This document shows, in pieces, positions 1 to 64,000 of a DNA stretch of 64,000 nucleotides. This DNA comes from Amphiscolops sp. MND2022. Its lineage: Eukaryota. The notes under the pieces are model-generated. The model was not told the origin of the DNA and ran no database searches. It saw only the letters and a program-made list of their open reading frames with translations. Position numbers and translations under genes: made by a program. The stretch spans positions 12,214,001-12,278,000 of the forward strand of contig OZ076411.1 of NCBI GenBank assembly GCA_964187785.1. Reading direction: 5' to 3'. Positions within the stretch are counted from its first letter, which is position 1. Each line of letters begins with the position of its first letter.

Positions 1-109
1 ATGGGTGAAAAAAAGGTCTCCTTTTTGCGGTTGTCCAGCGTTATGAGATTAAAATTTCATTTAAAAAGCTTCATTGTCCCTTGCAATTTTTGTTGAAAAC
101 TCGTACAAA

Positions 110-330
110 ACGTTGATAACGCCATCATGAAGTACGCCAATGAACAATTGTAACGGGAAAGAAGCGAACATCCTGATGAAAACTTCTGGTATCTAAATCC
201 GCCAACCTAGGGAACAATCTTTCATCACAGGAAAAGACATGGAATCACTCATAAGACAATTGCCAAAGAAAGCGACATCTGTGGGCGCCAACGTCTTGAC
301 GCCGGAATTAACATCCATTTCAGCGTCAAA
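110..330 (+). pseudogene. Relic of a pogo/Tigger-type transposase (CENP-B HTH region)
   Basis: Manual translation VDNAIMKYANEQL*RERS...GTIFHHRKRHGITHKTIAKES resembles the Tigger/pogo 'F.KRHGI....I.GES' motif; in-frame stops. Confidence 0.35.
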
Positions 331-338
331 CTAAGGTC

Positions 339-1313
339 AAACAAGCCGCGAATGACCCAACCGGCGCCCGCTCAAAGTTCGAACAGAGTAAAATGACATA
401 GCTATTCCAAAGGACACTACTGTGAAAATGTTTATCAAGAATGTAGTGCCGTAAGTTTCGAAAAGTTCTTTTTCAAAAACTCGAAACATCAAAAAACACT
501 ATTTCCTAAACTTTTACTTTCTGAAAACAGCTCATGACAGAAAAAACAAGCCGGGACCGGCCCAAGTCGGCGCCATATCTAAAGCTCAAAAATAGCAATA
601 GACATCAAAGTGTCAATGTATTCTCTTCTACAGCAACCGAAAAACCCAAAAGTTGGACCGAATTGGCGCCCCAGTAGAAACGCTTTCAGATTTATCATCC
701 ATTCTGTCGCAAATCATCGAATGAAAATGAAGGGGGGACCCTTTGGTGATTTTTTTAAAGTATCACAATGACGAAAAAAAACTGAAAGGGGGACTCTTTG
801 AAATTTTTCATCATCCACTCTGTTGCAGAACTCCCATAAAAACTGAAGGGGGCCCTTTAGAAATAGTCTATTTTCAAAAAAGTCTCAATGCCGAAAAAAA
901 ACTGAAAGTAGTTTATCTTACGCGAGAAAAAAAACCTTTATGGTTCAGTTCCCTGGGCCAACAGGTACAAGTTAAAGATTTGTAGAACTTTTAATAGAAC
1001 TATTTTGGTGTATATCACTTCAGGTTTATCGAAAAGAAACTGACGAAAAGCCATGACTATAGTCGCTTTTCTTGCCTTACGATACAAATGCCTCAACTAA
1101 CTAGCAAGATCTTGCTAGTTCGATTAACAGCCAATAAAAACGCGTTCTTATTTCAGTGACGCGTTACGAGTTTTGCTTGTTACACTGTGTGATATGGCGT
1201 TACATGTAGTGATCAAAATACAGTAAATGACTACTTTACACTCTCTAAAATTACGTACTTTGACTAGTTTCCACTTCACACACGAAGACGAAAGTAAGAA
1301 AAGCGCCGACTAA
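339..1313 (-). mobile_element. DINE-1/Helentron-like non-autonomous element(s) (HINE-like), two stacked ends
   Basis: AACAAGCCG...CCAAGTCGGCGCC ends at 339 and 545; internal GGGGGACCCTTT/AAAAAACTGAAAGGG repeats; inverted subterminal AAGCGCCGACTAA at 1301-1313. Confidence 0.7.
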
Positions 1314-2710
1314 TGAAAGAAGTCGAACCTTCAAGACCGTCTAAAAATATTCATCGTTAGCACTGAGGGAAAAGTCACCGTTAGGACCGTAAAAGAGTTT
1401 TCCTACAGAAAACCTCATGAAGTCAAAACTTGTGAATACGAATTTTTCGAGAATATTGTTTACGAATTTCCTCTAAATTTTCTTCGGGAAATCGCATAGT
1501 GCCAAAAAATTTTATGTTGCACTCAAGGGTTGCAAAGGCTTTTTCTTTGCTAAAATTAGAACAAATAGGGCTGCGGTTTTGGAAGAGAAAATCAGGATTG
1601 AAGGTCATAGTACGACAAAGAAAACTAAATATGGGGGAATCTTTTGTCTTTTCTCTTCATTTGCAATCATGAAAGGTCCGGTTTTTTGCGGAACTCAAAC
1701 TTACGTAAATCTGCTCCTCAAGCACCGTCAACAGGCCTGAAACAATGCGGTAACCGCTATGCTAGAAAGCCGTATGAAACTTTCCAAAATTAAAGGAAGC
1801 GGACGAAACACGCACTTTGACGAAAACCACTTGCCGCTTACAGCAAAGTGTCGAGTAACAATGTTAACACAAGTTAAAAACAAAGCGCCAGCTTAGTACC
1901 AGGATATTCGCCGCCATACTTGTTAAGCCAGCATGGCGAAGGCGATGTACTGCCTGGGAAAGCAGAAAAAGTTTCGGGCTCCAGCTCTCGTTCGACTCAA
2001 TGATCCACTAACAGGCAGGCGCACGCACTACCAGCTATGCCACCGTAACTAAATTGAATGGAAAACATCACTACGTGGAGTTTTTGTAGAGTTCGGGAAA
2101 AGCACAGATGGTGAATTCCTTCCTGAACAAAAACAAAGTTGTGAGGACGGAAAATAACAAAATCTTGATCAAAATGACTGAAGACATCAGGTTGCCGCAT
2201 AGATAATAACCACTCAACTCAGAGGCCCATGTCAGATGCGGCTCAATACCTTGCAGTCAGAAAAGGTTTCGCTGAGTCGAGTGCTTCTAGGCAAATCATT
2301 GTCTGCAAATGGTTGACCAATGGTCAGTAAAGATGCTAGACTTCAACTTTGCAAGCAGTATTCTTGCAAACCGCGAGCTAGCACAGGGTGGAAGTAGATG
2401 TTGCAGTTTTATACGTGAGTACATGGTACATGCAATAAAAGCAAGGACCAATGTTGTGAATATTTTGATGATTTCGCAAAATCGGCAAACGCAATATAGC
2501 ATCAATCACGCATCATTAGAGTTGCATTACGGATGCATAAGGAAAACAGTGCTCATCATTACAATCAAGATTGAAGTGGAATACTTCGGAAAGACAATCA
2601 TCCCTCAAGGAGTCATCGAACAAAAGGAATTCGTAGCTGGCGTGCGTTTCCTGAAATCAAAAGAGCAATTACAACAATATAAACGTTTTGCCAATTTCCG
2701 TCTGTCTGAC

Positions 2711-2738
2711 AATATAAATATAAATATAAATATAAATA
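2711..2738. repeat. (ATAAAT)n microsatellite
   Basis: aatataaatataaatataaatataaata read directly. Confidence 0.9.
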
Positions 2739-2922
2739 CATTCGAACTCGGATAAAATAATAAACACGGATAAAAGAAACATTCGGATATAAGAAACGTT
2801 TTCACTCCTATTTTTTATGCAAGACCAAGTTTCTACGTTAATAGCACAAATGATAAAAAAACTATGGATAAAAGAAACTCTTTTCCCACCGCCCTATGAG
2901 TTTCTTTATCCGAGCTTAACTG
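2739..2922. mobile_element. Tc1/pogo-type MITE
   Basis: TA flanks on both sides; imperfect TIRs CATTCGAACTCGGATAAA / TTTATCCGAGCTTAACTG. Confidence 0.45.
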
Positions 2923-2948
2923 TATAATGAAAAATATTTGGACTCTAC

Positions 2949-3418
2949 TTTTTTGAGCATTGAGCAGAGCGACGACTTGGGCTGATCCCAGCTTGTTGAA
3001 TAGTTGAATAAAATAACGTACTTCCTAAAGTAGCTTTCATGTTTAAGGAGAATTAAGTATAAATACACACTCAGTGAAATTGTACGGACGTCATGGAACT
3101 TTGATGAAGAAAAACTTCAAATGAAAATCCTCAAATCTCTCAAATTGTCGGAATGAATTAAAACCTGCAACTTGAGCACAAAAACACGAGTTGATAATTT
3201 CGACCTGACGCCATGTTTTTTTCGAAGAACTTTTTTCCACCAAATTGATTTTTACTTGATGTTTTCAAAAAAGAGTATTTCGACACAGGGCGCTCTCTAT
3301 TTTTCGAATCTGTGAAATTCATGAGAATTTGCTGGAAGCCACTCTGAGCATATGGAACTTTGCGCTTTTTGAGCCTTAAGCGGGGTGCCGACTTGAGACG
3401 TTCTCGTCTTGTTTCATA
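2949..3418 (+). mobile_element. HINE-like element fragments ending CTTGTT (ends at about 2997 and 3414)
   Basis: TTTTGAGCCTTAAG...GCCGACTTGAGACGTTCTCGTCTTGTTT family end motif. Confidence 0.65.
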
Positions 3419-3440
3419 CAAACTGAGCCAGCTTTATATG

Positions 3441-3804
3441 AAACAAGACGAGAACGTCTCAAGTCGGCACTATACTAAAGGCTCAAAAAGCGCGAAGTTA
3501 TTTGAAATATGCTCAGGACGTTTTTCATGAAAAACTCACAAAAGGTTTCGAAACACCCAAAAGTCTCACAATGCCGAAAAAAACAATGCCAAAACTCAAA
3601 ACTGTTGGCTAGTAACGACAAAAACTTTAAAAACTATGGTGAACAAAAGTGGTACCCTTTGGAAGCAGCCGAGATTCCTTTCTAGTTATGTCGGAAGAGA
3701 AGTTCTGAAAAAGGTGGACCTTCAGTGTGAGATCTGTGGTCTGGAGAAAAAATGGTCACTGTGATAGTCGAGATTTTTTGTTTCGCAAAAGCGCTGACTA
3801 AAAA
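3441..3804 (-). mobile_element. HINE-like element, complete short copy
   Basis: AAACAAGACGAGAACGTCTCAAGTCGGCAC at one end; GTCACTGTGATAGTCGAG...AAAAGCGCTGACTAAAAA at the other. Confidence 0.75.
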
Positions 3805-6800
3805 CAACATTACCATTTACAAATTACAACATTACCAGCAGAATAGCATTACCATTTAGACTGATCACAGGGCACGGAATCAAAACTTGACGAACATGCG
3901 CCCAACATTGGAATTGATTCTACTCCCGCTGAGCGCCGCGATTTTCCCCTGTACTCATCTATCAAGGACATCTTTTTAACCTCGACAGTGATTTCGTCCT
4001 CAAATGAGGACAGCGATTTTTTTCGCAATCAATAGTAAAAATATGCAAAAAGCATAGAGGAAAACGAAAAATTGTCTTTTTTATCGACAAACAAATTGGA
4101 CTATCTGGTGTGAATTGTTGTTTGTGTCAATATAGATTTTTTCCGAGCCACCGGCAAAAAGTAACTGAAAAAAGTGAAGAATTGCAAAAGGTACATTTCA
4201 GAAAATTCATTTTTTTCTCAATAACTGAGCAACTGTTTGCTAAGTTACTGTCACACTCTATTAACACAGTTTGCCACCATTGAAAACGCATATAAAAGAT
4301 TTTTTCGATGAAGCTTCAGTTATGAGTTCAACCGATATTTGAAAGGCCCGGCGCAGCTCTCACCCCAACAAGTGGCGCCAACTCGCGACCTAACTAGTGT
4401 GCATTTGAAAGCTTAGGTAAAGGGCTTTCAGGAACAGAAAACCGACTGGAGGTGCGGCAATTATTTGTGGAGAAATGAAGCTTTGAAAAAATTTTGCCAA
4501 AATTTTGTCAATTTTTCGACTTCTCGGTGTACTGTGGAGGTTAAGGCTCCAGCGAAACTCATAAAGTACGAAAATTGCAAAAACATCGGAAAACTTAAAA
4601 AATATATATATTTCCTGGTTAATTTCATCCTTTTTTGAGAAACAAATATCTCTGCCTAAAAAAGGTATGCTAAATAGCGAAACTTTTTGTTCTTGAACTC
4701 TGTTGTTGCTTATGTGATACCCACATAAAAAACAACCTTTGAGACAATTGGGGATATTTCCAAATTTTATAAATATCCCTTTAAAATTTTGGGAATTTAG
4801 TTGCATTCGGGCAGGCATTTTGGTGCATTTTTGCTTGTGAATTTTTGATGAAAATAAACGATAATGTTGCGCATGACAGACCTGCGTTGTACTACGAGTA
4901 CGTCGCTTGGACTTTATAGGACGTCTGGCGTCAAAAATGCTGCCGAAAGTGCAAATTCATGCCCCAACTTGGACCGCAACTCTCAATCTCGGAGAAATAT
5001 AATAGAAGTAGTGATGCGAGTCCAAGATATCTTGGCAAGATTGTGCAAGATCGTACATGTTCTTGGCGCACTTGGTGAGAATCTTGCCAAGATTCTTATC
5101 TACGGTTTTTCAAAAATTCAAGGGTTTTTGTCAGGAATTCAAAGAATTTTCATTACGGGAAGTTGTATTGAAAGATACATACCCAAGGTACGCGTGTTTT
5201 ACTGAGTTGAGGTGCTGAGAGCGAGACGTTTGATCAAAGAATAATCGGTCATCTGCCTCCGCTGTAAATTGATCCCAAACACGAATCAAGTAAAGGACGA
5301 TGAGTAACAATATCGGTTGCATTTAATTCATATTAAATACTGCAAGATGATAAAAAATATTTCAATGGGCAAGTTTTTTCTTCAAATGCAAGATACTGTC
5401 AGTGATCGTAAAAACTTGAATTTCATTTCCTTATTTCTACATCAATATTTCGTTTTGGCGAAGCATAAATTCTCTTGCTTGTAATGTTAGAAAAGTAACA
5501 GAACAGTAAACTTATTCAGGATTGACTTGTGTTTTTTCTTATCCAGTCAAATGGTTTTTCAGATATGATTCTCAAGTCCAAAGAGTCTTTTTCGCTTTTG
5601 CTAAACTTTTTGACGTATTTTTGAATTCAGCTGCTTTTTGTCATAAATTTCAATAGAAAGAAGTTGTACAGTTTCTTGCTGACTTGTTCAATTATAGAAT
5701 TTTATCATCACAATTGAGTGACTGAGTCATCAGTCGGTTGATGTTTCCAACGAAAATCATTGGAATGCTCAAATGCAATAAAATTTTTAATAATTATAAA
5801 AAAAAATTATAGAGAAAACAGCCATTGCTATTTGTTATGAGTCAGAAAGAGACGTGAATTGTGTAGTCTAGGAACTATTATGTCAGGGTGAAACTTTCGT
5901 GTATTCAATTAGATAACTCTTTGAAATTATAAACTTTTTCGAATCTAAACAATAGTTTTTTCAGTCGTTTTACGCGAAAGTTCCAATTTCCTCCTTTGTG
6001 TGGCTATACGTTGTAGAGGTAAGGTTGTGGTTTGTAAGTACCAAAACTTTTGACAGTGAATAACGTCCAAAGAGGGCAATGGCAACGTCCAACCGACAAC
6101 CGTTCTTTCGTAGTGTCTTAAACGCAAGAGCGAAACAAAAGGGAGCGATCTGTCATTAGCGATCATACGGATGGTTTTAAAGTAGGCCGACCTGAGGCGG
6201 GTCGAATCTTATAGCAAATTTTTCGGCCGTGTCTTACCTTTTCAAAATAATTCCTTCTGAGATGTTTCTTTAACACTCTCCGCTTTAACTCTAAGTGGAT
6301 GATGGTACGATTCCGTACCAAATAGATTCAGAAACATTCTAAAAGCACTAGCTGAACGTATGGAAAAGAAAACTCTTGAAAAACATTTTTAAACGCTATT
6401 GCATAGAATTCATCAAAGACACGGAGCTCAGGTGGTGAACGGTCGTGTTTGAAAATTGTCTCAACTCAACTTAAGCAAGCTAGCCCTGAGCAATTTCAGA
6501 ACAGCATGGAAAGAAACAGTCATTGTTAAATTTTCGTATTTCCACAATAAAAAAGACATCTTTAGTAGACGTGCAGTGCTATCAAATCGTCTAAACTCAT
6601 CTTCATTAATGATATCGAGTTAAAAAGGCACGCCGAGTCCCTGGGCTTGGCTACGACTACTAGAAATTGTCAAGCAATAAAGCTGAAAATGGTTATGTCA
6701 AAAGTGCCTGGTAAATACTGTTGCAGGTGTCAACAAATGGGTTGCAACAGCTATCAAGAAAAAACCGGGAGAATGCCTCGAAAATCCAGCATCGTCCTCG

Positions 6801-7199
6801 GCGAAAATTGAATCTGTTCTAAAGCGACTACGTGAAGAAAGTACCAACAAAAAAACAAAAAAATGATTGATTAAGCTCTTTCTGATATTGCCAGTCCAAA
6901 TTTGAAGCCTGTTGAAAATGTTGCGAGTCCCAGTGGTGATGTTGATTGTTGAGTGTTGATACTATACAATAAAAAAGTGAAAATGCAAATTTTTCGAGGC
7001 AATTCAACTTCAATAATTTCTTTTGCATTTGCTAGCTCTTTTTGGTTGTTGTCACACAAACTATCTTTGTTTTCTAACACTAAATTCATTCTCAACTCCA
7101 GGTACAATTTTTTTGCTACACTCAACCTTCATGTTTGATAACGAGAACCAAGATTTAGCACAACTCTATACAACCATATTTTGACTGAATATACAGTCT

Positions 7200-8068
7200 C
7201 GTAGGTACCATAAAGGTGAAGTAACGGTAATACTTGAAACATTAGATCACAAACCAGAATGTTTAACCACTGATTGACACCTGGATTGTAGAGGAAGGCA
7301 GTTCTGATGAATAAATTCTCACAAACTATCACCCAATTGATTCTGTATCTGGTAAGTATTTGCCGAGAAGGTCAGGTGGGGTTGCTTTTTCGTAAAAAAA
7401 ATCTGTCAAATTGAGTCCACATTGGATATTGCGTGTGAAAAAATCGCAGTACAATCACGGAAACTTTTTCCACAACACACTGTGTAATATACAGGCCCGG
7501 AACATTGCAGTTTAATCAATTTTTCCCGAAGCTTGAGAGAATTTCTGCGTTTTTTGAATCCACGAAATAAAGAAGAGGTAGCTTTTGGCGACATCAGTAA
7601 TGATACACCACTGAAAGAAGACAGATAGAAAAAACTACGGAACACTAAGGGCACTATAAGACTTCGAACTTCGATTTTTGAGCAAACTCAATTAACAATT
7701 AAGTCGAAAAGTTGTATTATCCATTTCAAAACGCCAAACGAAATATTGACGCAAACTATCACTACAACTATTGGCGATCATTAAACACTTTGGCAAAATT
7801 ACATGTGCTAGGGATTTTTTCTCCAAAAAATAAAAACGTGATATTACCCGCAGTTTAGATAATCTGATATGACACTAGTTTTCGAATTTTCTGTTCCTTT
7901 TCGATCAAAACTCCAGATCAATACCACAAACACTTCCAGTCGATGAATGATGGGTTTGTATCGCAGATGTTAGAAACAATCACTCTTTGCGTCGATGAAA
8001 TCGCTCGTGAGAAAAAAATTACATCTATTAGACATACAATTCAATAGATCACAAAAAAAATCAAGAAC
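7200..8068 (+). pseudogene. Decayed L2/Crack-like LINE ORF2 (APE endonuclease part), target of the BEL insertion
   Basis: Manual translation gives APE-like relics (SGGVAF, VAFGDISNDT, TIKSKSCIIH, TIGDH) and linker Q*ITKKIKNA, which continues in frame as IKKRDQLY after the BEL TSD at 19258. Confidence 0.6.
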
Positions 8069-8073
8069 GCGAT

Positions 8074-8907
8074 TGTAACGGCTGCTTGATCCCTTCACTT
8101 GACCAAATTTTACGCCGCCCTAATTTCGGTGCTCGGCACTGCGGATCGTTACCGAACACGGCTTGCTTCTTAGATTAAAAGGACTGTATCTTGACTTAGT
8201 AGGATCCAATGATCCCGAATTGCACTTCTTCCTTGTCTCTTCTACAAGTTGAGAGTAAGTAACTTAGTCGCCCTATGTCTTTGGCGAAAAGTCGAAAAGA
8301 GGTGAAGAAATGAATTGAGAATTGAAATGGTCCTAAGACCCAACTTCAATACAGCTTTCCAATCAATTTTTGCCTATCTAGTTATGGTATACAATCGTTT
8401 ACAATTCTTCGATAAATATGAGTTGAAATATGAAGTATAAATAAATGACAATTAAGTGAATTATTAAAGTTATTGACTATGTAAACAAACCATTGTGTGG
8501 GTATAGCATGTTAGTTAGGTGGGATCTATAGCATGTTTACACAATGTAAACATCATGAATTTCAACAGAGTTACATTCTAATGTGGTCATATAGGTAAAT
8601 AACAAAGTTTACATCTTCGGTTCAATGACCTTGAACACCACACATGTGAGGGGTAAAGGGGGTTATAGAGGATGAATGACCTTGAAACTTCGCCGGTGTG
8701 TTTGTGTTAGGTACTTGCGTATGTGTGCCAAGTTTCATGTCTCTAGGGTTAGTAGTTGTCGAGAAAATTTATTGGGGGGGTTCCCGTTTTTGTCACACTT
8801 GATAATTCTTCAAAATTTCTTCTAAGTTTTTAGGAGTTTAGGTTCTGGTTTCTCAACCAAAATATTCCAAATCAACTTTCTTTGCCTGCGGATGACTGGC
8901 GCCAACA
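8074..8907 (-). repeat. 3' LTR of the BEL/Pao element (834 bp)
   Basis: + strand TGTAACGGCTGC...GGCGCCAACA; colinear with 18403-19252. Confidence 0.95.
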
Positions 8908-10376
8908 TGGCCGGCTCTGTTTTTCTCCCGAAAAACACTTTCATAGAACAGGGGTGCCAGTTTCACTACTGGTCTTTTGAGTTTGCGATCATTCGTCACC
9001 ACTGTCGCAGATCTAACTCTGCCGTCGCTTCCTTCTTGCACCTCCAATACTCTCGCCATCTTGTAGTTGGACCACTTCACATTTTCATCTACGACCCAAA
9101 CCAAATCGTTGACTTTCAGCTGTCTCACGTCATCTTTGTTCCATTTATTCCGCACATTCCATTCCGGCAGATATTCTTTAGTCCATCTGGACCAGATCAT
9201 ATCTGAAGAAGCTTGCGACATTCGGAATACTCGTCTCAAATCTGTGTAACGTTGAGCGTCTGGTAGGAATGGTGTGGCTAAACTAGCTCTACCTATTAAG
9301 AAGTGGTTTGGTGTCAAAGCTTCCAGGTCATCAGGATCGTCACTAACACTAGTCAGTGGTCTAGCATTCAAAGTCTGTTCTACCAAACACAAAGTTGTTA
9401 TAAGAACGTCGTCCGTCAAGGATCGTCCATCCAACACAGCTTTCATTGCTTTTTTACAACTTCGGACCAATCGTTACGAGAATCCTCCAAAATGAGGGGC
9501 TCCTGGAGGGTTGAATTTCCACTTGACGTCCTTTTGAGCTAGCGACGTCTCAATGTCTGACTGATTCCACGCATTTATACAATCTCTCATTTCTTTCGCT
9601 GCACCCACGAAGTTCGTCCCATTATCGCTCAGAATTGTAGCAGGTTTGCCTCTCCGGGCAATAAACCGTGTGATAGCAGTTAGACAGGTCTCTGCTTCCA
9701 AAGATGGAACAACTTCAATGTGTACTGCTCTAGTCGTCAAACATGTAAAGAGGCAACACCATCTCTTCATGGTCTTACGCACAAACTTCACTTCAAAGGG
9801 ACCAACATAATCAACTCCGGTGTTGGTAAAGGGGAATACTCGTTCCTGCAATCTCTCTCGTGGTAAATCAGCCATGAATGGTTGAGACACTCCCGTTCGT
9901 TGCTTTCTACATTTAACACATTTCGCTTTGACGCTCCTCAGAGCGTTACGCAATCCAATAATCCAGTATTCTTGTCTTCGAACACTTCTGACGTATTCTG
10001 TGCCTTCATGAAAATAAGCCTGATGTGCATCTTCAATCAACTGGATGACAACGTAATGCTTTGCTGACAACAAGATTGGGTGTTTGATTTCATAACTTGA
10101 CTTTGAATGTTGCAGTCGACATTGTAGTCGTAGCAACCCATTTTCGTGCAGAAACGGTGATAGTTTTTTCAATTGATCTGAAGCCGACAACGGCTGCCCT
10201 TTGTAGATCTTCTCGTGGGCATCATGAAAACTTTCCTTCTTACAACGTTTCAAAATTGCCAGTTTTGCTGCATTGAGTTCTTCAACTGTCAGAATTTCTC
10301 CAGATTTTTTTTCCTCCATGTTAGACAGTATGAGAGCACTCGAATCATTTTCTTGAGAGACCCAAAACTTTCCCAT
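8853..10376 (-). pseudogene. BEL/Pao integrase (HHCC zinc finger, DDE core, C-terminal domain), frameshifted; ORF runs into the 3' LTR
   Basis: ORFs 9474-10376 (H...H...CVKC, GVDYVGPF, LFTCLTTRAVHIEVV, SDNGTNF) and 8853-9470 (NARPLT, LTPNHFLIG, RPVVKLAPL). Confidence 0.92.
8908..8930 (-). promoter_or_regulatory. Polypurine-tract-like primer region
   Basis: Minus strand GGGAGAAAAACAGAGCCGGCCA immediately before the 3' LTR TG. Confidence 0.55.
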
Positions 10377-12429
10377 TCGAATGCGGGTTCCATTACAGCA
10401 GCTTCCATTACTGGTTCTTGCTCTTCTTGAAAGCTGAATTGCAATTTTTCAGGCGCCTTAGGCCAGGCGTCCTCTGTCTTGGTGAGCCACGCCGGCCCTG
10501 TGAGCCATTCACTTTCCTTTAGGGCTTCAACTGTCGTTCCTCGAGTTCCAATGTCAGCAGGATTCAGTTTTCCTTCAACAAGCCGCCATTGATCGATAGT
10601 TGAATTTTCGAGAATTTCAGCAACGCGGTTTGCCACAAAGACCGGTTGTTTGTTGTTGCTTGCGTGAAGCCATTGTAGGACCGTAGTTGAATCTGTCCAA
10701 GGTACAATTTGGTCTACTTCAATATCACGTTCTTCCAAAATAAGCTCTCGCAGTCTTACTCCAAAAACTGCTGCCTGCATCTCCAACTTAGCCACTGACA
10801 TGTTTCGTATTGGAGCTACTCTACATTTTCCGATCACAAAGGCCACTTCGCCATTTTCTTGCTTTCTCAAACAAGCAACCATACACATTGCTTCCAACAA
10901 AGCGTCTGAGAAGATATGTAGATCAACTTTGTTCACTCCAGACTCGAAGTATGTTCTTTTAAGGACCATTTGATTCACCTGAATCATCTCTGAAGCCCAT
11001 TTCTCAAATGCATGTCGGTTTTCTTCATTCAGTTCTTTATCCCACGACTGTCCGTTCTCCTTCCATATAGATTTTAGTAGCAATCGCATTCTGATAGCAA
11101 AAGGAGACACTACTCCCAGAGGGTCGAACACTGCTGAAACGTGGGATAACACTGCTCTCTGCGTTATCTTCCTCGGTATCTCCTTCTGCATGCCTCTGCA
11201 GACTTCCAGATTGTCTGCGTCAACGTTCCATTGCAGTCGCAAGATTGATGGAGAAGTCGGTTCAGCTTCAAAGGTTTTACTAGAAGACGGTGACTTGTCT
11301 GCTTGGTCGATAGACGTCATAGTCGGTTCGCAGTTGCTTACCCATTTTGTTAAATGAAAGCCTCTCTTTGCCAACTTTGCTCGCAACAGTTTGTAGATTT
11401 CAATAGCCTGCTCAGCGCTGGGAACAGACTTGACAAAGTCATCCATATAGAAGTTTCGCATAATCAGTTTAGTAATTTGTGGGACTCCTGTGCGTTATCT
11501 CTTGCAACTTGTTGCAGAGCATAATTGGCGCAAGTTGGCCAATCTTTGGTTCCGAAGATATGTCTTCCATACTCATACACGTTAACGGGTTCATTTGGAT
11601 TGTTTCTCTATAGAAATCTCAACACTTTACAATCTTCCGGCGGTACTTTCACTTGTAGGAACATCGCCTCAATGTCAGCAGTGATGGCGATCTTTTGTTC
11701 TCTAAACCTGAAGATAATTCCAATCAAATTCTGTAGTAGGTCCGGCCCTGTCAAGAGGTTATCGTTCAAGGAAATTCCACGGAATTTGGATGCTGCGTTG
11801 CACACTTGCCTCACTTTTCCTGGTTTGTTTGGGTTTTCTACTGGGTGATGTGGAACATACCACTGTCTTTCCAATTTTGTAGCTTCTAATTCTTCTTGCT
11901 TCAGGATTCTGACGAATCTCTTTTCAACATCTACTTTGATAGAGTCTTGATAGAGTTTCTTCAACTCTGGTTTCTTTTCAAGTCTATACTCCAACGATTT
12001 CGTTTGGCTTAATGCAGAAGAGTAATTGTTTGGCAAGAAGGGGTCATTTCTTTTCCAGAGAAGACCAACTTCATATCTTTCACCATCAAACTTTGTGGTT
12101 TGTTCCAGCATCTGCAACGCCTTCTTAGCTTCCTTGGACCTTCCAGACACATCGCAGCGAGACGCATAGGATTCTATGTCCCACCACGTTTTTATCTGTT
12201 CTGCCAGTGCATCAACTTCAGAGGCTGTTACGCAAGATGCAGTCATCTGCACAGCCTTTTGCTGTGGAAGTGGTCCACAGAGAGTCCATCCAAGTTTCGT
12301 TTTCACTGCCCAAGGCTCACCATTCGTGCAGTTTTTATATTCTACAGGCCGATGTATATGGTAGCAGTTTTGTCCCAATATCATTTTTACATCTTTGAGT
12401 TTCAATGTTTCTTCGCTTAGAACCGACAA
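10289..12429 (-). pseudogene. BEL/Pao reverse transcriptase and RNase H, frameshifted
   Basis: GPDLLQNL, ADIEAMFLQV, FYMDDFVKS, FDPLG, LHIFSDA, AKLEMQAA, WTDSTTVL, NPADIGTRG. Confidence 0.93.
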
Positions 12430-15400
12430 ATGGGGTTAGGCAAGTTTGAGCTCCTGATAGTTGTAGATCTTTGATCCGGGGTCTTTGTTTGGATGAGTGT
12501 AAACTGTCATGTGGTGTGTGTCGCACAGTGAATCGTTCACATTTCATATCATTTGTCCCATGTATTCCAGCCACGCTCAGGTCAATTTCTTCCCCGTGAG
12601 CATTTAACTTGTCAGCTAATTTCTTGTCTATGAACGATAGGCTCGCTCCAGAGTCACACAACGCCAAGGTTGATTCTTGCTTTTTTCCAATTTGGATGAT
12701 GACCGGTATAACTGGCAGAATCCCACTGCTCTTCAGTGAGCAAAATGCAGAGTTCGCCTCTGCTTTCTGTTGTGGGTCTTCTACTCCACTTTCTTTCGGC
12801 CGTTCGTTTGCCTCGCGGTGTAGCAATCGATGGTGCCGCCTGTTACAACCTTTGACTCCACACGCTTTGTATCTGCAGTCTTTCACTACATGTTTCCCAG
12901 CCAAACAACAAACGCAGAGTTTCAACTCCTTGACTTTCTCATATCGTGCTTGACAAGTCATCTTCAGAAACTTCTCGCATTTCCACAAAGGATGTTTACC
13001 ATCTTTCAATGGACAATCTTGACCAGTCTTCTTGTCGGAATTGTCGTCAGCGAAAGTTGAGAAAGTAGAGTTCTTTGGTTTGTCTTTACTTGTCCATTTC
13101 GATTTGTCGGCGTTGGGATTGCCTGTCATGAGAACATCTTCCTGCACCGCTGCTACCTCTTGCAACCATAAGCTGAACGCTTCCAGCCCCATGTAGTATT
13201 TACCATTTTGTCTCGCGTTCGCCAACCATTTCGTTTTCATGTTCATCGGCAATTTTCTGGTCGCACTACTCAGGACGCCTTCTGACTGCAAGTCGCCAAC
13301 ATAATTCATTTGCGTCAGAATTTGTACACAACTTTGAAACTATTCTCGAGTATTTTACCAATGCTACGGATTCGTACGCTTTCACTGGCGGAAAGGTGTA
13401 TATTCGTCTCAATTGTGCGTTAACTACCACTTGTGGTCTTCCAAAGTGCGCGACCAAGGTATTCCAAGCAATATCATACATGTCTCCAGTGTAGCTTAGT
13501 CCAGCTATCACTTCTTTCGCTTTCCCAGTGACCAGCGTTTTGAGATGATTCACCTTCAAGCTGGCGTCGATGTTTGCAGCGTGCACGGTCGAGAGGAACA
13601 ACCCTGACCACTCAGGTTATTCCAATGGGTCGCCTGAGAATTCTGCCAGCTTCAGCTTCGGCAAACTTGCTGGTAGGCTCACTGCTTCATTTCTTGTTGT
13701 CGCGAAGTGACTCTGTATGGGGCAGAGTATTTAGCTGAGGGTGCCACTGGTGGTGGCAATGTGCCACTTCTCGTTTGGTTACTTAACATTTGTTGGTTTG
13801 GAGGTTCGAAGTTCCCAAACTGCACATGCTGTTGAAATGTCTTATTCATTTGCATCTTCGCTGATGCAGCGTTCGGCGCGAATTGACTGGCCGACGTGCC
13901 ATCCTTTACCATGGTCGGCTGCGCTGTTTTAGCAGCCAGGTGGGACATTTGCGTTGTGTGTGGCAAAGGGTCAGGTTGTGGTTTGATAGATTCGCTGGCC
14001 AGTGCGAGTCTGGATACCTCTTCTCCAAACTTCGCTGTTTTTTCGTCACATCCATTTTCATCAAGCCAAGAACGTACCTTTTCGAACGGATCGCTGTGGA
14101 TGGGTATTGGCGAGATGCTTCGCAAACTTGTGCTTGCTCTGCTTCCCTCCGCCCGAGCGATTTCCATTTCCTTCTCTGCGATTCGTTTAGCCCTTGCCTT
14201 CACCTCTTGGAGTTTAGCTATTCCGAGTTCTTCTGTGAGTTTATCCATTTCCTTGTGTTTCTTTCGGATTTCTGCTTGACGTTTCTTTGCAGCTAGTTGT
14301 TCATCGATTTCGTCTTGTTTCTTCATTGCCTCCAGTTCTAGGAGCATCACTTGCTTTGTAGTAGTTGACTTTGAACTAACCGATGTTCTGTTGCCCCTCG
14401 AACGTGTCTTGCTTGCACATTGATATCTTTCCCCGGGTAACGAATTCACCTCATTAACACAACGATTCACAAACGAATTGGGTCCAACGGTACCTTGTGT
14501 CTCTTCTTCATTCGCGTTCTTCTGAGGAGAAGTGTCGCGGGACTTTAGTTGTTGCTCTTGCCAATTCACCCTGGCACGGGCCATTATTCCCTCCATACGT
14601 TGCAACTCACTGTAAATTGAAGTATCTCCACTGTGTTTCAACAACTCATCCATCTCGGCAACAATTTCATCTCTCCTTTTGAGGGTTTCTTCGTTATCTA
14701 CTTTGATAGAGTCTTGATAGAGTTTCTTCAACTCTGGTTTCTTTTCAAGTCTATACTCCAACGATTTCGTTTGGCTTAATGCAGAAGAGTAATTGTTTGG
14801 CAAGAAGGGGTCATTTCTTTTCCAGAGAAGACCAACTTCATATCTTTCACCATCAAACTTTGTGGTTTGTTCCAGCATCTGCAACGCCTTCTTAGCTTCC
14901 TTGGACCTTCCAGACACATCGCAGCGAGACGCATAGGATTCTATGTCCCACCACGTTTTTATCTGTTCTGCCAGTGCATCAACTTCAGAGGCTGTTACGC
15001 AAGATGCAGTCATCTGCACAGCCTTTTGCTGTGGAAGTGGTCCACAGAGAGTCCATCCAAGTTTCGTTTTCACTGCCCAAGACTCACCATTCGTGCAGTT
15101 TTTATATTCTACAGGCCGATGTATATGGTAGCAGTTTTGTCCCAATATCATTTTTACATCTTTGAGTTTCAATGTTTCTTCGCTTAGAACCGACAAATGG
15201 GGTTAGGCAAGTTTGAGCTCCTGATAGTTGTAGATCTTTGATCCGGCGTCTTTGTTTGGATGAGTGTAAACTGTCATGTGGTGTGTGTCGCACAGTGAAT
15301 CGTTCACATTTCACATCATTTGTCCCATGTATTCCAGCCACGCTCAGGTCAATTTCTTCCCCGTGAGCATTTAACTTGTCAGCTAATTTCTTGTCTATGA

Positions 15401-17460
15401 ACGATAAGCTCGCTCCAGAGTCACACAACGCCAAGGTTGATTCTTGCTTTTTTCCAATTTGGATGATGACCGGTATAACTGGCAGAATCCCACTGCTCTT
15501 CAGTGAGCAAAATGCAGAGTTCGCCTCCGCTTTCTGTTATGGGTCTTCTACTCCACTTTCGTTCGGCCGTTCGTTTGCCTCGCGGTGTAGCAATCGATGG
15601 TGCCGCCTGTTACAACCTTTGACTCCACACGCTTTGTATCTGCAGTCTTTCACTACATGTTTCCCAGCCAAACAACAAACGCAGAGTTTCAACTCCTTGA
15701 CTTTCTCATATCGTGCCTGACAAGTCATCTTCAGAAACTTCTCGCATTTCCACAAAGGATGTTTACCATCTTTCAATGGACAATCTTGACCAGTCTTCTT
15801 GTCGGAATTGTCGTCAGCGAAAGTTGAGAAAGTAGAGTTCTTTGGTTTGTCTTTACTTGTCCATTTCGATTTGTCGGCGTTGGGATTGCCTGTCATGAGA
15901 ACATCTTCCTGCACCGCTGCTACCTCTTGCAACCATAAGCTGAACGCTTCCTGCCCCATGTATTAATTAGCATTTTGTCTCGCGTTCGCCAACCATTTCG
16001 TCTTCATGTTCATCGGCAATTTTCTGGTCGCACTACTCAGGACGCCTTCTGACTGCAAGTCGCCAACATAATTCATCTGCGTCAGAACTTGTACACATGT
16101 TTGAAACTATTCTCGAGTATTTGCCCAATGCTACGGAGTCGTACGCTTTCACTGGCGGAAAGGTGTATATTCGTCTCAATTGTGCGTTAACTACCACTTG
16201 TTGTCTTCCAAAGTGCGCGACCAAGGTATTCCAAGCAATATCATACAGGTCTCCAGTGTAGCTTAGTCCAGCTAACACTTCTTTCGCTTTCCCAGTGACC
16301 AGCGTTTTGAGATGATTCACCTTCAAGCTGGCGTTGATGTTTGCAGCGTGCATGGTCGAGAGGAACAACCCTGACCACTCAGGTTATTCCAATGGGTCGC
16401 CTGAGAATTCTGCCAGCTTCAGCTTCGGCAAACTGGCTGGTAAGCTCACTGCTTCATTTCTTGTTGTCGCGAAGTGACTCTGTATGGGGCAGAGTATTTA
16501 GCTGAGGGTGCCACTGGTGGTGGCAATGTGCCACTTCTCGTTTGGTTACTTAACATTGGTTGGTTTGGAGGTTCGATGTTCCCAAACTGCACATGCTGTT
16601 GAAATGTCTTATTCATTTGCATCTTCGCTGATGCAGCGTTCGGCGCGAATTGACTGGCCGACGTGCCATCCTTTACCATGGTCGGCTGCGCTGTTTTAGC
16701 AGCCAGGTGGGACATTTGCGTTGTGTGTGGCAAAGGGTCAGGTTGTGGTTTGATAGGTTCGCTGGCCAGTGCGAGTCTGGATACCTCTTCTCCAAACTTC
16801 GCTGTTTTTCGTCACATCCATTTTCATCAAGCCAAGAACGTACCTTTTCGAAGGTATCGCTGTGGATGGGTATTGGCGAGATGCTTCGCAAACTTGTGCT
16901 TGCTCTGCTTCCCTCCGCCCGAGCAACTTCCATTTCCTTCTCTGCGATTCGTTTAGCCCTTGCCTTCACCTCTTGGAGTTTAGCTATTCCGAGTTCTTCT
17001 GTGAGTTTATCCATTTCCTTGTGTTTCTTTCGGATTTCTGCTTGACGTTTCTTTGCAGCTAGTTGTTCATCGATTTCGTCTTGTTTCTTCATTGCTTCCA
17101 GTTCTAGGAGCATCACTCGCTTTGTTGTAGTTGACTTTGAACTAACCGATGTTCTGTTGCCCCTCGAACGTGTCTTGCTTGCACATTGATATCTTTCCCG
17201 GGTAACGAATTCACCTCATTAACACAACGATTCACAAACGAATTGGGTCCAACGGTACCTTGTGTCTCTTCTTCATTCGCGTTCTTCTGAGGAGAAGTGT
17301 CGCGGGACTTTAGTTGTTGCTCTTGCCAATTCACCTTGGCACGGGCCATTATTCCCTCCATACGATGCAACTCACTGTAAATTGAAGTATCTCCACTGTA
17401 TTTCAACAACTCATCCATCTCGGCAACAATTTCATCTCTCCTTTTGAGGGTTTCCTCGTT
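11929..17460. repeat. Tandem duplication of about 2767 bp (11929-14695 and 14696-17460) covering gag core, zinc knuckles and protease
   Basis: Paired near-identical ORFs offset by 2767/2765 nt (e.g. 12100 vs 14867, 13741 vs 16508); junction TCGTT|ATCTACTTTG at 14695/14696. Confidence 0.95.
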
Positions 17461-17979
17461 TGTTTCTACCGATGCTTTGTAATCCTCTGAGTTGCAAAGA
17501 GTATCCCGATTTTTATTGATTTCATCTTCGTTTTTCTGAAGCATTTCATCACATTTCTCTATGGAGTTTTGAAGTTGTAGGAACTCCTTCAACTGTCCTT
17601 CATTCTTTAGGCTCCTCATCATTGTGAGCATCTGACCAATGTTTTTATGTCGTGTTTCCAAGGAGTCTAATTCATTCCGATATCTGCAGAAACGGTCACC
17701 TTTGCTATCCGACCATTTTGGCTGTTACTTGGCTTTCAAGAGCGCTGTGTTCGCCGCGACGAGTCTCTTCCATCTGAGCAGTAGGTCTTGTCGGTTCGGT
17801 TGAAGGTCTGCGAGTTTCTCCTTCGTCGTGTCTGCTTTGCGTAGCTCAGCTTGTATTTCATCCGTTTTTGTCTCGAAGTTTTGAATTGCTCTCATGTTGC
17901 TCTCCCATTGTGGCTTGTCGATCGAACTCTTCAAGTAGTTGTCAATTCTTTTGTAAGCAATGCTCTTAGGTTCAGCCAT
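15102..17979 (-). pseudogene. BEL/Pao gag (coiled-coil, DUF1759-like core, Cys/His knuckles) and aspartic protease, fragmented
   Basis: ORFs 17725-17979, 17113-17661, 16673-17116, 16033-16368 (KVNHLKTLVTGKAKE), 15537-15959 (CPLKDGKHPLWKC, CVCCLAGKHVVKDC), 15102-15434 (LCDSGASLSFI). Confidence 0.88.
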
Positions 17980-18326
17980 TTTGAACTAGCCCAAAACCCC
18001 AGAGTACACTTACTAACCACAGGAGTCCAAATTCTGCTGTGAATGCAATTCCCAACAACCCAATGAAGTAGCCCAAAACCCCAGAGTACACCTTATACCC
18101 AAGAGCTCCAGTAATACCACTTCGAATACAATCTACCAGAGCCTGCAGAAGTAGCCCAAGCCCCAGAGTACACAATACTAAGAGGAGAGCCCAGATGAGA
18201 CCACTTTTCAGCGCACACAGATTTGTAGGGTTCAACCACAGTGGTTCAACAGCTGTCGTTCACTGTACACGTTCACTTGTTCGCACAGTGCTTCTCTGGC
18301 TGTTTAGCAATCAGATGATCATCCAG

Positions 18327-18388
18327 TTGTCCGCCCAAGTGATGTTGTCCGCCCAATTGATGATGTCCGCCCAAATGATGATGTCCGG
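18327..18388. repeat. 18-bp tandem repeat (about 3.3 copies) adjoining the PBS
   Basis: TTGTCCGCCCAAGTGATG / TTGTCCGCCCAATTGATG / ATGTCCGCCCAAATGATG. Confidence 0.9.
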
Positions 18389-18400
18389 GTCGGAGGACCA
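18383..18400 (-). promoter_or_regulatory. Primer-binding site
   Basis: Minus strand TGGTCCTCCGACCCGGAC two nt after the 5' LTR; resembles the TGGTCCTTCGAGCCGGAT PBS common in BEL/Pao elements. Confidence 0.8.
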
Positions 18401-18402
18401 AA

Positions 18403-19252
18403 TGTAACGGCTGCTTGATCCCTACACTTGACCAAACTTTTCGCCGCCCTGAATTCGGTGCTCGGCACTGCGGATCGTTACCGAACACTGCTTACTTTTT
18501 GGATTAAAAGGACTGTATCTTGACTTAGTAGGATCCAATGATCCCGAATTGCACTTCTTCCTTGTCTCTTAACACGTCCAACTCTCCACAAGTTGAGAGT
18601 AACTAACTTAGTCGCCCTAAGTCTTTGGCAAAAAGTCAAAAAGAGGTGAAGAAATGAATTGAGAATTGAAATGGTCCTAAGACCCAACTTGAATACAGCT
18701 TTCCAATCAATTTGTGCCTATCTAGATATGGTATACATATCGTTTACAATTCTTCGATAAGTATGAGTTGAAATATGAAGTGTAAATAAATGACTTTTAG
18801 GTGAAATATTAAAGTTATTGGCTATGTAAACAAACCAATGTGTGGGTATAGGATGTTGGTTAGGTGGGATCTATAGCATGTTTACACAATGTAAATATCA
18901 TGAATTTCAACAGAGTTACATTCTAATGTGGTCATATAGGTAAAGAACAAAGTTTGCATTTTTGGTTCAATGACCTTGAACACCACACATGTGAGGGGTA
19001 AAGGGGGTTATAGAGGATGAATGACCTTGAAACTTCGCCGGTGTGTTTGTGTTAGGTACATGCGTATGTGTGCCAAGTTTCATGTCTCTAGGGTTAGTAG
19101 TTGTCGAGAAAATCCATTTGGGGGGTTTCCATTTTTGTCACACTTGATTTTTCTTCAATATTTCTTCTAAGTTACTAGGAGTTTAAGTTCTTGCTTCTCA
19201 ACCAACATATTCCAAATCAACTTTCTTTGCCTGCGGATGACTGGCGCCAACA
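18403..19252 (-). repeat. 5' LTR of the BEL/Pao element (850 bp)
   Basis: Colinear with 8074-8907 with scattered substitutions and a 16-bp extra segment; followed by TSD GCGAT. Confidence 0.95.
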
Positions 19253-19257
19253 GCGAT

Positions 19258-19740
19258 AAAGAAAAGGGATCAATTGTATCAGATTCGCATAGCATCGTTT
19301 TCAAGCATCGAAAACAGGGAGAGATACCCGAACATCGGGATTTATGATCTAAGAATCATAAAGAGAAGAAAAACTTCGTCAATAGGGGAAAAAACTTTAC
19401 AACTAAAGCCATATAAAAAACACTTGGGACTAAGATTAAACAACAAAAAACACGTACATCATTATCTGATACTCCAGAAACTTTGAGCAAGTATATTTAT
19501 ATATCGGTTCAATGTTGTCCTCAAAACTGCCTGAGGTTACCAATACTTACTGAATGCGTTTCAAGTTACATCAATTCTGAAAAAAGTGAAGAACAGTTGT
19601 GGAGAGGATGGTATTAGTATCAGGATTGTGAAGTGCCGTTCTCCAACTGTTTGCTGATGATACTACAATTTTGAACGCAGGCGATAAAACATGTCCTCTG
19701 ATTACAACAAACTTCAAAAAAAGTGACATTCCGGGCAAAC
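19258..19740 (+). pseudogene. Continuation of the decayed LINE ORF2, with a large internal deletion
   Basis: IKKRDQLYQ...; KNSCGEDGISIRIVKCRSP joined almost directly to LFADDTTILNAG (RT YADD region). Confidence 0.6.
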
Positions 19741-19782
19741 TCAATAAAACTGATTATTAAGGTTGTGGTACCCAAACAGGCC

Positions 19783-20419
19783 TAATGTTGGGAAATCCCG
19801 CTCATTTTGGCCATCCTGGGATCCCGGGATTTTATGAAAACCGGTTTTTAAGTCAAACAATGTGAATTTTTGATTTGCTGGGAAAACAAACACAGTGTCA
19901 CTGATATGGTAGTCACTTAGCTTTAGCGTTGAAATATACACTCGGCTCCTGCAATGCAGAGAGCACCGGGACTCCCATGCGCGATCTCAGCTTTGTGGCG
20001 AAGAAGCCCGCTGCCGAAAAGCATCGCGCAACTTCCACTGATCCCGGCAGGGTGATATTGGTAATAAAGAAGTTTACCTCTCGTTTAATTTCGCCCACAG
20101 ACGTAATTTCCACTAGGAGACGTGGAACGGGTCGACTTGTCGGCTTCCCGGTCATGTGGAGATGCGACTTTAACCCTTTTTTGCTACCTCCAAGTGTTTT
20201 AACCTGCTTCGCACACTGTGAACACTTTGCGGTCTCCCTGTCCAGCCGCTCGTAATGCGCCCAGTATTGAGATACATTCATATCTCAAATAGACCCAGGT
20301 TGTTTCAAATTTTACAAGTTGTCAGCAATCCCGGGATCCCGCGGTGTAAATCCCGGGTTCTCGGCATCTAAAAATTGCTCGGGATCCCGGGAGTTCAGGA
20401 TCCCGGGATCCGAACAATA
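19783..20419 (-). mobile_element. Internally deleted hAT transposon (637 bp)
   Basis: 8-bp TSD AACAGGCC (19775-19782, 20420-20427); TIRs TAATGTTGGGA/TATTGTTCGGA; subterminal GGGATCCCGGG repeats; ORF 19913-20281 has a BED finger (WAHY...AKCSQCAKQV...LKSHL) and a dimerization-domain relic (SVEVARCFSAAGFFATKLRSRM). Confidence 0.9.
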
Positions 20420-20984
20420 AACAGGCCTACACAAAACATAAATGTTTAGTGTGTACTTGAAGTACATTCCTTCTGAAATGGGGAAATGGGATGACAATCA
20501 AAAAATGTCAAAGTAATTTTTCATTAAACTTCTATGCGTTTTCATAGTGAAATGACCACTCTTGAGTCCGAAAATATGTCATTGCTAGAACTTTGGACGG
20601 AAAATACCCTGCTGGTCAGCGGGCGTCTCATAGTCGACAATAATGTAGTTGGATTTTCTTCCCGATGAAAAAGTCAAACTATTTCTGCATGTTGCGATAT
20701 GCGATGCCACAGACAAGTTGGCGCAGTGGTTATGGCTCCAGGCTCAATTTGAGCCTTAGACAATTCGCTGACTTATGAAGTTCCCGGCCTATTATGCTGC
20801 CAATCTCAAGGGAAAAATTTAGTTCGACTATTAATTTTTAATCGGCGCTTCGTGAAGTGAAACGCGATTGTATTTGACTTGTTTCCATTTTTCAATACAC
20901 ACGAACTCGCCAAAAGAGTTCCACGAAATTCCAGGGAACCGAACTAGAATTGTTGTTTTTTTAGCGTAACACAAAACCAGACGA

Positions 20985-21254
20985 CACTAAAGGGCCCCCT
21001 TTCATTTTTTTTGGGACTGAGACTTTTTCAAAAAAGTTTCAAAGTCTCTATAGGGTCCTCTTTAAATTTTGAATTTTTACAACAGAATGGATGTTAAAAA
21101 CTCCAAAAGCTATTTAGATTCCCCTTTTGGGTTTTTGGAGTAGAAAAGAATAGAAAGAGAATAGACTGTAGAAGAGAATACATGACACTTTGAAGTCCTT
21201 GTGCTATTTCTGAGCTCAAGTTCGGCGCCGACTTATGCCGTTCCCGGCTTGTTT
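20985..21254 (+). mobile_element. HINE-like element fragment
   Basis: Ends GGCGCCGACTTATGCCGTTCCCGGCTTGTTT; internal GGGCCCCCTTTCATTTTTTT repeats. Confidence 0.7.
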
Positions 21255-21649
21255 AAAAACACTGGTTATCAACTGTTCGAATTTCACAGAGAAGAGCATT
21301 AATTTTCGAACTTTCCAAGGAGCAGCCAAGCCAAGGTTTAAACTATAGTTTTTGGCATCGCGGGCGAAAGAGCTCTTTTCTCAAGAAATCAGATGTTTGA
21401 CATGAAGTATCTTTCAAGATGAAATGATAAGTTTTCAGTTTTCGTGAATGCAGAAGTTAAGAAGTTTCCATTATTTTTCCCATCCATATAAGAGATAAAA
21501 AATTGGATTTTTCAATATTTTCCACTCATATAAATGGGGGAGGGAAATCATGATCTGTTGCGTTTTTTTTCCAAATTCTGCCAAATCTCCTCCCTGTTTC
21601 TTCGACTTCACCTATAGTTACTTGACTTCTAGTTACTCAGTAAAATCCA

Positions 21650-21705
21650 GTCACCGTGGCGCAGTTGGTAGTGCGTCTACCTGGCAGACACGAGGTCGTG
21701 GGTTT
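21650..21705 (+). mobile_element. tRNA-derived SINE head (truncated)
   Basis: GTCACCGTGGCGCAGTTGGTAGTGCGTC... contains an A box; B box broken after GGGTT; no acceptor stem. Confidence 0.55.
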
Positions 21706-21724
21706 TTTCGGACCGTGTCGATTA

Positions 21725-22327
21725 CCGGAAAACTCAACACAAGAAAACTCAACACAATAAAACTTAACACATGAAAACACACAGAAAACTCAACACCAGA
21801 AAAATAAACACACGAAAACTAAACACACGAAAACTCAACACAGAAAACTCAACACATTTTAAGCATTTAATAATCGTGATGTATATTATACATTTATATT
21901 CCTTGTTCGTACGGCTCATAATTTATGCATTTTTTCTAAAATATTCGTGTTTGCGTTTACACTTTTTCTATCGTTGTTTCATGGTTTGGCCAATGTTAAC
22001 GTTTCAACGTGAAAAACAATTTAATATAGGAAAGAATCGCAATCATCACTAGGTGTAAAGGAAATTATACGTCTTTATGTCTTCGAAATGAGTCGCATTT
22101 ATAAGTTTTTAAAATGAGTCGCAATTCTGACTAAGTGTAAACGGAAATAATACGGATTTAACAATTAGTTGGATTTCGGAAAATAAACTTAATTGAGGTG
22201 TTAACTAAAATTAATTAAATGTGCTGATATGTGTTGAGTTTTGTGTTGACTTTTTTTGTGTTGAGTTTTGTTTTTTTTTACTTCGTGTTGAGTTTTCTCG
22301 TGTTGTTTTCATGTGTTGAGTTTTCCG
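21725..22327. mobile_element. Foldback-like MITE with subterminal tandem repeats
   Basis: Termini CGGAAAACTCAACAC / GTGTTGAGTTTTCCG with TA flanks; repeated AAAACTCAACAC units at left, inverted GTGTTGAGTTTT units at right. Confidence 0.8.
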
Positions 22328-23538
22328 TACCTAAAGCGGCCGCAGGGGGGAAATAAGACCAAGGTTCAAATACCATTATGTCGACATCGTTTGCGTTGAA
22401 ATTTTGGTCAATAAAGGCATTGATGTCGACATGATCCTATCCATTATATTGTCAGTTAAAAGTTGCTCATTAGTTTTATCACGGATAAAATTTGCGTTGA
22501 AATAGGGGCCTTTTTATTTTGAGGCAAGATTTTAGCTTGTTCAGAGTGTGAATTTCTGCTATTATGGACAATAATATCAAAAAATTAGGGTAAATTTTTT
22601 GCCTGAAGTGTCAAAACAGTTGCAGAGACAATCCTCTAATAGAATATGGGATAGAACACATGGTCCAAATTTTCTATTGAAGTTTGATAACTCTGTCTCT
22701 TGCAGCTAACTGCTGAACAAACAACTACACAACTCCGACTCAACCGTTAACATGCTAAATCACTCTTCAATGCTACTGAAACTGATCTGACTTCTTGATA
22801 GTAAGTCACCTACTGTTGAATCAGCTCTGTCGATAGAAAGCAAGATCAAAATACGTTTAATTTAAAAGTATTTGGCACATGCTCAGACAAAACAAACTTC
22901 ACAAAAATATAAATAGAAATGACGCGACGCAGCTTGAAGAACCAGAAATCGGTCTTTTCGACATGGCCAATTTTCAAACCCGAATAATGAAAAATCTGGG
23001 AATTCTTTGAGCTAGTATTGCAGTGTCATTTACTGATTAAATTAGAAACAAAGGCTCTTTTCTGCCCCCCCCCCTCCAACACCAAATTTTTTGAAAGTAA
23101 ATTTCCTTGAAAATTTCAGAATAGCCTAATTAAAAATAAAACCTTTCATAACAGGTTAACGTCTATTAGAAAAGTTCTTTGTTTGAACAAATCAGTTTTC
23201 ACCCATTTTGACTATGATAATGTTCGTATTCACTGTTTTTTGTGACTCAAAACAGGAAGCCGTTAATTGTCTGATCAAAAATGAGTGACTTCATAAGGAA
23301 AAATAGTGTGAACAAATTTTGTATCTCAATTCCATATTGTCACATTGGAAATGAATTAAAAATAAAGGATTCTGGTTTGTATTCAAGTCTTTTTTTTATA
23401 AAATTTCCACTAATTTTCTATAAAAAATGGTGGTGGGGCTGTCGGGCAACAGAAAAGAGCCGAAACAAAAATTGCCGAGTCAAGAAGTCCAACTCTTGGC
23501 GTGTGTAATTGACCCCCACCCCACTGGGGGGAATTGGT

Positions 23539-23753
23539 TCACTTCACTCTGAGGATGAGATGAACTCCAGAGTCAGTGGACACAATGCCACTCATCTGTC
23601 CCTCCTGGAGAGCGAAGGAGGCGTCTTCGAAGGCTTTCTGCATCTTGCCCCTGTCGAACATGCCCAAGTCGCCCCCGGAGCGGGCAGAGGAACAGTCGCT
23701 GTTGGACGCAGCCAGTTCCGAGAATTTGGCAATCAGTTCGCTTCCACTGAGGC
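23539..23753 (-). CDS. PIN1: Pin1-type parvulin PPIase, last exon
   Basis: After TTTTCAG acceptor: (G)[70 protein letters not shown], matching the Pin1 catalytic half (SDCSS, GDLG, QMQKPFEDA-like, TDSG.H). Confidence 0.95.
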
Positions 23754-23799
23754 CTGAAAAACAACACTCTCTATCTTATTAAGACGTCAAATGGATTTG

Positions 23800-25221
23800 A
23801 ACAAGACGGGAACGTCTAAAGTCGGCGCTATATCTAAGGCTCAAAAAGCGCAGTTTTCAAAATATGCGTAGGACGTTTTCATGAAGGACTCCTGTTTTCG
23901 AGGGGGCCTTTGGAAACAATAAAAATTTCGAAAAAAGTCTCAGCGCCGAAAGAATTGAAAAGGGGCCCTTTAGTCTCGTCCGGTTTTGTAGATTACGTTG
24001 AAAAAGTAAAAAATAAAAGGGGGACCCTTTGCACTAAGTTTCCACTGGCCGGACTTGGCCTCAGTAGTTTCTGTAAAAAGTGGACCATTCAGTGTGAGGT
24101 CTGTGGTCTAGAGAAAAAAAGTGTCACTGTAAGAGTCAGGCATTTTTCCTTCAAAGAAAAATGCGCCGACAAAAAACAACCAGTCATTACAGAATGAGCA
24201 TTGAGCTTCTCTAATGCAGATTGAAAAGGTGACATTAATCATTGCCCAATCCATTACCTGATGTTTTTTACCATCGAGAGGTAAACAACAAGCCGGGAAC
24301 GGCCCAAGTCGGCGCCCCGCTCAAGGTACAAAAGAGTGAAGTTTTTCAAATATGCTAAAGGACACTATTGTTGAAATTTTATCAATTCTCCAGTGCCGAA
24401 AAATACCGGAAGGGATACGTATAAGACTCGAAAATAACTTTCTCGCCAACTGGAAACAAAAAACTTTCTTTAAAAAAATCGGTATTTTTCTTTCGGAAAA
24501 AAGTCTCATAGTGCCGAAATACCCAAAAGGACACCCAAACGCTTTTTCCAAGCCAAAAACGTGAAGGGAGTACCATTTTACCGAAAGCAATTTCAAAAAA
24601 AGCCGCATCGTGTCGAAAAAAGTCGTTAATTAAACTACTTGAAACAGTAAAAACAAGCCGGGACCAGCTCAAGTCGGCGCCATATCTAAGGATCAAAAAT
24701 AGCAAAAGGACTTCAAAGTGTCGAAGTATTCTCTTCTACAGCACCCGAAAAAAAATTGAAAAGTCTCGCAATGCCGAAAAAAACTGAAAGGGGGACCCTA
24801 TAGTCTCGTCCGGTATATGTTACGCGGAAAAAAGGAAAAACCTTTGTTTCGGTTCCCTGGGGCAACAGGTACAATTTGGCGTCTCAAAAACACTGACGAA
24901 AAACATGAATATAGTCGACTCTTTTCTTAAGAAAAGCTCCGACTAAAAACTGAAGGGAGACACCCTTTGGTTCAATGAAAAAATTTCCAAAAGTCTCATA
25001 GCGCCAAAAAAAAGCGGAAGGCGGATCCTTCTGTTGTGGAATGGTTTTGTATCTCATGTTAGAGGCTTTGGATGCGTTCAAATTCAAGTAGCAAGTACTT
25101 ATCGTAAAAGTGCACCGTGCACAAAAAGTGGACCATTCAGAGTGAAACTGACAAAAAAAAACTAGTCACTGTAATAGTCGGGCACTTTTTCCTGAACCGA
25201 AAAAAAAACGCCGACTAAAAA
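23800..25221 (-). mobile_element. Three stacked HINE-like elements filling the Pin1 intron
   Basis: AACAAG ends at 23800, 24287 and 24652; opposite ends ATGCGCCGACAAAAAA (24161-24176) and CGCCGACTAAAAA (25209-25221). Confidence 0.8.
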
Positions 25222-25454
25222 CACACAAATTATTTTTCTATTGGAAAAAGACCGCGGAACTTTTTTGTAAACCCCACTCTAGCTATGAATTCCACTTTTA
25301 AAATTGCTCCAAATATGAAAAACACTTATTACTCCAATTTTCAGCAAAGAAAAATCATAAGTGCACTTACTGTTTTCGAGAAAATACAAATGCTGTTTTC
25401 AATTATAACTTCAGCGCGACAGGTGCCTGTTGAACACTTAGATGAAGAGCTAAC

Positions 25455-25601
25455 CGTTCAACTGTGATTGGTAGCCTTCGAGTTGCTGGATGGCCTCTTC
25501 TTTGGAGATTGTGATGTTGGGGTTCTTCCACGAGGATGGTCTTCTAGAGTCTCGGTGCTTCACCAACAAATGCAAACATTGCACACGCTCAGGCATTATA
25601 T
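25455..25601 (-). CDS. PIN1: Pin1-type parvulin, middle exon
   Basis: TTGCAG acceptor, GTTAGC donor, phase 1/1; IMPERVQCLHLLVKHRDSRRPSSWKNPNITISKEEAIQQLEGYQSQLN with the Pin1 phosphate-binding loop; joins the last exon in frame (GGC). Confidence 0.95.
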
Positions 25602-25632
25602 CTGCAACAAACTTTTCTGTTAAACAAAACCG

Positions 25633-25974
25633 TTTTTAGCCGGATCCTTTTCCCTTAAGGAAAAAAGCCCGACTATTACAGTGGGTAGTTTTTCAGTTCA
25701 CTCTGAATGGTCCAATTTTGTTGTTCATTTGTTCAACTTTTTAGCCGAGATATTTTAGTTCGGATATAACGTTTTCAAAGTTCGGATATAGCGTTTTCAA
25801 AATTTAGATGAAACGTTTTCAAAGATCTTATATGACGTTTCCAAAGTTCAGATATAACGTTTTCAAAGTTCGGATACTGTTTTCATTTTCCCCAAATTTT
25901 TCAATTTTTCCACAAAATTTCACAATTTGTTGAGGCTTAGATATGGTGCCAACTTGGGCCGTTCCCGTCTTCTT
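25633..25974 (+). mobile_element. HINE-like element with internal 22-bp tandem array
   Basis: Start TTTTTAGCCGG...AAAAAAGCCCGACTATTACAGTG; end GGTGCCAACTTGGGCCGTTCCCGTCTTCTT; about 6 copies of GTTCGGATATAACGTTTTCAAA at about 25757-25885. Confidence 0.75.
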
Positions 25975-26660
25975 AGTCATCAGAATTTGATACCAGAAGA
26001 GTTAGATTACAAATTACACTGCAAAGATGCTTCCGAGCTATACAAAAACAATCGCTCAAAAACTGATTTTCATCAATCAGTTCAAAATTTTCAAACGCTT
26101 CCGAGAGAAAAAGCTAACAAAGCTGCATCAATACATTGAGGGTCCAATTAGTCTTGCAAAAATCAATAGAGACTCACTCCTCACAAGGAAATTAACTTAA
26201 TAACCTTTCATAAAGTTATCAACAACCGGCAACGGCCAAATTTCAAAAGTCTCGCATAAGGCCGAATAAATCAAGAGAAAAAAAGCCGCATAAAAGTCAC
26301 AATTACATTTACTGCCACTTTAGGACCAACATTTGTTGGCAAAAAAGCAAAACGAGAGAATCGGCTCAAGTCAAATCATTCTAAGCATTTATATATTACA
26401 CAAAAAAGTTGGTTGGAAGCCGGAGAATTTTTTCAATTTCCCAGCGGTAGGAAAATTTCGGTATTTTGATGCTTTAAAAGTTTTGGATTGTAAGCGTGAA
26501 GTCTGTTAAAAAGGGCTTTTCAGTGTGATGTCTGTCACCTGACAAAACACTTGCCGTAGTGAGAGTCGGGCACTTTTTAGCCAGCAATGCTCTAATCAGT
26601 GGATAGTTTTCCCCCCGGGAGCACCTGAAAGGAAGCCATTTTCCCCTGAAAGGAAGCCAC

Positions 26661-27114
26661 TTTTTAGTTGGCGCTTTTCTAGAGAAAAGAGTAGACTATA
26701 GTCATTGCTTTTCGTCAGTGTTTTTTTAAGACCACCTGAACTGACCAAAATAGTTCTACCAAAAGTTCTACAAAATTTCAAATTTCACCTGTTGGCCCAG
26801 GGAACAGAACCAAAAAGTTTCCCGCATAACATACAATGCCGGACGAGACCAAAGGATCCCCCTTTGTTTTTTTCGGCATTGCGAGACTTTTTCGGAAGAT
26901 ATTTTTCCCCAAAGGGTCCCCCCTTCAATTTTTTTTGGGTTTTGCGACAGACTGGGTATAGAAAAATCCCAAAGGGTCGCCCTTTCAATTTTTTTTCGGC
27001 GTTGAGACTTTTTTCAAAAAAAAATTTAGTGCTGTAGAAGAGAATACTTTGATGTCCTTTTGTTATTTTTGAGCCTTGGATATGGCGCCGACTTGCGCCG
27101 GTCCCGGCTTGTTT
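26661..27114 (+). mobile_element. HINE-like element, complete copy
   Basis: TTTTTAGTTGGCGCTTTTCTAGAGAAAAG start; GGCGCCGACTTGCGCCGGTCCCGGCTTGTTT end. Confidence 0.8.
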
Positions 27115-27145
27115 ATAAATTTCAGAGTAAATTTTCCGTTGGGAA

Positions 27146-27216
27146 GCTTGATGGCCTCGTGGTTAGTGCGTAAGCTCGGGAAGCTGAAGGACGTGAGTCG
27201 AATCCCGCTCAGGGTC
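27146..27216 (+). mobile_element. tRNA-derived SINE head
   Basis: A box TGGCCTCGTGG and degenerate B box GAGTCGAATCC at tRNA-like spacing; cloverleaf imperfect. Confidence 0.55.
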
Positions 27217-27504
27217 GGTCTTTTATTTTCAAAAGAATTCTAGAAGCGTTTTCTTGTATAATGTAGAATGAGATATAATCCTTAAATAATGTCAAAAATT
27301 TCGGATATAGCGCATTTTTGTGTCTTGCAAGACGGAAATTATGGGTCCAAACGTAGCCAACATTGAACATTTCATTTCTTCGATTGAACTTATTTAGAAG
27401 CATGTTGCCAAATTTCGCAAGAACCTAAAATAATTCGGATATAACGTATGGAATTCAGATATATAGTATCTTGTTTTTATTGATTTCCACAATTTCGGCC
27501 TAAC

Positions 27505-27526
27505 TTCCCGACTGGTTGATTTCCAT
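27505..27526 (-). CDS. PIN1: Candidate first coding exon of the Pin1-type gene (MEINQSG+N)
   Basis: TTTTTTCTCCTAG acceptor at 27538, AAAAATGG start context, phase-1 GTTAGG donor compatible with the middle exon; model gives 127 aa. Confidence 0.5.
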
Positions 27527-27777
27527 TTTTAACGAAACTAGGAGAAAAAAGTGTCTCCATCTTCGATTTTTTCGGTTTCGTGTGACGAGAAAAAAATAAT
27601 TTCGTTAAAGGGACCCAACCATCTTTGGTTTTCTGATAATTTCAAAGGACCACATTCGTGATTTATTAAGCAGCCAGACATTTCCAGATTTCACATGAAC
27701 AGAGCATTTTAGCATATTTAAAAGTTTTTGCATTTTTTTAACCCTAATGAACCCAGTGGTACTTTAAAGCAGCCTAC

Positions 27778-28240
27778 CTTTTTTCAATTTCTGATTCCTT
27801 TTGCCAGTAGCCCATATTCTCTTCTCTAGCACAGTTTTTTTTCAACAATTCATTGATTAACTCAGATTGATTTGAATGGCACAAGCATTAGAAAAAGTGA
27901 ATGTCTCCAAACCTGAAAAAAAAACGTTTTTCGCACAAAAAATGGTTACAATTTTCCAAAATTCATTTTTTGGCAAAATAGTTTTCTCAAAAGTCTTTGG
28001 CTAATAACAACCCATAACAAAGCAACCCCATACCCTTCCACAACAAGCCATTGTGCGACAAACCCTGTTACAATATCCTGTTACTACAAGCCCCCGCAGC
28101 GATACCGGAAAAAGAAACTAAAATTCTGAAGAATGGGGCGCGCGGCGACAGGGACTCACCTGGTCAAAATGAAAGCCGAATATGTTTCAAACGCCCTGTA
28201 GTTCATTTCTCTGGTACGCGTAGTTGTGATACTAATGATT
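27778..28240 (-). other. Probable 5' untranslated exons of the Pin1-type gene (27778-27912 and 28153-about 28240)
   Basis: TTTTTTTCAG acceptor and GTAGGC donor around 27778-27912; strong GTGAGT donor at about 28152; CCAAT box (AGCCAATCA) at about 28356. Confidence 0.4.
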
Positions 28241-28964
28241 TAAATCAGATTTTTGAAAACTTGCAAACCGCCCAGGTCAATTAGGGTTAATCTTTAGCGG
28301 GGCACCAATTCCGAGTATCCCTGTTTGTCACAGCAAAATGCACTGACTCGAGCGTAGCCAATCAATATGCGCATACTTCAAAACAACATAACTCGTCCGG
28401 ATACAAAACTTGCAACGGAAAGTTCAATAAAATTGTCAACACTTCGTGGTTAACTTGAAAATTTTTGGCAAAAAACTTTCTCCATTCAAAAGTGTGCAAT
28501 TTGTTTTGACTACCAAAACATTCAAAAATTGTAGAATTGCTGGATACTGGAAAATTTTAGAGTTCCTTTCTGACAAAAGTTCGTATCTCCAGAAATACAT
28601 GTTATGAACCCAATAATTTCTCGTCGTTAAACACTGTAGAAATTCCTTTTTTTTCTGGATATCACATTGCGGGATTTTGATGAAAAACGCAGTAGAGATA
28701 AACTTTCTCTTTCAATATGAAATAGTGGCGAGAAATGGTTTTGAAATTTTCCAAAAATCACACCAAATTATACTAAACCCAAATTGCATTGGGCTTTCGG
28801 TGCCGTTTTTGCTCAACCTTATCTCTGGTCAAACTTACTCATTTACATTTCCTTTATGACTCAATAGTGGGACTCTGAAAATGCGGGGAAAACGGGGGAA
28901 CCGGGAAATAATTCAATTCAATGTGTGATCAAATGTAGCATCGACGATCACATGTTTATCAAAA

Positions 28965-29711
28965 TCATTTCCTAGATGTGGAAACTCGAGATGAGGATCG
29001 CGAGACTCTCGATGATCGCGTGGACTTTCGCCTTTTCTCCCTCCTTATCTTGGCGAGGAGCTGCTGGTATTCTTGTCGGCTGGCTTTGGATGCCTCAAAT
29101 CGCTTTCGTCGCTGGGCTCGCAACTTTCTCTTTCGCTGAAGTCGCTCGGGAGTAACCAGTCGCTGGATCTTGGGAGCGACAGTCCTCGGGGTTCCGTCCT
29201 TTCGTGGGGGTCTGTTGGGCTTAACCTTACGGATAACATATTGACGCACATCATCCTGCTTGCTCAAGTTGAACATCTTTCGGATCTTGCTGGCTCGTTT
29301 GGGGCCCATAGATCTGGGTCGGATGGAATCGGTCAGACCTGGGATCTCCGCAGGTCCTCGTTTCACAATTTTCAGACACAGCACGCTCATGTTATGCACG
29401 TCAATGATGCACCCACGCACAGACCTTCTTTTGCGTTCTCCCTTTCGCTTCCACGATTGGAAGCATTGAACACCAGCCTTCAGCAACAGTCGCACCCGGT
29501 TGGATGTGAGAACTCCCTGTTTCATGGCGAAACCGTCCTTGTCAGACCCACCTTGGATCTTGGCCACGTAACCTTTCCAGTCGTTTCCCAGGAAGTCCAT
29601 ATCAACGAACTGGGCCATACGCTTGTCGTTCAAATACTTCAACTTCTTTTCGTCATTGAACTCGATCTGCACCTGGTTGCCCGAAGCGGGGTACGCAATG
29701 TTGAACTTCAT
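28965..29711 (-). CDS. RPS6: 40S ribosomal protein S6 (eS6), intronless CDS with an acceptor 12 nt upstream of the ATG
   Basis: [13 protein letters not shown]..., [69 protein letters not shown], Ser-rich basic tail; TTTTTCAG acceptor at 29724, possible donor GTATTC at 29807. Confidence 0.98.
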
Positions 29712-30445
29712 CTTACCAGTGATCTGAAAAATTAAAAACTACCGTTAAGAATCAAAATCGACCAAACTTTTCAGAAACGCACCCACAGAGCGTTCAAGCA
29801 TGAATACCTTCCAGAGCTAACATCCCCAGACCTTGAAGAATTTCCAAAACACAAAAAGTTCATTACTTTTCCCCATTACACGAGTGACATCTGGATGAAA
29901 AATGAAATTCATTTAGCTAGAACTATCCAAATTGTTTCAAATTCATCAAGCTAGTCGGCATGATTGTTCGCCAATTCGGTTACATGACAATTTCAGGAGA
30001 GAATTTCCCATCACAGAGTTGCATCATTTCCAAAATTAGATGCTTAGAGTATGTTTGCACACTACATCAATTGGGTTGATTAGTCAAGGTCGCCGAGAAT
30101 CCTACTGGTTTGAGTCACTCAGATCCATGCCCGCCCATTCAAACGCAATAAATTCATTAGAATCCGGTGACAACTTTGATAATTGAAAGAATACTTTTTT
30201 CAAGGTAAAGCAAAAAGGTGCAAATTGAAAAAGATACAAATGCTGTTTCACAAATAACTTAACACGTTAAAATTATGAACGTTTGAGGTGGCGAAGCTTT
30301 GTTCTGTGCGAACGCAAATCAAATATTTAATGGAATGTAATGGAACTATACAAAATCAAATTTTTCTTGTTGAGCTCAATTTCTACACATCAATAAGACA
30401 AATCAAAATCCATAACATAAATCATTTAGGAAAAACGAACGAAAA

Positions 30446-32434
30446 TTATCTTTTCGCAGTTGAGAAGCGACTCAAAGGATCGAAAAATTTGCTCTCAAGA
30501 CCTCTTTGTTGAACAGCATTCCTTTTCTTTTCCTTCTTTTCTTGCAAAAGTTTTTGCTTCCTGATTTCACTTCTCGCCTTTTCTTTCAAACCAGACTTTC
30601 TCTGTTCTTTCTTCATTGATTTGCCTTTTCCTTTGGCTTTCGCTTTCAAAACTATTTTGGGTATTTTAACATCATCTGGGTTCTTAGAAACTCTTTCGTC
30701 TGCTTCGACCCGGAGCAATGAGTCATTATCTAGAGATATCATTTCGGGTTGGATCTTGTCCAATAAATTCTTGACCTCAGCTTCTTGTCGTTGCTTTTTG
30801 GTCGCATACGGGTTAACTTCCAGGCCATCGAAATTGGGTTCTCCGGCCCCCGGAACCAGCAAACTAGATACGCCCATTTGGTGACCAATTCCAACGACGT
30901 CTTCGTAAGGACAAAATTGTACGTTGCCAATTTGCGTTTTATGGAGTCTATGACTAAGATATGGCTTGGCAATCGACTTTGAACCACAAATGTCTCGGAA
31001 AATGTCGACATTTCTCGGAAATGCAGCCGCTAGTAAGCCTTTCTGACTGAAGTCCAAGCTACGGGCAGTTACACTTAGCTTGTAGGAATGAACCGGGGAA
31101 AACATTCTCAAGTCAAATATACGGAGTCTTCTGTCAATTCCACTGGTAGCCAAATAATGTCCAGAGTTATCCACGGCCATGCTGGCAACCGCCGATCGAT
31201 GACAAGCCATTTTGGCTAATGGTTTATTGCTACTTGGAGCCCATAAATTCACAATTCCATTGGGGTGTGCAGTAAAAACGACTGCATTTTGAGGGTTTTG
31301 GACCATTTCACGGACCCCTTTTAACTTTGTGCGCAAGGTGGCCACAATTTGACCAATTGAAACGTCAAGGTAGGTGAGAAAACCCAACGAGTTCATGGAT
31401 GTTAACAAAAAGTGGTACGGTAAAAACTGCATGGTATTAACATTGTCAAGTTGCCTCAACGCATGAAGCTCCACGCCTTGATTGTCATAGATATGGACCC
31501 ATCGCTTCTGAGCAGCTGCGAACATATTTTCGTTATGCAACCAACAGATGTCGTTCACATGTTCCATGACATTGATTTCACACTTCAGCATTTTACTGAA
31601 CCAGTCAAAAGCGGCTATATGACCCAGCTTTCCGCCAATCAGAAGAAACTTTCCATTACGAGTATATTTCACTTTATAAGGTCCGAACTCTTTGAGATTC
31701 AAATCGAACCGCTTCACTGCACTTGAAACGTCAACATTTTTCTGCAACAGATCTTGGTCAAGGTAAACCAGTTCTTCATCTCCGATGTCGATATAGCCCG
31801 ATTCCTCTGACAAAAATATATCATATTTCGCGGCTTTCTCAGTGGCTTCTTCAATGGCTGATTCTTCTTTTTGTATCATCTCTTTCACTTTGGTCTGTCT
31901 GATGTGACTGTTCAAAACCTTTTCACCTTTGTGATACAACTTCATTGTTTTCTCGGGAATGGTGATTTTTGTTTCGGTTGCTTTTTGTTTACCAACTCGC
32001 CGTTTCTTTGCCTTTTGAGCCGGTTTTGGGCTTTGTGTAGATGCTGCCGCGGCTGCTGCGTTAAACATACCATCATCAGTATTTGCATCAAAAGGAGTAC
32101 TTGTAACATTGGACTTCAAAGTCGCAATTGTGGGGTCAAGAACACCGCCAAAGGATTTCTTACTCTTCCTGTTCCTGTCTTTGCTGGCCCCTAATTTTCT
32201 TCTCATTTTGGAAGCCAAAGATTCTGATCTTCGTGGTTTAATATTTGTCTCTACTGTCTGCATGATGTTGGAATGTGCGTGAACAACACGTGAAGAGTCG
32301 TCATTTCCTGGGTCTGATTCGAAGTCACTGCCTGATGGAATTTCCATTTCCAAAACTTCATTGTCACCATCTTCAGTCGCAAATGCACGGACATCGCCCG
32401 CTGCAGCACCTTGTCTGTCGATGAAGAAACTCAT
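30446..32434 (-). CDS. WDR46: WD-repeat protein 46 / Utp7 (SSU processome), intronless CDS
   Basis: FDLNLKEFGPYKVKYTRNGKFLLIGGKLGHIAAFDW, LPYHFLL, FCPYEDVVGIGHQMGVSSLLVPGAGEPNFDGLEVNPYATKKQRQEAEVKNLLDKIQPEMISL (BING4CT); first ATG at 32434; acceptor at 32510. Confidence 0.95.
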   Translation of the reverse strand: MSFFIDRQGAAAGDVRAFATEDGDNEVLEMEIPSGSDFESDPGNDDSSRVVHAHSNIMQTVETNIKPRRSESLASKMRRKLGASKDRNRKSKKSFGGVLDPTIATLKSNVTSTPFDANTDDGMFNAAAAAASTQSPKPAQKAKKRRVGKQKATETKITIPEKTMKLYHKGEKVLNSHIRQTKVKEMIQKEESAIEEATEKAAKYDIFLSEESGYIDIGDEELVYLDQDLLQKNVDVSSAVKRFDLNLKEFGPYKVKYTRNGKFLLIGGKLGHIAAFDWFSKMLKCEINVMEHVNDICWLHNENMFAAAQKRWVHIYDNQGVELHALRQLDNVNTMQFLPYHFLLTSMNSLGFLTYLDVSIGQIVATLRTKLKGVREMVQNPQNAVVFTAHPNGIVNLWAPSSNKPLAKMACHRSAVASMAVDNSGHYLATSGIDRRLRIFDLRMFSPVHSYKLSVTARSLDFSQKGLLAAAFPRNVDIFRDICGSKSIAKPYLSHRLHKTQIGNVQFCPYEDVVGIGHQMGVSSLLVPGAGEPNFDGLEVNPYATKKQRQEAEVKNLLDKIQPEMISLDNDSLLRVEADERVSKNPDDVKIPKIVLKAKAKGKGKSMKKEQRKSGLKEKARSEIRKQKLLQEKKEKKRNAVQQRGLESKFFDPLSRFSTAKR

Positions 32435-34884
32435 AATTCCACAGATAGAAACTGTACTGGAAGGTAAACACCGGAAAATAATTACATTCAATTATTACAT
32501 TGCCGACACCTGAAAAAGGTTTAAGGGTTTCTGTAGAGCTTCATAATATAATAGAGAACTTCAATACTTTTTTGTACGAAATTTTTCATTGCAGCTCCAA
32601 AATACTCTGATTGATTGAATTTTGATGGGATCAGGTTATTAATCAAAATGTCGACCTGGAAAAATAACTGACTACGGAAACTTTCGAGAAAAATTTAAAC
32701 AACATTTCAATTCCTGAATAAAACTAAGTTGCGAACTCCGTTCGTCTGTTCGTATGTCGTTAACGCCAGCAGTACGGTATAATATTTATAAATGAGTATT
32801 TCAACAGAATGATACAGCTAACTAAAAGTAATAACAGTAATTTTATATCAAAATCGCCGGCGTCAATTCAATTTACCTCATTAATATCTCCACCGTTCAT
32901 TTTCATTTTTTTCACTATAAACAATTCCAAGAAAATTTGATTTCTAAAACACTTCCCAAAAATTGTGACCATAGAATGCTGGAAAGGTGACATTACCTTG
33001 TATTTTCAATTTGAAGATGGACATTGATTGAATCTACCCAAATTTCATTTTACAAGTTCAACTTTTAGATGCGGAGCTCTATTTTTGAGGAAAATTCATC
33101 AAATTTGTGGTCGTAGCAAACAAGTTTTTGTTAGCACCAAAAATGATGTTATGGATGCGGCCTTTTTCTGCTGAGGTCACCTCTTTGCTTGCATTGGCTC
33201 CTTGTCGCAAGCTTTCTTCCTCCAATTGAACTTCAGGAACTGAACTCACTCGTGGTCGGATCAAACAGCGCTTTAAGCTTCGGCAGCACGTGAATGAAAA
33301 GATGTGCCAGCAAAATGGCAAAGATGAACTACTAACAGCAGTGAACCCAAAGATATACATGTACATATGCGCATTCTCAATACCCTCCTGTTTTACACCA
33401 TGTCACTAGATGCCATGTACACTATGTCATGTAGATTTCTAGTCACAATTATTACTCTGAACATGAAAAAAATCATACACTTGTATGTCATTCAGCTCGG
33501 GTCTTGATTTACTTACCATAAGCTGGTTAATTAAAGGGAAAATAATTTTTGGAAAAAATCTCAAACCCAACTTTGATTACATTACCTAATCACTTTCATT
33601 AATTAGTCGGCAGCCGTGATTTTGGCCGCACAGGATTATAGCCGCTTGAGATTATAACCAAAGCTACATATATTAACTTTTTTCTTTTGACTATTTAATG
33701 TGTAATCATAATAGTTACGAAATTAAAGGTTCTCTCAAGTGATTCGGCCGATTACAATTGGGAATTCAATCTTATTCTGCTAAAAAACTATTCGTCTTTA
33801 ATCCTGTTCGGCTATAATACATACCACCCAATTAATCGTTAGCATAATTAATCGTGAGCAGCTAGACGTTTTTTTATCACGTATCAAATCATCCAACATT
33901 ATCCGGGAGTCTTTCTGAATTATTTGCAAGAGCTAGGTCTCTTATCGCAATTTTGTTGTTGAGGGTTCAATGCTAGGCTAGATGGTGGCTGTTTAGCACT
34001 TTGCCACTTGGTCAACAGTGTTTAATCCCAAAGAAGAGCCGAAAGGGCGGTGAAAAAAGGAGGAGTTAAAGTACATATGATACAAGTTAATGTTGACAGT
34101 AAAATATATCTGCTGCTGCTGCTGTCTCAGTAAACTGTCGAGGCCAATTGTAGTGACCTCGTTATAAATCTATAATTTAAGCACCATTTGTTATTTTAAA
34201 GGCAAATAAATTGGTCCCTTTCACTTATCGGTGCGACTTAGTCTCCAACAAAACCATTCCTCGTGAACAAAAACATGGTAAACAATTTTACATGTATTCT
34301 ATTCAAAAACATCTCTCCTGATTTATTATCATCATCATGAGCGGTATGGCACTCAAATTCTATCGAAAATTTCTATTGAAAACTTAAATTCATTTATCAT
34401 TTTAGAGTCTTTTGATTGGATTAATACCAAGAACATATTTTTGTCACATTAGATTTAGATTAATCAAACGTTCGAGTTTTCTTCTTCAACATCTAAAATC
34501 AATCATTTCCCATTCCTTCTTCAGGGGCCTAATAACTTTCAATGTTTAAGACCATAATTGTTGAGGTAGTTCTGCTATGATAGTGAGAAATTCGGAGGGC
34601 GCACAGATAAAAGATTGAGGGTCAGAGAAAGCAGTGAAAGGTCATCGAGGTCGAATGAGAATAAGAGTAAAAGAGATGAAAAAGGAAAAAAAAACTAGGG
34701 GCGATGGCAAATGGGAGGAGTTAGGAGAACGGGCCCAAAGGAAGTAATTGCACCCAATGACAGTAGCAGTAAGGTAAATTTATGTATGATGCATCAATGT
34801 CCATCCATGTTACCTTTGTTAGAGTGCAAAAGCTAGAAAGTATTATCAAATACGTGTATTCTCTTTAGGCACACAATACATGTA

Positions 34885-35058
34885 CAGTTGAATCCGCCTA
34901 ATTCGTAACGCTAGGAACCGAATAAAACAATACGAACAATGAAAAATACGAAGTAACCGGTTGATAGTACATTTGTCTCCATGAAATGGGATACTTATAG
35001 ACGTACCAATTAAAGAAAGATCCAAACTATGCGGATCCTAATTAACCGAAGTTTACAG
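34885..35058. mobile_element. Degenerate Tc1/pogo-type MITE
   Basis: TA|CAGTTGAATCCG...CGAAGTTTACAG|TA imperfect TIRs. Confidence 0.4.
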
Positions 35059-35603
35059 TAATTAGCAAATTAGTTGGAAACTAGGGTTCTATTAAGTTAT
35101 CACTTAGGTTGTTTACTCACGGGTGCAATTACGTATAACGAGCCCCAGGGGTTAGGATGTGAAAATGGCGGGGAGGGGAGGGTGTTTGAAACCATGAACT
35201 TGGTCCCCCCTATCTCAAGTACTTGTAGGTGGTAATAAAAAGGACAGGGAAGGATTGAACAACAGGTGAGGATAGCTCTAATTGATTGATTGTTCTGTAA
35301 CTAGTTGTAGTCTATTGAGGTCCACAGAGCGATGAATGTCGGTGGTGTAGCTCTCCATTCATCTCGTGTCCTCTCCCTAACTGATGCTCTTTCTAACGGT
35401 CTCTGTTTGTATTCAACTGCGTCATGTAACAAGTTTCATGTTTTCTATGTGTATTCTAATAACTATAGTTTTGGACATCAGATCGGATGGAGGAAAGCTG
35501 GGCGACAGTGTATTCTTTCAAACCCATGATGACGTCATTGGATGAATGCTGCTTCTGAAACACATGTAGTATCAATCACTTCCAATTAAATGGGGGCTCC
35601 TAC

Positions 35604-36271
35604 CAGGGGTGTAAAATAAATAATTTATTGATGAATAATTTTCAACACAGAGGCGAAGCGGTGCTTCGCAACACATGACGAAGACAACGATTATTTTAAT
35701 ATGCGTATATATATTATTTTAATCGCATGCGTATATATTCAACAGTTCAACTTTATTCAATAACGTCCTTATGGCACAGTGATTAACACTTATGCCGCGC
35801 AATCGGGTGGCTGCAGGTTGGAATCTCTCTGGGGTTTTGGCTTTTCTCTAAAAGGCGCTTATTATGAAGTTGGCTATTGTGGAAAAAAACTTTCTTAGCT
35901 GGACTGCAATGCACATTGACTTCGCCATGTGCAATAAATACAATAAAATTTTTATTCATTGTAGGCCAAAATTCAATAATGATTTGTTTGATTGCAACAA
36001 TAATTGTTTCCAATGTCTCAATAATTTTGGACCAACTGAGGATCTCAAGGAGTGAGCCAACATCCAACCTGTCTGAGCGATTATTAAGGTGTCGTTCGTG
36101 CTGTTTTTATCGATTATCGAAAGAAAACGACCCCAGTTAACGTGGAAGCGCAAATTTCCCTGAAATTCAACAAGGATTTCTCGGGCTCAAAACTAGTTTC
36201 TGCTGTCGTTGATGTTGATCCATAATTTATGAGCTACAATACAATAACAAATACAATATTTTACACCCCTG
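35604..36271. mobile_element. Non-autonomous hAT-type element (668 bp)
   Basis: TIRs CAGGGGTGTAAAA / TTTTACACCCCTG; 8-bp TSD GCTCCTAC / GCGCCTAC (7/8). Confidence 0.8.
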
Positions 36272-37501
36272 GCGCCTACAAAAGTTTAGTACAAAAGCAC
36301 CTAATGAGGAAATAGAAATGAACAAACCATTTCTTGGAATAAAAGGCCTTCCATTCAACGTTTTTCAACAGCATTACTTTTGACTCATATCGAATCCATT
36401 TTGCATCAAAACCAAATACTGTATCAATTCGTGTGTGTCTTTTCATGTTTTACCTTCAAATTCAATTCCAGCCCATAAGCATTGAACTGGATAAATTCGA
36501 TAATCTTCTGAGCAGAATAATTCATGACGTGACATAACGTCATCACATGTTGGTTTCGTTGCAAACATTTGATGAAGAAACGATATCTTGTCAAGTATAT
36601 TGCAATGCAACTGGTGATAAATGTTAGGCAAATGTCAAAGTTCACACAAAGGAAACAAAATATCAAAAAACAGTGCTAAAATCGATATTTCTACCCGAAC
36701 CTTTGCAGTGTAGGGGCTTGTAAAAGTATTTAAAAAATGAAGTCATTTGAACGAGGAATGTCACTTCCGACAGTTTCTAAAGTCCAAACTAGCGGTGGAA
36801 CTCGCTGAGCAACAACTTCGGGTATTAACAACTCCTCATGTCACTTCAACAACTCACCTTGAAACCCGCTTTTTTCGGTCTAGTTGAGTCAGTGATGAAC
36901 ATGTAAATATTCGAATTTGAATGATTTTAATCATTCAAATTTCAATTGATTCAGAAAGGTTTGTTTAAATGTTAAATGGAGTTTAAATTGCCAATTGAAA
37001 TTTAAATGTTCAAGAAATGTACTTTTCCACAAATTTTGAAAGCGTAAATCGACAATAAATCGTTGTAAATTCGCGTGTCAGAACACCGCTACACTTTCAA
37101 AAGTAGCAGCTATCAGTCTCGAAGAACCCACGCAAGTAATTATTGCTTTTGGAGACTTTTGAAAATCTCTTCCTTCACAGGGAGCCGAAATTCTTACTCA
37201 ACGTTTCAACAATGAATTCTGTGGTGACCTTCAAAATTTCATTTCCCTGCCTAATTCAAATTTCAATCTATATTTTTTAGTTTTGGAATTTTTAGTTTCA
37301 ATTTCAATTTTGAAAAAAAATGAATGAACATCAGAGTTTTTGTTTTTCAAACGAGTTCCACTGCATATCCAAAACATTAACGAAAATATAGCTGCAATAA
37401 AAGGCAATTGACGCTCTCGTTCGATATAAGACCTCGTTAAAAACAAAAGACCGATGATAACTTTTTGGCATAACAGATAGAAAAGATTGGATGCAAGAGT
37501 A

Positions 37502-37660
37502 CACTCAACTCCGTTTATAACGATATTCCGGTTATAGCGATAGAGTTTCACGGTCCCGGCCACCATGCTAGTATATAACGACTTTCGCCCATGACGATAT
37601 TCGGATATAACCATTAAAAAACGCCGGTCCCCAGGCAGTCGTTAAAAGCGGAGTTGAGTG
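37502..37660. mobile_element. Tc1/pogo-type MITE
   Basis: TA TSD; TIRs CACTCAACTCCGTTTATAACGA / TCGTTAAAAGCGGAGTTGAGTG. Confidence 0.85.
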
Positions 37661-38660
37661 TATAAGTAAGTATACAACAGAAACTTTATTGAGCAGATTA
37701 AAAAGGGACAGTGAGAGGATTGCATCTCCTACTTTATTTCCAAATAGGTTTGGAGTAGGAAGCACTGTGTTCGGGTGTTTTCACGACTCTGTAACCTAAG
37801 TGAATGAAAGTGAGAAGGAAATATAAAACACTCGTGCAAAGCCATGCATATTGAGCCAGCAGCTTGTGGCTGCGTACTACCACATATTTATATCAGTGAT
37901 GACAAGTTAAACGCGATTTTGAAAACAATATCTATATTGGCGCAATTAGCGTCGAAAAAAAACGTGCTTTAAACGCAAAGAAAATGACAATACACCTCAA
38001 TTTTCCTCGAATTCAGGTGATTCTAACTTTCACAACTTTTGTGACAGATCTCTCAACAATTAATGTAAACCAGGTGAAATTCGAAAAAAAAACTTTTATT
38101 TGATTCACCAAAGGAACTCAGTGCAAATAGTTCGAGAAAACTCAGCATCAAAAGGTGAAAAAGCTATTTCTTTGTATTAAGGTATGTTTTGATGGTAAGA
38201 CTTTCAAAAAAAAAGAGGAATGTTAAGTACACCAATTTGTATTTTTTGGAAACATCGACAGTTTTTGATAGGGGTTTTAATAGGGGTTCCAAAGTTCATT
38301 ACTAAACAAAGGATCAATTTTTTCATCACAAGACTTTAGATACAAAGACAAAAACATCGCATGGCATCTTAAGTTTTTTTCAGGAGCTGCTTTTCTTAGC
38401 AAAGTTGCCATGATCTTATTCCCAGATCCAATGAACTGTGTAAAAATGAAAACCACGACGAAAAGCCGCTTTTTAGTCTATAAAGCGTGGACTACAAATC
38501 AAAAAAGGATTCACAAAATCATTTCAACGGATAATTTTGGTGTTTTTGAAATTTTTAACTTCCGAAACGAAGCCTATTCCCTTGAACCACTTTTCAAAAC
38601 TCGCAGAAAATGTGTTTGAGTTTAGCTTGCCACCGCTGACTATAAAACATGCAAACTGAC

Positions 38661-40464
38661 TTTGTTTGTGCGAGATTCCCGGAGAGGGGCTCACAAACGC
38701 AGGGCTAGCTCCGGGTGTTTTGCGATTACTAGTCCTACCAGGTGACTTAGCCGTCTTCCTCCCTCCGGTGGCGTGGTTTTGATCGGCACCGCCCGCCCCG
38801 TTGAGATGCATGCCTTTGGATTTGGATGTGTTGGAAGAGGGGTTTCCGTCCTTCTTGAACGTGGACCAGTCGTAGATGAAGTCGTATTGATGATTGTTCA
38901 TGCGGAACAGCACTCGGAACAACTGACGAAGGTACATGTAGTCCGGGTTCTCATCAAACTTCAAGCCTTTGCAGTAGTTCAAGTACATCCCAAATTCACC
39001 AGGGAAGCTCTGAATGAGGAGCAAAAAGATTAGCGTCAATTTTCACCAAAACTCGTGAAACAGTGAAATTGAGAACTTTACCTTTGTGAGGACTTCAACA
39101 CTTGTGTCCAGTTTTTTCTGTGAAATACGCTCGTATTTCTGCTTTTTTGTTGCAGCTTTCAGTCCCTGCCATGGCAAACTACCGCGCATGAAGTACATGA
39201 TAACATATCCCAGAGATTCTAAGTCGTCACGTCGACTTTGCTCGATACCCAAATGAGCATTCACACTTGCGTAACGAGCAGTTCCTGTTAAGTTTTTGTC
39301 TTCTCGATATGGAATGTGAACTTTGGTTCGGGTATCACGATACCGTTTTGCAAGTCCGAAGTCGATAATGTAAAGCTTATTACAGTACTTGCCGATACCC
39401 ATCACAAAGTTTTCAGGTTTCATGTCTCTATGGATGAAAGATCGACTGTGAACATGTTCAACTCTTCCGATCATCTGAAAAGAAAAACATTTTCTCAAAT
39501 GGATTGGAAAATTAGTTAGAAGTTGGAACCTACTAAATGTAGCACTCACTTGATCCACGAGCATCAAAACAGTTTTTAGAGAGAATTTCCTCTGGCAGAA
39601 ATTGAACAAGTCTTCTAAATTGGGCCCCAGAAGCTCCATCACTAAGACATTGAAATCTTTTTCTTGACCAAACCACCTAAAATATTTTCCATGCAGTATA
39701 CGAAAACGGTGTAGTGTTCGATTGTGTTCACCGATTGATTTCAATTATAAGTGATTATCGAGTTAAATACAGTGGAAGCCGCTTATATGGGAGGGGTAAT
39801 CTTGTCTACTATATCCGTTGTTTCTTATATCAGTAGTCCGATTGACAGGTCAGGTAGGCCAGGGGACCGAAATATGCGTGTCAATTAAGCGTTGTCTCTT
39901 ATACGCGTGTCCCATTTAAGCGACTTCCACTGTGGCTTCAGTTGACACTCTAAATCACCATCCAATAATGATTCAAACGACATTTAGATTTTGCTAGCAT
40001 TGGAACTTATAGAACATCAAGCGTACTAGAAACTGTTTTCTTACTTGACAGAAGGTATACCATTTCCCCCTTGTAGAATTTTGTAAATTTTAGCTTCTGA
40101 ACTCAGCTGTGGGTGACGAGCTTTTGTAGGCTCCAACTTGACAGCAACTTCCTGAAAGGAGGCAAAAAATTTTCAAGAGCCCTTCTCTTGTTTCTATTTA
40201 TTAAAAAAAGACGTATCATAATCGAGGCAAGAGAAATTGGCAGGAAATAATAGTCAAATATTCAACTCAATACCCGAGAAAAAAAGCATACAAACACTGG
40301 TTTAATTTCATGGGACTAACCTCTCCAGTGTTAAAGTTGACGGCTTGATAAATGTCACCGAAAGAACCGGAGCCAAGTTTATGTTGCAGTCTGTATTTCA
40401 GTCCCACAACCAAAGAATTTGCAGTCGCATGTGATGATTTTGTTTGTCCACTAGTTTCCCCCAT
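38661..40464 (-). CDS. CSNK1A1: Casein kinase I alpha; exons 40321-40464, 40045-40151, 39550-39676, 39082-39474, and 39009 down to 38695 or 38661; 3' tail exons unresolved
   Basis: [99 protein letters not shown]; all four resolved introns GT-AG with consistent phases. Confidence 0.95.
39770..39932. mobile_element. Tc1/pogo-type MITE in CK1 intron 2
   Basis: TIRs CAGTGGAAGCCGCTTATATGGGA / TCCCATTTAAGCGACTTCCACTG; TA on left, TG on right. Confidence 0.85.
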
Positions 40465-41437
40465 TGATACGCGGCAATGAACTCAATCAGGCCTCAATTC
40501 GATTTTTAGAAAAGTCTACACATTGACTTAGTTGGTACAAAAACCGATTGTATCGTCAGAAAACTGCCATCCACCGGTTACATCTAACGAACATCAGACA
40601 TACTGAAAAAATTATTTAACCCGTATCAGATGTGTGAGTGAATTCATATACTAGTTTGCTTCATGTGAACAAAAGCGGCAAGAAACAAGCCGGGAACAAT
40701 CATTTTGCATCTACAATGGGAAACTATTGTGAACTTTTTCACCAGATTTACAGGCCTGGAAAAATCCCGAAGGCGTTACAATGACTCGAAAACCTACCTG
40801 GGAACATAGAAAACTCAAGGTTTTTCTCTCAATATCTGAAAAAGTTCCTTCATGAAAAGATCCGATGAAAAATTCCATAGTGCCGAGGTAATTCAATGGG
40901 TAAACGGGAACCGCAAGGAACCCGATCAAGCACTTGTGGTCCAAGGCGTTCGATTTGAAGCAAAGTGACCATTTACCCAAGACGTTCGGCCTGGAAAAAT
41001 TAGGCGACTGTTAGGGCCCCAACTCCTTCTGATCGTAGCTGGGTTTTCGGATTATTGAACATTAAATAATGTCAATACTTTATTTTCAGATGTGTGTTGA
41101 GAAAGTGATTCAGTAAAGTGAAGATAAAAATAAGAGGTACATGAACTAGCTGTCTGGTATAGTGGGTGGCTGTAAATAGGTCGAATTTTTCTGGTCGAAA
41201 GGACAGAGGTCGAACCTTTTGATGGAATTGCAGGGATCGAATGGAATGCGGTCGAATTTTATCGTATTTGTTGTATGGCTCGGTCGCTTCGCTCCCTTCG
41301 CCAGGTAGCAACATTGAGGCATGGCCATATGGCACGTCGCTCCGCTTCGCTTCGCTCCTGCATTCAGGGCACTAGGGGTATGTGAACATATATAGCCTAA
41401 TTGTTGTGATAAACTTATTAAATAGTTTCCGGTTGTG

Positions 41438-42250
41438 ATGCCTCCAAAAAGACAGACGAAGCAGACAAACAGCAAAAGTGCAACTACTGACCTCCTACCC
41501 TGTGCAAAAGAAACGTGTGGAAAATGTGATGTGGAGGTAGTTGACGGGGATTCAGCCCTGGCCTGTGAACAATGCCTCAGGTACTTCCACGGGGTCTGCT
41601 TGGGCGTAAACAATGCTGTGGTGACGGCAATGGGGAATCTCCCTGGGTGCTACTGGTTCTGTGAAGAGTGTGATGGACCTCAGCGGGCTCGTGTGGATCT
41701 GCCAAAGGAAACTGAAAAGCTAAGTAAAATGGTTTCTCATTTGAATACATTAGTAGCAAAGATTCCTCCTCTTGAGATACCAAAAACTCCTGATTCATCG
41801 ACTGCTAAAATAATGAATGTAATGACCGACGATTATAAATGTCAAGTACGTATCTCTGGCATTGAAGAAACTCCTGAAAACACTGCATCAAAACAGATGA
41901 TTAAAGATCAAGTTCAAATTGAAGAAGTCCTTGAGAAAATTGACTGTTCCTTCCCGATCAAAGGTGTAAGACGAATGGGCCGCTACTACCCAGGACGCAA
42001 ACGGAAAGTTTTAATAACATTCCAATCACCATGGGAAGCACGGCTGGTCATTGCCAAAGCGATTGAAAATAACCTCTTCCAGGAACACAAAGTACTGATT
42101 ACTCCTGGGCTTTCCAAAGAAGACGCATTGCGCGAGAAAACGCTCCTGCAAAAGAGATATGATATGATACAGAATGGCACTGATTCAAAAACTTTGAAAA
42201 TTAGAAAACTTAAACTCTACCAAAATGGCAAGGAGGTTCAAATTGAATGA
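41438..42250 (+). CDS. LINE-A ORF1 (PHD finger plus RRM-like domain), CR1/L2 group
   Basis: CGKC...CEQCLRYFHGVC...WFCEEC PHD; QVRISGIEE, RRMGRY, RKVLITF; intact; ATG at 41438. Confidence 0.9.
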   Translation: MPPKRQTKQTNSKSATTDLLPCAKETCGKCDVEVVDGDSALACEQCLRYFHGVCLGVNNAVVTAMGNLPGCYWFCEECDGPQRARVDLPKETEKLSKMVSHLNTLVAKIPPLEIPKTPDSSTAKIMNVMTDDYKCQVRISGIEETPENTASKQMIKDQVQIEEVLEKIDCSFPIKGVRRMGRYYPGRKRKVLITFQSPWEARLVIAKAIENNLFQEHKVLITPGLSKEDALREKTLLQKRYDMIQNGTDSKTLKIRKLKLYQNGKEVQIE

Positions 42251-42259
42251 CTCACAAAG

Positions 42260-45070
42260 TTGGAAGAAAAAGTTTCTAAAATTCTCTACTTGAATGTGCA
42301 AGGTCTCTTATCGTTCCAAAAATGTATTGATTTACAAAAGCTTTATCTGACTGGTTCATATGATTTGATGCTGTTATGCGAAACCTGGTTTGACGAAAAT
42401 GTTGAATCGATTATATTTCCTAATGACATCCCAACAGTCCTGAATCGAGCCGATCGGAAGGATGGTTCACATGGTGGTGTGGTGATATGTTCGAATACTT
42501 TGGATACATCTCCGGTCAAAACAAATTTCGACTTCGGTTGCGCTGTTATTTTCCAGAACTGCTTGGTGATAGTTATTTATAATCCTCCCCTGACCAGCAA
42601 ATACCGGATAATGGATAAACATCTCCTCAATTTTATTAAATCGGTTATTTGCAAAGCTTTTTGGTCGGTCGAGAAAAATATCTTAGTGTTAGGCGATTTC
42701 AATATCCCTTCGATTAATTGGGCACTCTTTCCCGCTCAAATTCCCGAGGAGTACTCCGAAGTTTTCAATTTCTTCATTCACAATGGCTTTGATCAATTAA
42801 TTCATCAAACGACCCATGACGGAGGCAATATTCTAGACCTTTGTTTTGCAAACTTTGACATTCAATCAATCTCTGTGTCGGGAAAAAATTTCCAGTCTGA
42901 CCACTTCGGAATAACTATTATTTTAGAAACTTTTCATCTTAAAAAGTGGGAAATGCCTCAATCCAACTCAACCTTCTCCCTTACTCCAGATGCGGTGGAA
43001 AACATAAAGCTTGACCTATCTGACAATATATTTTCAATGGTACAGCCAAATTCCGAATCTACTTATAGCCAGAATTGGTTCGATAATTTCGACGAAATTC
43101 TGAAGAAACACATGAGAAAGAAACGTCAAAAGCGTTTGAGTCTACCGTTCTATTACACTTCGCATTCGATTCACCTTTATAATCAATTGAAAACCCTTGC
43201 GTCTTCAACGAAAAATTACAACATATCAAAATTTATGTCAGTGAAAAAAGACCTCTTGGAGTCTATTGAGTTGGATATCCATTGTTTTGTTAACCATTTT
43301 GTTAGTAACAACACGAGAATGCATGACTGTTATAATCTAGTCAGATCTTTCAAAAATTCTTCGTCCTATCCCTCAAAAATGACATGGGAGAAAAAGAATT
43401 TCTCTGGTAAACCTGATATTGCCAATGCTTTCAACGACTTTTTCTTTTGCCAATATCAAGAATGTTCAACTATCAAAAATTTCAACAACTTCGATGAATT
43501 AGAATTGAATGATGTTGAAATCACTCTAGATGAAGTGTACTCAGTTCTAAACTGTTGCACGAATGGAACTGGACCGGATGGTCTTTCTGGGTTTCTACTG
43601 CGACAGATTTCCAACGAATTTAGCATTCATTTTCTTAAATTGGCAGAACACATTCTCAGTACATCAATTTTCCCTGCAAACTGGAAAACAACTTTCATTA
43701 GACCAATGCACAAAAAGAAATGTAAAACGGTAATCGAAAATTACAGACCTGTAGCATCTTTATCCCGTCTTTCAATTTGTTTTGAACGGCTCCTTTTTAA
43801 AAAACTTTATCCCCACTGCTCAAAAAAGATATCCCATTTACAGCATGGGTTCATGAAAAGCAAATCGATACAATCCCAATTGTTAATTCACTTAGATTAC
43901 ATATACAACAACCTCGACAGAGGAGATGAAGTTTTCACAGTTTATCTTGATTTCAGCAAAGCGTTTGATCGTGTTGATCATGAGATTTTATTGAAAAAGG
44001 TTGCCAGTTTTGGGATTGGTGGCAATATACTCAAACTCTTGAAAAGTTATCTCGAAGATCGTGAACAACGAGTTAAAATTGACGACTGTCTCTCAACTGC
44101 CCTTCCAATCAAAAGTGGTGTCCCCCAAGGCTCGGTTATTGGACCTTTATTATTTTTAATCTTCATTAATGATTTGCCTGGTGTTTGTGTCGACTCAATA
44201 ATGTTACTCTTTGCAGACGATTCGAAAATCTCAAATGCTGATCCCATTGAACTCCAGAATGATCTTATAAGGATTTATAACTGGGCGAAAGCAAATAAAA
44301 TGGAATTCAATAACACGAAAACTGAACTACTATGGTTTACTCTTCATCGCTATAAAATTTCTGATAGACGTGTATTGGTCTTTGATTCTAAAGATATTGA
44401 GTTTTCTACGGTCCCTATTAAAGATTTGGGTATCAATTTTACGTCTGATTTGAAATGGTCAGCCCACATCGATGTTCGTATTAGAAAAGCTTTTTCACGA
44501 TTCATGATGTTAAAGCGGTCCTTACCGACTACCTTACCGGCTAATGTAAAATCACAAGTTTACAAACTTTATATCCTACCAATAATCACCTATGGATCAG
44601 TCCTATGGTTTCCCAACAAGACTGATTTATCGAAATTAGAAGTCTTTCAAAATAAAGTTATTCGTTGGTTTGGACTTATAGATGATTATAAGGATCGGTT
44701 ATTAGCCCTAAATTTGCTTCCCTTTTCTCTGCTGTTTCAGTTGAACGACCTCCTATTCCTACATCAATGTATCGTGAACGATTCTCCGATATGTTCAGGA
44801 CTGCTCTACAAAGAATCTCTCCGCCATTATGACACCCGATTTTCATCACGAAAACTTCTCTTTAAAAAGAAAACAAGACTGAAGTCCACTGACAGCTTTT
44901 TCATAAACAGAGTTGTTAATCTAGCTAATTTCGTATCATCGAAATTCGAGATTGACTTCTTTGACACGACCTCATTTAAGCCTAAACTGAAAAATATTTT
45001 CCGAAACTACCTTAAATATGGCTATGATAAATCGGATTGTAGAAGGTTTTTGAAGTGCTATTGCTGTTGA
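42260..45070 (+). CDS. LINE-A ORF2 (APE endonuclease + reverse transcriptase), intact, CR1-like
   Basis: 936 codons without a stop: NVQGL, LCETW, LGDFNIP, ILDLC, SDH; NYRPVASL, YLDFSKAFDRVDH, GVPQGSVIGPLLFLIFINDL, LFADD, KDLG. Confidence 0.95.
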   Translation: MEEKVSKILYLNVQGLLSFQKCIDLQKLYLTGSYDLMLLCETWFDENVESIIFPNDIPTVLNRADRKDGSHGGVVICSNTLDTSPVKTNFDFGCAVIFQNCLVIVIYNPPLTSKYRIMDKHLLNFIKSVICKAFWSVEKNILVLGDFNIPSINWALFPAQIPEEYSEVFNFFIHNGFDQLIHQTTHDGGNILDLCFANFDIQSISVSGKNFQSDHFGITIILETFHLKKWEMPQSNSTFSLTPDAVENIKLDLSDNIFSMVQPNSESTYSQNWFDNFDEILKKHMRKKRQKRLSLPFYYTSHSIHLYNQLKTLASSTKNYNISKFMSVKKDLLESIELDIHCFVNHFVSNNTRMHDCYNLVRSFKNSSSYPSKMTWEKKNFSGKPDIANAFNDFFFCQYQECSTIKNFNNFDELELNDVEITLDEVYSVLNCCTNGTGPDGLSGFLLRQISNEFSIHFLKLAEHILSTSIFPANWKTTFIRPMHKKKCKTVIENYRPVASLSRLSICFERLLFKKLYPHCSKKISHLQHGFMKSKSIQSQLLIHLDYIYNNLDRGDEVFTVYLDFSKAFDRVDHEILLKKVASFGIGGNILKLLKSYLEDREQRVKIDDCLSTALPIKSGVPQGSVIGPLLFLIFINDLPGVCVDSIMLLFADDSKISNADPIELQNDLIRIYNWAKANKMEFNNTKTELLWFTLHRYKISDRRVLVFDSKDIEFSTVPIKDLGINFTSDLKWSAHIDVRIRKAFSRFMMLKRSLPTTLPANVKSQVYKLYILPIITYGSVLWFPNKTDLSKLEVFQNKVIRWFGLIDDYKDRLLALNLLPFSLLFQLNDLLFLHQCIVNDSPICSGLLYKESLRHYDTRFSSRKLLFKKKTRLKSTDSFFINRVVNLANFVSSKFEIDFFDTTSFKPKLKNIFRNYLKYGYDKSDCRRFLKCYCC

Positions 45071-45514
45071 TTTTTGTTTCTTATATTTTCAATCATAAAT
45101 AATCAGGCTGTTTAATATCTACAGAAAAGTAGAATTTAAGTCTTTTACTACTATCTGACTACGTTATGAAAATTTCGATCCGAGTTGTTTCGATTTCTTT
45201 CAAAAAATTTGAAATGTCGACCTGAGGACTATCTCTGATTTTCGATCCTGTTCTTTCGACCTACTTCCGCCCACCCTGGTATAGTCTGAGTTGGTTGAAC
45301 TTCGATAGTCCTCTGACCTTCATCGGTCTCTACCACCCCCGCTCGACGAGAGTCTCCGAGAGTTGTTGCTGGTCGATGGCGAACCACTGTGCTTGACCGT
45401 CTGTCGTGTCTCTGATGCTATGTTTAAAAAATTGAACAATAGAACCAGTACAGAAGTTAAGTACAATGCAGTCAGTTCAAATAAAATATAGCACCAGAGG
45501 GGACCCTCCAAAGG

Positions 45515-48500
45515 TTATTATTTCTAAACGGGGGAGGACCCTCCAAACACAAGGGCATCAACAAAAAACTATGTCTGCCAGACGTTCGCTACTTATTTTG
45601 ATTTTAATTTTTAATATCAATCTTTTAGTCTCATTTTCACCGATAGATTCATAATTGCGAGGTAATAGCTTCGTTTTTAGTAGATGATTCAGTAAGACAG
45701 TTCCACGATATTTTAGTGATTGTCGGCTAACTTGCGTTCGTGCTTCAGGTACAAAAAACATATTGGAAGAAACACAGTAAAAACAAGGTAATTTTTGTGG
45801 ATAAATACGCTCTTGATTTTATGCAGTTGACTTTCTCTACTAGAACGCACGGCGAATTTTAATAGTTCAAATACGTATAGATCAAAAACATTCATAATTT
45901 CGCTTCTTTTGAACAATTCATCCGATGGATGTCGTCTGTTTTTAAAATATGTAATACGGAGGATTTTTTTCTGAACAAGAAAAATATCATTCAGTACACT
46001 CTTCCTCGTGCACCCATATATCAAGAGTCCGTATTGGATAATTGGTTTCATGTATGTTTTATAATATCGTATCACTACCGAACTACTGGTGAAATGCCTT
46101 AGACGGTTAATAATGGATACATGTTTGGCTAATTTATTCAGTACTCGTTTGACGTGGAAACAATAAGTTAAATTTTTATCAAGTAAGATACCCAGATATT
46201 TAACGTATTCAGTACATGTTATTTCAGTATTTTTCAATACTATGCTTTCATCTTTGCAGTTTAAAAAATGGACCAACTCAGTTTTAGGAATATTTTGACT
46301 AAGTTTATTCATAGCCATCCATCCAGGAATGTGTTCAACTTCATCTTGTAATGTAGATGTCTCATTTTTGGGTCTCGCGTAAACGCAATTAGCATCATCC
46401 GCAAAGAGAAACGGAATAATGTTTTTACACGAGTTCGGGAAATCATTTACATAAATTATAAAGAGCAGTGGGCCAAGAATAGATCCTTGAGGAACGCCGC
46501 AGTCAATAAGTAATGGTTTTGAGACTTTACCCTTAATTGAAACACATTGACTTCGTTTACTTAGATATGATGTGAACCAATCCAAGCAAACCCCTCTGAC
46601 ACCGTATGCTTCGAGTTTATACAAGAGAAATTCATGATTTATTGTATCGAAGGCTTTTTGTAAATCAAGCAAAATACAAGAAATATCGATGTTAGAATTA
46701 TTCCTAATCATTTCTGTAATATCGGAAACAGCGTGGATGGGGCTCAGTTTTGACCTGAATCCAAATTGTCTTGGGTATAATAGCTTATTTTTATCCATGA
46801 AATTATATAATCGTTCATGCACAACACGTTCAAATATTTTGCTCAATACTGATAAAACAGATATGGGTCTGTAATTTTCACGTATAGATTTTTTGCCGGA
46901 TTTGTATATCGGTACCACTCTCGCAGCTTTCAAAACCTGAGGAAATGTTCCACTTTTTAGCGATTCATTCACGAGATGAGTTACTTTTTAACTATTACAT
47001 CGTGACTCACTTTTAGTATCTCTGCAGTCAGTCCATCTAGACCAGGAGATTTATGGTTCTTAAGATTTTTTATAAACCTCGAAATCTCAGTGCCATCAGC
47101 TGGATAAAAAAATAGTGATTTTTCATTAGTTTTTATACCTTGAGTCGTGAATGGGACATTATCAATTGAATCAGCTAAGGTTTTACTGATGGAAACAAAT
47201 TTTTCATTGAACGATTCGGCCACATCAATATCATCCGTAATCAATTCATTTTTATCATTCTTGACAACAAAGTTGGAATTTTTTGTTGCTTTACCAGTGA
47301 TTTTGTTTAGTTCTTTGTAGAAACATTTAGGATTATCGATAAGCCCATTCAGACGTGAATCGTAGTATTCGCGCTTGCTTTTACGAAGCTGCTGGTGCAC
47401 ATTATTTCTAGCTCTTGTGTAGCGTAGCTTGTTCTGATTGGTTTTACAGCGCTTGTATCTGTGGAAACTACAATTTCTTCGAATTAAGGCCTTTTTTACT
47501 TCCTTAGTGAACCAAGGTCTTACGGCATCTTGGTGTTCTGATTGTTTTTCAACTGTGAAAGCAATAACTGCTTCCGATATTGCATTGGCAAACGATTCAG
47601 TAGATGCATTGATGTCCTGTCCTAAATCTACAAGTTCCAGGCAATGTCTTAAGTAATTTAAACAGAGATTTGTTGCATTACCGTCCCGGAGAAACGGTCT
47701 ATCCTTAATAAAATGTTGAGAACGAATGGATTTAGATTTACTTATATTCAAATCAACGTAGGCTGCAAAATGGTCTGCAATATACGTCTTGATAACTCCA
47801 AATTCCAGAGGTCTTTGGTAGTCATTATGGATTATATGATCGATTAACGATTCTGAGTCAAGCGTTACACGGGTTGGTTCTTCGATTCCTTGGGCGCAAC
47901 CATGAATTTCCAACAATTTCAGATACCTATCTGCAACAGGGTTGCATTCCAAGAGGTCAATATTAATATCGCCTATTAGATAGTAGTTCTTAATTTGACT
48001 AAGAGACTCAAGAAGTAACTCAAACTGATCCAAGAAATCCTGTTTATTTACGGAAGGCGAGTTGTATAAGCATACAACGGTAAATTTTTCCTTATTCCTA
48101 GCGGTACAATTGACTCCAGTATAGTTTAGATCAGGAATAGAATCTTTCTGTATGTTAAGCTCCAAAAGTTCAAATGCCAGCGATTCATGGACATATATTG
48201 CAACACATTCATTTCTTGTTGAACCAGGATCAAATTCCATAGGTGCATTGGATTCTAGTGCGTAGGTATTTTTGTCTGAGGATTCAGTCATCCATGTTTC
48301 GGACAAGCAAATAATAGACGGTTTGTTTTCACGAAAGGTATCTATATGCGTTTCTAGTTCTTCAAAATTGTAGTCGATAGACCTTATGTTCAAATGAAAA
48401 ATCCATTCGTACTCAACACTTTGTTCTTTTAGGTTGTTTTTATGTTTAGGCTTTGATTTTTTACGTTTGAATTTGTAAGCTAGAGGGCCCCCTAACAAAA

Positions 48501-49279
48501 TGTAGACAACTTTTGCATACAGAGTAGACAAAATCAGGACCCCATTCATATAATTTGAAGAGGCTATCAAAGACAGTTTTTGTATCATTTTGTTGATACA
48601 CCACAATTTTTCGTTAATCATGTTAACAGAAGTTACATCTTGTCTTTGCCTCAATGCCTTAGCCAACCTTGCTCGTAGTAGCGTGAGATCATCGTTGATT
48701 TAAATTTTATTTTCACTATCTTTGAGCATCTTTTTGTTGGTCATCAGCCCGATTTTGGTCTGTCTCCTTACATATTTTGCAATGATAGGGCGCCCTTGGC
48801 CAGGCTTCACATTTCTGCTGGGAACCCTATGGCAGATGCTGATGTCCGCTCTGGATACCTGACATCCCGCCTTTTCTGCCACATCGATCACAGCCTGATA
48901 CACGTCCTCATTTGGTGCCTCCTCCACCCCAAATATGCGGACATTGTCCCGCCTTCCATATTGCTGGTTTGAATCGGCATTGAAAAGACTGGACAACTTT
49001 CCGTTGATTTGAGGCTTTTCTGCAATTTTGGCAAGTTTGGACTGCAAGTTGGCCAACTCAGCTGCTGCACAGAAGCCACATAGGAAGGGGCGGTCCATGA
49101 AACCCTTGTGGATCTTTTTCGGGAGCCATGTGGGGACCCAGGATTGGCATCCCTTTCCCTTGTCGGGACCCTTGCCAGTACATTCGATTAGGTGGGTGGA
49201 CCCCTCTTCGTCTGATTGAGAGCCAGTTCTAGTAGTCGGCATCGCGTCTATTTAATAAGTTTATCACAACAATTAGGCT
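45515..49279 (-). mobile_element. LINE-B, full-length L2/Crack/Daphne-type, lightly decayed
   Basis: ORF1 48700-49242 (QQYGRRDNVRIFGV, DISICHRV, RPIIAKYVRR) frameshifted into 46981-48666 (APE: HLNIRS, CLSETW, IGDINID, LIDH, ADH); RT 45713-46972 (NYRPISVL, LDLQKAFDTI, GVPQGSILGPLLF, FADD); (TAA)-like tail near 45515. Confidence 0.92.
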
Positions 49280-49326
49280 CAATAAGAGGGCCATATCCAT
49301 CAGTTAAAGAGAAGCTGAAAGTCGTC

Positions 49327-52300
49327 GGTGGGGTATTTTTGGATCAAATTTTTGTGTGAGCGAAAAGCGAGATCGAGAAAGGATCGAAAGTTTCGAGATC
49401 GAACTGTTCCGTTTTTGCAAGGTTTATGCTCCTGCGAAGCGTTCAAAATATCTTAGGTTTTTTCCCCACCTAACTGGTTGGAAGACCTTGAGATTTGGCA
49501 GTGATCTGACATAATGGGACCGAAAAACAGGAATCAGTCAGTCTCAGATGATTGTTGCCCTAAATGTAAAAGTATTGTTGAGGAAACTGAAAAGAATTCA
49601 AAATGTTGCATTGGATGTGAGTCATGGTGGCATGGATCTTTTGGGGGCCTTGATGTAAAGGACCACCCAATACTTTCAAAATATGCCTCTGTTCCTTGGT
49701 ATTGCTCCAAATGCGAAGACAAGCTTCTACAGGGCCGTTCTTCTAACGTCTGGAAATCCTTGAATGCCATAAATCAACAATAAAAAAAGACTGAAATTAG
49801 AAAAACGGAGATACAAGTTATGGAATCCATGAAAAGGAAATACTAACTATCAAACTTAAGCTTGACAACGCATGACCAACCCATCCTCTCGAGAACTATG
49901 CGGATAAAGTAAAAACTACTCGAAACGAAACTCAAGCGAAATGTACAACTGACATCAGAAGTGGAACTAGACAAAATCGTGATCCTCGCAACATATTGCT
50001 CATCAAGACAAATCAGAATTTCCAAATAGTATCGAAATCAAACAAGCGTTTGCAAAACAAAAAAAAAGCATTTATCCAAACAAAAAAGTACTATACGCTT
50101 TTATTACAGCGCGTGGTAGTATACATCTTGAGTTTACAACACCAGAGGAGGCTGACTGTGTTTTGCAGGGATGGAGGGCTGAATTTTTTGGCAGTGTAAA
50201 AGATTGTCAGTGACAGGCAGCGACTTGTCTGCTCGGAGAGCTAGTGACAGGAATGAACAGCACAGCGCTGTAATATGGGGAGTTCCATTAGAAGTGTCCG
50301 ACTCGGACAAGACTTCAGCGCTTACGGATAATTTTCCAGGTGTCAGAATTAGACGCTTTGTCAAAAGCGATGGAAAATCACTGCAAACTGTCAAACTGAC
50401 ATTTCCCTCAAAAGCCCAGTTTGACAAGGCAACTACCGACGGAAGTTTCATTGACCCTTTGTACTATCAACCAGTCGAATTCATACAGCAAGGAATCCGA
50501 ATAATCCGCTGCTACCGATGTCAGAAGTTCGGACACGTCAGTTCCAATTGCCATTCAAAAGTGTCATGCAAACATTGTTCCGGCGAGCACTCTATTGACA
50601 ACTACAGCGGTAATCAGCCTGCAAGCTGTACCAATTGCAGCGGAAGCCACGAAGCTGATTCTCTTGACTGCCCAATTCATATTAAACAGGTGCAAAGAGT
50701 TCGTGTGGCACGAGGTCTACAAGCACCGACTTTGAGAAACCCTGTGTCAAAAATTGATGGCTATCCCTGGTTTCACCTTCTTGCAGATAAATATATGCGG
50801 CCTGAGTGATCATAGTAAAATAGCATTGAATCAATACTTACAACAAACCAAAGCTGATATCGTTTTTCTTAATGAAACCAAGACACAAATTAGCGCAAAT
50901 CTATTCAACAATTTCACAATAATCAGTTCTATGGGTGAAAAATTGCATCCCTTACTCAAGACTTAATCAACTCGAATACACCTATGTTGATAATGTTGTT
51001 TTGACTGTTAGGCTGAGCGGAATTAAGTTAGTTGTGTCTACTGCATATGTCAGACCCGATGACTTCGAAGGATTGAGAAGTACAATAAAAATTATACAGA
51101 GTTGCAAAACGTATGTTGACAAAAATTGCCTGAATGGAGCTCTTTTCTTTGGTGTTCTCAATGCAAACCATACCTAGTGGGGAGACAAATTGAGTAACTT
51201 GTTAGGTGAGGAACTGGTTCAAATAGCTGACAACTTCAGCATTCTCAATGATGGTGAGCCTACGTTTTTGGCAGGAAATAGCTGCAGTGCTATCGATCTC
51301 TTTTGTTATGGGCCTCTGTTTGATAGATGTAAACACTCTCGGTCTACGGATGAATTTGCTGAGCTGCTCACCAGTGCTCCACAGAAGGGTCATGTTCCTG
51401 TTATCATGAGATTGGAACGTAGTAGCATCACTGAGAAAACCAAGAAATTATGGATTGAAAAGGCTGATTGGGTGGGTTGGACTTCTTTCATTGAGGGCCG
51501 AATAGATGATCTCATGGTTGTTGGGTCGACCCTGTTTTTCTTTGGAACGAGTTCAAGAATCTGCTGCATGAAGCTTCCTTTGGTCATATACCCCTCAAAT
51601 GTGTTTCAAATCATAGCAAACCGTTTGGAACTCAGACTTGACAGACGCAACAAATGAACTCCGATTTCCACGCAAAAAGTTCAAGTACAAATTAAGTATT
51701 GAAAATGGACAAAAGCTAAAGGCAGCGAAGGAACGTTTCAGAATTCTACTCAACAAAAGTGTAACTGAATGGATGGAAAACTATCTGTCATCGCCTGGGC
51801 ATAAAAGAAGAAGCGAATTTTGGACTATTTACAAGGCCTTACTCAACACTAAACATGAAGAAGTTGGTCTAATACGCACTAAGGAAGGGAGACTCTTATA
51901 TGCTCCAGAGGAAATTAGCAAAGAATTCGAAACCACGTTCTTCGGAGGAGAAAGTCTGAAATAGCAAATTTTCAACGATGCAACACAACTACAAGTAGAA
52001 GCCAAAATAAATCAACCACATGACGGTCCTGAACATGATATTGAAGTAATTCATGATAAAATTACTTTCGTTGAATTGAAGAAAGCCATTTTGAAATCAA
52101 GCAACACTAAATCTTTTGATAATGATGGTCTCCATTTGACAATGATAAAGAATTTGGGAACTAAAGCACTCCTTTTTCTGCTGGAAATTTTCAATGCTTG
52201 CTGGGAGTATCATGTGTGGTCATGGACGGAGTCACGAGTCGTATTCATACGCAAGTCAAACAAAGAGAGATATGATGAATGCTCTTCATATCGACCACTC

Positions 52301-54260
52301 TCAATCTCCAGTCATATCGGCAAAACATGGAAAGAATACTTGCAACTAGAATCAAATCAATTCTCGAGGTGAATGGACTGCCTGGTGACGAACCCGAGGG
52401 TTTCAGACCGAAAAGAAACACCACTCGATCGCTCTACAAACTACAGCTCATGCTGGGAAATGCCAAACGTTCACGTTTACCGATGACTCTACTTAACATT
52501 GACCTCGAAAAGGCTTTCGATAGCGTGTGGGCGGACGGCCTTCTCTTTAAACTGTTGGAACACATAAATTCTGGCAGAATTTATCAGATAATAAAACGTT
52601 CTTAAAAACCAGAGTCGCTTCAATTGAACTGAATGGATACAAATCACCGAAATTTCAGATTGACATTGGCGTTCCACAGGGAAATGTGTTGTCACCATTA
52701 CTCTTCATCATTTTCCTAAACGACTTCCTCAGTAATCAAGCTCAAAAATTCAAGTTTGCAGACGATAGTTCTCTCATTGCCACTGGCAAAAATACGTCAG
52801 AAATATCTGCAATTCTTTGAAAAACTTGTTCTGACAACGAGAAGTAGTGTGCAGATTGGAGGATGTTAGTGAACAGAGAAAAAACTGAATTAATCCTTTT
52901 CAATTGCGAAGAGAATGACTTCGAACTCCCGTGCCTCAATGGTGATTTATGTCAAGTTAAAAAAAACAACAAAGTCTCTCGGAGTAATTATCGATAGCAA
53001 GCTCAACTACCGGGATCATTCTACAAAAACAATTGAGAGAGCAAAACAAAATTGGAATATTATCAAGTCGTTATGCAATAGAAAATGGAGCCTTGCAGTT
53101 CCAACGCTAGTTCTGTTGTAAAAAACCACTATCTTACCCTCACTTTTTTATGCAGCACCAGTTTGGCTTGAGAAAAACCTCAAATATGTCACTGCAGTAC
53201 AGAAAAATTTCATAAGGACAGTTTTTAGACACGGATTTTCCCCGAATATCGACTGATGTCAAGTTATGCTAGGAACGCCGCCTCTTGATCTTCTGAGTAC
53301 AACCATCAACGTCAAATTTCACTTGAAGCTCAAACTAGAAGTTGATTTACTACATGGGACCCATGATGCATCTTAAACTTTTCCGGACAATGTTGCTAAC
53401 CTCGAGAGTCATGTTACCAGATTCGGAACGTTTTTGAGAATTCATAATTGTACTAGATACAAACAACATGATGTCAAACTTTTCATTTACTATCTTTGGA
53501 ACCTCAGGTGGAAAAATAATGACAACAACTCATTCCTGAAATGTTACACCAAAACCCCACCAACTTGTAACACTGTATCGCCCCTTTTATACCTTCAGAG
53601 GTATGCCCCCAAAATTTGTGAATTGCTGATCGGCAATTCTTTCGCTTTAGCCGAGTACGCTTGGAAAAATTGGCAGACGGAATCTCCGATGTGTCATTGT
53701 GGCAAAAGTGAAGAGACTGCCGAACATTTCTTTCTGGCATGTGGCCTATACCAAGACATCAGACCTGAAGACATTGACTCATTGAATCTCCTTGACCCTG
53801 AAGACTGCAATACCATTTTCGACCACATCTCACATTCAACGAAGTTAAAAGGAATCGTGTAGCGCTCATCATTAAATCCTAACTTAACTTTATCTAACTT
53901 ATAATGCTCTCTTTTTACTAGTTATTTACGATGAACACCCTCCCGCAAATTGGGGAAATTAGAAAATATCCCCACCTTATAGGGGGTCATATATGGTGTA
54001 TGCACGCTCGCCCTTTCCGTTCTCGCTAGGTCTTCGCTCCTGTTTGACCTCGCTTAGCAAGATGGGAACATTAGCGACCCCAAGGGGCCGCGGTGCCCTA
54101 GAGGAGATGGGGGCATATCCGACGGCCAAAAACATTTATATTTGAAACCGCTAAGTGTTTGAAAACCTTGATTCGATCTCATTATTGTTGACCTTTTTAC
54201 TTCGATCTCAGTGACAGAGATCACGCAAACTTCTTTTGATCCAAACGCGCACCGCCAACC
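49327..54260. mobile_element. MULE-like non-autonomous element (family X) containing LINE-C
   Basis: Perfect 9-bp TSD AAAGTCGTC (49318-49326, 54261-54269); its two halves (49327-49471, 53978-54260) align to the uninterrupted copy at 54794-55268. Confidence 0.88.
49472..53968 (+). mobile_element. LINE-C, full-length but heavily decayed (I/Jockey/Nimb-like)
   Basis: 9-bp TSD TCCCCACCT (49463-49471, 53969-53977); ORF1 relics with PHD (49514-49783) and three CCHC knuckles (CYRCQKFGHVSSNC); APE (QINICGL, FLNETK), RT (SYRPLSI, DLEKAFDSVW, GVPQG, FADD), C-terminal CHCGKSEETAEHFFLAC. Confidence 0.88.
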
Positions 54261-54387
54261 AAAGTCGTCATACTCCTAGTTATAGCATAAACACTATAAT
54301 GAGTAAAGTAACATAATTGAGTTGTGAGAGAGGCAACGGTTAAGTTGATGATTGAGCTGACTGAATGACAAAGAGTTGCGATGAGAG

Positions 54388-57300
54388 CTAATTGAAGGCA
54401 GGCATGGGAAGGTTCTTGGTGAGGATATCAGCCAAGTTGTTCTTTGTAGAGTCATAACACAATTGAATGCATTTGTCCTCAACCAGTTGAAGAATGAAGT
54501 GGTGTCGGATTTCTATGATTTTAGCTCGTTTGTAGGCGACAGGGTTGCTGGCAAGTGCGAGTGCCCTTTGATTGTCACCACACAACAGAACAGGCGTGTC
54601 CACCGTCATCAAGCAGAAGAATGTGAGCAAGCCTTGTAAATAGACTACTTCTTGTGCAGCCAAAGCCTACGAAACATACTCGGCTTTACAAACGCTAAGT
54701 GCCACACACCCTTTCTTTTTGGACGCCCATGACACAACACTACCAAAACGACTTAGTTTGAAGCAAAAACCCGAAGTTGACTTGCGATCATCCGGTGGGG
54801 TATTTTTGCATCAAATTTTTGTGTGAGGGAAAAGCGAGATCGCAAATGGATCGAAAGTTTTGGGATCGAATTGTTCCGTTTTTGCAAGATTTTTGCTTCT
54901 GCAAAGCTTTTAAAATATTTTAGGTACTTTTCCCTACCTAATACGGGGTCATATATGGTGTATGCACCCTCGCCCTCACCGTCGCAAAGACCAGCTTCCA
55001 CTACGATTGATTCGCAATCTCCGTTCTCGCTAGGTCTTTGCTCCAGTTCAACCTCGCTTAGCAAGATGGGAGAATAAGCGGGCCCCAAGGGGCCGCGGGG
55101 CACTAGAGGAAATGGGGGCATATCCGACGGCCAAAAACATTGTTATTTGAAAACGCTAAGTGTTTGAAAACCTTGATTCGATCTCATTATCGTTGACCAT
55201 TTTACTTCGATCTCAGTGACAGTATGAATATTCGCGCAAATTCATTCGATCCAAACGTCCACCGCCAGTTCCTCCTTGTCGGTGGCCCAATCTGAATCCA
55301 AAAAACCCAAAGTTCGAGATTTTCGGAGCGATTGTGCACAAGAGATAGGGACTGGTTACCCTTGAGAAAACGGAGGAGGTGTTTCAATGCACACCAATGG
55401 GCTTTACCGGGATTTGACAGGAACTGCGCTAAATTATAGACAGCAAAGCAAAAATCGGGGCGACTAACAACAAACAAGCACAATATTTTTCCAACTAAGC
55501 TAAGATTTGTTTCTGCTTGCAAAACACAAGGGAATTTTCGACAGTTTAGTGTATAATGTGAAAACAAAACACTTACGATAACAGTGGGACTCACCAAAAC
55601 ATTGTCTGATTAGGGGTATTTAAGAAAGAGCGAGAAGTTAGACAATTTGCTTTGGAGCCTTTCTGCTTTTCAACTTTCTTTCAACCATCTTTCACGCTAA
55701 AGACAACCTGCTCTACCTATCCAGTTCAACCTCAACTTATCTTCTGAAATAACATTTAACATAATAAAACCTTTCTTCATAAAGCATTCCAGTCAATTTC
55801 AATCCGTCCAAAAAAATCATCTAAATCAACAAAACGTTCATCTCAGAACGTTACACTAATTTCGACGGGGCAATCCGACTTTGACTCTTTCATATAGGGT
55901 ATTGCTAGCGTACTGACTGGCTTACAATCAGACATATGGCTTTTGCACAAAATGTCCTTTATAAATGACCGCTGGCTGAGAGAAAGGCGACCGTGTTACT
56001 ATTCAACATTGCATCTCAAAAACCAAGTCATTTTCCCACAATCATCGATGCTGAATGCTTCGCTGAGTTTCGTCTTGAAAACATGCAGCCTTATTTCGTT
56101 TTTTGAAAAATACAAAAGTCGTCGACTCAAGCTAGTACAAAAAGTTGGGAACCATTGGTCGTATTGCAACGTAAAAGACAATGGTCCTCGGCAGACTGTA
56201 CAAACTCGTTCTTCAAAAACCACTGGATTTAAGTTCTTTTCCATTCTCTCCTTGCTTGCTTGAAACCATAAAGTCATTTTTGAAGATTGCAATACAGTGT
56301 TTCACCATTAGCCCCCGCTTGCGAGAAGCCTTCTGGTAGTTCTATGTAAATTTCATCACTTAAAATCGCATTGTGGAAGGCTGAAATGACGTCTGACTGA
56401 AAAACAAAAGTTGACCAAGAAGCAGCGAACGCAAACAAATCTTCAATGTACAAAGTTTGGCAGTAGGCGCAAAATTTTCATCGTAATCGCTCCCAAAAAC
56501 TTGGGCGAAAACCCATGGGCTACAAAACGTGCCTTGAATTTCTCAATAGTTCCATCGTCGTGTCGCTTAATTTTAAAAACCCACCGGCTTCCAATTGCTT
56601 TTCGGCGCGGAGGAAGCGGGGAAAGCACCCCGATCTTGTTTTCAATCAACACAATGTACTCCTTTCGAGTAACTTCGATCCATTCGCTTTTAAGCGATGC
56701 CTTCATTGCTTCTCGATAAGCTATATTCTCATCACTGTGATCCGTTTGATAACTCTTCCACTTCGAGACCGCGGAAAAACACTACTTCCAATGGCATCAA
56801 TGTTTTCAGAGGAAACAACATCAACGGGGGAAGGGGTTCGTTCAGTTTCGAAATCATTCAATGTTTCTGTCGGTAAAACAAAAACTGAAGACTTTTCGCG
56901 ATAATGTTTCAGTGTTACAGGCAAAACTTGTTTCGGTACAAGTTTTTCGATATTAAAAGCTCGAATGTTTTAACTTGAGTGCGCAGCAAAAGAGTCAAAA
57001 GACGACTCATCAAAGGAGACATTGTGAGAAAACGAAAAATTTTTGAAATAAAGATTGTACAAAATGTATGCTTCGGAATCCTCAGGAAAACCAACAAAAA
57101 CTTCTTTGGTGGCTTCATCGGAAAGTTTGTCTTGATGCGTTTCAGTGGGTTTGAAAACCGTACTCCCAAAAATTTTCAAATTAGAATGATTTGATTTTCA
57201 CCAGAGAACAATTCGAAGGGCGTTCTAATCTTGGTGAACTAACTGTGAGGCAACGGTTTGAATAGTAAAAAGAAGTGGGTAAGGCCCGAACCCAGAATGC

Positions 57301-58096
57301 ATTGCCAAGTTTGGCTGTTTGTAGCATGCAGCGGGCCATTTCAATTGTTGTTCGCCAGCCACGATCACTCACACGCTTTTGATGAGGCGAGTAAGGGGAA
57401 GTATACTCACGTTTGATTCCGTTTGGTATACAAAAACTTCGAAAATACTTTGAAATGTACTCCTTCCCATTATCAGAACGGATTGCTCTGGGCGTTCCCA
57501 CTTGCTCACAAAAATTTTGACTTTATCTAGGCACTCTTCTTTCGCATTGAGGAAATACACCGCTTAGCTTATCGATTGCCACAAAGCGAAGTAGTTGGCA
57601 TCAGTCCTAAAATGTCGGTAAAATCGAGATCAATTTTCGAAGTTTTTCTTTTTTCCGGTTTTCGCAAAAATGGTTGCTGTGGTGACTTAGAAAAATTGCA
57701 AACTTCACAACGGCAAAAGTTTATCAAAAGCAATGTTGTGTTTCAAACTCAATCCTGAAACATGATGAGCTAAACATTTCAGATTTTTGAAATAGTTGTG
57801 ACCAAGTCGATGATGCCACAGCACTGCTTCTTCGTTCTGGCCGGAAAAAGAACAAAGATCAAATGTCTTTCCTTTCAAAACGTAAAGATTAGCGTGCTCT
57901 TCAAAAGGAATAGTTGCTTTTCCATCGACCAAAATGCTGAGAGATTGTCCAAAAATTACTTGAGCCCCGTTTTGCTTCAACTTGCTAACTCTGATCAAGG
58001 TATGAGAATGATCAGGAAGAAAAAGAAAGTCGGAACATGTCACACAACGTTCGAGTCCGTCTTTGTCCAGAAAAAGAAGAAAAACGTTTCCAAGAC
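54388..58096 (-). pseudogene. Ty1/Copia pol relic (protease end, GAG-pre-integrase, integrase, RT, RNase H)
   Basis: LWHHRLGH; IRSDNGKEY, YSPHQ, MARCML; AIGSRWVFKIK...KARFVAHGFS; SRPDFCFAV; DSDWA...DRKSTSG; CDNQ-like GDNQ, KIIEIRHHF, NLADILTK; Copia order IN-RT-RH; many frameshifts. Confidence 0.92.
54794..55268. mobile_element. Family X element, uninterrupted copy, inserted in the Copia RNase H start
   Basis: Colinear with both halves of 49327-54260; splits DSDWATDKE|DRKSTSG; degenerate TSD (CGATCATCC / GTTCCTCC). Confidence 0.85.
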
Positions 58097-58740
58097 TGTT
58101 ACGACTATTTACCGGGGTGATTTTACGATTAGTCGCAGTGGTTTTACTTTTGATTGGTGTTGAGGTTGCATTTTCCGGGATGTTTTCGGATTCAGAATCT
58201 GTCTCTTCAGTAGTGGTTATGACAGTTTGTTTTTTAACAGGGGCAGCTATAAGTTTTAACATCTCCTTTTGATTTTCAGCTAGGATTTTAGTAAGATCGG
58301 ACATGATTTCTTTTCTTAGCGAAGACTTGATTTCTTCTAGATTTTCAGTGATTACTCTAGGAGATTTACTCGACCCCACTACGGGATTCAGGTTTTGATT
58401 AACCTCAGCTATCGGAGTCTCCATTTCGGTGGAAACTAATTCTTCAACAGCTTTTCTCTTCTGGCTTCTAGTAGTCATTTTAGATAGGACGAGAGAGGGA
58501 TTGTTCTTTGGAAAATTTGAATTCTTCAAAGAAAATGCGGTTTTCGAAACGAAGTATCAACGGAGTAGATTAGGAAAACAGATTGAACAGATTTACAAAT
58601 TTTTAGGTATATATACTTTCACAGCATCATTTGTTCCTCACCTAAAAATTCCTAGGAATCCTAAAAATCGGTTTTGTTCAACAAAAATGCTTAATCATCC
58701 TTATTATTTCAACCCTTTTATTACTTGTTCATGATTTAAA
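58097..58740 (-). mobile_element. End of a second (gypsy-like) LTR inserted into Copia; contains a gag-like N-terminus; far boundary not found
   Basis: Abrupt switch at + strand TGTTACGAC (minus ...GTCGTAACA); reading frame MTTRSQKRKAVEEL...EIKSSLRKEIMSDL...TPVNSRN ends exactly at the CA. Confidence 0.5.
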
Positions 58741-59018
58741 ATTCCTAGTCACGGATCCCTTACGGAGTACTTGTTGAAATCATTTTTGTTCATTAACATC
58801 ATTTCCGGTTTGATCGTAGAAAAGGCGGCAAAACAAGTGTCAAGTCGAAACTTTATCGCGGAAAGCACGCGGGCGTGAACGATGATTCACTTTATGAGCA
58901 GTAGCTTTCCAGCTTGCGATAAAAGAGATGACAAGTAAAGTTTGTTATGAAAATATTTCGAACGAATTTCGGGTTGATAAATTGAGGTATTTGGGAAGGA
59001 ACAAATGATGCTAGAAAA

Positions 59019-59092
59019 TGATGAATATGAACTAAAAGACCTGTTTATTGTACATTGATGAATATGAACTAAAAAACCTGATTATTGTACAT
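59019..59092. repeat. 37-bp tandem duplication
   Basis: TGATGAATATGAACTAAAAGACCTGTTTATTGTACAT x2, two mismatches. Confidence 0.9.
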
Positions 59093-59473
59093 CAGAAAAC
59101 AACCAACAATATTCTACCAAACTTTACATGAATTCACTCAGTTAATACTGATAAATGCAACAAACAAATAGTATACTCATGAAAGCAACGTTTCTACAAC
59201 GTGATTAGAACACAGAGCATTCTTTTACAGAATAGGAAGAAGCACTCTTTGTAAGGATTCACTTTTATCTTAATTAACAGCACGAACCTTTTTAATCGAT
59301 CACTAAAACGAAGAAAATCCGGGTGAAAAGAGTAAGACCTTATGATAATTTAAATATCTTGGGATAATTCTACATGACCTCAGGAACATCCTAATGTATT
59401 TGGATAGCTTCTGTGTTTTAGAATTTTCCACGCTTGTCTTACATGTATTAACATTAGGTATAATTTCGTCGAT

Positions 59474-59639
59474 TTACAATTTGCTCCGTAAGCGCTCCGT
59501 ACGTATTAAGATTAGGTATAGCTTCTTCGCATTACAATTTGCTCCGTAAGCGCTCCGTACGTATTAAGATTAGGTATAGCTTCTTCGCATTACAATTTGC
59601 TCCGTAAGCGCTCCGTACGTATTAAGATTAGGTATAGCT
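59474..59639. repeat. Perfect 58-bp tandem repeat, about 2.9 copies
   Basis: TTACAATTTGCTCCGTAAGCGCTCCGTACGTATTAAGATTAGGTATAGCTTCTTCGCA; no spacers. Confidence 0.95.
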
Positions 59640-60211
59640 GAGCAGTGCTTGCTTGCGGAGACAGAGCGGATAGCGCTAGCAAATTCATTCTTATTCTCTC
59701 GCTCAATTGGCGTTGCTATGGTAACTAGGGATGGTGGAAGACGACGCTATTGGTCCGTAAAATAGAAGCATCTAGTTTTCAATCAAGCTTAGTGACGCTG
59801 TCATTACGTTGTAAATATTCTCTTAAGTTGTCTGACTGCATTCTTAAGTGGATATTCACAGCTAATCAATCGTTGGAAAATAATTCCACCATTCTCTTTG
59901 TATGTTCTTTCATTTTAGATTGTATGCGTTCCGTTGGGATCACGGAATTAAATATTGTTTTAGTGTTTTCATTTTAGTGTGGAGAAAAGAAAAATTGATC
60001 CCAGTGTTAAGGATGTTTCCTTTTTAATATTTAGATTGGCATGGAATTTTCATCAGTCGAAACCGGAAGTGACGAAACAATTGCATGTGAAATCATTAAA
60101 CCGGAAATTTTCTTTTGTCTAAATCATTTTTGAATAATCTACGTTGCGCTTCCGTTAAACTTAATTCGTGCTGCTGTTCAGATAAAAGGTAAGGCATTAA
60201 ATAAAGTTTAC

Positions 60212-60946
60212 TTAATGTTGCGTAGCTCTGCCGTGTCCTTTTCCTCGTGTGAATTGCGGTATTCCTCCACAGCAAGTGAAATCCCGACCGGGAGCGGGTC
60301 GTGACAGGGCGCCTCTATAGCCTGTTGACCACGGTCTGGGGCAGTGGGGAATTTCTCTGGTGATCAATACTGGTTGTTTTCGTGCTCTTGCCAGTTTTGA
60401 AGAGGTATAGCGCGTTCCCCGTCCGCACAACGGGCTGTTCTCTCGGCTGCTTTGTAGGTCTATGCCGTAGGCGTTTTCGATTTCTTCTAGTGCTGGCTCC
60501 ATCAAATCGTCGAGTTTGTCGGCTTTTGCAGGCGGTCCATAGTACTGCGGTTCCTTGTTGGACACGACTCGTAATACTGGGGCGGGCTGCAGTGGTGGTA
60601 GTTGACGGGGAGTATCCGGCTCTTCAAAGTAGCTTTCCTCAGACGTTCCAGTATTATGCCCCTCCACTATGAAGGCTTCGCCAGGACTTGTAGTGCCGAG
60701 GTTTATTTTCCTCGGAGAACCGATAGTCTCAAATGTAGACGCTGAGATGCCGGATAAATTTAGACTGTTGATAGAGTCCATCATCTCTTCTGCGCTGCCT
60801 TTTGTAGCTTCTAAGGAGGCTTCAGAAAGATCCAGAGTTGTTATCACATTAAGCGGGAGTATTTTGATCGGGGTGCTCTGTCTTACGTTGCTATCCCGTT
60901 CTTCTTCATCAGAGGAGATATCGATAACTAAGTCGTAGTTATTCAT
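60212..60946 (-). CDS. Uncharacterized acidic, Pro/Ser-rich protein (about 244 aa) with an N-terminal SIM-like motif
   Basis: Open from MNNYDLVIDISSDEEE; protein-like composition; divergent from the gene at 61439. Confidence 0.55.
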   Translation of the reverse strand: MNNYDLVIDISSDEEERDSNVRQSTPIKILPLNVITTLDLSEASLEATKGSAEEMMDSINSLNLSGISASTFETIGSPRKINLGTTSPGEAFIVEGHNTGTSEESYFEEPDTPRQLPPLQPAPVLRVVSNKEPQYYGPPAKADKLDDLMEPALEEIENAYGIDLQSSRENSPLCGRGTRYTSSKLARARKQPVLITREIPHCPRPWSTGYRGALSRPAPGRDFTCCGGIPQFTRGKGHGRATQH

Positions 60947-61160
60947 TTTAAGTTTTCTGATTATTGCAAGCTGTCTTATCTTTACGTTTAGAATGCGGCA
61001 AGTGAAGATGCTAACTTTCTTCCGTTCGTGATTTTCCTGCATTCTCATTGGCTGTTATTTTCCTTTTTATATCGATCCGTTTCATCTTCGGAAAGCGTTT
61101 TACTTCCATCTGTGCGGTGATTGGCTGAGCTATCGAAATAAAGTTTCTCATTTTGAACTT

Positions 61161-61214
61161 GCTTATGACGTCATCAACTTTTCTTCCGAGGATGATCCGT
61201 ATGACGTCATAAGC
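61161..61214. promoter_or_regulatory. Inverted pair of CRE-like sites in a bidirectional promoter
   Basis: GCTTATGACGTCAT (61161-61174) and its exact reverse complement ATGACGTCATAAGC (61201-61214); ATTGG boxes near 61047 and 61120. Confidence 0.55.
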
Positions 61215-61438
61215 TTGGAGATGGCTTTTCTTGCCTTTTTAATTTGGCTTCAGGATCTTCAAAGATTTTTATGGTTCTATCAGTAATGGAATGGGCTATT
61301 GATGATTTTGTTTCGTGTTCACAGGATATTTCTGATCTTTAGGATGTTTACGTTATGGGAACGTTTTCTTTTAGTCTTGGTTTTTCTTCTATGAGTTTTC
61401 TTTAGTTTTTCTTTTCTTTTTTAGATTGTCATTGGTTG

Positions 61439-63945
61439 ATGGAAGAAGATTTCGAACTTCCCCCGCTCACCCCTGCTCCAGTTTCAGGGTTCCAAAGTGG
61501 TCATGAAACCACTTATAATTGGTCCGAGGACGATATTATTGCCTCAGGTACGGAATGCAGACGGACAGAATCAGGTTGGTAAAAATCTTTCTGACTTCCA
61601 TGGGTATTCAGACTATTGTTTTGGTGATCAGCCTTTTTAGTCTTACCCGTAACTCTGACGCGTCAAACCAGATCTTGATTTTTCAGTAACTCAACCTGTA
61701 GCAGTTGCCAGCAATGCCAGTGGTCTTCTGGAGGCTCCTCCTTCTGCCCAAACCGTTCAATTACCGCCACTATCCTTCATTTTGCAGCCAGAGGCTTCTT
61801 CTTCCTGTACTGCAGGGATTGTAGAGCTTGTTACCGGCGGAGTTGATACGGAGTTGCCTGTTGAGGGACCTTCTGTTGTCGAGTCCGGTGCCATGGCGGT
61901 TTCTCCTGAGCTTGGGTGCTTCTCTGTTACTCAGTGTCAGCAACTCCCTTCAGATGAGTCTCATGAAAGTGAGACTGATCCCCCCTCTCCAGAAAAAGGG
62001 GCTGGTTAGTTCAGGCTTTTCTTTTCATATCGGTTCGTTGTTTTCACTGTAAGCACAACGTGAATGTTCATGTTGTAGCTTCAAAGAAAAATACTCCTCG
62101 ACGGACTGTTGTGAATTTTGCACCGACACCCAAACGAGGCAAGAAAGTGTCGTTGCCTTCCTCTTCAGCGGCACCCATGGGAGGGTGGAGTAGTTAGTTT
62201 TTATTTTCTTTGATCGCATTGGTCGTTGGTTTGTTCGTTGTTTTCTGGGTATGATCATCGTGTTATGTTTTGTCTTAGGTTTAGATGATTTACCTGGTGG
62301 CTCCGGAGGTATTGCGTTGAGTCCGCAAGATATGTTCCGACTGGGCCAGCAACTTGTGGACGAGATTGACAGTCGGGCTGCAAAGACTATTCAAAGCGGT
62401 ATGTACTTGCATTGTATTTGGATCTTATCGTTTTTTGTTTTTGGGTTTGTTGCATTTTCTTTGGTTGTCCTCCGTTTGTTGTGCGTTGTGTTGTTGAGCG
62501 TTGATCTTTAACTTCTGTCACCATGGTGTAAAGTATATTTTTGTTTAGGTTTCGAAGAGTTGGCTGAGAAGGTAGGCGGGAAGCTCAGTGGCCCTAAGAC
62601 GAAAAAGTACAGCAGCCGAAACTATCTGCATAAGCGGATGCTGGGGCTGAATCCTCTGTTTCGAGATTTTGTCAGTGGCCCGAAGAATGGACGTGGAACT
62701 CATTTCTTTTGCAAAGTGTGCAAAAGAGATGTCGCCATGAAAGCTCATGGTTCTGGAGAGTTCGGGCGGCATTTCTATTCTCCTGGGCATTGGAACCGCG
62801 ATGTGACGTATCGTGTGCACATGGGGCTCCCAGTCTACAATCGTCTAATGGAGCCAATGACTTTGTCTGACGCTCAACTTGCGGATTTCCGTTCACGCCC
62901 ATTTGAAGATCTCGGTGAGGGTTTTCCATTCCCTGAGGATTTGGTGCCAAAGCGGGCGCGCATTGAATCGAAGGTGCCTTACATGACTCTAGTGGCTTCT
63001 CTCTGTGACTTTCTCCGTAGTGGTGGCGATTTCAATCTTGTACGCCGGTTGTGGGGTTACTTCCGTGCAACGTTGGGTGAACGGCAGCCAGATTTCTCGT
63101 TCGAGTGGAGTCGATCTGAGACTGTTGTTAGTATAGTTGTTGGTATAGATAGGTGTGTTATTTGACGGACTTGCAACTTTTGTCTGTTTTTGATAAGAAT
63201 AGAGATATATATGTGTGTCTGGGGTGTACATTTGTATGACTTTTTGTCACTATTTTCCTTTATCAGGGGAGGGCCTAGGTTTGCTGTATCTTTCACCGGT
63301 GAGTATAGTCTGTATTTGTTTCAGTCTTTCCTTTGTCAAGGAGTTGCTCCGCGGGCCCTCCGTTTGGTAGTGAGCAAAGTGACTGGTGAGTCAGAATATT
63401 CCCTTCAGTTCGAGAAAGACAGTCAAGTGGAGTATTGTTTCATCGTTTATTGGGACGAAGACAAGTTGAAGAAAATTTGTGTGGACATACAATCACTGGA
63501 TGAGAAATTGCCTAACGCCGAATTGAAACCCATCGCACGTTTATTTTTCGGGTTGGAGTCGCGACGGTTGCCAATGGTGGTTCGTGGTGCCAGTCCGTCC
63601 TTAATGCGAGTGTTGGGCGACAGACGTGACGATTCTCGTCGTTTTGTTGTGTATCAGCGTTTTACAGAGGAGGTGTTCCTGGAATGCTTTCAGCGTGCTC
63701 ATCAAGATGTTTTTGGCATGGTAGAAATTGTCACGTTGGTTGAGTTCATCATTCAAAGGATGAAGAGCGCTGTGTATGAAGATTGGACTGAGGGTAAGCC
63801 CCTGCTTCGCAAGTGTATCCGTAATGGATGCGTCAATTTTTGGGAGCTTCGCGAGCTGTTGACGGATTTGACTGAGTTGTGGCATATAATACGACCGTAT
63901 ATCCGTTGTACTGGGCTACCCTATGCCAAAGAGAAAGCAGATCGT
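61439..63945 (+). CDS. Spliced gene for a hAT-transposase-derived protein; exons 61439-61547 (or 61574), 61687-62004, 62279-62398, 62549-63126, 63325-63945; probably continues beyond the window
   Basis: All introns GT-AG with matching phases (1,1,1,0); BED-like finger FFCKVCKRDVAMKAHGSGEFGRHFYSPGH; YSLQFEKDS...VYWDE and FWELRELLTDLTELWHIIRPY resemble hAT core blocks. Confidence 0.75.
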
Positions 63946-64000
63946 GTTAGTACATTCCCTTGTGTTCTTTTGTTATATCATATCGAGTGGTGTTGATTCC

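What the first reader, a model, noticed from the sequence alone, without database searches (positions are those of the whole stretch)
23539..27537. Animal Pin1-type isomerase apparently lacking the WW domain
Seen: two exons encode a complete Pin1 PPIase domain with the phosphate-binding K/R/R loop (KHRDSRR), the catalytic Cys (SDCSS) and both His. The only phase-compatible upstream exon I found adds just MEINQSGN (127 aa total), and the middle exon has its own Met (MPERV, 118 aa). A scan of 25602-28960 found no WW-like exon, and a CCAAT box lies at about 28356. Known: metazoan and fungal Pin1/Ess1 carry an N-terminal WW domain, whereas plant Pin1At and some protist enzymes do not. Inference: independent WW loss in an animal, or a WW-less paralogue.
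Basis: partly seen in the sequence, partly recalled or inferred. Interest (0 to 1): 0.7.

Follow-up and report, generated by a model that had tools for sequence, protein, structure and literature searches.

The report
WW-less Pin1 paralogue in acoel worms
This acoel worm has, besides a normal two-domain Pin1 on another chromosome, a second intact and conserved Pin1-type prolyl isomerase gene that encodes only the catalytic domain (118 aa), an architecture described in the reviews read here for plants and trypanosomes rather than for animals.

Summary
On the minus strand, two coding exons (25596-25455 and 23753-23539) encode a complete 118-aa Pin1-type parvulin domain. It keeps the phosphate-binding K/R/R cluster, the catalytic Cys and both His.

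No WW exon exists anywhere in the 64-kb window. The 5' side is bounded by a complete ribosomal protein S6 gene.

The genome, which carries the Symsagittifera roscoffensis spliced leader, also has a canonical WW+PPIase Pin1 (160 aa) on contig C10. The window gene is therefore a WW-less paralogue, not a Pin1 that lost its WW.

An orthologue of the same length exists in the acoel Convolutriloba macropyga. It is 118 aa, aligns without gaps at about 70% identity, shares the phase-1 intron and starts with the same MPE.VQC. Between the two, dN is about 0.22 and dS is saturated, so the gene is under purifying selection.

The origin is unresolved. A duplication within acoels is the most parsimonious reading, and AU tests reject neither it nor an algal origin.

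No RNA data were reachable, so the 5' end is inferred. It may be a spliced-leader acceptor 5 nt before the ATG.

This is a new animal member of the known single-domain Pin1 class and is of modest interest.

The parts
25455..25596 (-). Coding exon A: ATG (25596-25594) to the GT donor; residues 1-47 plus the first base of codon 48. It holds beta1 and the phosphate-binding loop (H9, K13, R18, R19).
25597..25603 (-). AG acceptor (25603-25602) and a 5-nt leader before the ATG. Candidate spliced-leader trans-splice site or 5'-UTR intron acceptor (inferred, not shown).
   Evidence: SL trans-splicing affects 30% of genes in S. roscoffensis. A similar acceptor lies 12 nt before the RPS6 ATG.
25636..25638 (-). 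In-frame TAA, 13 codons upstream of the ATG. It closes the reading frame in unspliced sequence.
   Evidence: read directly
23754..25454 (-). Phase-1 intron (GT...AG), full of high-copy repeats. The Convolutriloba orthologue has an intron at the same position and phase.
   Evidence: (repeat depth)
23539..23753 (-). Coding exon B: residues 48-118 plus TGA. It holds C68, L77, M85, F89, S109 and H112.
27505..27526 (-). It is phase-compatible, but no conservation or transcript evidence supports it.
28965..29711 (-). Upstream same-strand neighbour: an intronless ribosomal protein S6 gene. It bounds the 5' side of the Pin1-like gene.

Best explanation
A functional single-domain (WW-less) Pin1-type parvulin gene, a paralogue of the worm's canonical WW+PPIase Pin1. 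Translation starts at the Met at 25596 and gives a 118-aa protein that is just the catalytic domain. It should bind and isomerise pSer/pThr-Pro bonds through its own basic phosphate-binding loop and the Cys/His/Ser/His active site, without a WW targeting module, as plant Pin1At and trypanosome TbPin1 do. Shown: the gene structure, the absence of a WW, the coexistence with a canonical Pin1, the conservation in a second acoel and the purifying selection. Inferred: the enzymatic specificity, expression, and a 5' end formed by spliced-leader trans-splicing or a non-coding 5' exon at the AG 5 nt before the ATG. The most parsimonious origin is a duplication of Pin1 in the acoel lineage before Symsagittifera and Convolutriloba split, with the WW part lost or never copied.
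For: (1) The PPIase domain is intact. Exon B scores Rotamase 66 bits. The orthologue P0076 matches human Pin1 residues 52-162 at E about 1e-37. The window protein aligns to P0076 without gaps. The equivalents of H59, K63, R68, R69, C113, L122, M130, F134, S154 and H157 are therefore all present. (2) The AF2 model of the orthologue has pLDDT 97 and TM 0.91 to the human Pin1 catalytic domain. (3) No WW, whole or half, is found in 64 kb of window, in 31 kb of the Convolutriloba locus, or by Pfam WW genome-wide within the window; positive controls scored 21-65 bits. (4) RPS6 lies immediately upstream on the same strand. (5) A canonical Pin1 lies on C10, with WW at 44.7 bits and Rotamase at 72.5 bits. 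(6) The orthologue P0076 is 118 aa, is named 'NIMA-interacting 1-like' by NCBI, carries no WW, and has the same phase-1 intron. (7) dN is 0.21-0.24 while dS is 1.8 or more, with third-position identity 41% against 75% and 83% at positions 1 and 2. (8) The window protein and P0076 form a clade at 98/94. (9) The reviews read state that WW-less Pin1At, MdPin1, TcPin1, TbPin1 and the isolated human PPIase domain rescue yeast ess1 mutants.
Against: There is no transcript evidence for this genome. No RNA run was found, and the runs laid were genomic contigs colinear with the introns. The window's protein is absent from the protein collection. Activity and phospho-specificity are untested. The 5' end is unknown. 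The origin is unresolved, because AU tests do not reject alternative placements.
Confidence: 0.82

Rival explanations
1. The gene does have a WW domain. It would be encoded by an exon that was missed: far upstream, beyond RPS6, or split beyond recognition.
For: Exon A is preceded by a good AG acceptor 5 nt before the ATG, so some upstream exon or leader is probably spliced on. Canonical animal Pin1 genes split the WW by an intron.
Against: No whole or half WW scores above 9 bits anywhere in the window on either strand, while half-WW controls score 21-40 bits. A complete RPS6 gene and then a WDR46-like gene lie upstream on the same strand. The orthologue is annotated as 118 aa without a WW, has no WW within 10 kb upstream, and has an in-frame stop before its ATG.
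Confidence: 0.04
2. It is a decaying partial duplicate (pseudogene) of Pin1 that is not expressed.
For: No RNA evidence could be obtained. The protein is absent from the protein collection.
Against: The ORF is intact, both splice sites are canonical and every catalytic residue is kept. An orthologue of equal length exists in another acoel family. dN/dS is at most about 0.1 with dS saturated. The PPIase domain is closer to typical Pin1s (60-67% identity) than the worm's own WW-bearing copy is (50%).
Confidence: 0.04
3. The gene was acquired horizontally from a WW-less Pin1 of an alga or protist, for example the Tetraselmis photosymbiont, rather than by duplication of the animal Pin1.
For: Single-domain Pin1s are typical of algae, plants and protists. 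AU tests do not reject grouping the acoel pair with a red-alga-like WW-less clade (p 0.16) or with a chlorophyte (p 0.32).
Against: The best tree nests the pair among animal sequences. The best non-acoel matches are WW-bearing opisthokont Pin1s. Grouping with the host C10 copy is also not rejected (p 0.40). Both host paralogues share an uncommon 5-6-residue lengthening of the alpha1-alpha2 region. The phase-1 intron lies only 6 codons from the phase-1 intron conserved in sponge, sea-star and oyster Pin1 genes. The beta1-alpha1 loop has the majority length, without the extra residues I recall as typical of land-plant Pin1s.
Confidence: 0.06
4. The protein is the reader's 127-aa form, with MEINQSGN-I added from a mini-exon at 27526-27505.
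For: The mini-exon has an ATG and a GT donor and is in the right phase for the acceptor at 25601. The region is single-copy.
Against: About one in three random ATG...GT stretches would be phase-compatible. The extension has no counterpart in the orthologue, which begins MPEQVQC at the aligned Met. The Met aligns to the first residues of the human PPIase domain, P52 onward.
Confidence: 0.06

Closest known systems
Human Pin1 / Drosophila Dodo / yeast Ess1 (two-domain Pin1-type parvulins)
   Same: The PPIase domain is 56-67% identical to these. It has the same fold (TM 0.91), the same catalytic residues, basic phosphate-binding cluster and proline pocket.
   Different: There is no N-terminal WW domain and no linker; the protein starts at the equivalent of human residue 51-52. 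It has 5 extra residues between helices alpha1 and alpha2. It coexists with a canonical two-domain Pin1 in the same genome.
Single-domain Pin1-type parvulins: Arabidopsis Pin1At, apple MdPin1, Trypanosoma TbPin1/TcPin1
   Same: The architecture is the same: the catalytic domain alone, about 115-120 aa. By analogy the mode of action is the same (for Pin1At; for TbPin1).
   Different: The host is an animal. The sequence is nearer to opisthokont Pin1s than to Pin1At (108 bits) or TbPin1 (80 bits), against 131 bits for human Pin1. The beta1-alpha1 loop has the standard length, not the longer form I recall for land-plant Pin1s. In those organisms the single-domain protein is, to my knowledge, the only Pin1-type enzyme, whereas here it is a second copy.
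Convolutriloba macropyga 'peptidyl-prolyl cis-trans isomerase NIMA-interacting 1-like' (P0076)
   Same: It is the orthologue: 118 aa, gapless alignment at about 70% identity, the same start and the same first intron.
   Different: The Convolutriloba gene has one more intron (phase 0, in ...SLQ|VFE...). It has N instead of R at the R69 position.
Par14/Par17 (PIN4)
   Same: It is also a WW-less parvulin of animals. A Par14-like exon exists elsewhere on C3.
   Different: By my recollection, not tested here, Par14 lacks the K63/R68/R69 cluster and the catalytic Cys and is not phospho-specific. The window gene is clearly Pin1-type.

Membership tests
Pin1-type parvulin (catalytic domain) | Parvulin fold | tested here: met
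   Pfam Rotamase 66 bits on exon B. The AF2 model of the orthologue has pLDDT 97 and TM 0.91 to the human Pin1 PPIase domain.
Pin1-type parvulin (catalytic domain) | Basic phosphate-binding cluster (human K63, R68, R69) | tested here: met
   K13, R18 and R19 in HLLVKHRDSRRPSSW. Mapped through the PDB alignment of P0076 and the gapless window/P0076 alignment.
Pin1-type parvulin (catalytic domain) | Active-site residues (human H59, C113, S154, H157) and proline pocket (L122, M130, F134) | tested here: met
   H9, C68, S109, H112; L77, M85, F89.
Pin1-type parvulin (catalytic domain) | pSer/pThr-Pro-specific isomerase activity; rescue of yeast ess1 | not testable with these tools
   Needs an enzyme assay or complementation test.
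Canonical metazoan/fungal Pin1/Ess1 (two-domain) | N-terminal group IV WW domain | tested here: not met
   No WW in the window, with controls at 21-65 bits. The orthologue is annotated without a WW. The C10 paralogue does meet this feature.
Single-domain Pin1-type parvulins (Pin1At/TbPin1 class) | Catalytic domain only, of about 115-120 aa, with Pin1-type residues | tested here: met
   118 aa, with in-frame stops upstream in both species.
Single-domain Pin1-type parvulins (Pin1At/TbPin1 class) | Longer beta1-alpha1 loop (a feature of the land-plant subgroup only, from my own knowledge) | tested here: not met
   The W23-E33 segment has the majority length of 11, as in 198 of 212 sequences.
Expressed gene | Spliced transcripts | tested here: inconclusive
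   No RNA run was found. The laid contigs were genomic. The only indirect support is purifying selection and the orthologue's annotation.

The most novel reading that the evidence does not exclude
Acoels have split Pin1 function between two genes. One is a slowly evolving single-domain enzyme that may be the main pSer/Thr-Pro isomerase. The other is a WW-bearing copy whose catalytic domain has diverged far from other Pin1s: tree branch 0.96 against 0.34, only about 50% identical to its paralogue, and N at the R69 position. A compact WW-less Pin1 gene in a monogenean flatworm suggests that this architecture arose more than once in animals. A less likely variant is that the single-domain gene came from the algal photosymbiont.
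Probability: 0.2. Interest if true: 0.5.

Novelty: new member of a known kind. Interest (0 to 1): 0.35.

Why it matters
The two papers read here describe animal Pin1 orthologues as two-domain and the single-domain class as plant and trypanosomatid. A conserved, selectively maintained single-domain Pin1 living beside a canonical one in an animal is a natural experiment. It bears on what the WW domain and the interdomain contact contribute, a question the 2022 review names as open. It also corrects the gene model: 118 aa, not 127. The interest is modest, because the architecture and its likely mechanism are already known and NCBI already lists the Convolutriloba orthologue.

Tried and rejected
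- **RNA evidence.** The look-up of sequencing runs returned only four runs of one sample with no RNA label. Laying them showed genomic contigs running straight through the exon-intron borders, so nothing was learned about splicing or the 5' end.
- **The window's own protein.** It was not in the protein collection at any length from 39 to 206 aa.
- **Phylogeny of the 116-column domain.** Only the window+Convolutriloba pair is well supported. AU tests rejected none of three placements: with the host C10 copy (p 0.40), with a red-alga-like WW-less clade (p 0.16), or with a chlorophyte (p 0.32).
- **Intron positions as a marker of animal descent.** The result is ambiguous. The acoel phase-1 intron lies 6 codons downstream of the phase-1 intron shared by sponge, sea-star and oyster Pin1 genes.
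- **Fourth Rotamase hit.** The weak hit on C9 (L004, E 0.38) showed nothing parvulin-like in the one frame I translated, so I did not count it.
- **Mollusc 'WW-less' entries.** The 121-aa Mytilus entry has a catalytic domain almost identical to the WW-bearing Mytilus protein (tree branches 0 and 0.025), so it looks like an isoform or partial model of the same gene. The Mercenaria and Ruditapes entries are labelled isoform X2.
- **RNA genes.** Rfam and ARAGORN found none in 22-30 kb.
- **3' end.** No clear AATAAA was seen downstream of the stop codon.
Full report
**What is in the sequence**

The gene lies on the minus strand.
- Exon A is preceded by an AG at 25603-25602. Its ATG is at 25596-25594, and it ends at 25455 before a GT donor.
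- Exon B follows an AG at 23755-23754. Its coding part runs 23753-23539 and ends in TGA.
- Spliced, the two exons give 118 codons.
- The reading frame upstream of the ATG is closed by a TAA at 25638-25636 (read).
- Exon B matches Pfam Rotamase at 66 bits.

**Which organism**

I checked this.
- The 32-nt spliced leader published for that species (PMC9911081) occurs exactly at 49247-49278, and with one mismatch at 41395-41426. None is expected by chance.
- The paper reports that 30.2% of genes are trans-spliced to this leader.

The genome is therefore S. roscoffensis or a very close relative.

**Is a WW exon hidden somewhere?**

I found none, on four lines of evidence.
- A genome-wide six-frame scan with Pfam WW gave 42 hits, none of them inside the window.
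- I built an HMM from 51 Pin1 WW domains and scanned every open frame of 8 or more residues on both strands. This covered the whole window and the Convolutriloba locus.
  - The best window hit was 9 bits. It lies antisense to exon A.
  - The same HMM scored 60.7 bits on the C10 Pin1 and 64.7 bits on a sponge Pin1.
  - It scored 21-40 bits on the half-WW exons of sea-star and oyster Pin1 genes, so a split WW would also have been seen.
- Upstream on the same strand lie two complete, intronless genes. These are ribosomal protein S6 (28965-29711; Ribosomal_S6e, 146 bits) and a WDR46/UTP7-like gene (30446-32491; BING4CT, 131 bits).
- The Pin1-like gene must therefore begin between 25601 and 28965, and that stretch holds no WW.

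**The parvulin set of this genome**

Pfam Rotamase finds four places.
- **C10:** a canonical Pin1. Its WW exon (L001 809-979; WW, 44.7 bits) lies about 480 bp upstream of the PPIase exon (L001 1462-1773; Rotamase, 72.5 bits). Together they give 160 aa.
- **C3, this window:** the gene described here.
- **C3, 37.95 Mb:** an exon whose sequence I recognise as Par14-like.
- **C9:** one weak hit (E 0.38) that showed nothing parvulin-like in the one frame I translated.

The window gene is thus a second Pin1-type gene, not the worm's only Pin1.

**Conservation**

A profile search returned P0076 from the acoel Convolutriloba macropyga. It is named 'peptidyl-prolyl cis-trans isomerase NIMA-interacting 1-like', is 118 aa long and has no WW.
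- It aligns to the window protein end to end without a gap, at 69.5% identity. It starts MPEQVQCLH against the window's MPERVQCLH.
- Its gene has the same phase-1 intron (…SQLK|P against …SQLN|G), plus one extra intron.
- It has an in-frame stop 27 nt before its ATG.
- Between the two species dN is 0.21-0.24 and dS is saturated (1.8 or more). Third codon positions are 41% identical, against 75% and 83% for the first and second positions.

This pattern is that of a protein-coding gene kept by selection since the two acoels diverged.

The canonical C10 copy is also constrained. Against a relative's intronless copy, dN is 0.03-0.04 and dS is 1.3 or more.

**Function**

P0076 aligns to human Pin1 residues 52-162 at E about 1e-37. 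Through the gapless alignment, the window protein carries the following equivalents of the human residues.

| Window residue | Human Pin1 residue |
|---|---|
| H9 | H59 |
| K13 | K63 |
| R18 | R68 |
| R19 | R69 |
| C68 | C113 |
| L77 | L122 |
| M85 | M130 |
| F89 | F134 |
| S109 | S154 |
| H112 | H157 |

- The AF2 model of the orthologue has pLDDT 97.1. It superposes on the human catalytic domain at TM 0.91.
- The only length difference from human Pin1 is 5 extra residues between helices alpha1 and alpha2.
- Reviews state that the isolated human PPIase domain and the WW-less Pin1At, MdPin1, TbPin1 and TcPin1 rescue yeast ess1 mutants. They also describe phosphorylation-dependent catalysis for Pin1At and TbPin1.

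The most likely mechanism is therefore pSer/pThr-Pro isomerisation by the catalytic domain alone. This step is inferred, not shown.

**The 5' end**

The AG acceptor 5 nt before the ATG resembles the AG 12 nt before the ATG of the neighbouring RPS6 gene. It would suit spliced-leader trans-splicing. I could not test this, because no RNA run was found and the runs laid were genomic contigs.

**Origin**

- In a 66-sequence maximum-likelihood tree the window protein and P0076 form a clade at 98/94. The clade sits weakly among animal sequences, next to nematodes.
- The nearest non-acoel proteins are WW-bearing opisthokont Pin1s at 60-67% identity. The worm's own C10 copy is only 49.6% identical and sits on a long branch.
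- AU tests reject none of three groupings: with the C10 copy (p 0.40), with a red-alga-like WW-less clade (p 0.16), or with a chlorophyte (p 0.32).
- Two weak clues favour a duplication inside the animal lineage.
  - Both host paralogues share an uncommon lengthening of the alpha1-alpha2 region: 27-28 residues against the usual 22-25, seen in about 7% of sequences.
  - The acoel phase-1 intron lies 6 codons from the phase-1 intron conserved in sponge, sea-star and oyster Pin1 genes.

I treat duplication in acoels as the most parsimonious reading. Transfer from an alga is a minor possibility that is not excluded.

**Comparison with what is known**

The two papers read describe two classes of Pin1-type parvulins. 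The two-domain class is found in animals and fungi. The single-domain class is found in plants and trypanosomatids.

The window gene belongs by architecture to the second class, while its sequence is nearest to the first.

It is not unique among animals.
- The monogenean flatworm Cichlidogyrus casuarinus has a compact 118-aa WW-less gene. A divergent neighbour gene lies only 212 bp upstream, and no WW occurs in 13.7 kb.
- The mollusc 'WW-less' database entries are of another kind. The Mytilus one looks like an isoform or partial model of the WW-bearing gene. The Mercenaria and Ruditapes ones are labelled isoform X2.

**Verdict**

The 'WW-less paralogue' reading is supported, and the 127-aa model is not. 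This is a new animal member of a known kind and is of modest interest.

Noticed in passing
L001 980-1461 (G000:C10) versus L010 3001-3486: The canonical Pin1 of this genome has a 482-bp GT...AG intron between ...KHDK and SRNPSSW. A relative's copy (ENA contig; protein P0086, 150 of 160 residues identical, dS above 1) is intronless. This is a recent intron gain or loss inside a conserved motif.
   Followed up: partly
window 28965-32491, minus strand: Two intronless housekeeping genes, RPS6 (28965-29711) and a WDR46/UTP7-like gene (30446-32491), lie head to tail on the same strand as the Pin1-like gene. RPS6 has an AG acceptor 12 nt before its ATG. This could be a cluster of spliced-leader trans-spliced genes.
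   Followed up: partly
L009 8001-8393 (Cichlidogyrus casuarinus contig): A monogenean flatworm has a compact 118-aa WW-less Pin1-type gene. A divergently transcribed neighbour lies 212 bp upstream, and there is no WW in 13.7 kb. It does not group with the acoel pair in the tree.
   Followed up: partly
L003 about 1500-1660 (G000:C3:37951659-37951814, minus strand): An exon that I recognise by its sequence as Par14/PIN4-like (…[22 protein letters not shown]…). It would be the third parvulin of this genome.
   Followed up: no
window 23754-25454 and 25604-27400: The intron and the upstream region are packed with very high-copy short repeats; summed contig depth reaches 10^5-10^6 against about 25-90 for unique sequence. 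A motif like GGCGCCGACTTGGGCCGGTCCCGGCTTGTT recurs here and also in the C10 locus.
   Followed up: no
G000:C10 Pin1 (L001) against all other Pin1s: The WW-bearing copy has the more divergent catalytic domain. It has N at the R69 position, MQPSFEKA instead of MQKPFEDA, and a tree branch of 0.96. Even so, it is under strong purifying selection against its close relative.
   Followed up: partly

What the first reader, a model, noticed from the sequence alone, without database searches (positions are those of the whole stretch)
41394..49279. Candidate spliced leader: identical 32-nt 5' end on two unrelated LINEs
Seen: AGCCTAATTGTTGTGATAAACTTATTAAATAG occurs at 41394-41425 (+) and, exactly reverse-complemented, at 49248-49279 (-). 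In both cases it marks the apparent 5' end of a full-length LINE, ends in AG, and lies 12 or 5 nt before the ORF1 ATG. Flanks differ on both sides, and the LINEs have different ORF1 types and divergent ORF2s; LINE-B is decayed yet the 32-mer is identical. Known: spliced-leader exons in nematodes, tunicates, cnidarians and rotifers are short, AT-rich and typically end in AG, and relict leaders mark retroposed mRNAs in dinoflagellates. Inference: these LINE RNAs were trans-spliced and then retrotransposed, so the elements obtain their cap and 5' UTR from the host SL machinery while new copies would lose their own promoter or outron.
Basis: partly seen in the sequence, partly recalled or inferred. 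Interest (0 to 1): 0.88.

Follow-up and report, generated by a model that had tools for sequence, protein, structure and literature searches.

The report
Host spliced leader caps LINE retrotransposons
The 32-base motif is the already published spliced leader of the acoel worm Symsagittifera roscoffensis, and it sits at the very start of many jumping-gene (LINE) families because their RNAs were trans-spliced to the host leader before being copied back into the genome.

Summary
The 32-mer is the spliced-leader (SL) exon of the acoel Symsagittifera roscoffensis, published in 2022. In this genome about 1,200 copies are true SL RNA genes (GTAAGT donor, hairpins, Sm site) in 904-bp tandem units that also hold 5S rRNA. 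At least 642 further copies are dispersed. In a sample of 30 of these, at least 24 head LINEs of two deep lineages (ORF1 identity down to 26%), one heads an intronless eIF2A retrocopy and one a BEL/Pao gag.

All 40 sampled LINE-A loci start with the SL, complete or truncated within it, each at a different site. Two empty sites show that the insertion begins at SL base 1. No 5'-complete copy without the SL exists, bar one LINE-A copy. LINE-B comes in two forms, 43 with SL+TTTCAG+body and 10 with SL+body, which is the signature of splicing at an acceptor.

I could obtain no RNA data. How SL-bearing copies are re-expressed is therefore inferred: read-through plus re-trans-splicing is favoured over an internal promoter.

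Flatworm papers mention SL-carrying TE loci only in passing. First readers of this scan flagged the same motif on other pieces of this genome.

Novelty: new variant of a known kind. Interest: about 0.6.

The parts
41394..41425 (+). Genome-encoded copy (relic) of the complete 32-nt host SL exon; it forms the 5' terminus of LINE-A
   Evidence: Exact match. Identical to the exon of the SL RNA genes and to the published SL. The empty-site comparison puts the insertion boundary 0-2 nt upstream of base 1.
41426..41437 (+). LINE-A's own 5' UTR, TTTCCGGTTGTG; part of the TTTC[A/C]G motif that follows the SL in 305 dispersed copies
41438..42250 (+). LINE-A ORF1, 270 aa with a PHD finger, ending in TGA
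   Evidence: Pfam PHD 6e-05. The identical protein is encoded on at least 24 contigs of another assembly.
42251..45070 (+). LINE-A ORF2, intact, with APE endonuclease and reverse transcriptase; in the same frame as ORF1 after a single stop codon
   Evidence: Pfam Exo_endo_phos_2 3e-09 and RVT_1 1e-29; frame analysis.
45071..45151 (+). LINE-A 3' UTR ending in a (TAC)2 tail
   Evidence: 3' end defined by a 5'-truncated copy in L085 and by ten full-length copies with (TAC)1-3 tails.
41394..45151 (+). Complete LINE-A insertion, 3,758 bp, inserted into a dispersed repeat
   Evidence: The empty sites in seven other repeat copies read gtgaacatat|ctgactacg. The filled site has a 3-nt duplication (tat) and 2 extra nt at the 5' junction.
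41164..41391 (.). Left half of the host repeat into which LINE-A inserted; the right half is at 45155-45277
   Evidence: Both flanks align contiguously to unoccupied repeat copies in L090, L064, L049, L079, L041 and L058.
49248..49279 (-). Genome-encoded copy of the complete SL exon at the 5' terminus of LINE-B
   Evidence: Exact match. The same junction is present in an independent assembly.
49243..49247 (-). LINE-B 5' UTR, ACGCG, in the short form: the SL is joined exactly where the family's majority form has TTTCAG followed by ACGCG
   Evidence: 10 short-form copies against 43 long-form copies in the genome; sequences.
48700..49242 (-). LINE-B ORF1, 180 aa, no Pfam domain, ending in TAA
   Evidence: 46-50% identical to ORF1 of the L031/L056 family.
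46981..48666 (-). LINE-B ORF2, endonuclease part
   Evidence: Weak Pfam Exo_endo_phos hit, 1.5e-03; in the same frame as ORF1.
45713..46972 (-). LINE-B ORF2, reverse-transcriptase part, displaced by one frameshift near 46984-46987
   Evidence: Pfam RVT_1 5e-34; frame analysis.
45409..49279 (-). Complete LINE-B insertion, 3,871 bp; no poly(A) or microsatellite tail and no recognisable target-site duplication
   Evidence: The 3' boundary is where at least 40 genomic copies stop matching; flanks compared.

Best explanation
The 32-mer is the exon of the host's spliced-leader RNA. LINE transcripts in this acoel are substrates of SL trans-splicing. The spliceosome joins the capped 32-nt leader to an acceptor at the start of the LINE RNA. 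Full-length target-primed reverse transcription then copies the leader into DNA, so each complete new insertion begins with SL base 1. This is shown by sequence anatomy and is not a guess.

Because every 5'-complete copy of both families carries the leader, the SL-bearing copies must themselves give rise to new copies. How they do so is inferred. I favour this route at about 0.6. The copies have only 5-12 nt of their own 5' UTR and so no room for a promoter of their own upstream of ORF1. They are transcribed by read-through from neighbouring promoters. They are then trans-spliced again, either at the terminal AG of the DNA-encoded leader, which regenerates the same 5' end, or at a TTTCAG just behind it, which gives the short form seen in the window's LINE-B. 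The leader relic contains a branch-point-like CTAAT 25 nt before its AG and has no earlier AG.
For: (1) Genuine SL RNA genes exist. 1,207 copies of the 3' 20 nt plus GTAAGT were counted. They lie in 904-bp tandem units with 5S rRNA at 117 bits. The RNA folds with the donor in stem-loop 1, a second hairpin and a single-stranded AAUUUUUGA (z = -3.2). The sequence equals the published S. roscoffensis SL, which is found on 30% of genes.

(2) 642 dispersed copies are followed by a base other than G. In 30 sampled loci, 22 have the full exon and the rest are truncated only within its first ~9 nt. Every junction is exactly at the exon end.

(3) Of these 30 loci, 23 are homologous to ORF1 or the endonuclease of LINE-A or LINE-B at 24-100% identity. 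One more has an APE domain.

(4) For LINE-A, all 30 genomic loci and all 10 loci from another assembly start with the SL, at different sites. Two empty-site comparisons put the 5' boundary at SL base 1.

(5) SL-less 5'-complete copies number 1 for LINE-A and 0 for LINE-B.

(6) Two families show long/short pairs that differ exactly by the sequence up to an internal TTTCAG acceptor. LINE-B has 43 long and 10 short copies. The L031/L036 family is long and L056/L057 short.

(7) An intronless eIF2A retrocopy also begins with the SL, so SL-bearing mRNAs in general are retroposed here.

(8) The leader is identical across families whose ORF1 proteins are only 26-50% identical, while the adjacent UTRs differ. 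This fits renewal from the host SL pool.
Against: There is no RNA evidence for the LINEs. The public runs that hold the stretch behave as DNA contigs, and no short transcript-like contig carries LINE-A ORF1. Because the leader is encoded in the DNA copies, even RNA reads carrying SL plus LINE would not on their own prove fresh trans-splicing. The recycling step is not shown. No stacked relict leaders were found. The leader's own 3' end has only a weak pyrimidine tract. Purifying selection on an inherited leader could also keep it identical. No target-site duplication was found for LINE-B. The family census comes from one chromosome only.
Confidence: 0.85

Rival explanations
1. The leader was captured once, or a few times, by trans-splicing in ancestral LINEs. 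Since then it has been inherited as an ordinary 5' UTR. Transcription starts precisely at SL base 1 from an internal promoter, either the leader itself or the start of ORF1. Trans-splicing is not needed in each cycle.
For: Many LINEs (jockey, I, L1) use internal promoters that initiate at element base 1; this rests on established knowledge. All copies start at SL base 1 and none extends upstream. The TTTC[A/C]G motif and the short UTR behind the leader are conserved among diverged families, so selection can hold short 5' sequences. Long-form LINE-B copies, which keep an unused TTTCAG acceptor, outnumber short ones 43 to 10.
Against: All 32 positions are identical in about 18 LINE clusters whose ORF1s have diverged to 26-50% identity, while the UTR right behind the leader differs. 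A promoter would not need every base. The leader does not fit Inr or DPE consensus at the expected positions (my reading of the sequence). The short forms prove that RNAs made from leader-bearing copies do get trans-spliced. The host SL gene carries its conserved sequence upstream of the exon.
Confidence: 0.25
2. The LINEs are site-specific elements that insert into SL RNA genes or their fragments, as NeSL-1, SLACS, CZAR and CRE do. On this view the 32-mer is target DNA and not part of the element.
For: This genome does contain such elements. In the SL-5S array many SL genes are split after base 14 or 18 by 2-kb or ~4.9-kb insertions whose 3' ends abut SL base 1. The long ones encode an RT.
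Against: Upstream of the window elements and of 40 LINE-A loci there is no SL-gene promoter sequence and no 5S gene, and every flank is different. Empty sites lack any SL sequence. The whole exon is present and ends exactly at the splice donor position, with no intron sequence behind it. The window elements have APE-type endonucleases, not the REL type.
Confidence: 0.02
3. The reverse transcriptase switched template from the 5' end of the LINE RNA to SL RNA, or to the free SL exon released in step 1 of trans-splicing. This would be like the U6-L1 chimeras of mammals.
For: SL RNA is abundant, and template switching at RNA 5' ends is a known property of LINE RTs (established knowledge).
Against: Chimeras of that kind join variable positions and carry the small RNA's 3' part. 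Here the junction is always the exon's last base, and no intron sequence is ever present. The LINE side is a fixed position that lies right behind a canonical TTTCAG in the short forms. A host mRNA retrocopy has the same structure.
Confidence: 0.03

Closest known systems
Relict spliced leaders on dinoflagellate retrogenes (DinoSL relics; reviewed in PMC6050394, PMC5585692)
   Same: A DNA-encoded leader lies directly at the 5' end of an intronless, retroposed copy of a trans-spliced RNA. The leader serves as a tag of retroposition.
   Different: Here the tagged RNAs are mainly the autonomous LINEs themselves, across many families and in a bilaterian animal. The leader is complete rather than clipped. 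No stacked relics occur.
SL-carrying TE loci noted in passing in flatworms (S. mansoni, PMC5832876; 24 parasitic flatworms, PMC12582326)
   Same: Genome-encoded SL exons or partial leaders are fused to LTR and LINE elements, and the authors tentatively read them as integrated trans-spliced retrotransposon RNAs.
   Different: Those loci were discarded as noise or possible misassemblies and were not analysed. Here the boundaries are proven by empty sites. All 5'-complete copies of active families carry the leader, no SL-less progenitor exists, and acceptor-defined long and short forms are documented. The phylum also differs (Xenacoelomorpha).
SL on Hydra TE transcripts (about 30% of TE Iso-Seq reads, PMC12220107)
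   Same: TE RNAs are substrates of the host's SL trans-splicing.
   Different: That is RNA-level evidence only, with no demonstration that the leader is carried back into DNA. Here it is the reverse: DNA evidence without RNA.
SL-gene-specific non-LTR retrotransposons (NeSL-1 of C. elegans; SLACS, CZAR and CRE of trypanosomatids)
   Same: LINEs are physically associated with the spliced leader. Such elements do exist in this genome's SL-5S array.
   Different: Those insert into SL genes and are flanked by split SL-gene sequence. The window elements are dispersed, carry the whole exon only at their 5' end, and their targets lack SL sequence.
HDV-like self-cleaving ribozymes at the 5' ends of R2, RTE and L1Tc elements (PMC3185411, PMC4035085)
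   Same: They solve the same problem: releasing a defined LINE 5' end from a host co-transcript without a promoter of the element's own.
   Different: Ribozyme self-cleavage leaves an uncapped end. Here host trans-splicing would supply a capped leader. No ribozyme family was detected in the window.

Membership tests
Spliced-leader RNA gene (source of the 32-mer) | Short 5' exon directly followed by a GT splice donor | tested here: met
   The 32-mer is followed by GTAAGT. 1,207 exact copies of the 3' 20 nt plus donor were counted.
Spliced-leader RNA gene (source of the 32-mer) | Sm-binding site flanked by stem-loops, with the donor site paired in stem-loop 1 | tested here: met
   AAUUUUUGA is single-stranded after a strong hairpin, and the exon's 3' half pairs with the intron. 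MFE -27.7 kcal/mol, z = -3.2.
Spliced-leader RNA gene (source of the 32-mer) | Multicopy tandem arrangement, often linked to 5S rDNA | tested here: met
   904-bp period on contig C1 at 16.2-16.4 Mb. A 5S rRNA gene (117 bits) lies about 190 bp downstream in each unit.
Spliced-leader RNA gene (source of the 32-mer) | Exon found on the 5' ends of many different mRNAs | not testable with these tools
   Taken from the literature: PMC9911081 reports this leader on 30.2% of genes. Indirect support here comes from an eIF2A retrocopy that starts with it. No RNA runs could be laid.
Retroposed copy of a trans-spliced RNA (relict-SL class) | DNA-encoded leader at the extreme 5' end, joined at the exon's last base, with no SL intron | tested here: met
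   70 loci inspected. The junction is always after the final AG.
Retroposed copy of a trans-spliced RNA (relict-SL class) | Hallmarks of retroposition: unrelated insertion sites, empty sites, 5' truncation, 3' tail | tested here: met
   All flanks differ. There are two empty-site proofs. 1-10 nt truncations occur inside the leader. (TAC)1-3 tails are present and TSDs are 0-4 nt. No TSD was found for LINE-B.
Retroposed copy of a trans-spliced RNA (relict-SL class) | Stacked or tandem relict leaders from repeated cycles (typical of dinoflagellates, not strictly defining) | tested here: not met
   0 genomic matches for the leader end followed by the leader from base 3.
APE-type non-LTR retrotransposon (LINE) | ORF2 with an apurinic-like endonuclease followed by a reverse transcriptase | tested here: met
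   LINE-A: Exo_endo_phos_2 3e-09 and RVT_1 1e-29, intact over 936 aa. LINE-B: weak endonuclease hit, RVT_1 5e-34, one frameshift.
SL-gene-specific retrotransposons (NeSL-1 / SLACS / CRE type) | Insertion at a fixed position inside SL RNA genes, with SL-gene sequence on both sides | tested here: not met
   There is no SL promoter, intron or 5S sequence around the window elements, and the empty sites lack the SL. The feature is met only by other elements in the array.
LINEs released from co-transcripts by a 5' HDV-like ribozyme | Self-cleaving ribozyme fold at the element's 5' end | tested here: not met
   No Rfam family reaches its gathering score anywhere in the window. The element's own 5' UTR is only 5-12 nt.

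The most novel reading that the evidence does not exclude
The leader relic is a portable, self-regenerating 3' splice site. Any read-through transcript that crosses an SL-capped LINE is trans-spliced at the relic's own AG, using the CTAAT inside the leader as branch point and, where present, the TTTCAG behind it as the U2AF landing site. The element would then need no promoter, would always regain a capped and perfect leader, and could be expressed from any transcribed locus. A subset of families would go further and carry an anti-leader segment (TTTAATAAGT) next to an internal acceptor, which could recruit the SL RNP by base pairing. SL trans-splicing would then be a host feature that actively licenses LINE proliferation.
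Probability: 0.4. Interest if true: 0.8.

Novelty: new variant of a known kind. Interest (0 to 1): 0.6.

Why it matters
LINEs lose upstream promoters each time they copy themselves. Known solutions are internal promoters and 5' ribozymes. This looks like a third solution, documented at genome scale: the host's trans-splicing machinery supplies the cap and almost the whole 5' UTR, and the leader is carried along in the DNA.

If the recycling step holds, SL trans-splicing is a vulnerability that lets promoterless retroelements be expressed from any transcribed site. That bears on why trans-splicing arises and what it costs.

There are practical consequences too.
- The relics fix the true 5' end of the SL RNA at 32 nt, one base longer than published.
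- They tag retrocopies of host genes.
- The more than 600 genome-encoded leaders will confuse SL-based gene annotation and counts of 'trans-spliced genes' in this species.

Tried and rejected
1. RNA evidence. The look-up of sequencing runs returned five holders, none on record as RNA. Laid out, they behave as DNA contigs and show nothing about RNA 5' ends. LINE-A ORF1 is not encoded on any contig shorter than 5 kb in the protein-indexed collection, so no transcript assemblies were reachable.

2. Stacked relict leaders, as in dinoflagellates: 0 hits.

3. An SL gene variant whose exon includes TTTCAG. The first 100 of the 305 SL+TTTC[A/C]G sites listed are dispersed and none lies in the array. 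Rejected.

4. SL-less master copies with an outron: 1 and 0 candidates. Rejected.

5. Target-site duplication for LINE-B: none recognisable.

6. Phylogeny of short-form against long-form LINE-B copies, to ask whether re-splicing was recurrent. This was not feasible. The ORF1 cluster has 24 members, and each of the 15 listed sits on a single contig.

7. Anti-leader complementarity as a general feature. It is present in only 3-4 of about 20 clusters and absent from both window elements.

8. Rfam: no family for the SL RNA and none in the window.

9. Earlier notes of this scan gave no follow-up or RNA data on the leader.

10. I did not assign the LINEs to a named clade (CR1, L2, Jockey and so on). 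It would not change the conclusion, so I ran no further search on it.


Full report
OBSERVATION

The 32-mer is present exactly at 41394-41425 (+) and 49248-49279 (-). No further copy occurs in the window even at three mismatches, and none is expected by chance. It lies 12 nt and 5 nt upstream of the first ATG of two convergent elements. Both elements encode an apurinic-type endonuclease and a reverse transcriptase. Their RT domains are 33% identical and their ORF1 proteins essentially unrelated: PHD finger against no known domain. The same LINE-B junction is present in an independent ENA assembly.

WHAT THE 32-MER IS

The genome is 1.07 Gb, and the window is contig C3:12,214,001-12,278,000. 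It holds 2,243 matches at up to two mismatches.
- 1,207 copies of its last 20 nt are followed by GTAAGT. On contig C1 these lie in long tandem arrays with a 904-bp period.
- Each array unit has the 32-mer, a consensus donor, a strong hairpin, a single-stranded AAUUUUUGA (an Sm-type site) and, about 190 bp further on, a 5S rRNA gene at 117 bits.
- The fold places the donor in stem-loop 1, paired with the intron, as in other SL RNAs.
- The sequence is identical to positions 2-32 of the leader published for the acoel Symsagittifera roscoffensis, where 30.2% of genes are trans-spliced (PMC9911081).
- Only that paper and its preprint contain the sequence. Neither the main text nor the supplement mentions LINEs.

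So the 'candidate spliced leader' is real but already known. The organism is thereby identified.

DISPERSED COPIES

A further 642 exact copies of the 3' 20 nt are followed by a base other than G and are scattered over all large contigs. I sampled 30 of them, all on C1.
- 22 have the whole 32-nt exon. The others are shortened only within its first ~9 nt.
- Upstream flanks are unrelated, except for two local tandem duplicates.
- The junction is always at the last base of the exon, with no intron sequence.
- The downstream sequences fall into about 20 clusters.
- 13 loci are homologous to ORF1 or the endonuclease of LINE-A at 26-100% protein identity, and 10 to those of LINE-B at 24-96%. One more has an APE domain.
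- One locus is an intronless copy of host eIF2A (2e-51). One is a BEL/Pao gag (DUF1759) behind a partial leader. Four are unassigned.

THE TWO WINDOW FAMILIES

LINE-A is very young. At least 40 copies are 100% identical over the first 400 nt.
- All 30 fetched loci are preceded by the leader: 21 exact, 1 with a point change and 8 truncated by 1-10 nt. Each sits in a different flank.
- Ten more full-length copies from another assembly show the same, with 3,755-bp bodies and (TAC)1-3 tails.
- The window copy sits in an abundant dispersed repeat. Seven unoccupied copies of that repeat read gtgaacatat|ctgactacg. The filled site has the same left half plus 'at', then the leader, the element up to TTTTACTAC, then 'tat' and the right half.
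- A second insertion, L099, gives the same kind of proof in another part of the repeat.
- The insertion is therefore 41394-45151, and its first base is leader base 1, within 2 nt.

LINE-B (45409-49279, minus strand) is 98-99% identical to at least 40 other copies. It has one frameshift in ORF2. I found no target-site duplication.

Only one LINE-A copy and no LINE-B copy in the genome has its 5' UTR preceded by anything but the leader's final G. There are no SL-less master copies.

EVIDENCE THAT THE JOIN IS A SPLICE

In the LINE-B family, 43 copies read leader + TTTCAG + ACGCG-ATG. Ten copies, including the window's, read leader + ACGCG-ATG. The short form is what trans-splicing at the TTTCAG acceptor of a long-form transcript would give.

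A second family behaves the same way. L031 and L036 have the leader, 27 nt ending in TTTTCAG, then ATTAACTG. L056 and L057 have the leader joined directly to ATTAACTG.

TTTC[A/C]G follows the leader in 305 of the 642 dispersed copies. None of the 100 sites listed lies in the gene array, so the motif belongs to the elements. The host retrocopy lacks it.

MECHANISM

Inferred: because only leader-bearing copies are 5'-complete, they are the progenitors. They have 5-12 nt of UTR of their own. I favour read-through transcription followed by renewed trans-splicing. This would occur at the relic's own AG, or at a TTTCAG behind it. The leader contains CTAAT 25 nt upstream of that AG and no earlier AG.

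The main argument is identity. The leader is the same at all 32 positions in about 18 LINE clusters whose ORF1 proteins are only 26-50% identical, while the UTR right behind it differs.

The rival is an inherited leader with transcription starting at base 1 from an internal promoter, refreshed only occasionally by trans-splicing. I give it about 0.25. No RNA data could be reached to decide between the two.

Other rivals fare worse.
- Insertion into SL genes is excluded for the window elements by the flanks and empty sites.
- Template switching is excluded by the invariant exon-end junction.
- Stacked relics were not found.

COMPARISON WITH WHAT IS KNOWN

- DNA-encoded leaders mark retrogenes in dinoflagellates (PMC6050394).
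- Hydra TE transcripts carry leaders at the RNA level (PMC12220107).
- Two flatworm studies met SL exons fused to TEs and set them aside with a one-line suggestion of the same origin (PMC5832876, PMC12582326).
- SL-gene-specific LINEs (NeSL-1, SLACS, CRE) are a different association. They also occur in this genome's array.
- The functional analogue is the 5' HDV-like ribozyme of R2, RTE and L1Tc.

What is new here:
- proof by empty sites;
- the breadth, with two deep LINE lineages and many families;
- the absence of any leader-less progenitor;
- the acceptor-defined long and short forms;
- the phylum.

I rate it a new variant of a known kind. First readers of this scan noted the same motif on LINEs on other pieces of this genome.

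LIMITS

- LINE clade names were not determined.
- Nothing here shows expression.

Noticed in passing
L011-L030 (G000 contig C1, 16.22-16.31 Mb), e.g. L012:2401-3032, L013:1-1500, L021:2401-3032, L022:1-1500: Many SL genes in the SL-5S array are split by site-specific insertions after leader base 18 (or base 14). The inserts are about 2.0 kb or 4.9 kb and have at least five different 5' ends. They share a conserved 3' end, ATTCTTTAAA, that abuts leader base 1 of an intact SL gene, so the leader's first 14-18 nt form the target duplication. The long type ends in an RT (RVT_1 1.7e-11, zf-RVT). These are NeSL/SLACS-like SL-gene-specific retrotransposons, apparently undescribed for acoels.
   Followed up: partly
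L046:3-1540 (minus strand): An intronless open frame of over 400 aa encoding host eIF2A (Pfam 2.4e-51) begins right after a leader copy. That leader carries an internal 6-nt duplication (TAATTG). It is a retrocopy of a trans-spliced host mRNA.
   Followed up: partly
L052:3-1540 (minus strand): A partial leader (last ~24 nt) lies about 490 nt upstream of a BEL/Pao-type gag ORF (DUF1759, 1e-36). Other first readers report leader-like motifs in LTRs of this genome. LTR elements may also acquire the leader.
   Followed up: no
L031, L036, L050, L060 (10-45 nt after the leader); L037 (directly after the leader): Several families carry TTTAATAAGT, a perfect complement of leader bases 20-29, immediately before an internal (C/T)TTTCAG acceptor. 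L037 has a 13-nt perfect inverted copy of the leader, 18 nt with one mismatch. Control windows give at most 6-9 nt. Possible roles are a hairpin with the leader or recruitment of the SL RNP.
   Followed up: partly
window 42248-42250 (+) and 48700-48702 (-): In both LINEs, ORF1 and ORF2 are in the same reading frame, separated by a single stop codon: TGA followed by C in LINE-A, TAA in LINE-B. This suggests ORF2 expression by stop-codon read-through or reinitiation.
   Followed up: no
window 41164-41391 and 45155-45277; also L041, L049, L058, L061, L064, L079, L090: A very abundant dispersed repeat of about 350 bp hosts the LINE-A insertion. A second LINE-A copy (L065/L099) sits about 90 bp away in another copy of the same repeat. 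This may reflect the repeat's abundance or a target preference.
   Followed up: partly
L038/L039 (C1:12.532-12.534 Mb) and L056/L057 (C1:45.344-45.346 Mb): Pairs of leader-capped elements 1.8-2.0 kb apart share the same upstream flank. These are local tandem duplications that include the flank, not independent insertions.
   Followed up: no
L093:2957-7310: One LINE-A copy is 4,354 bp instead of 3,755 bp, so it carries a ~600-bp internal insertion.
   Followed up: no
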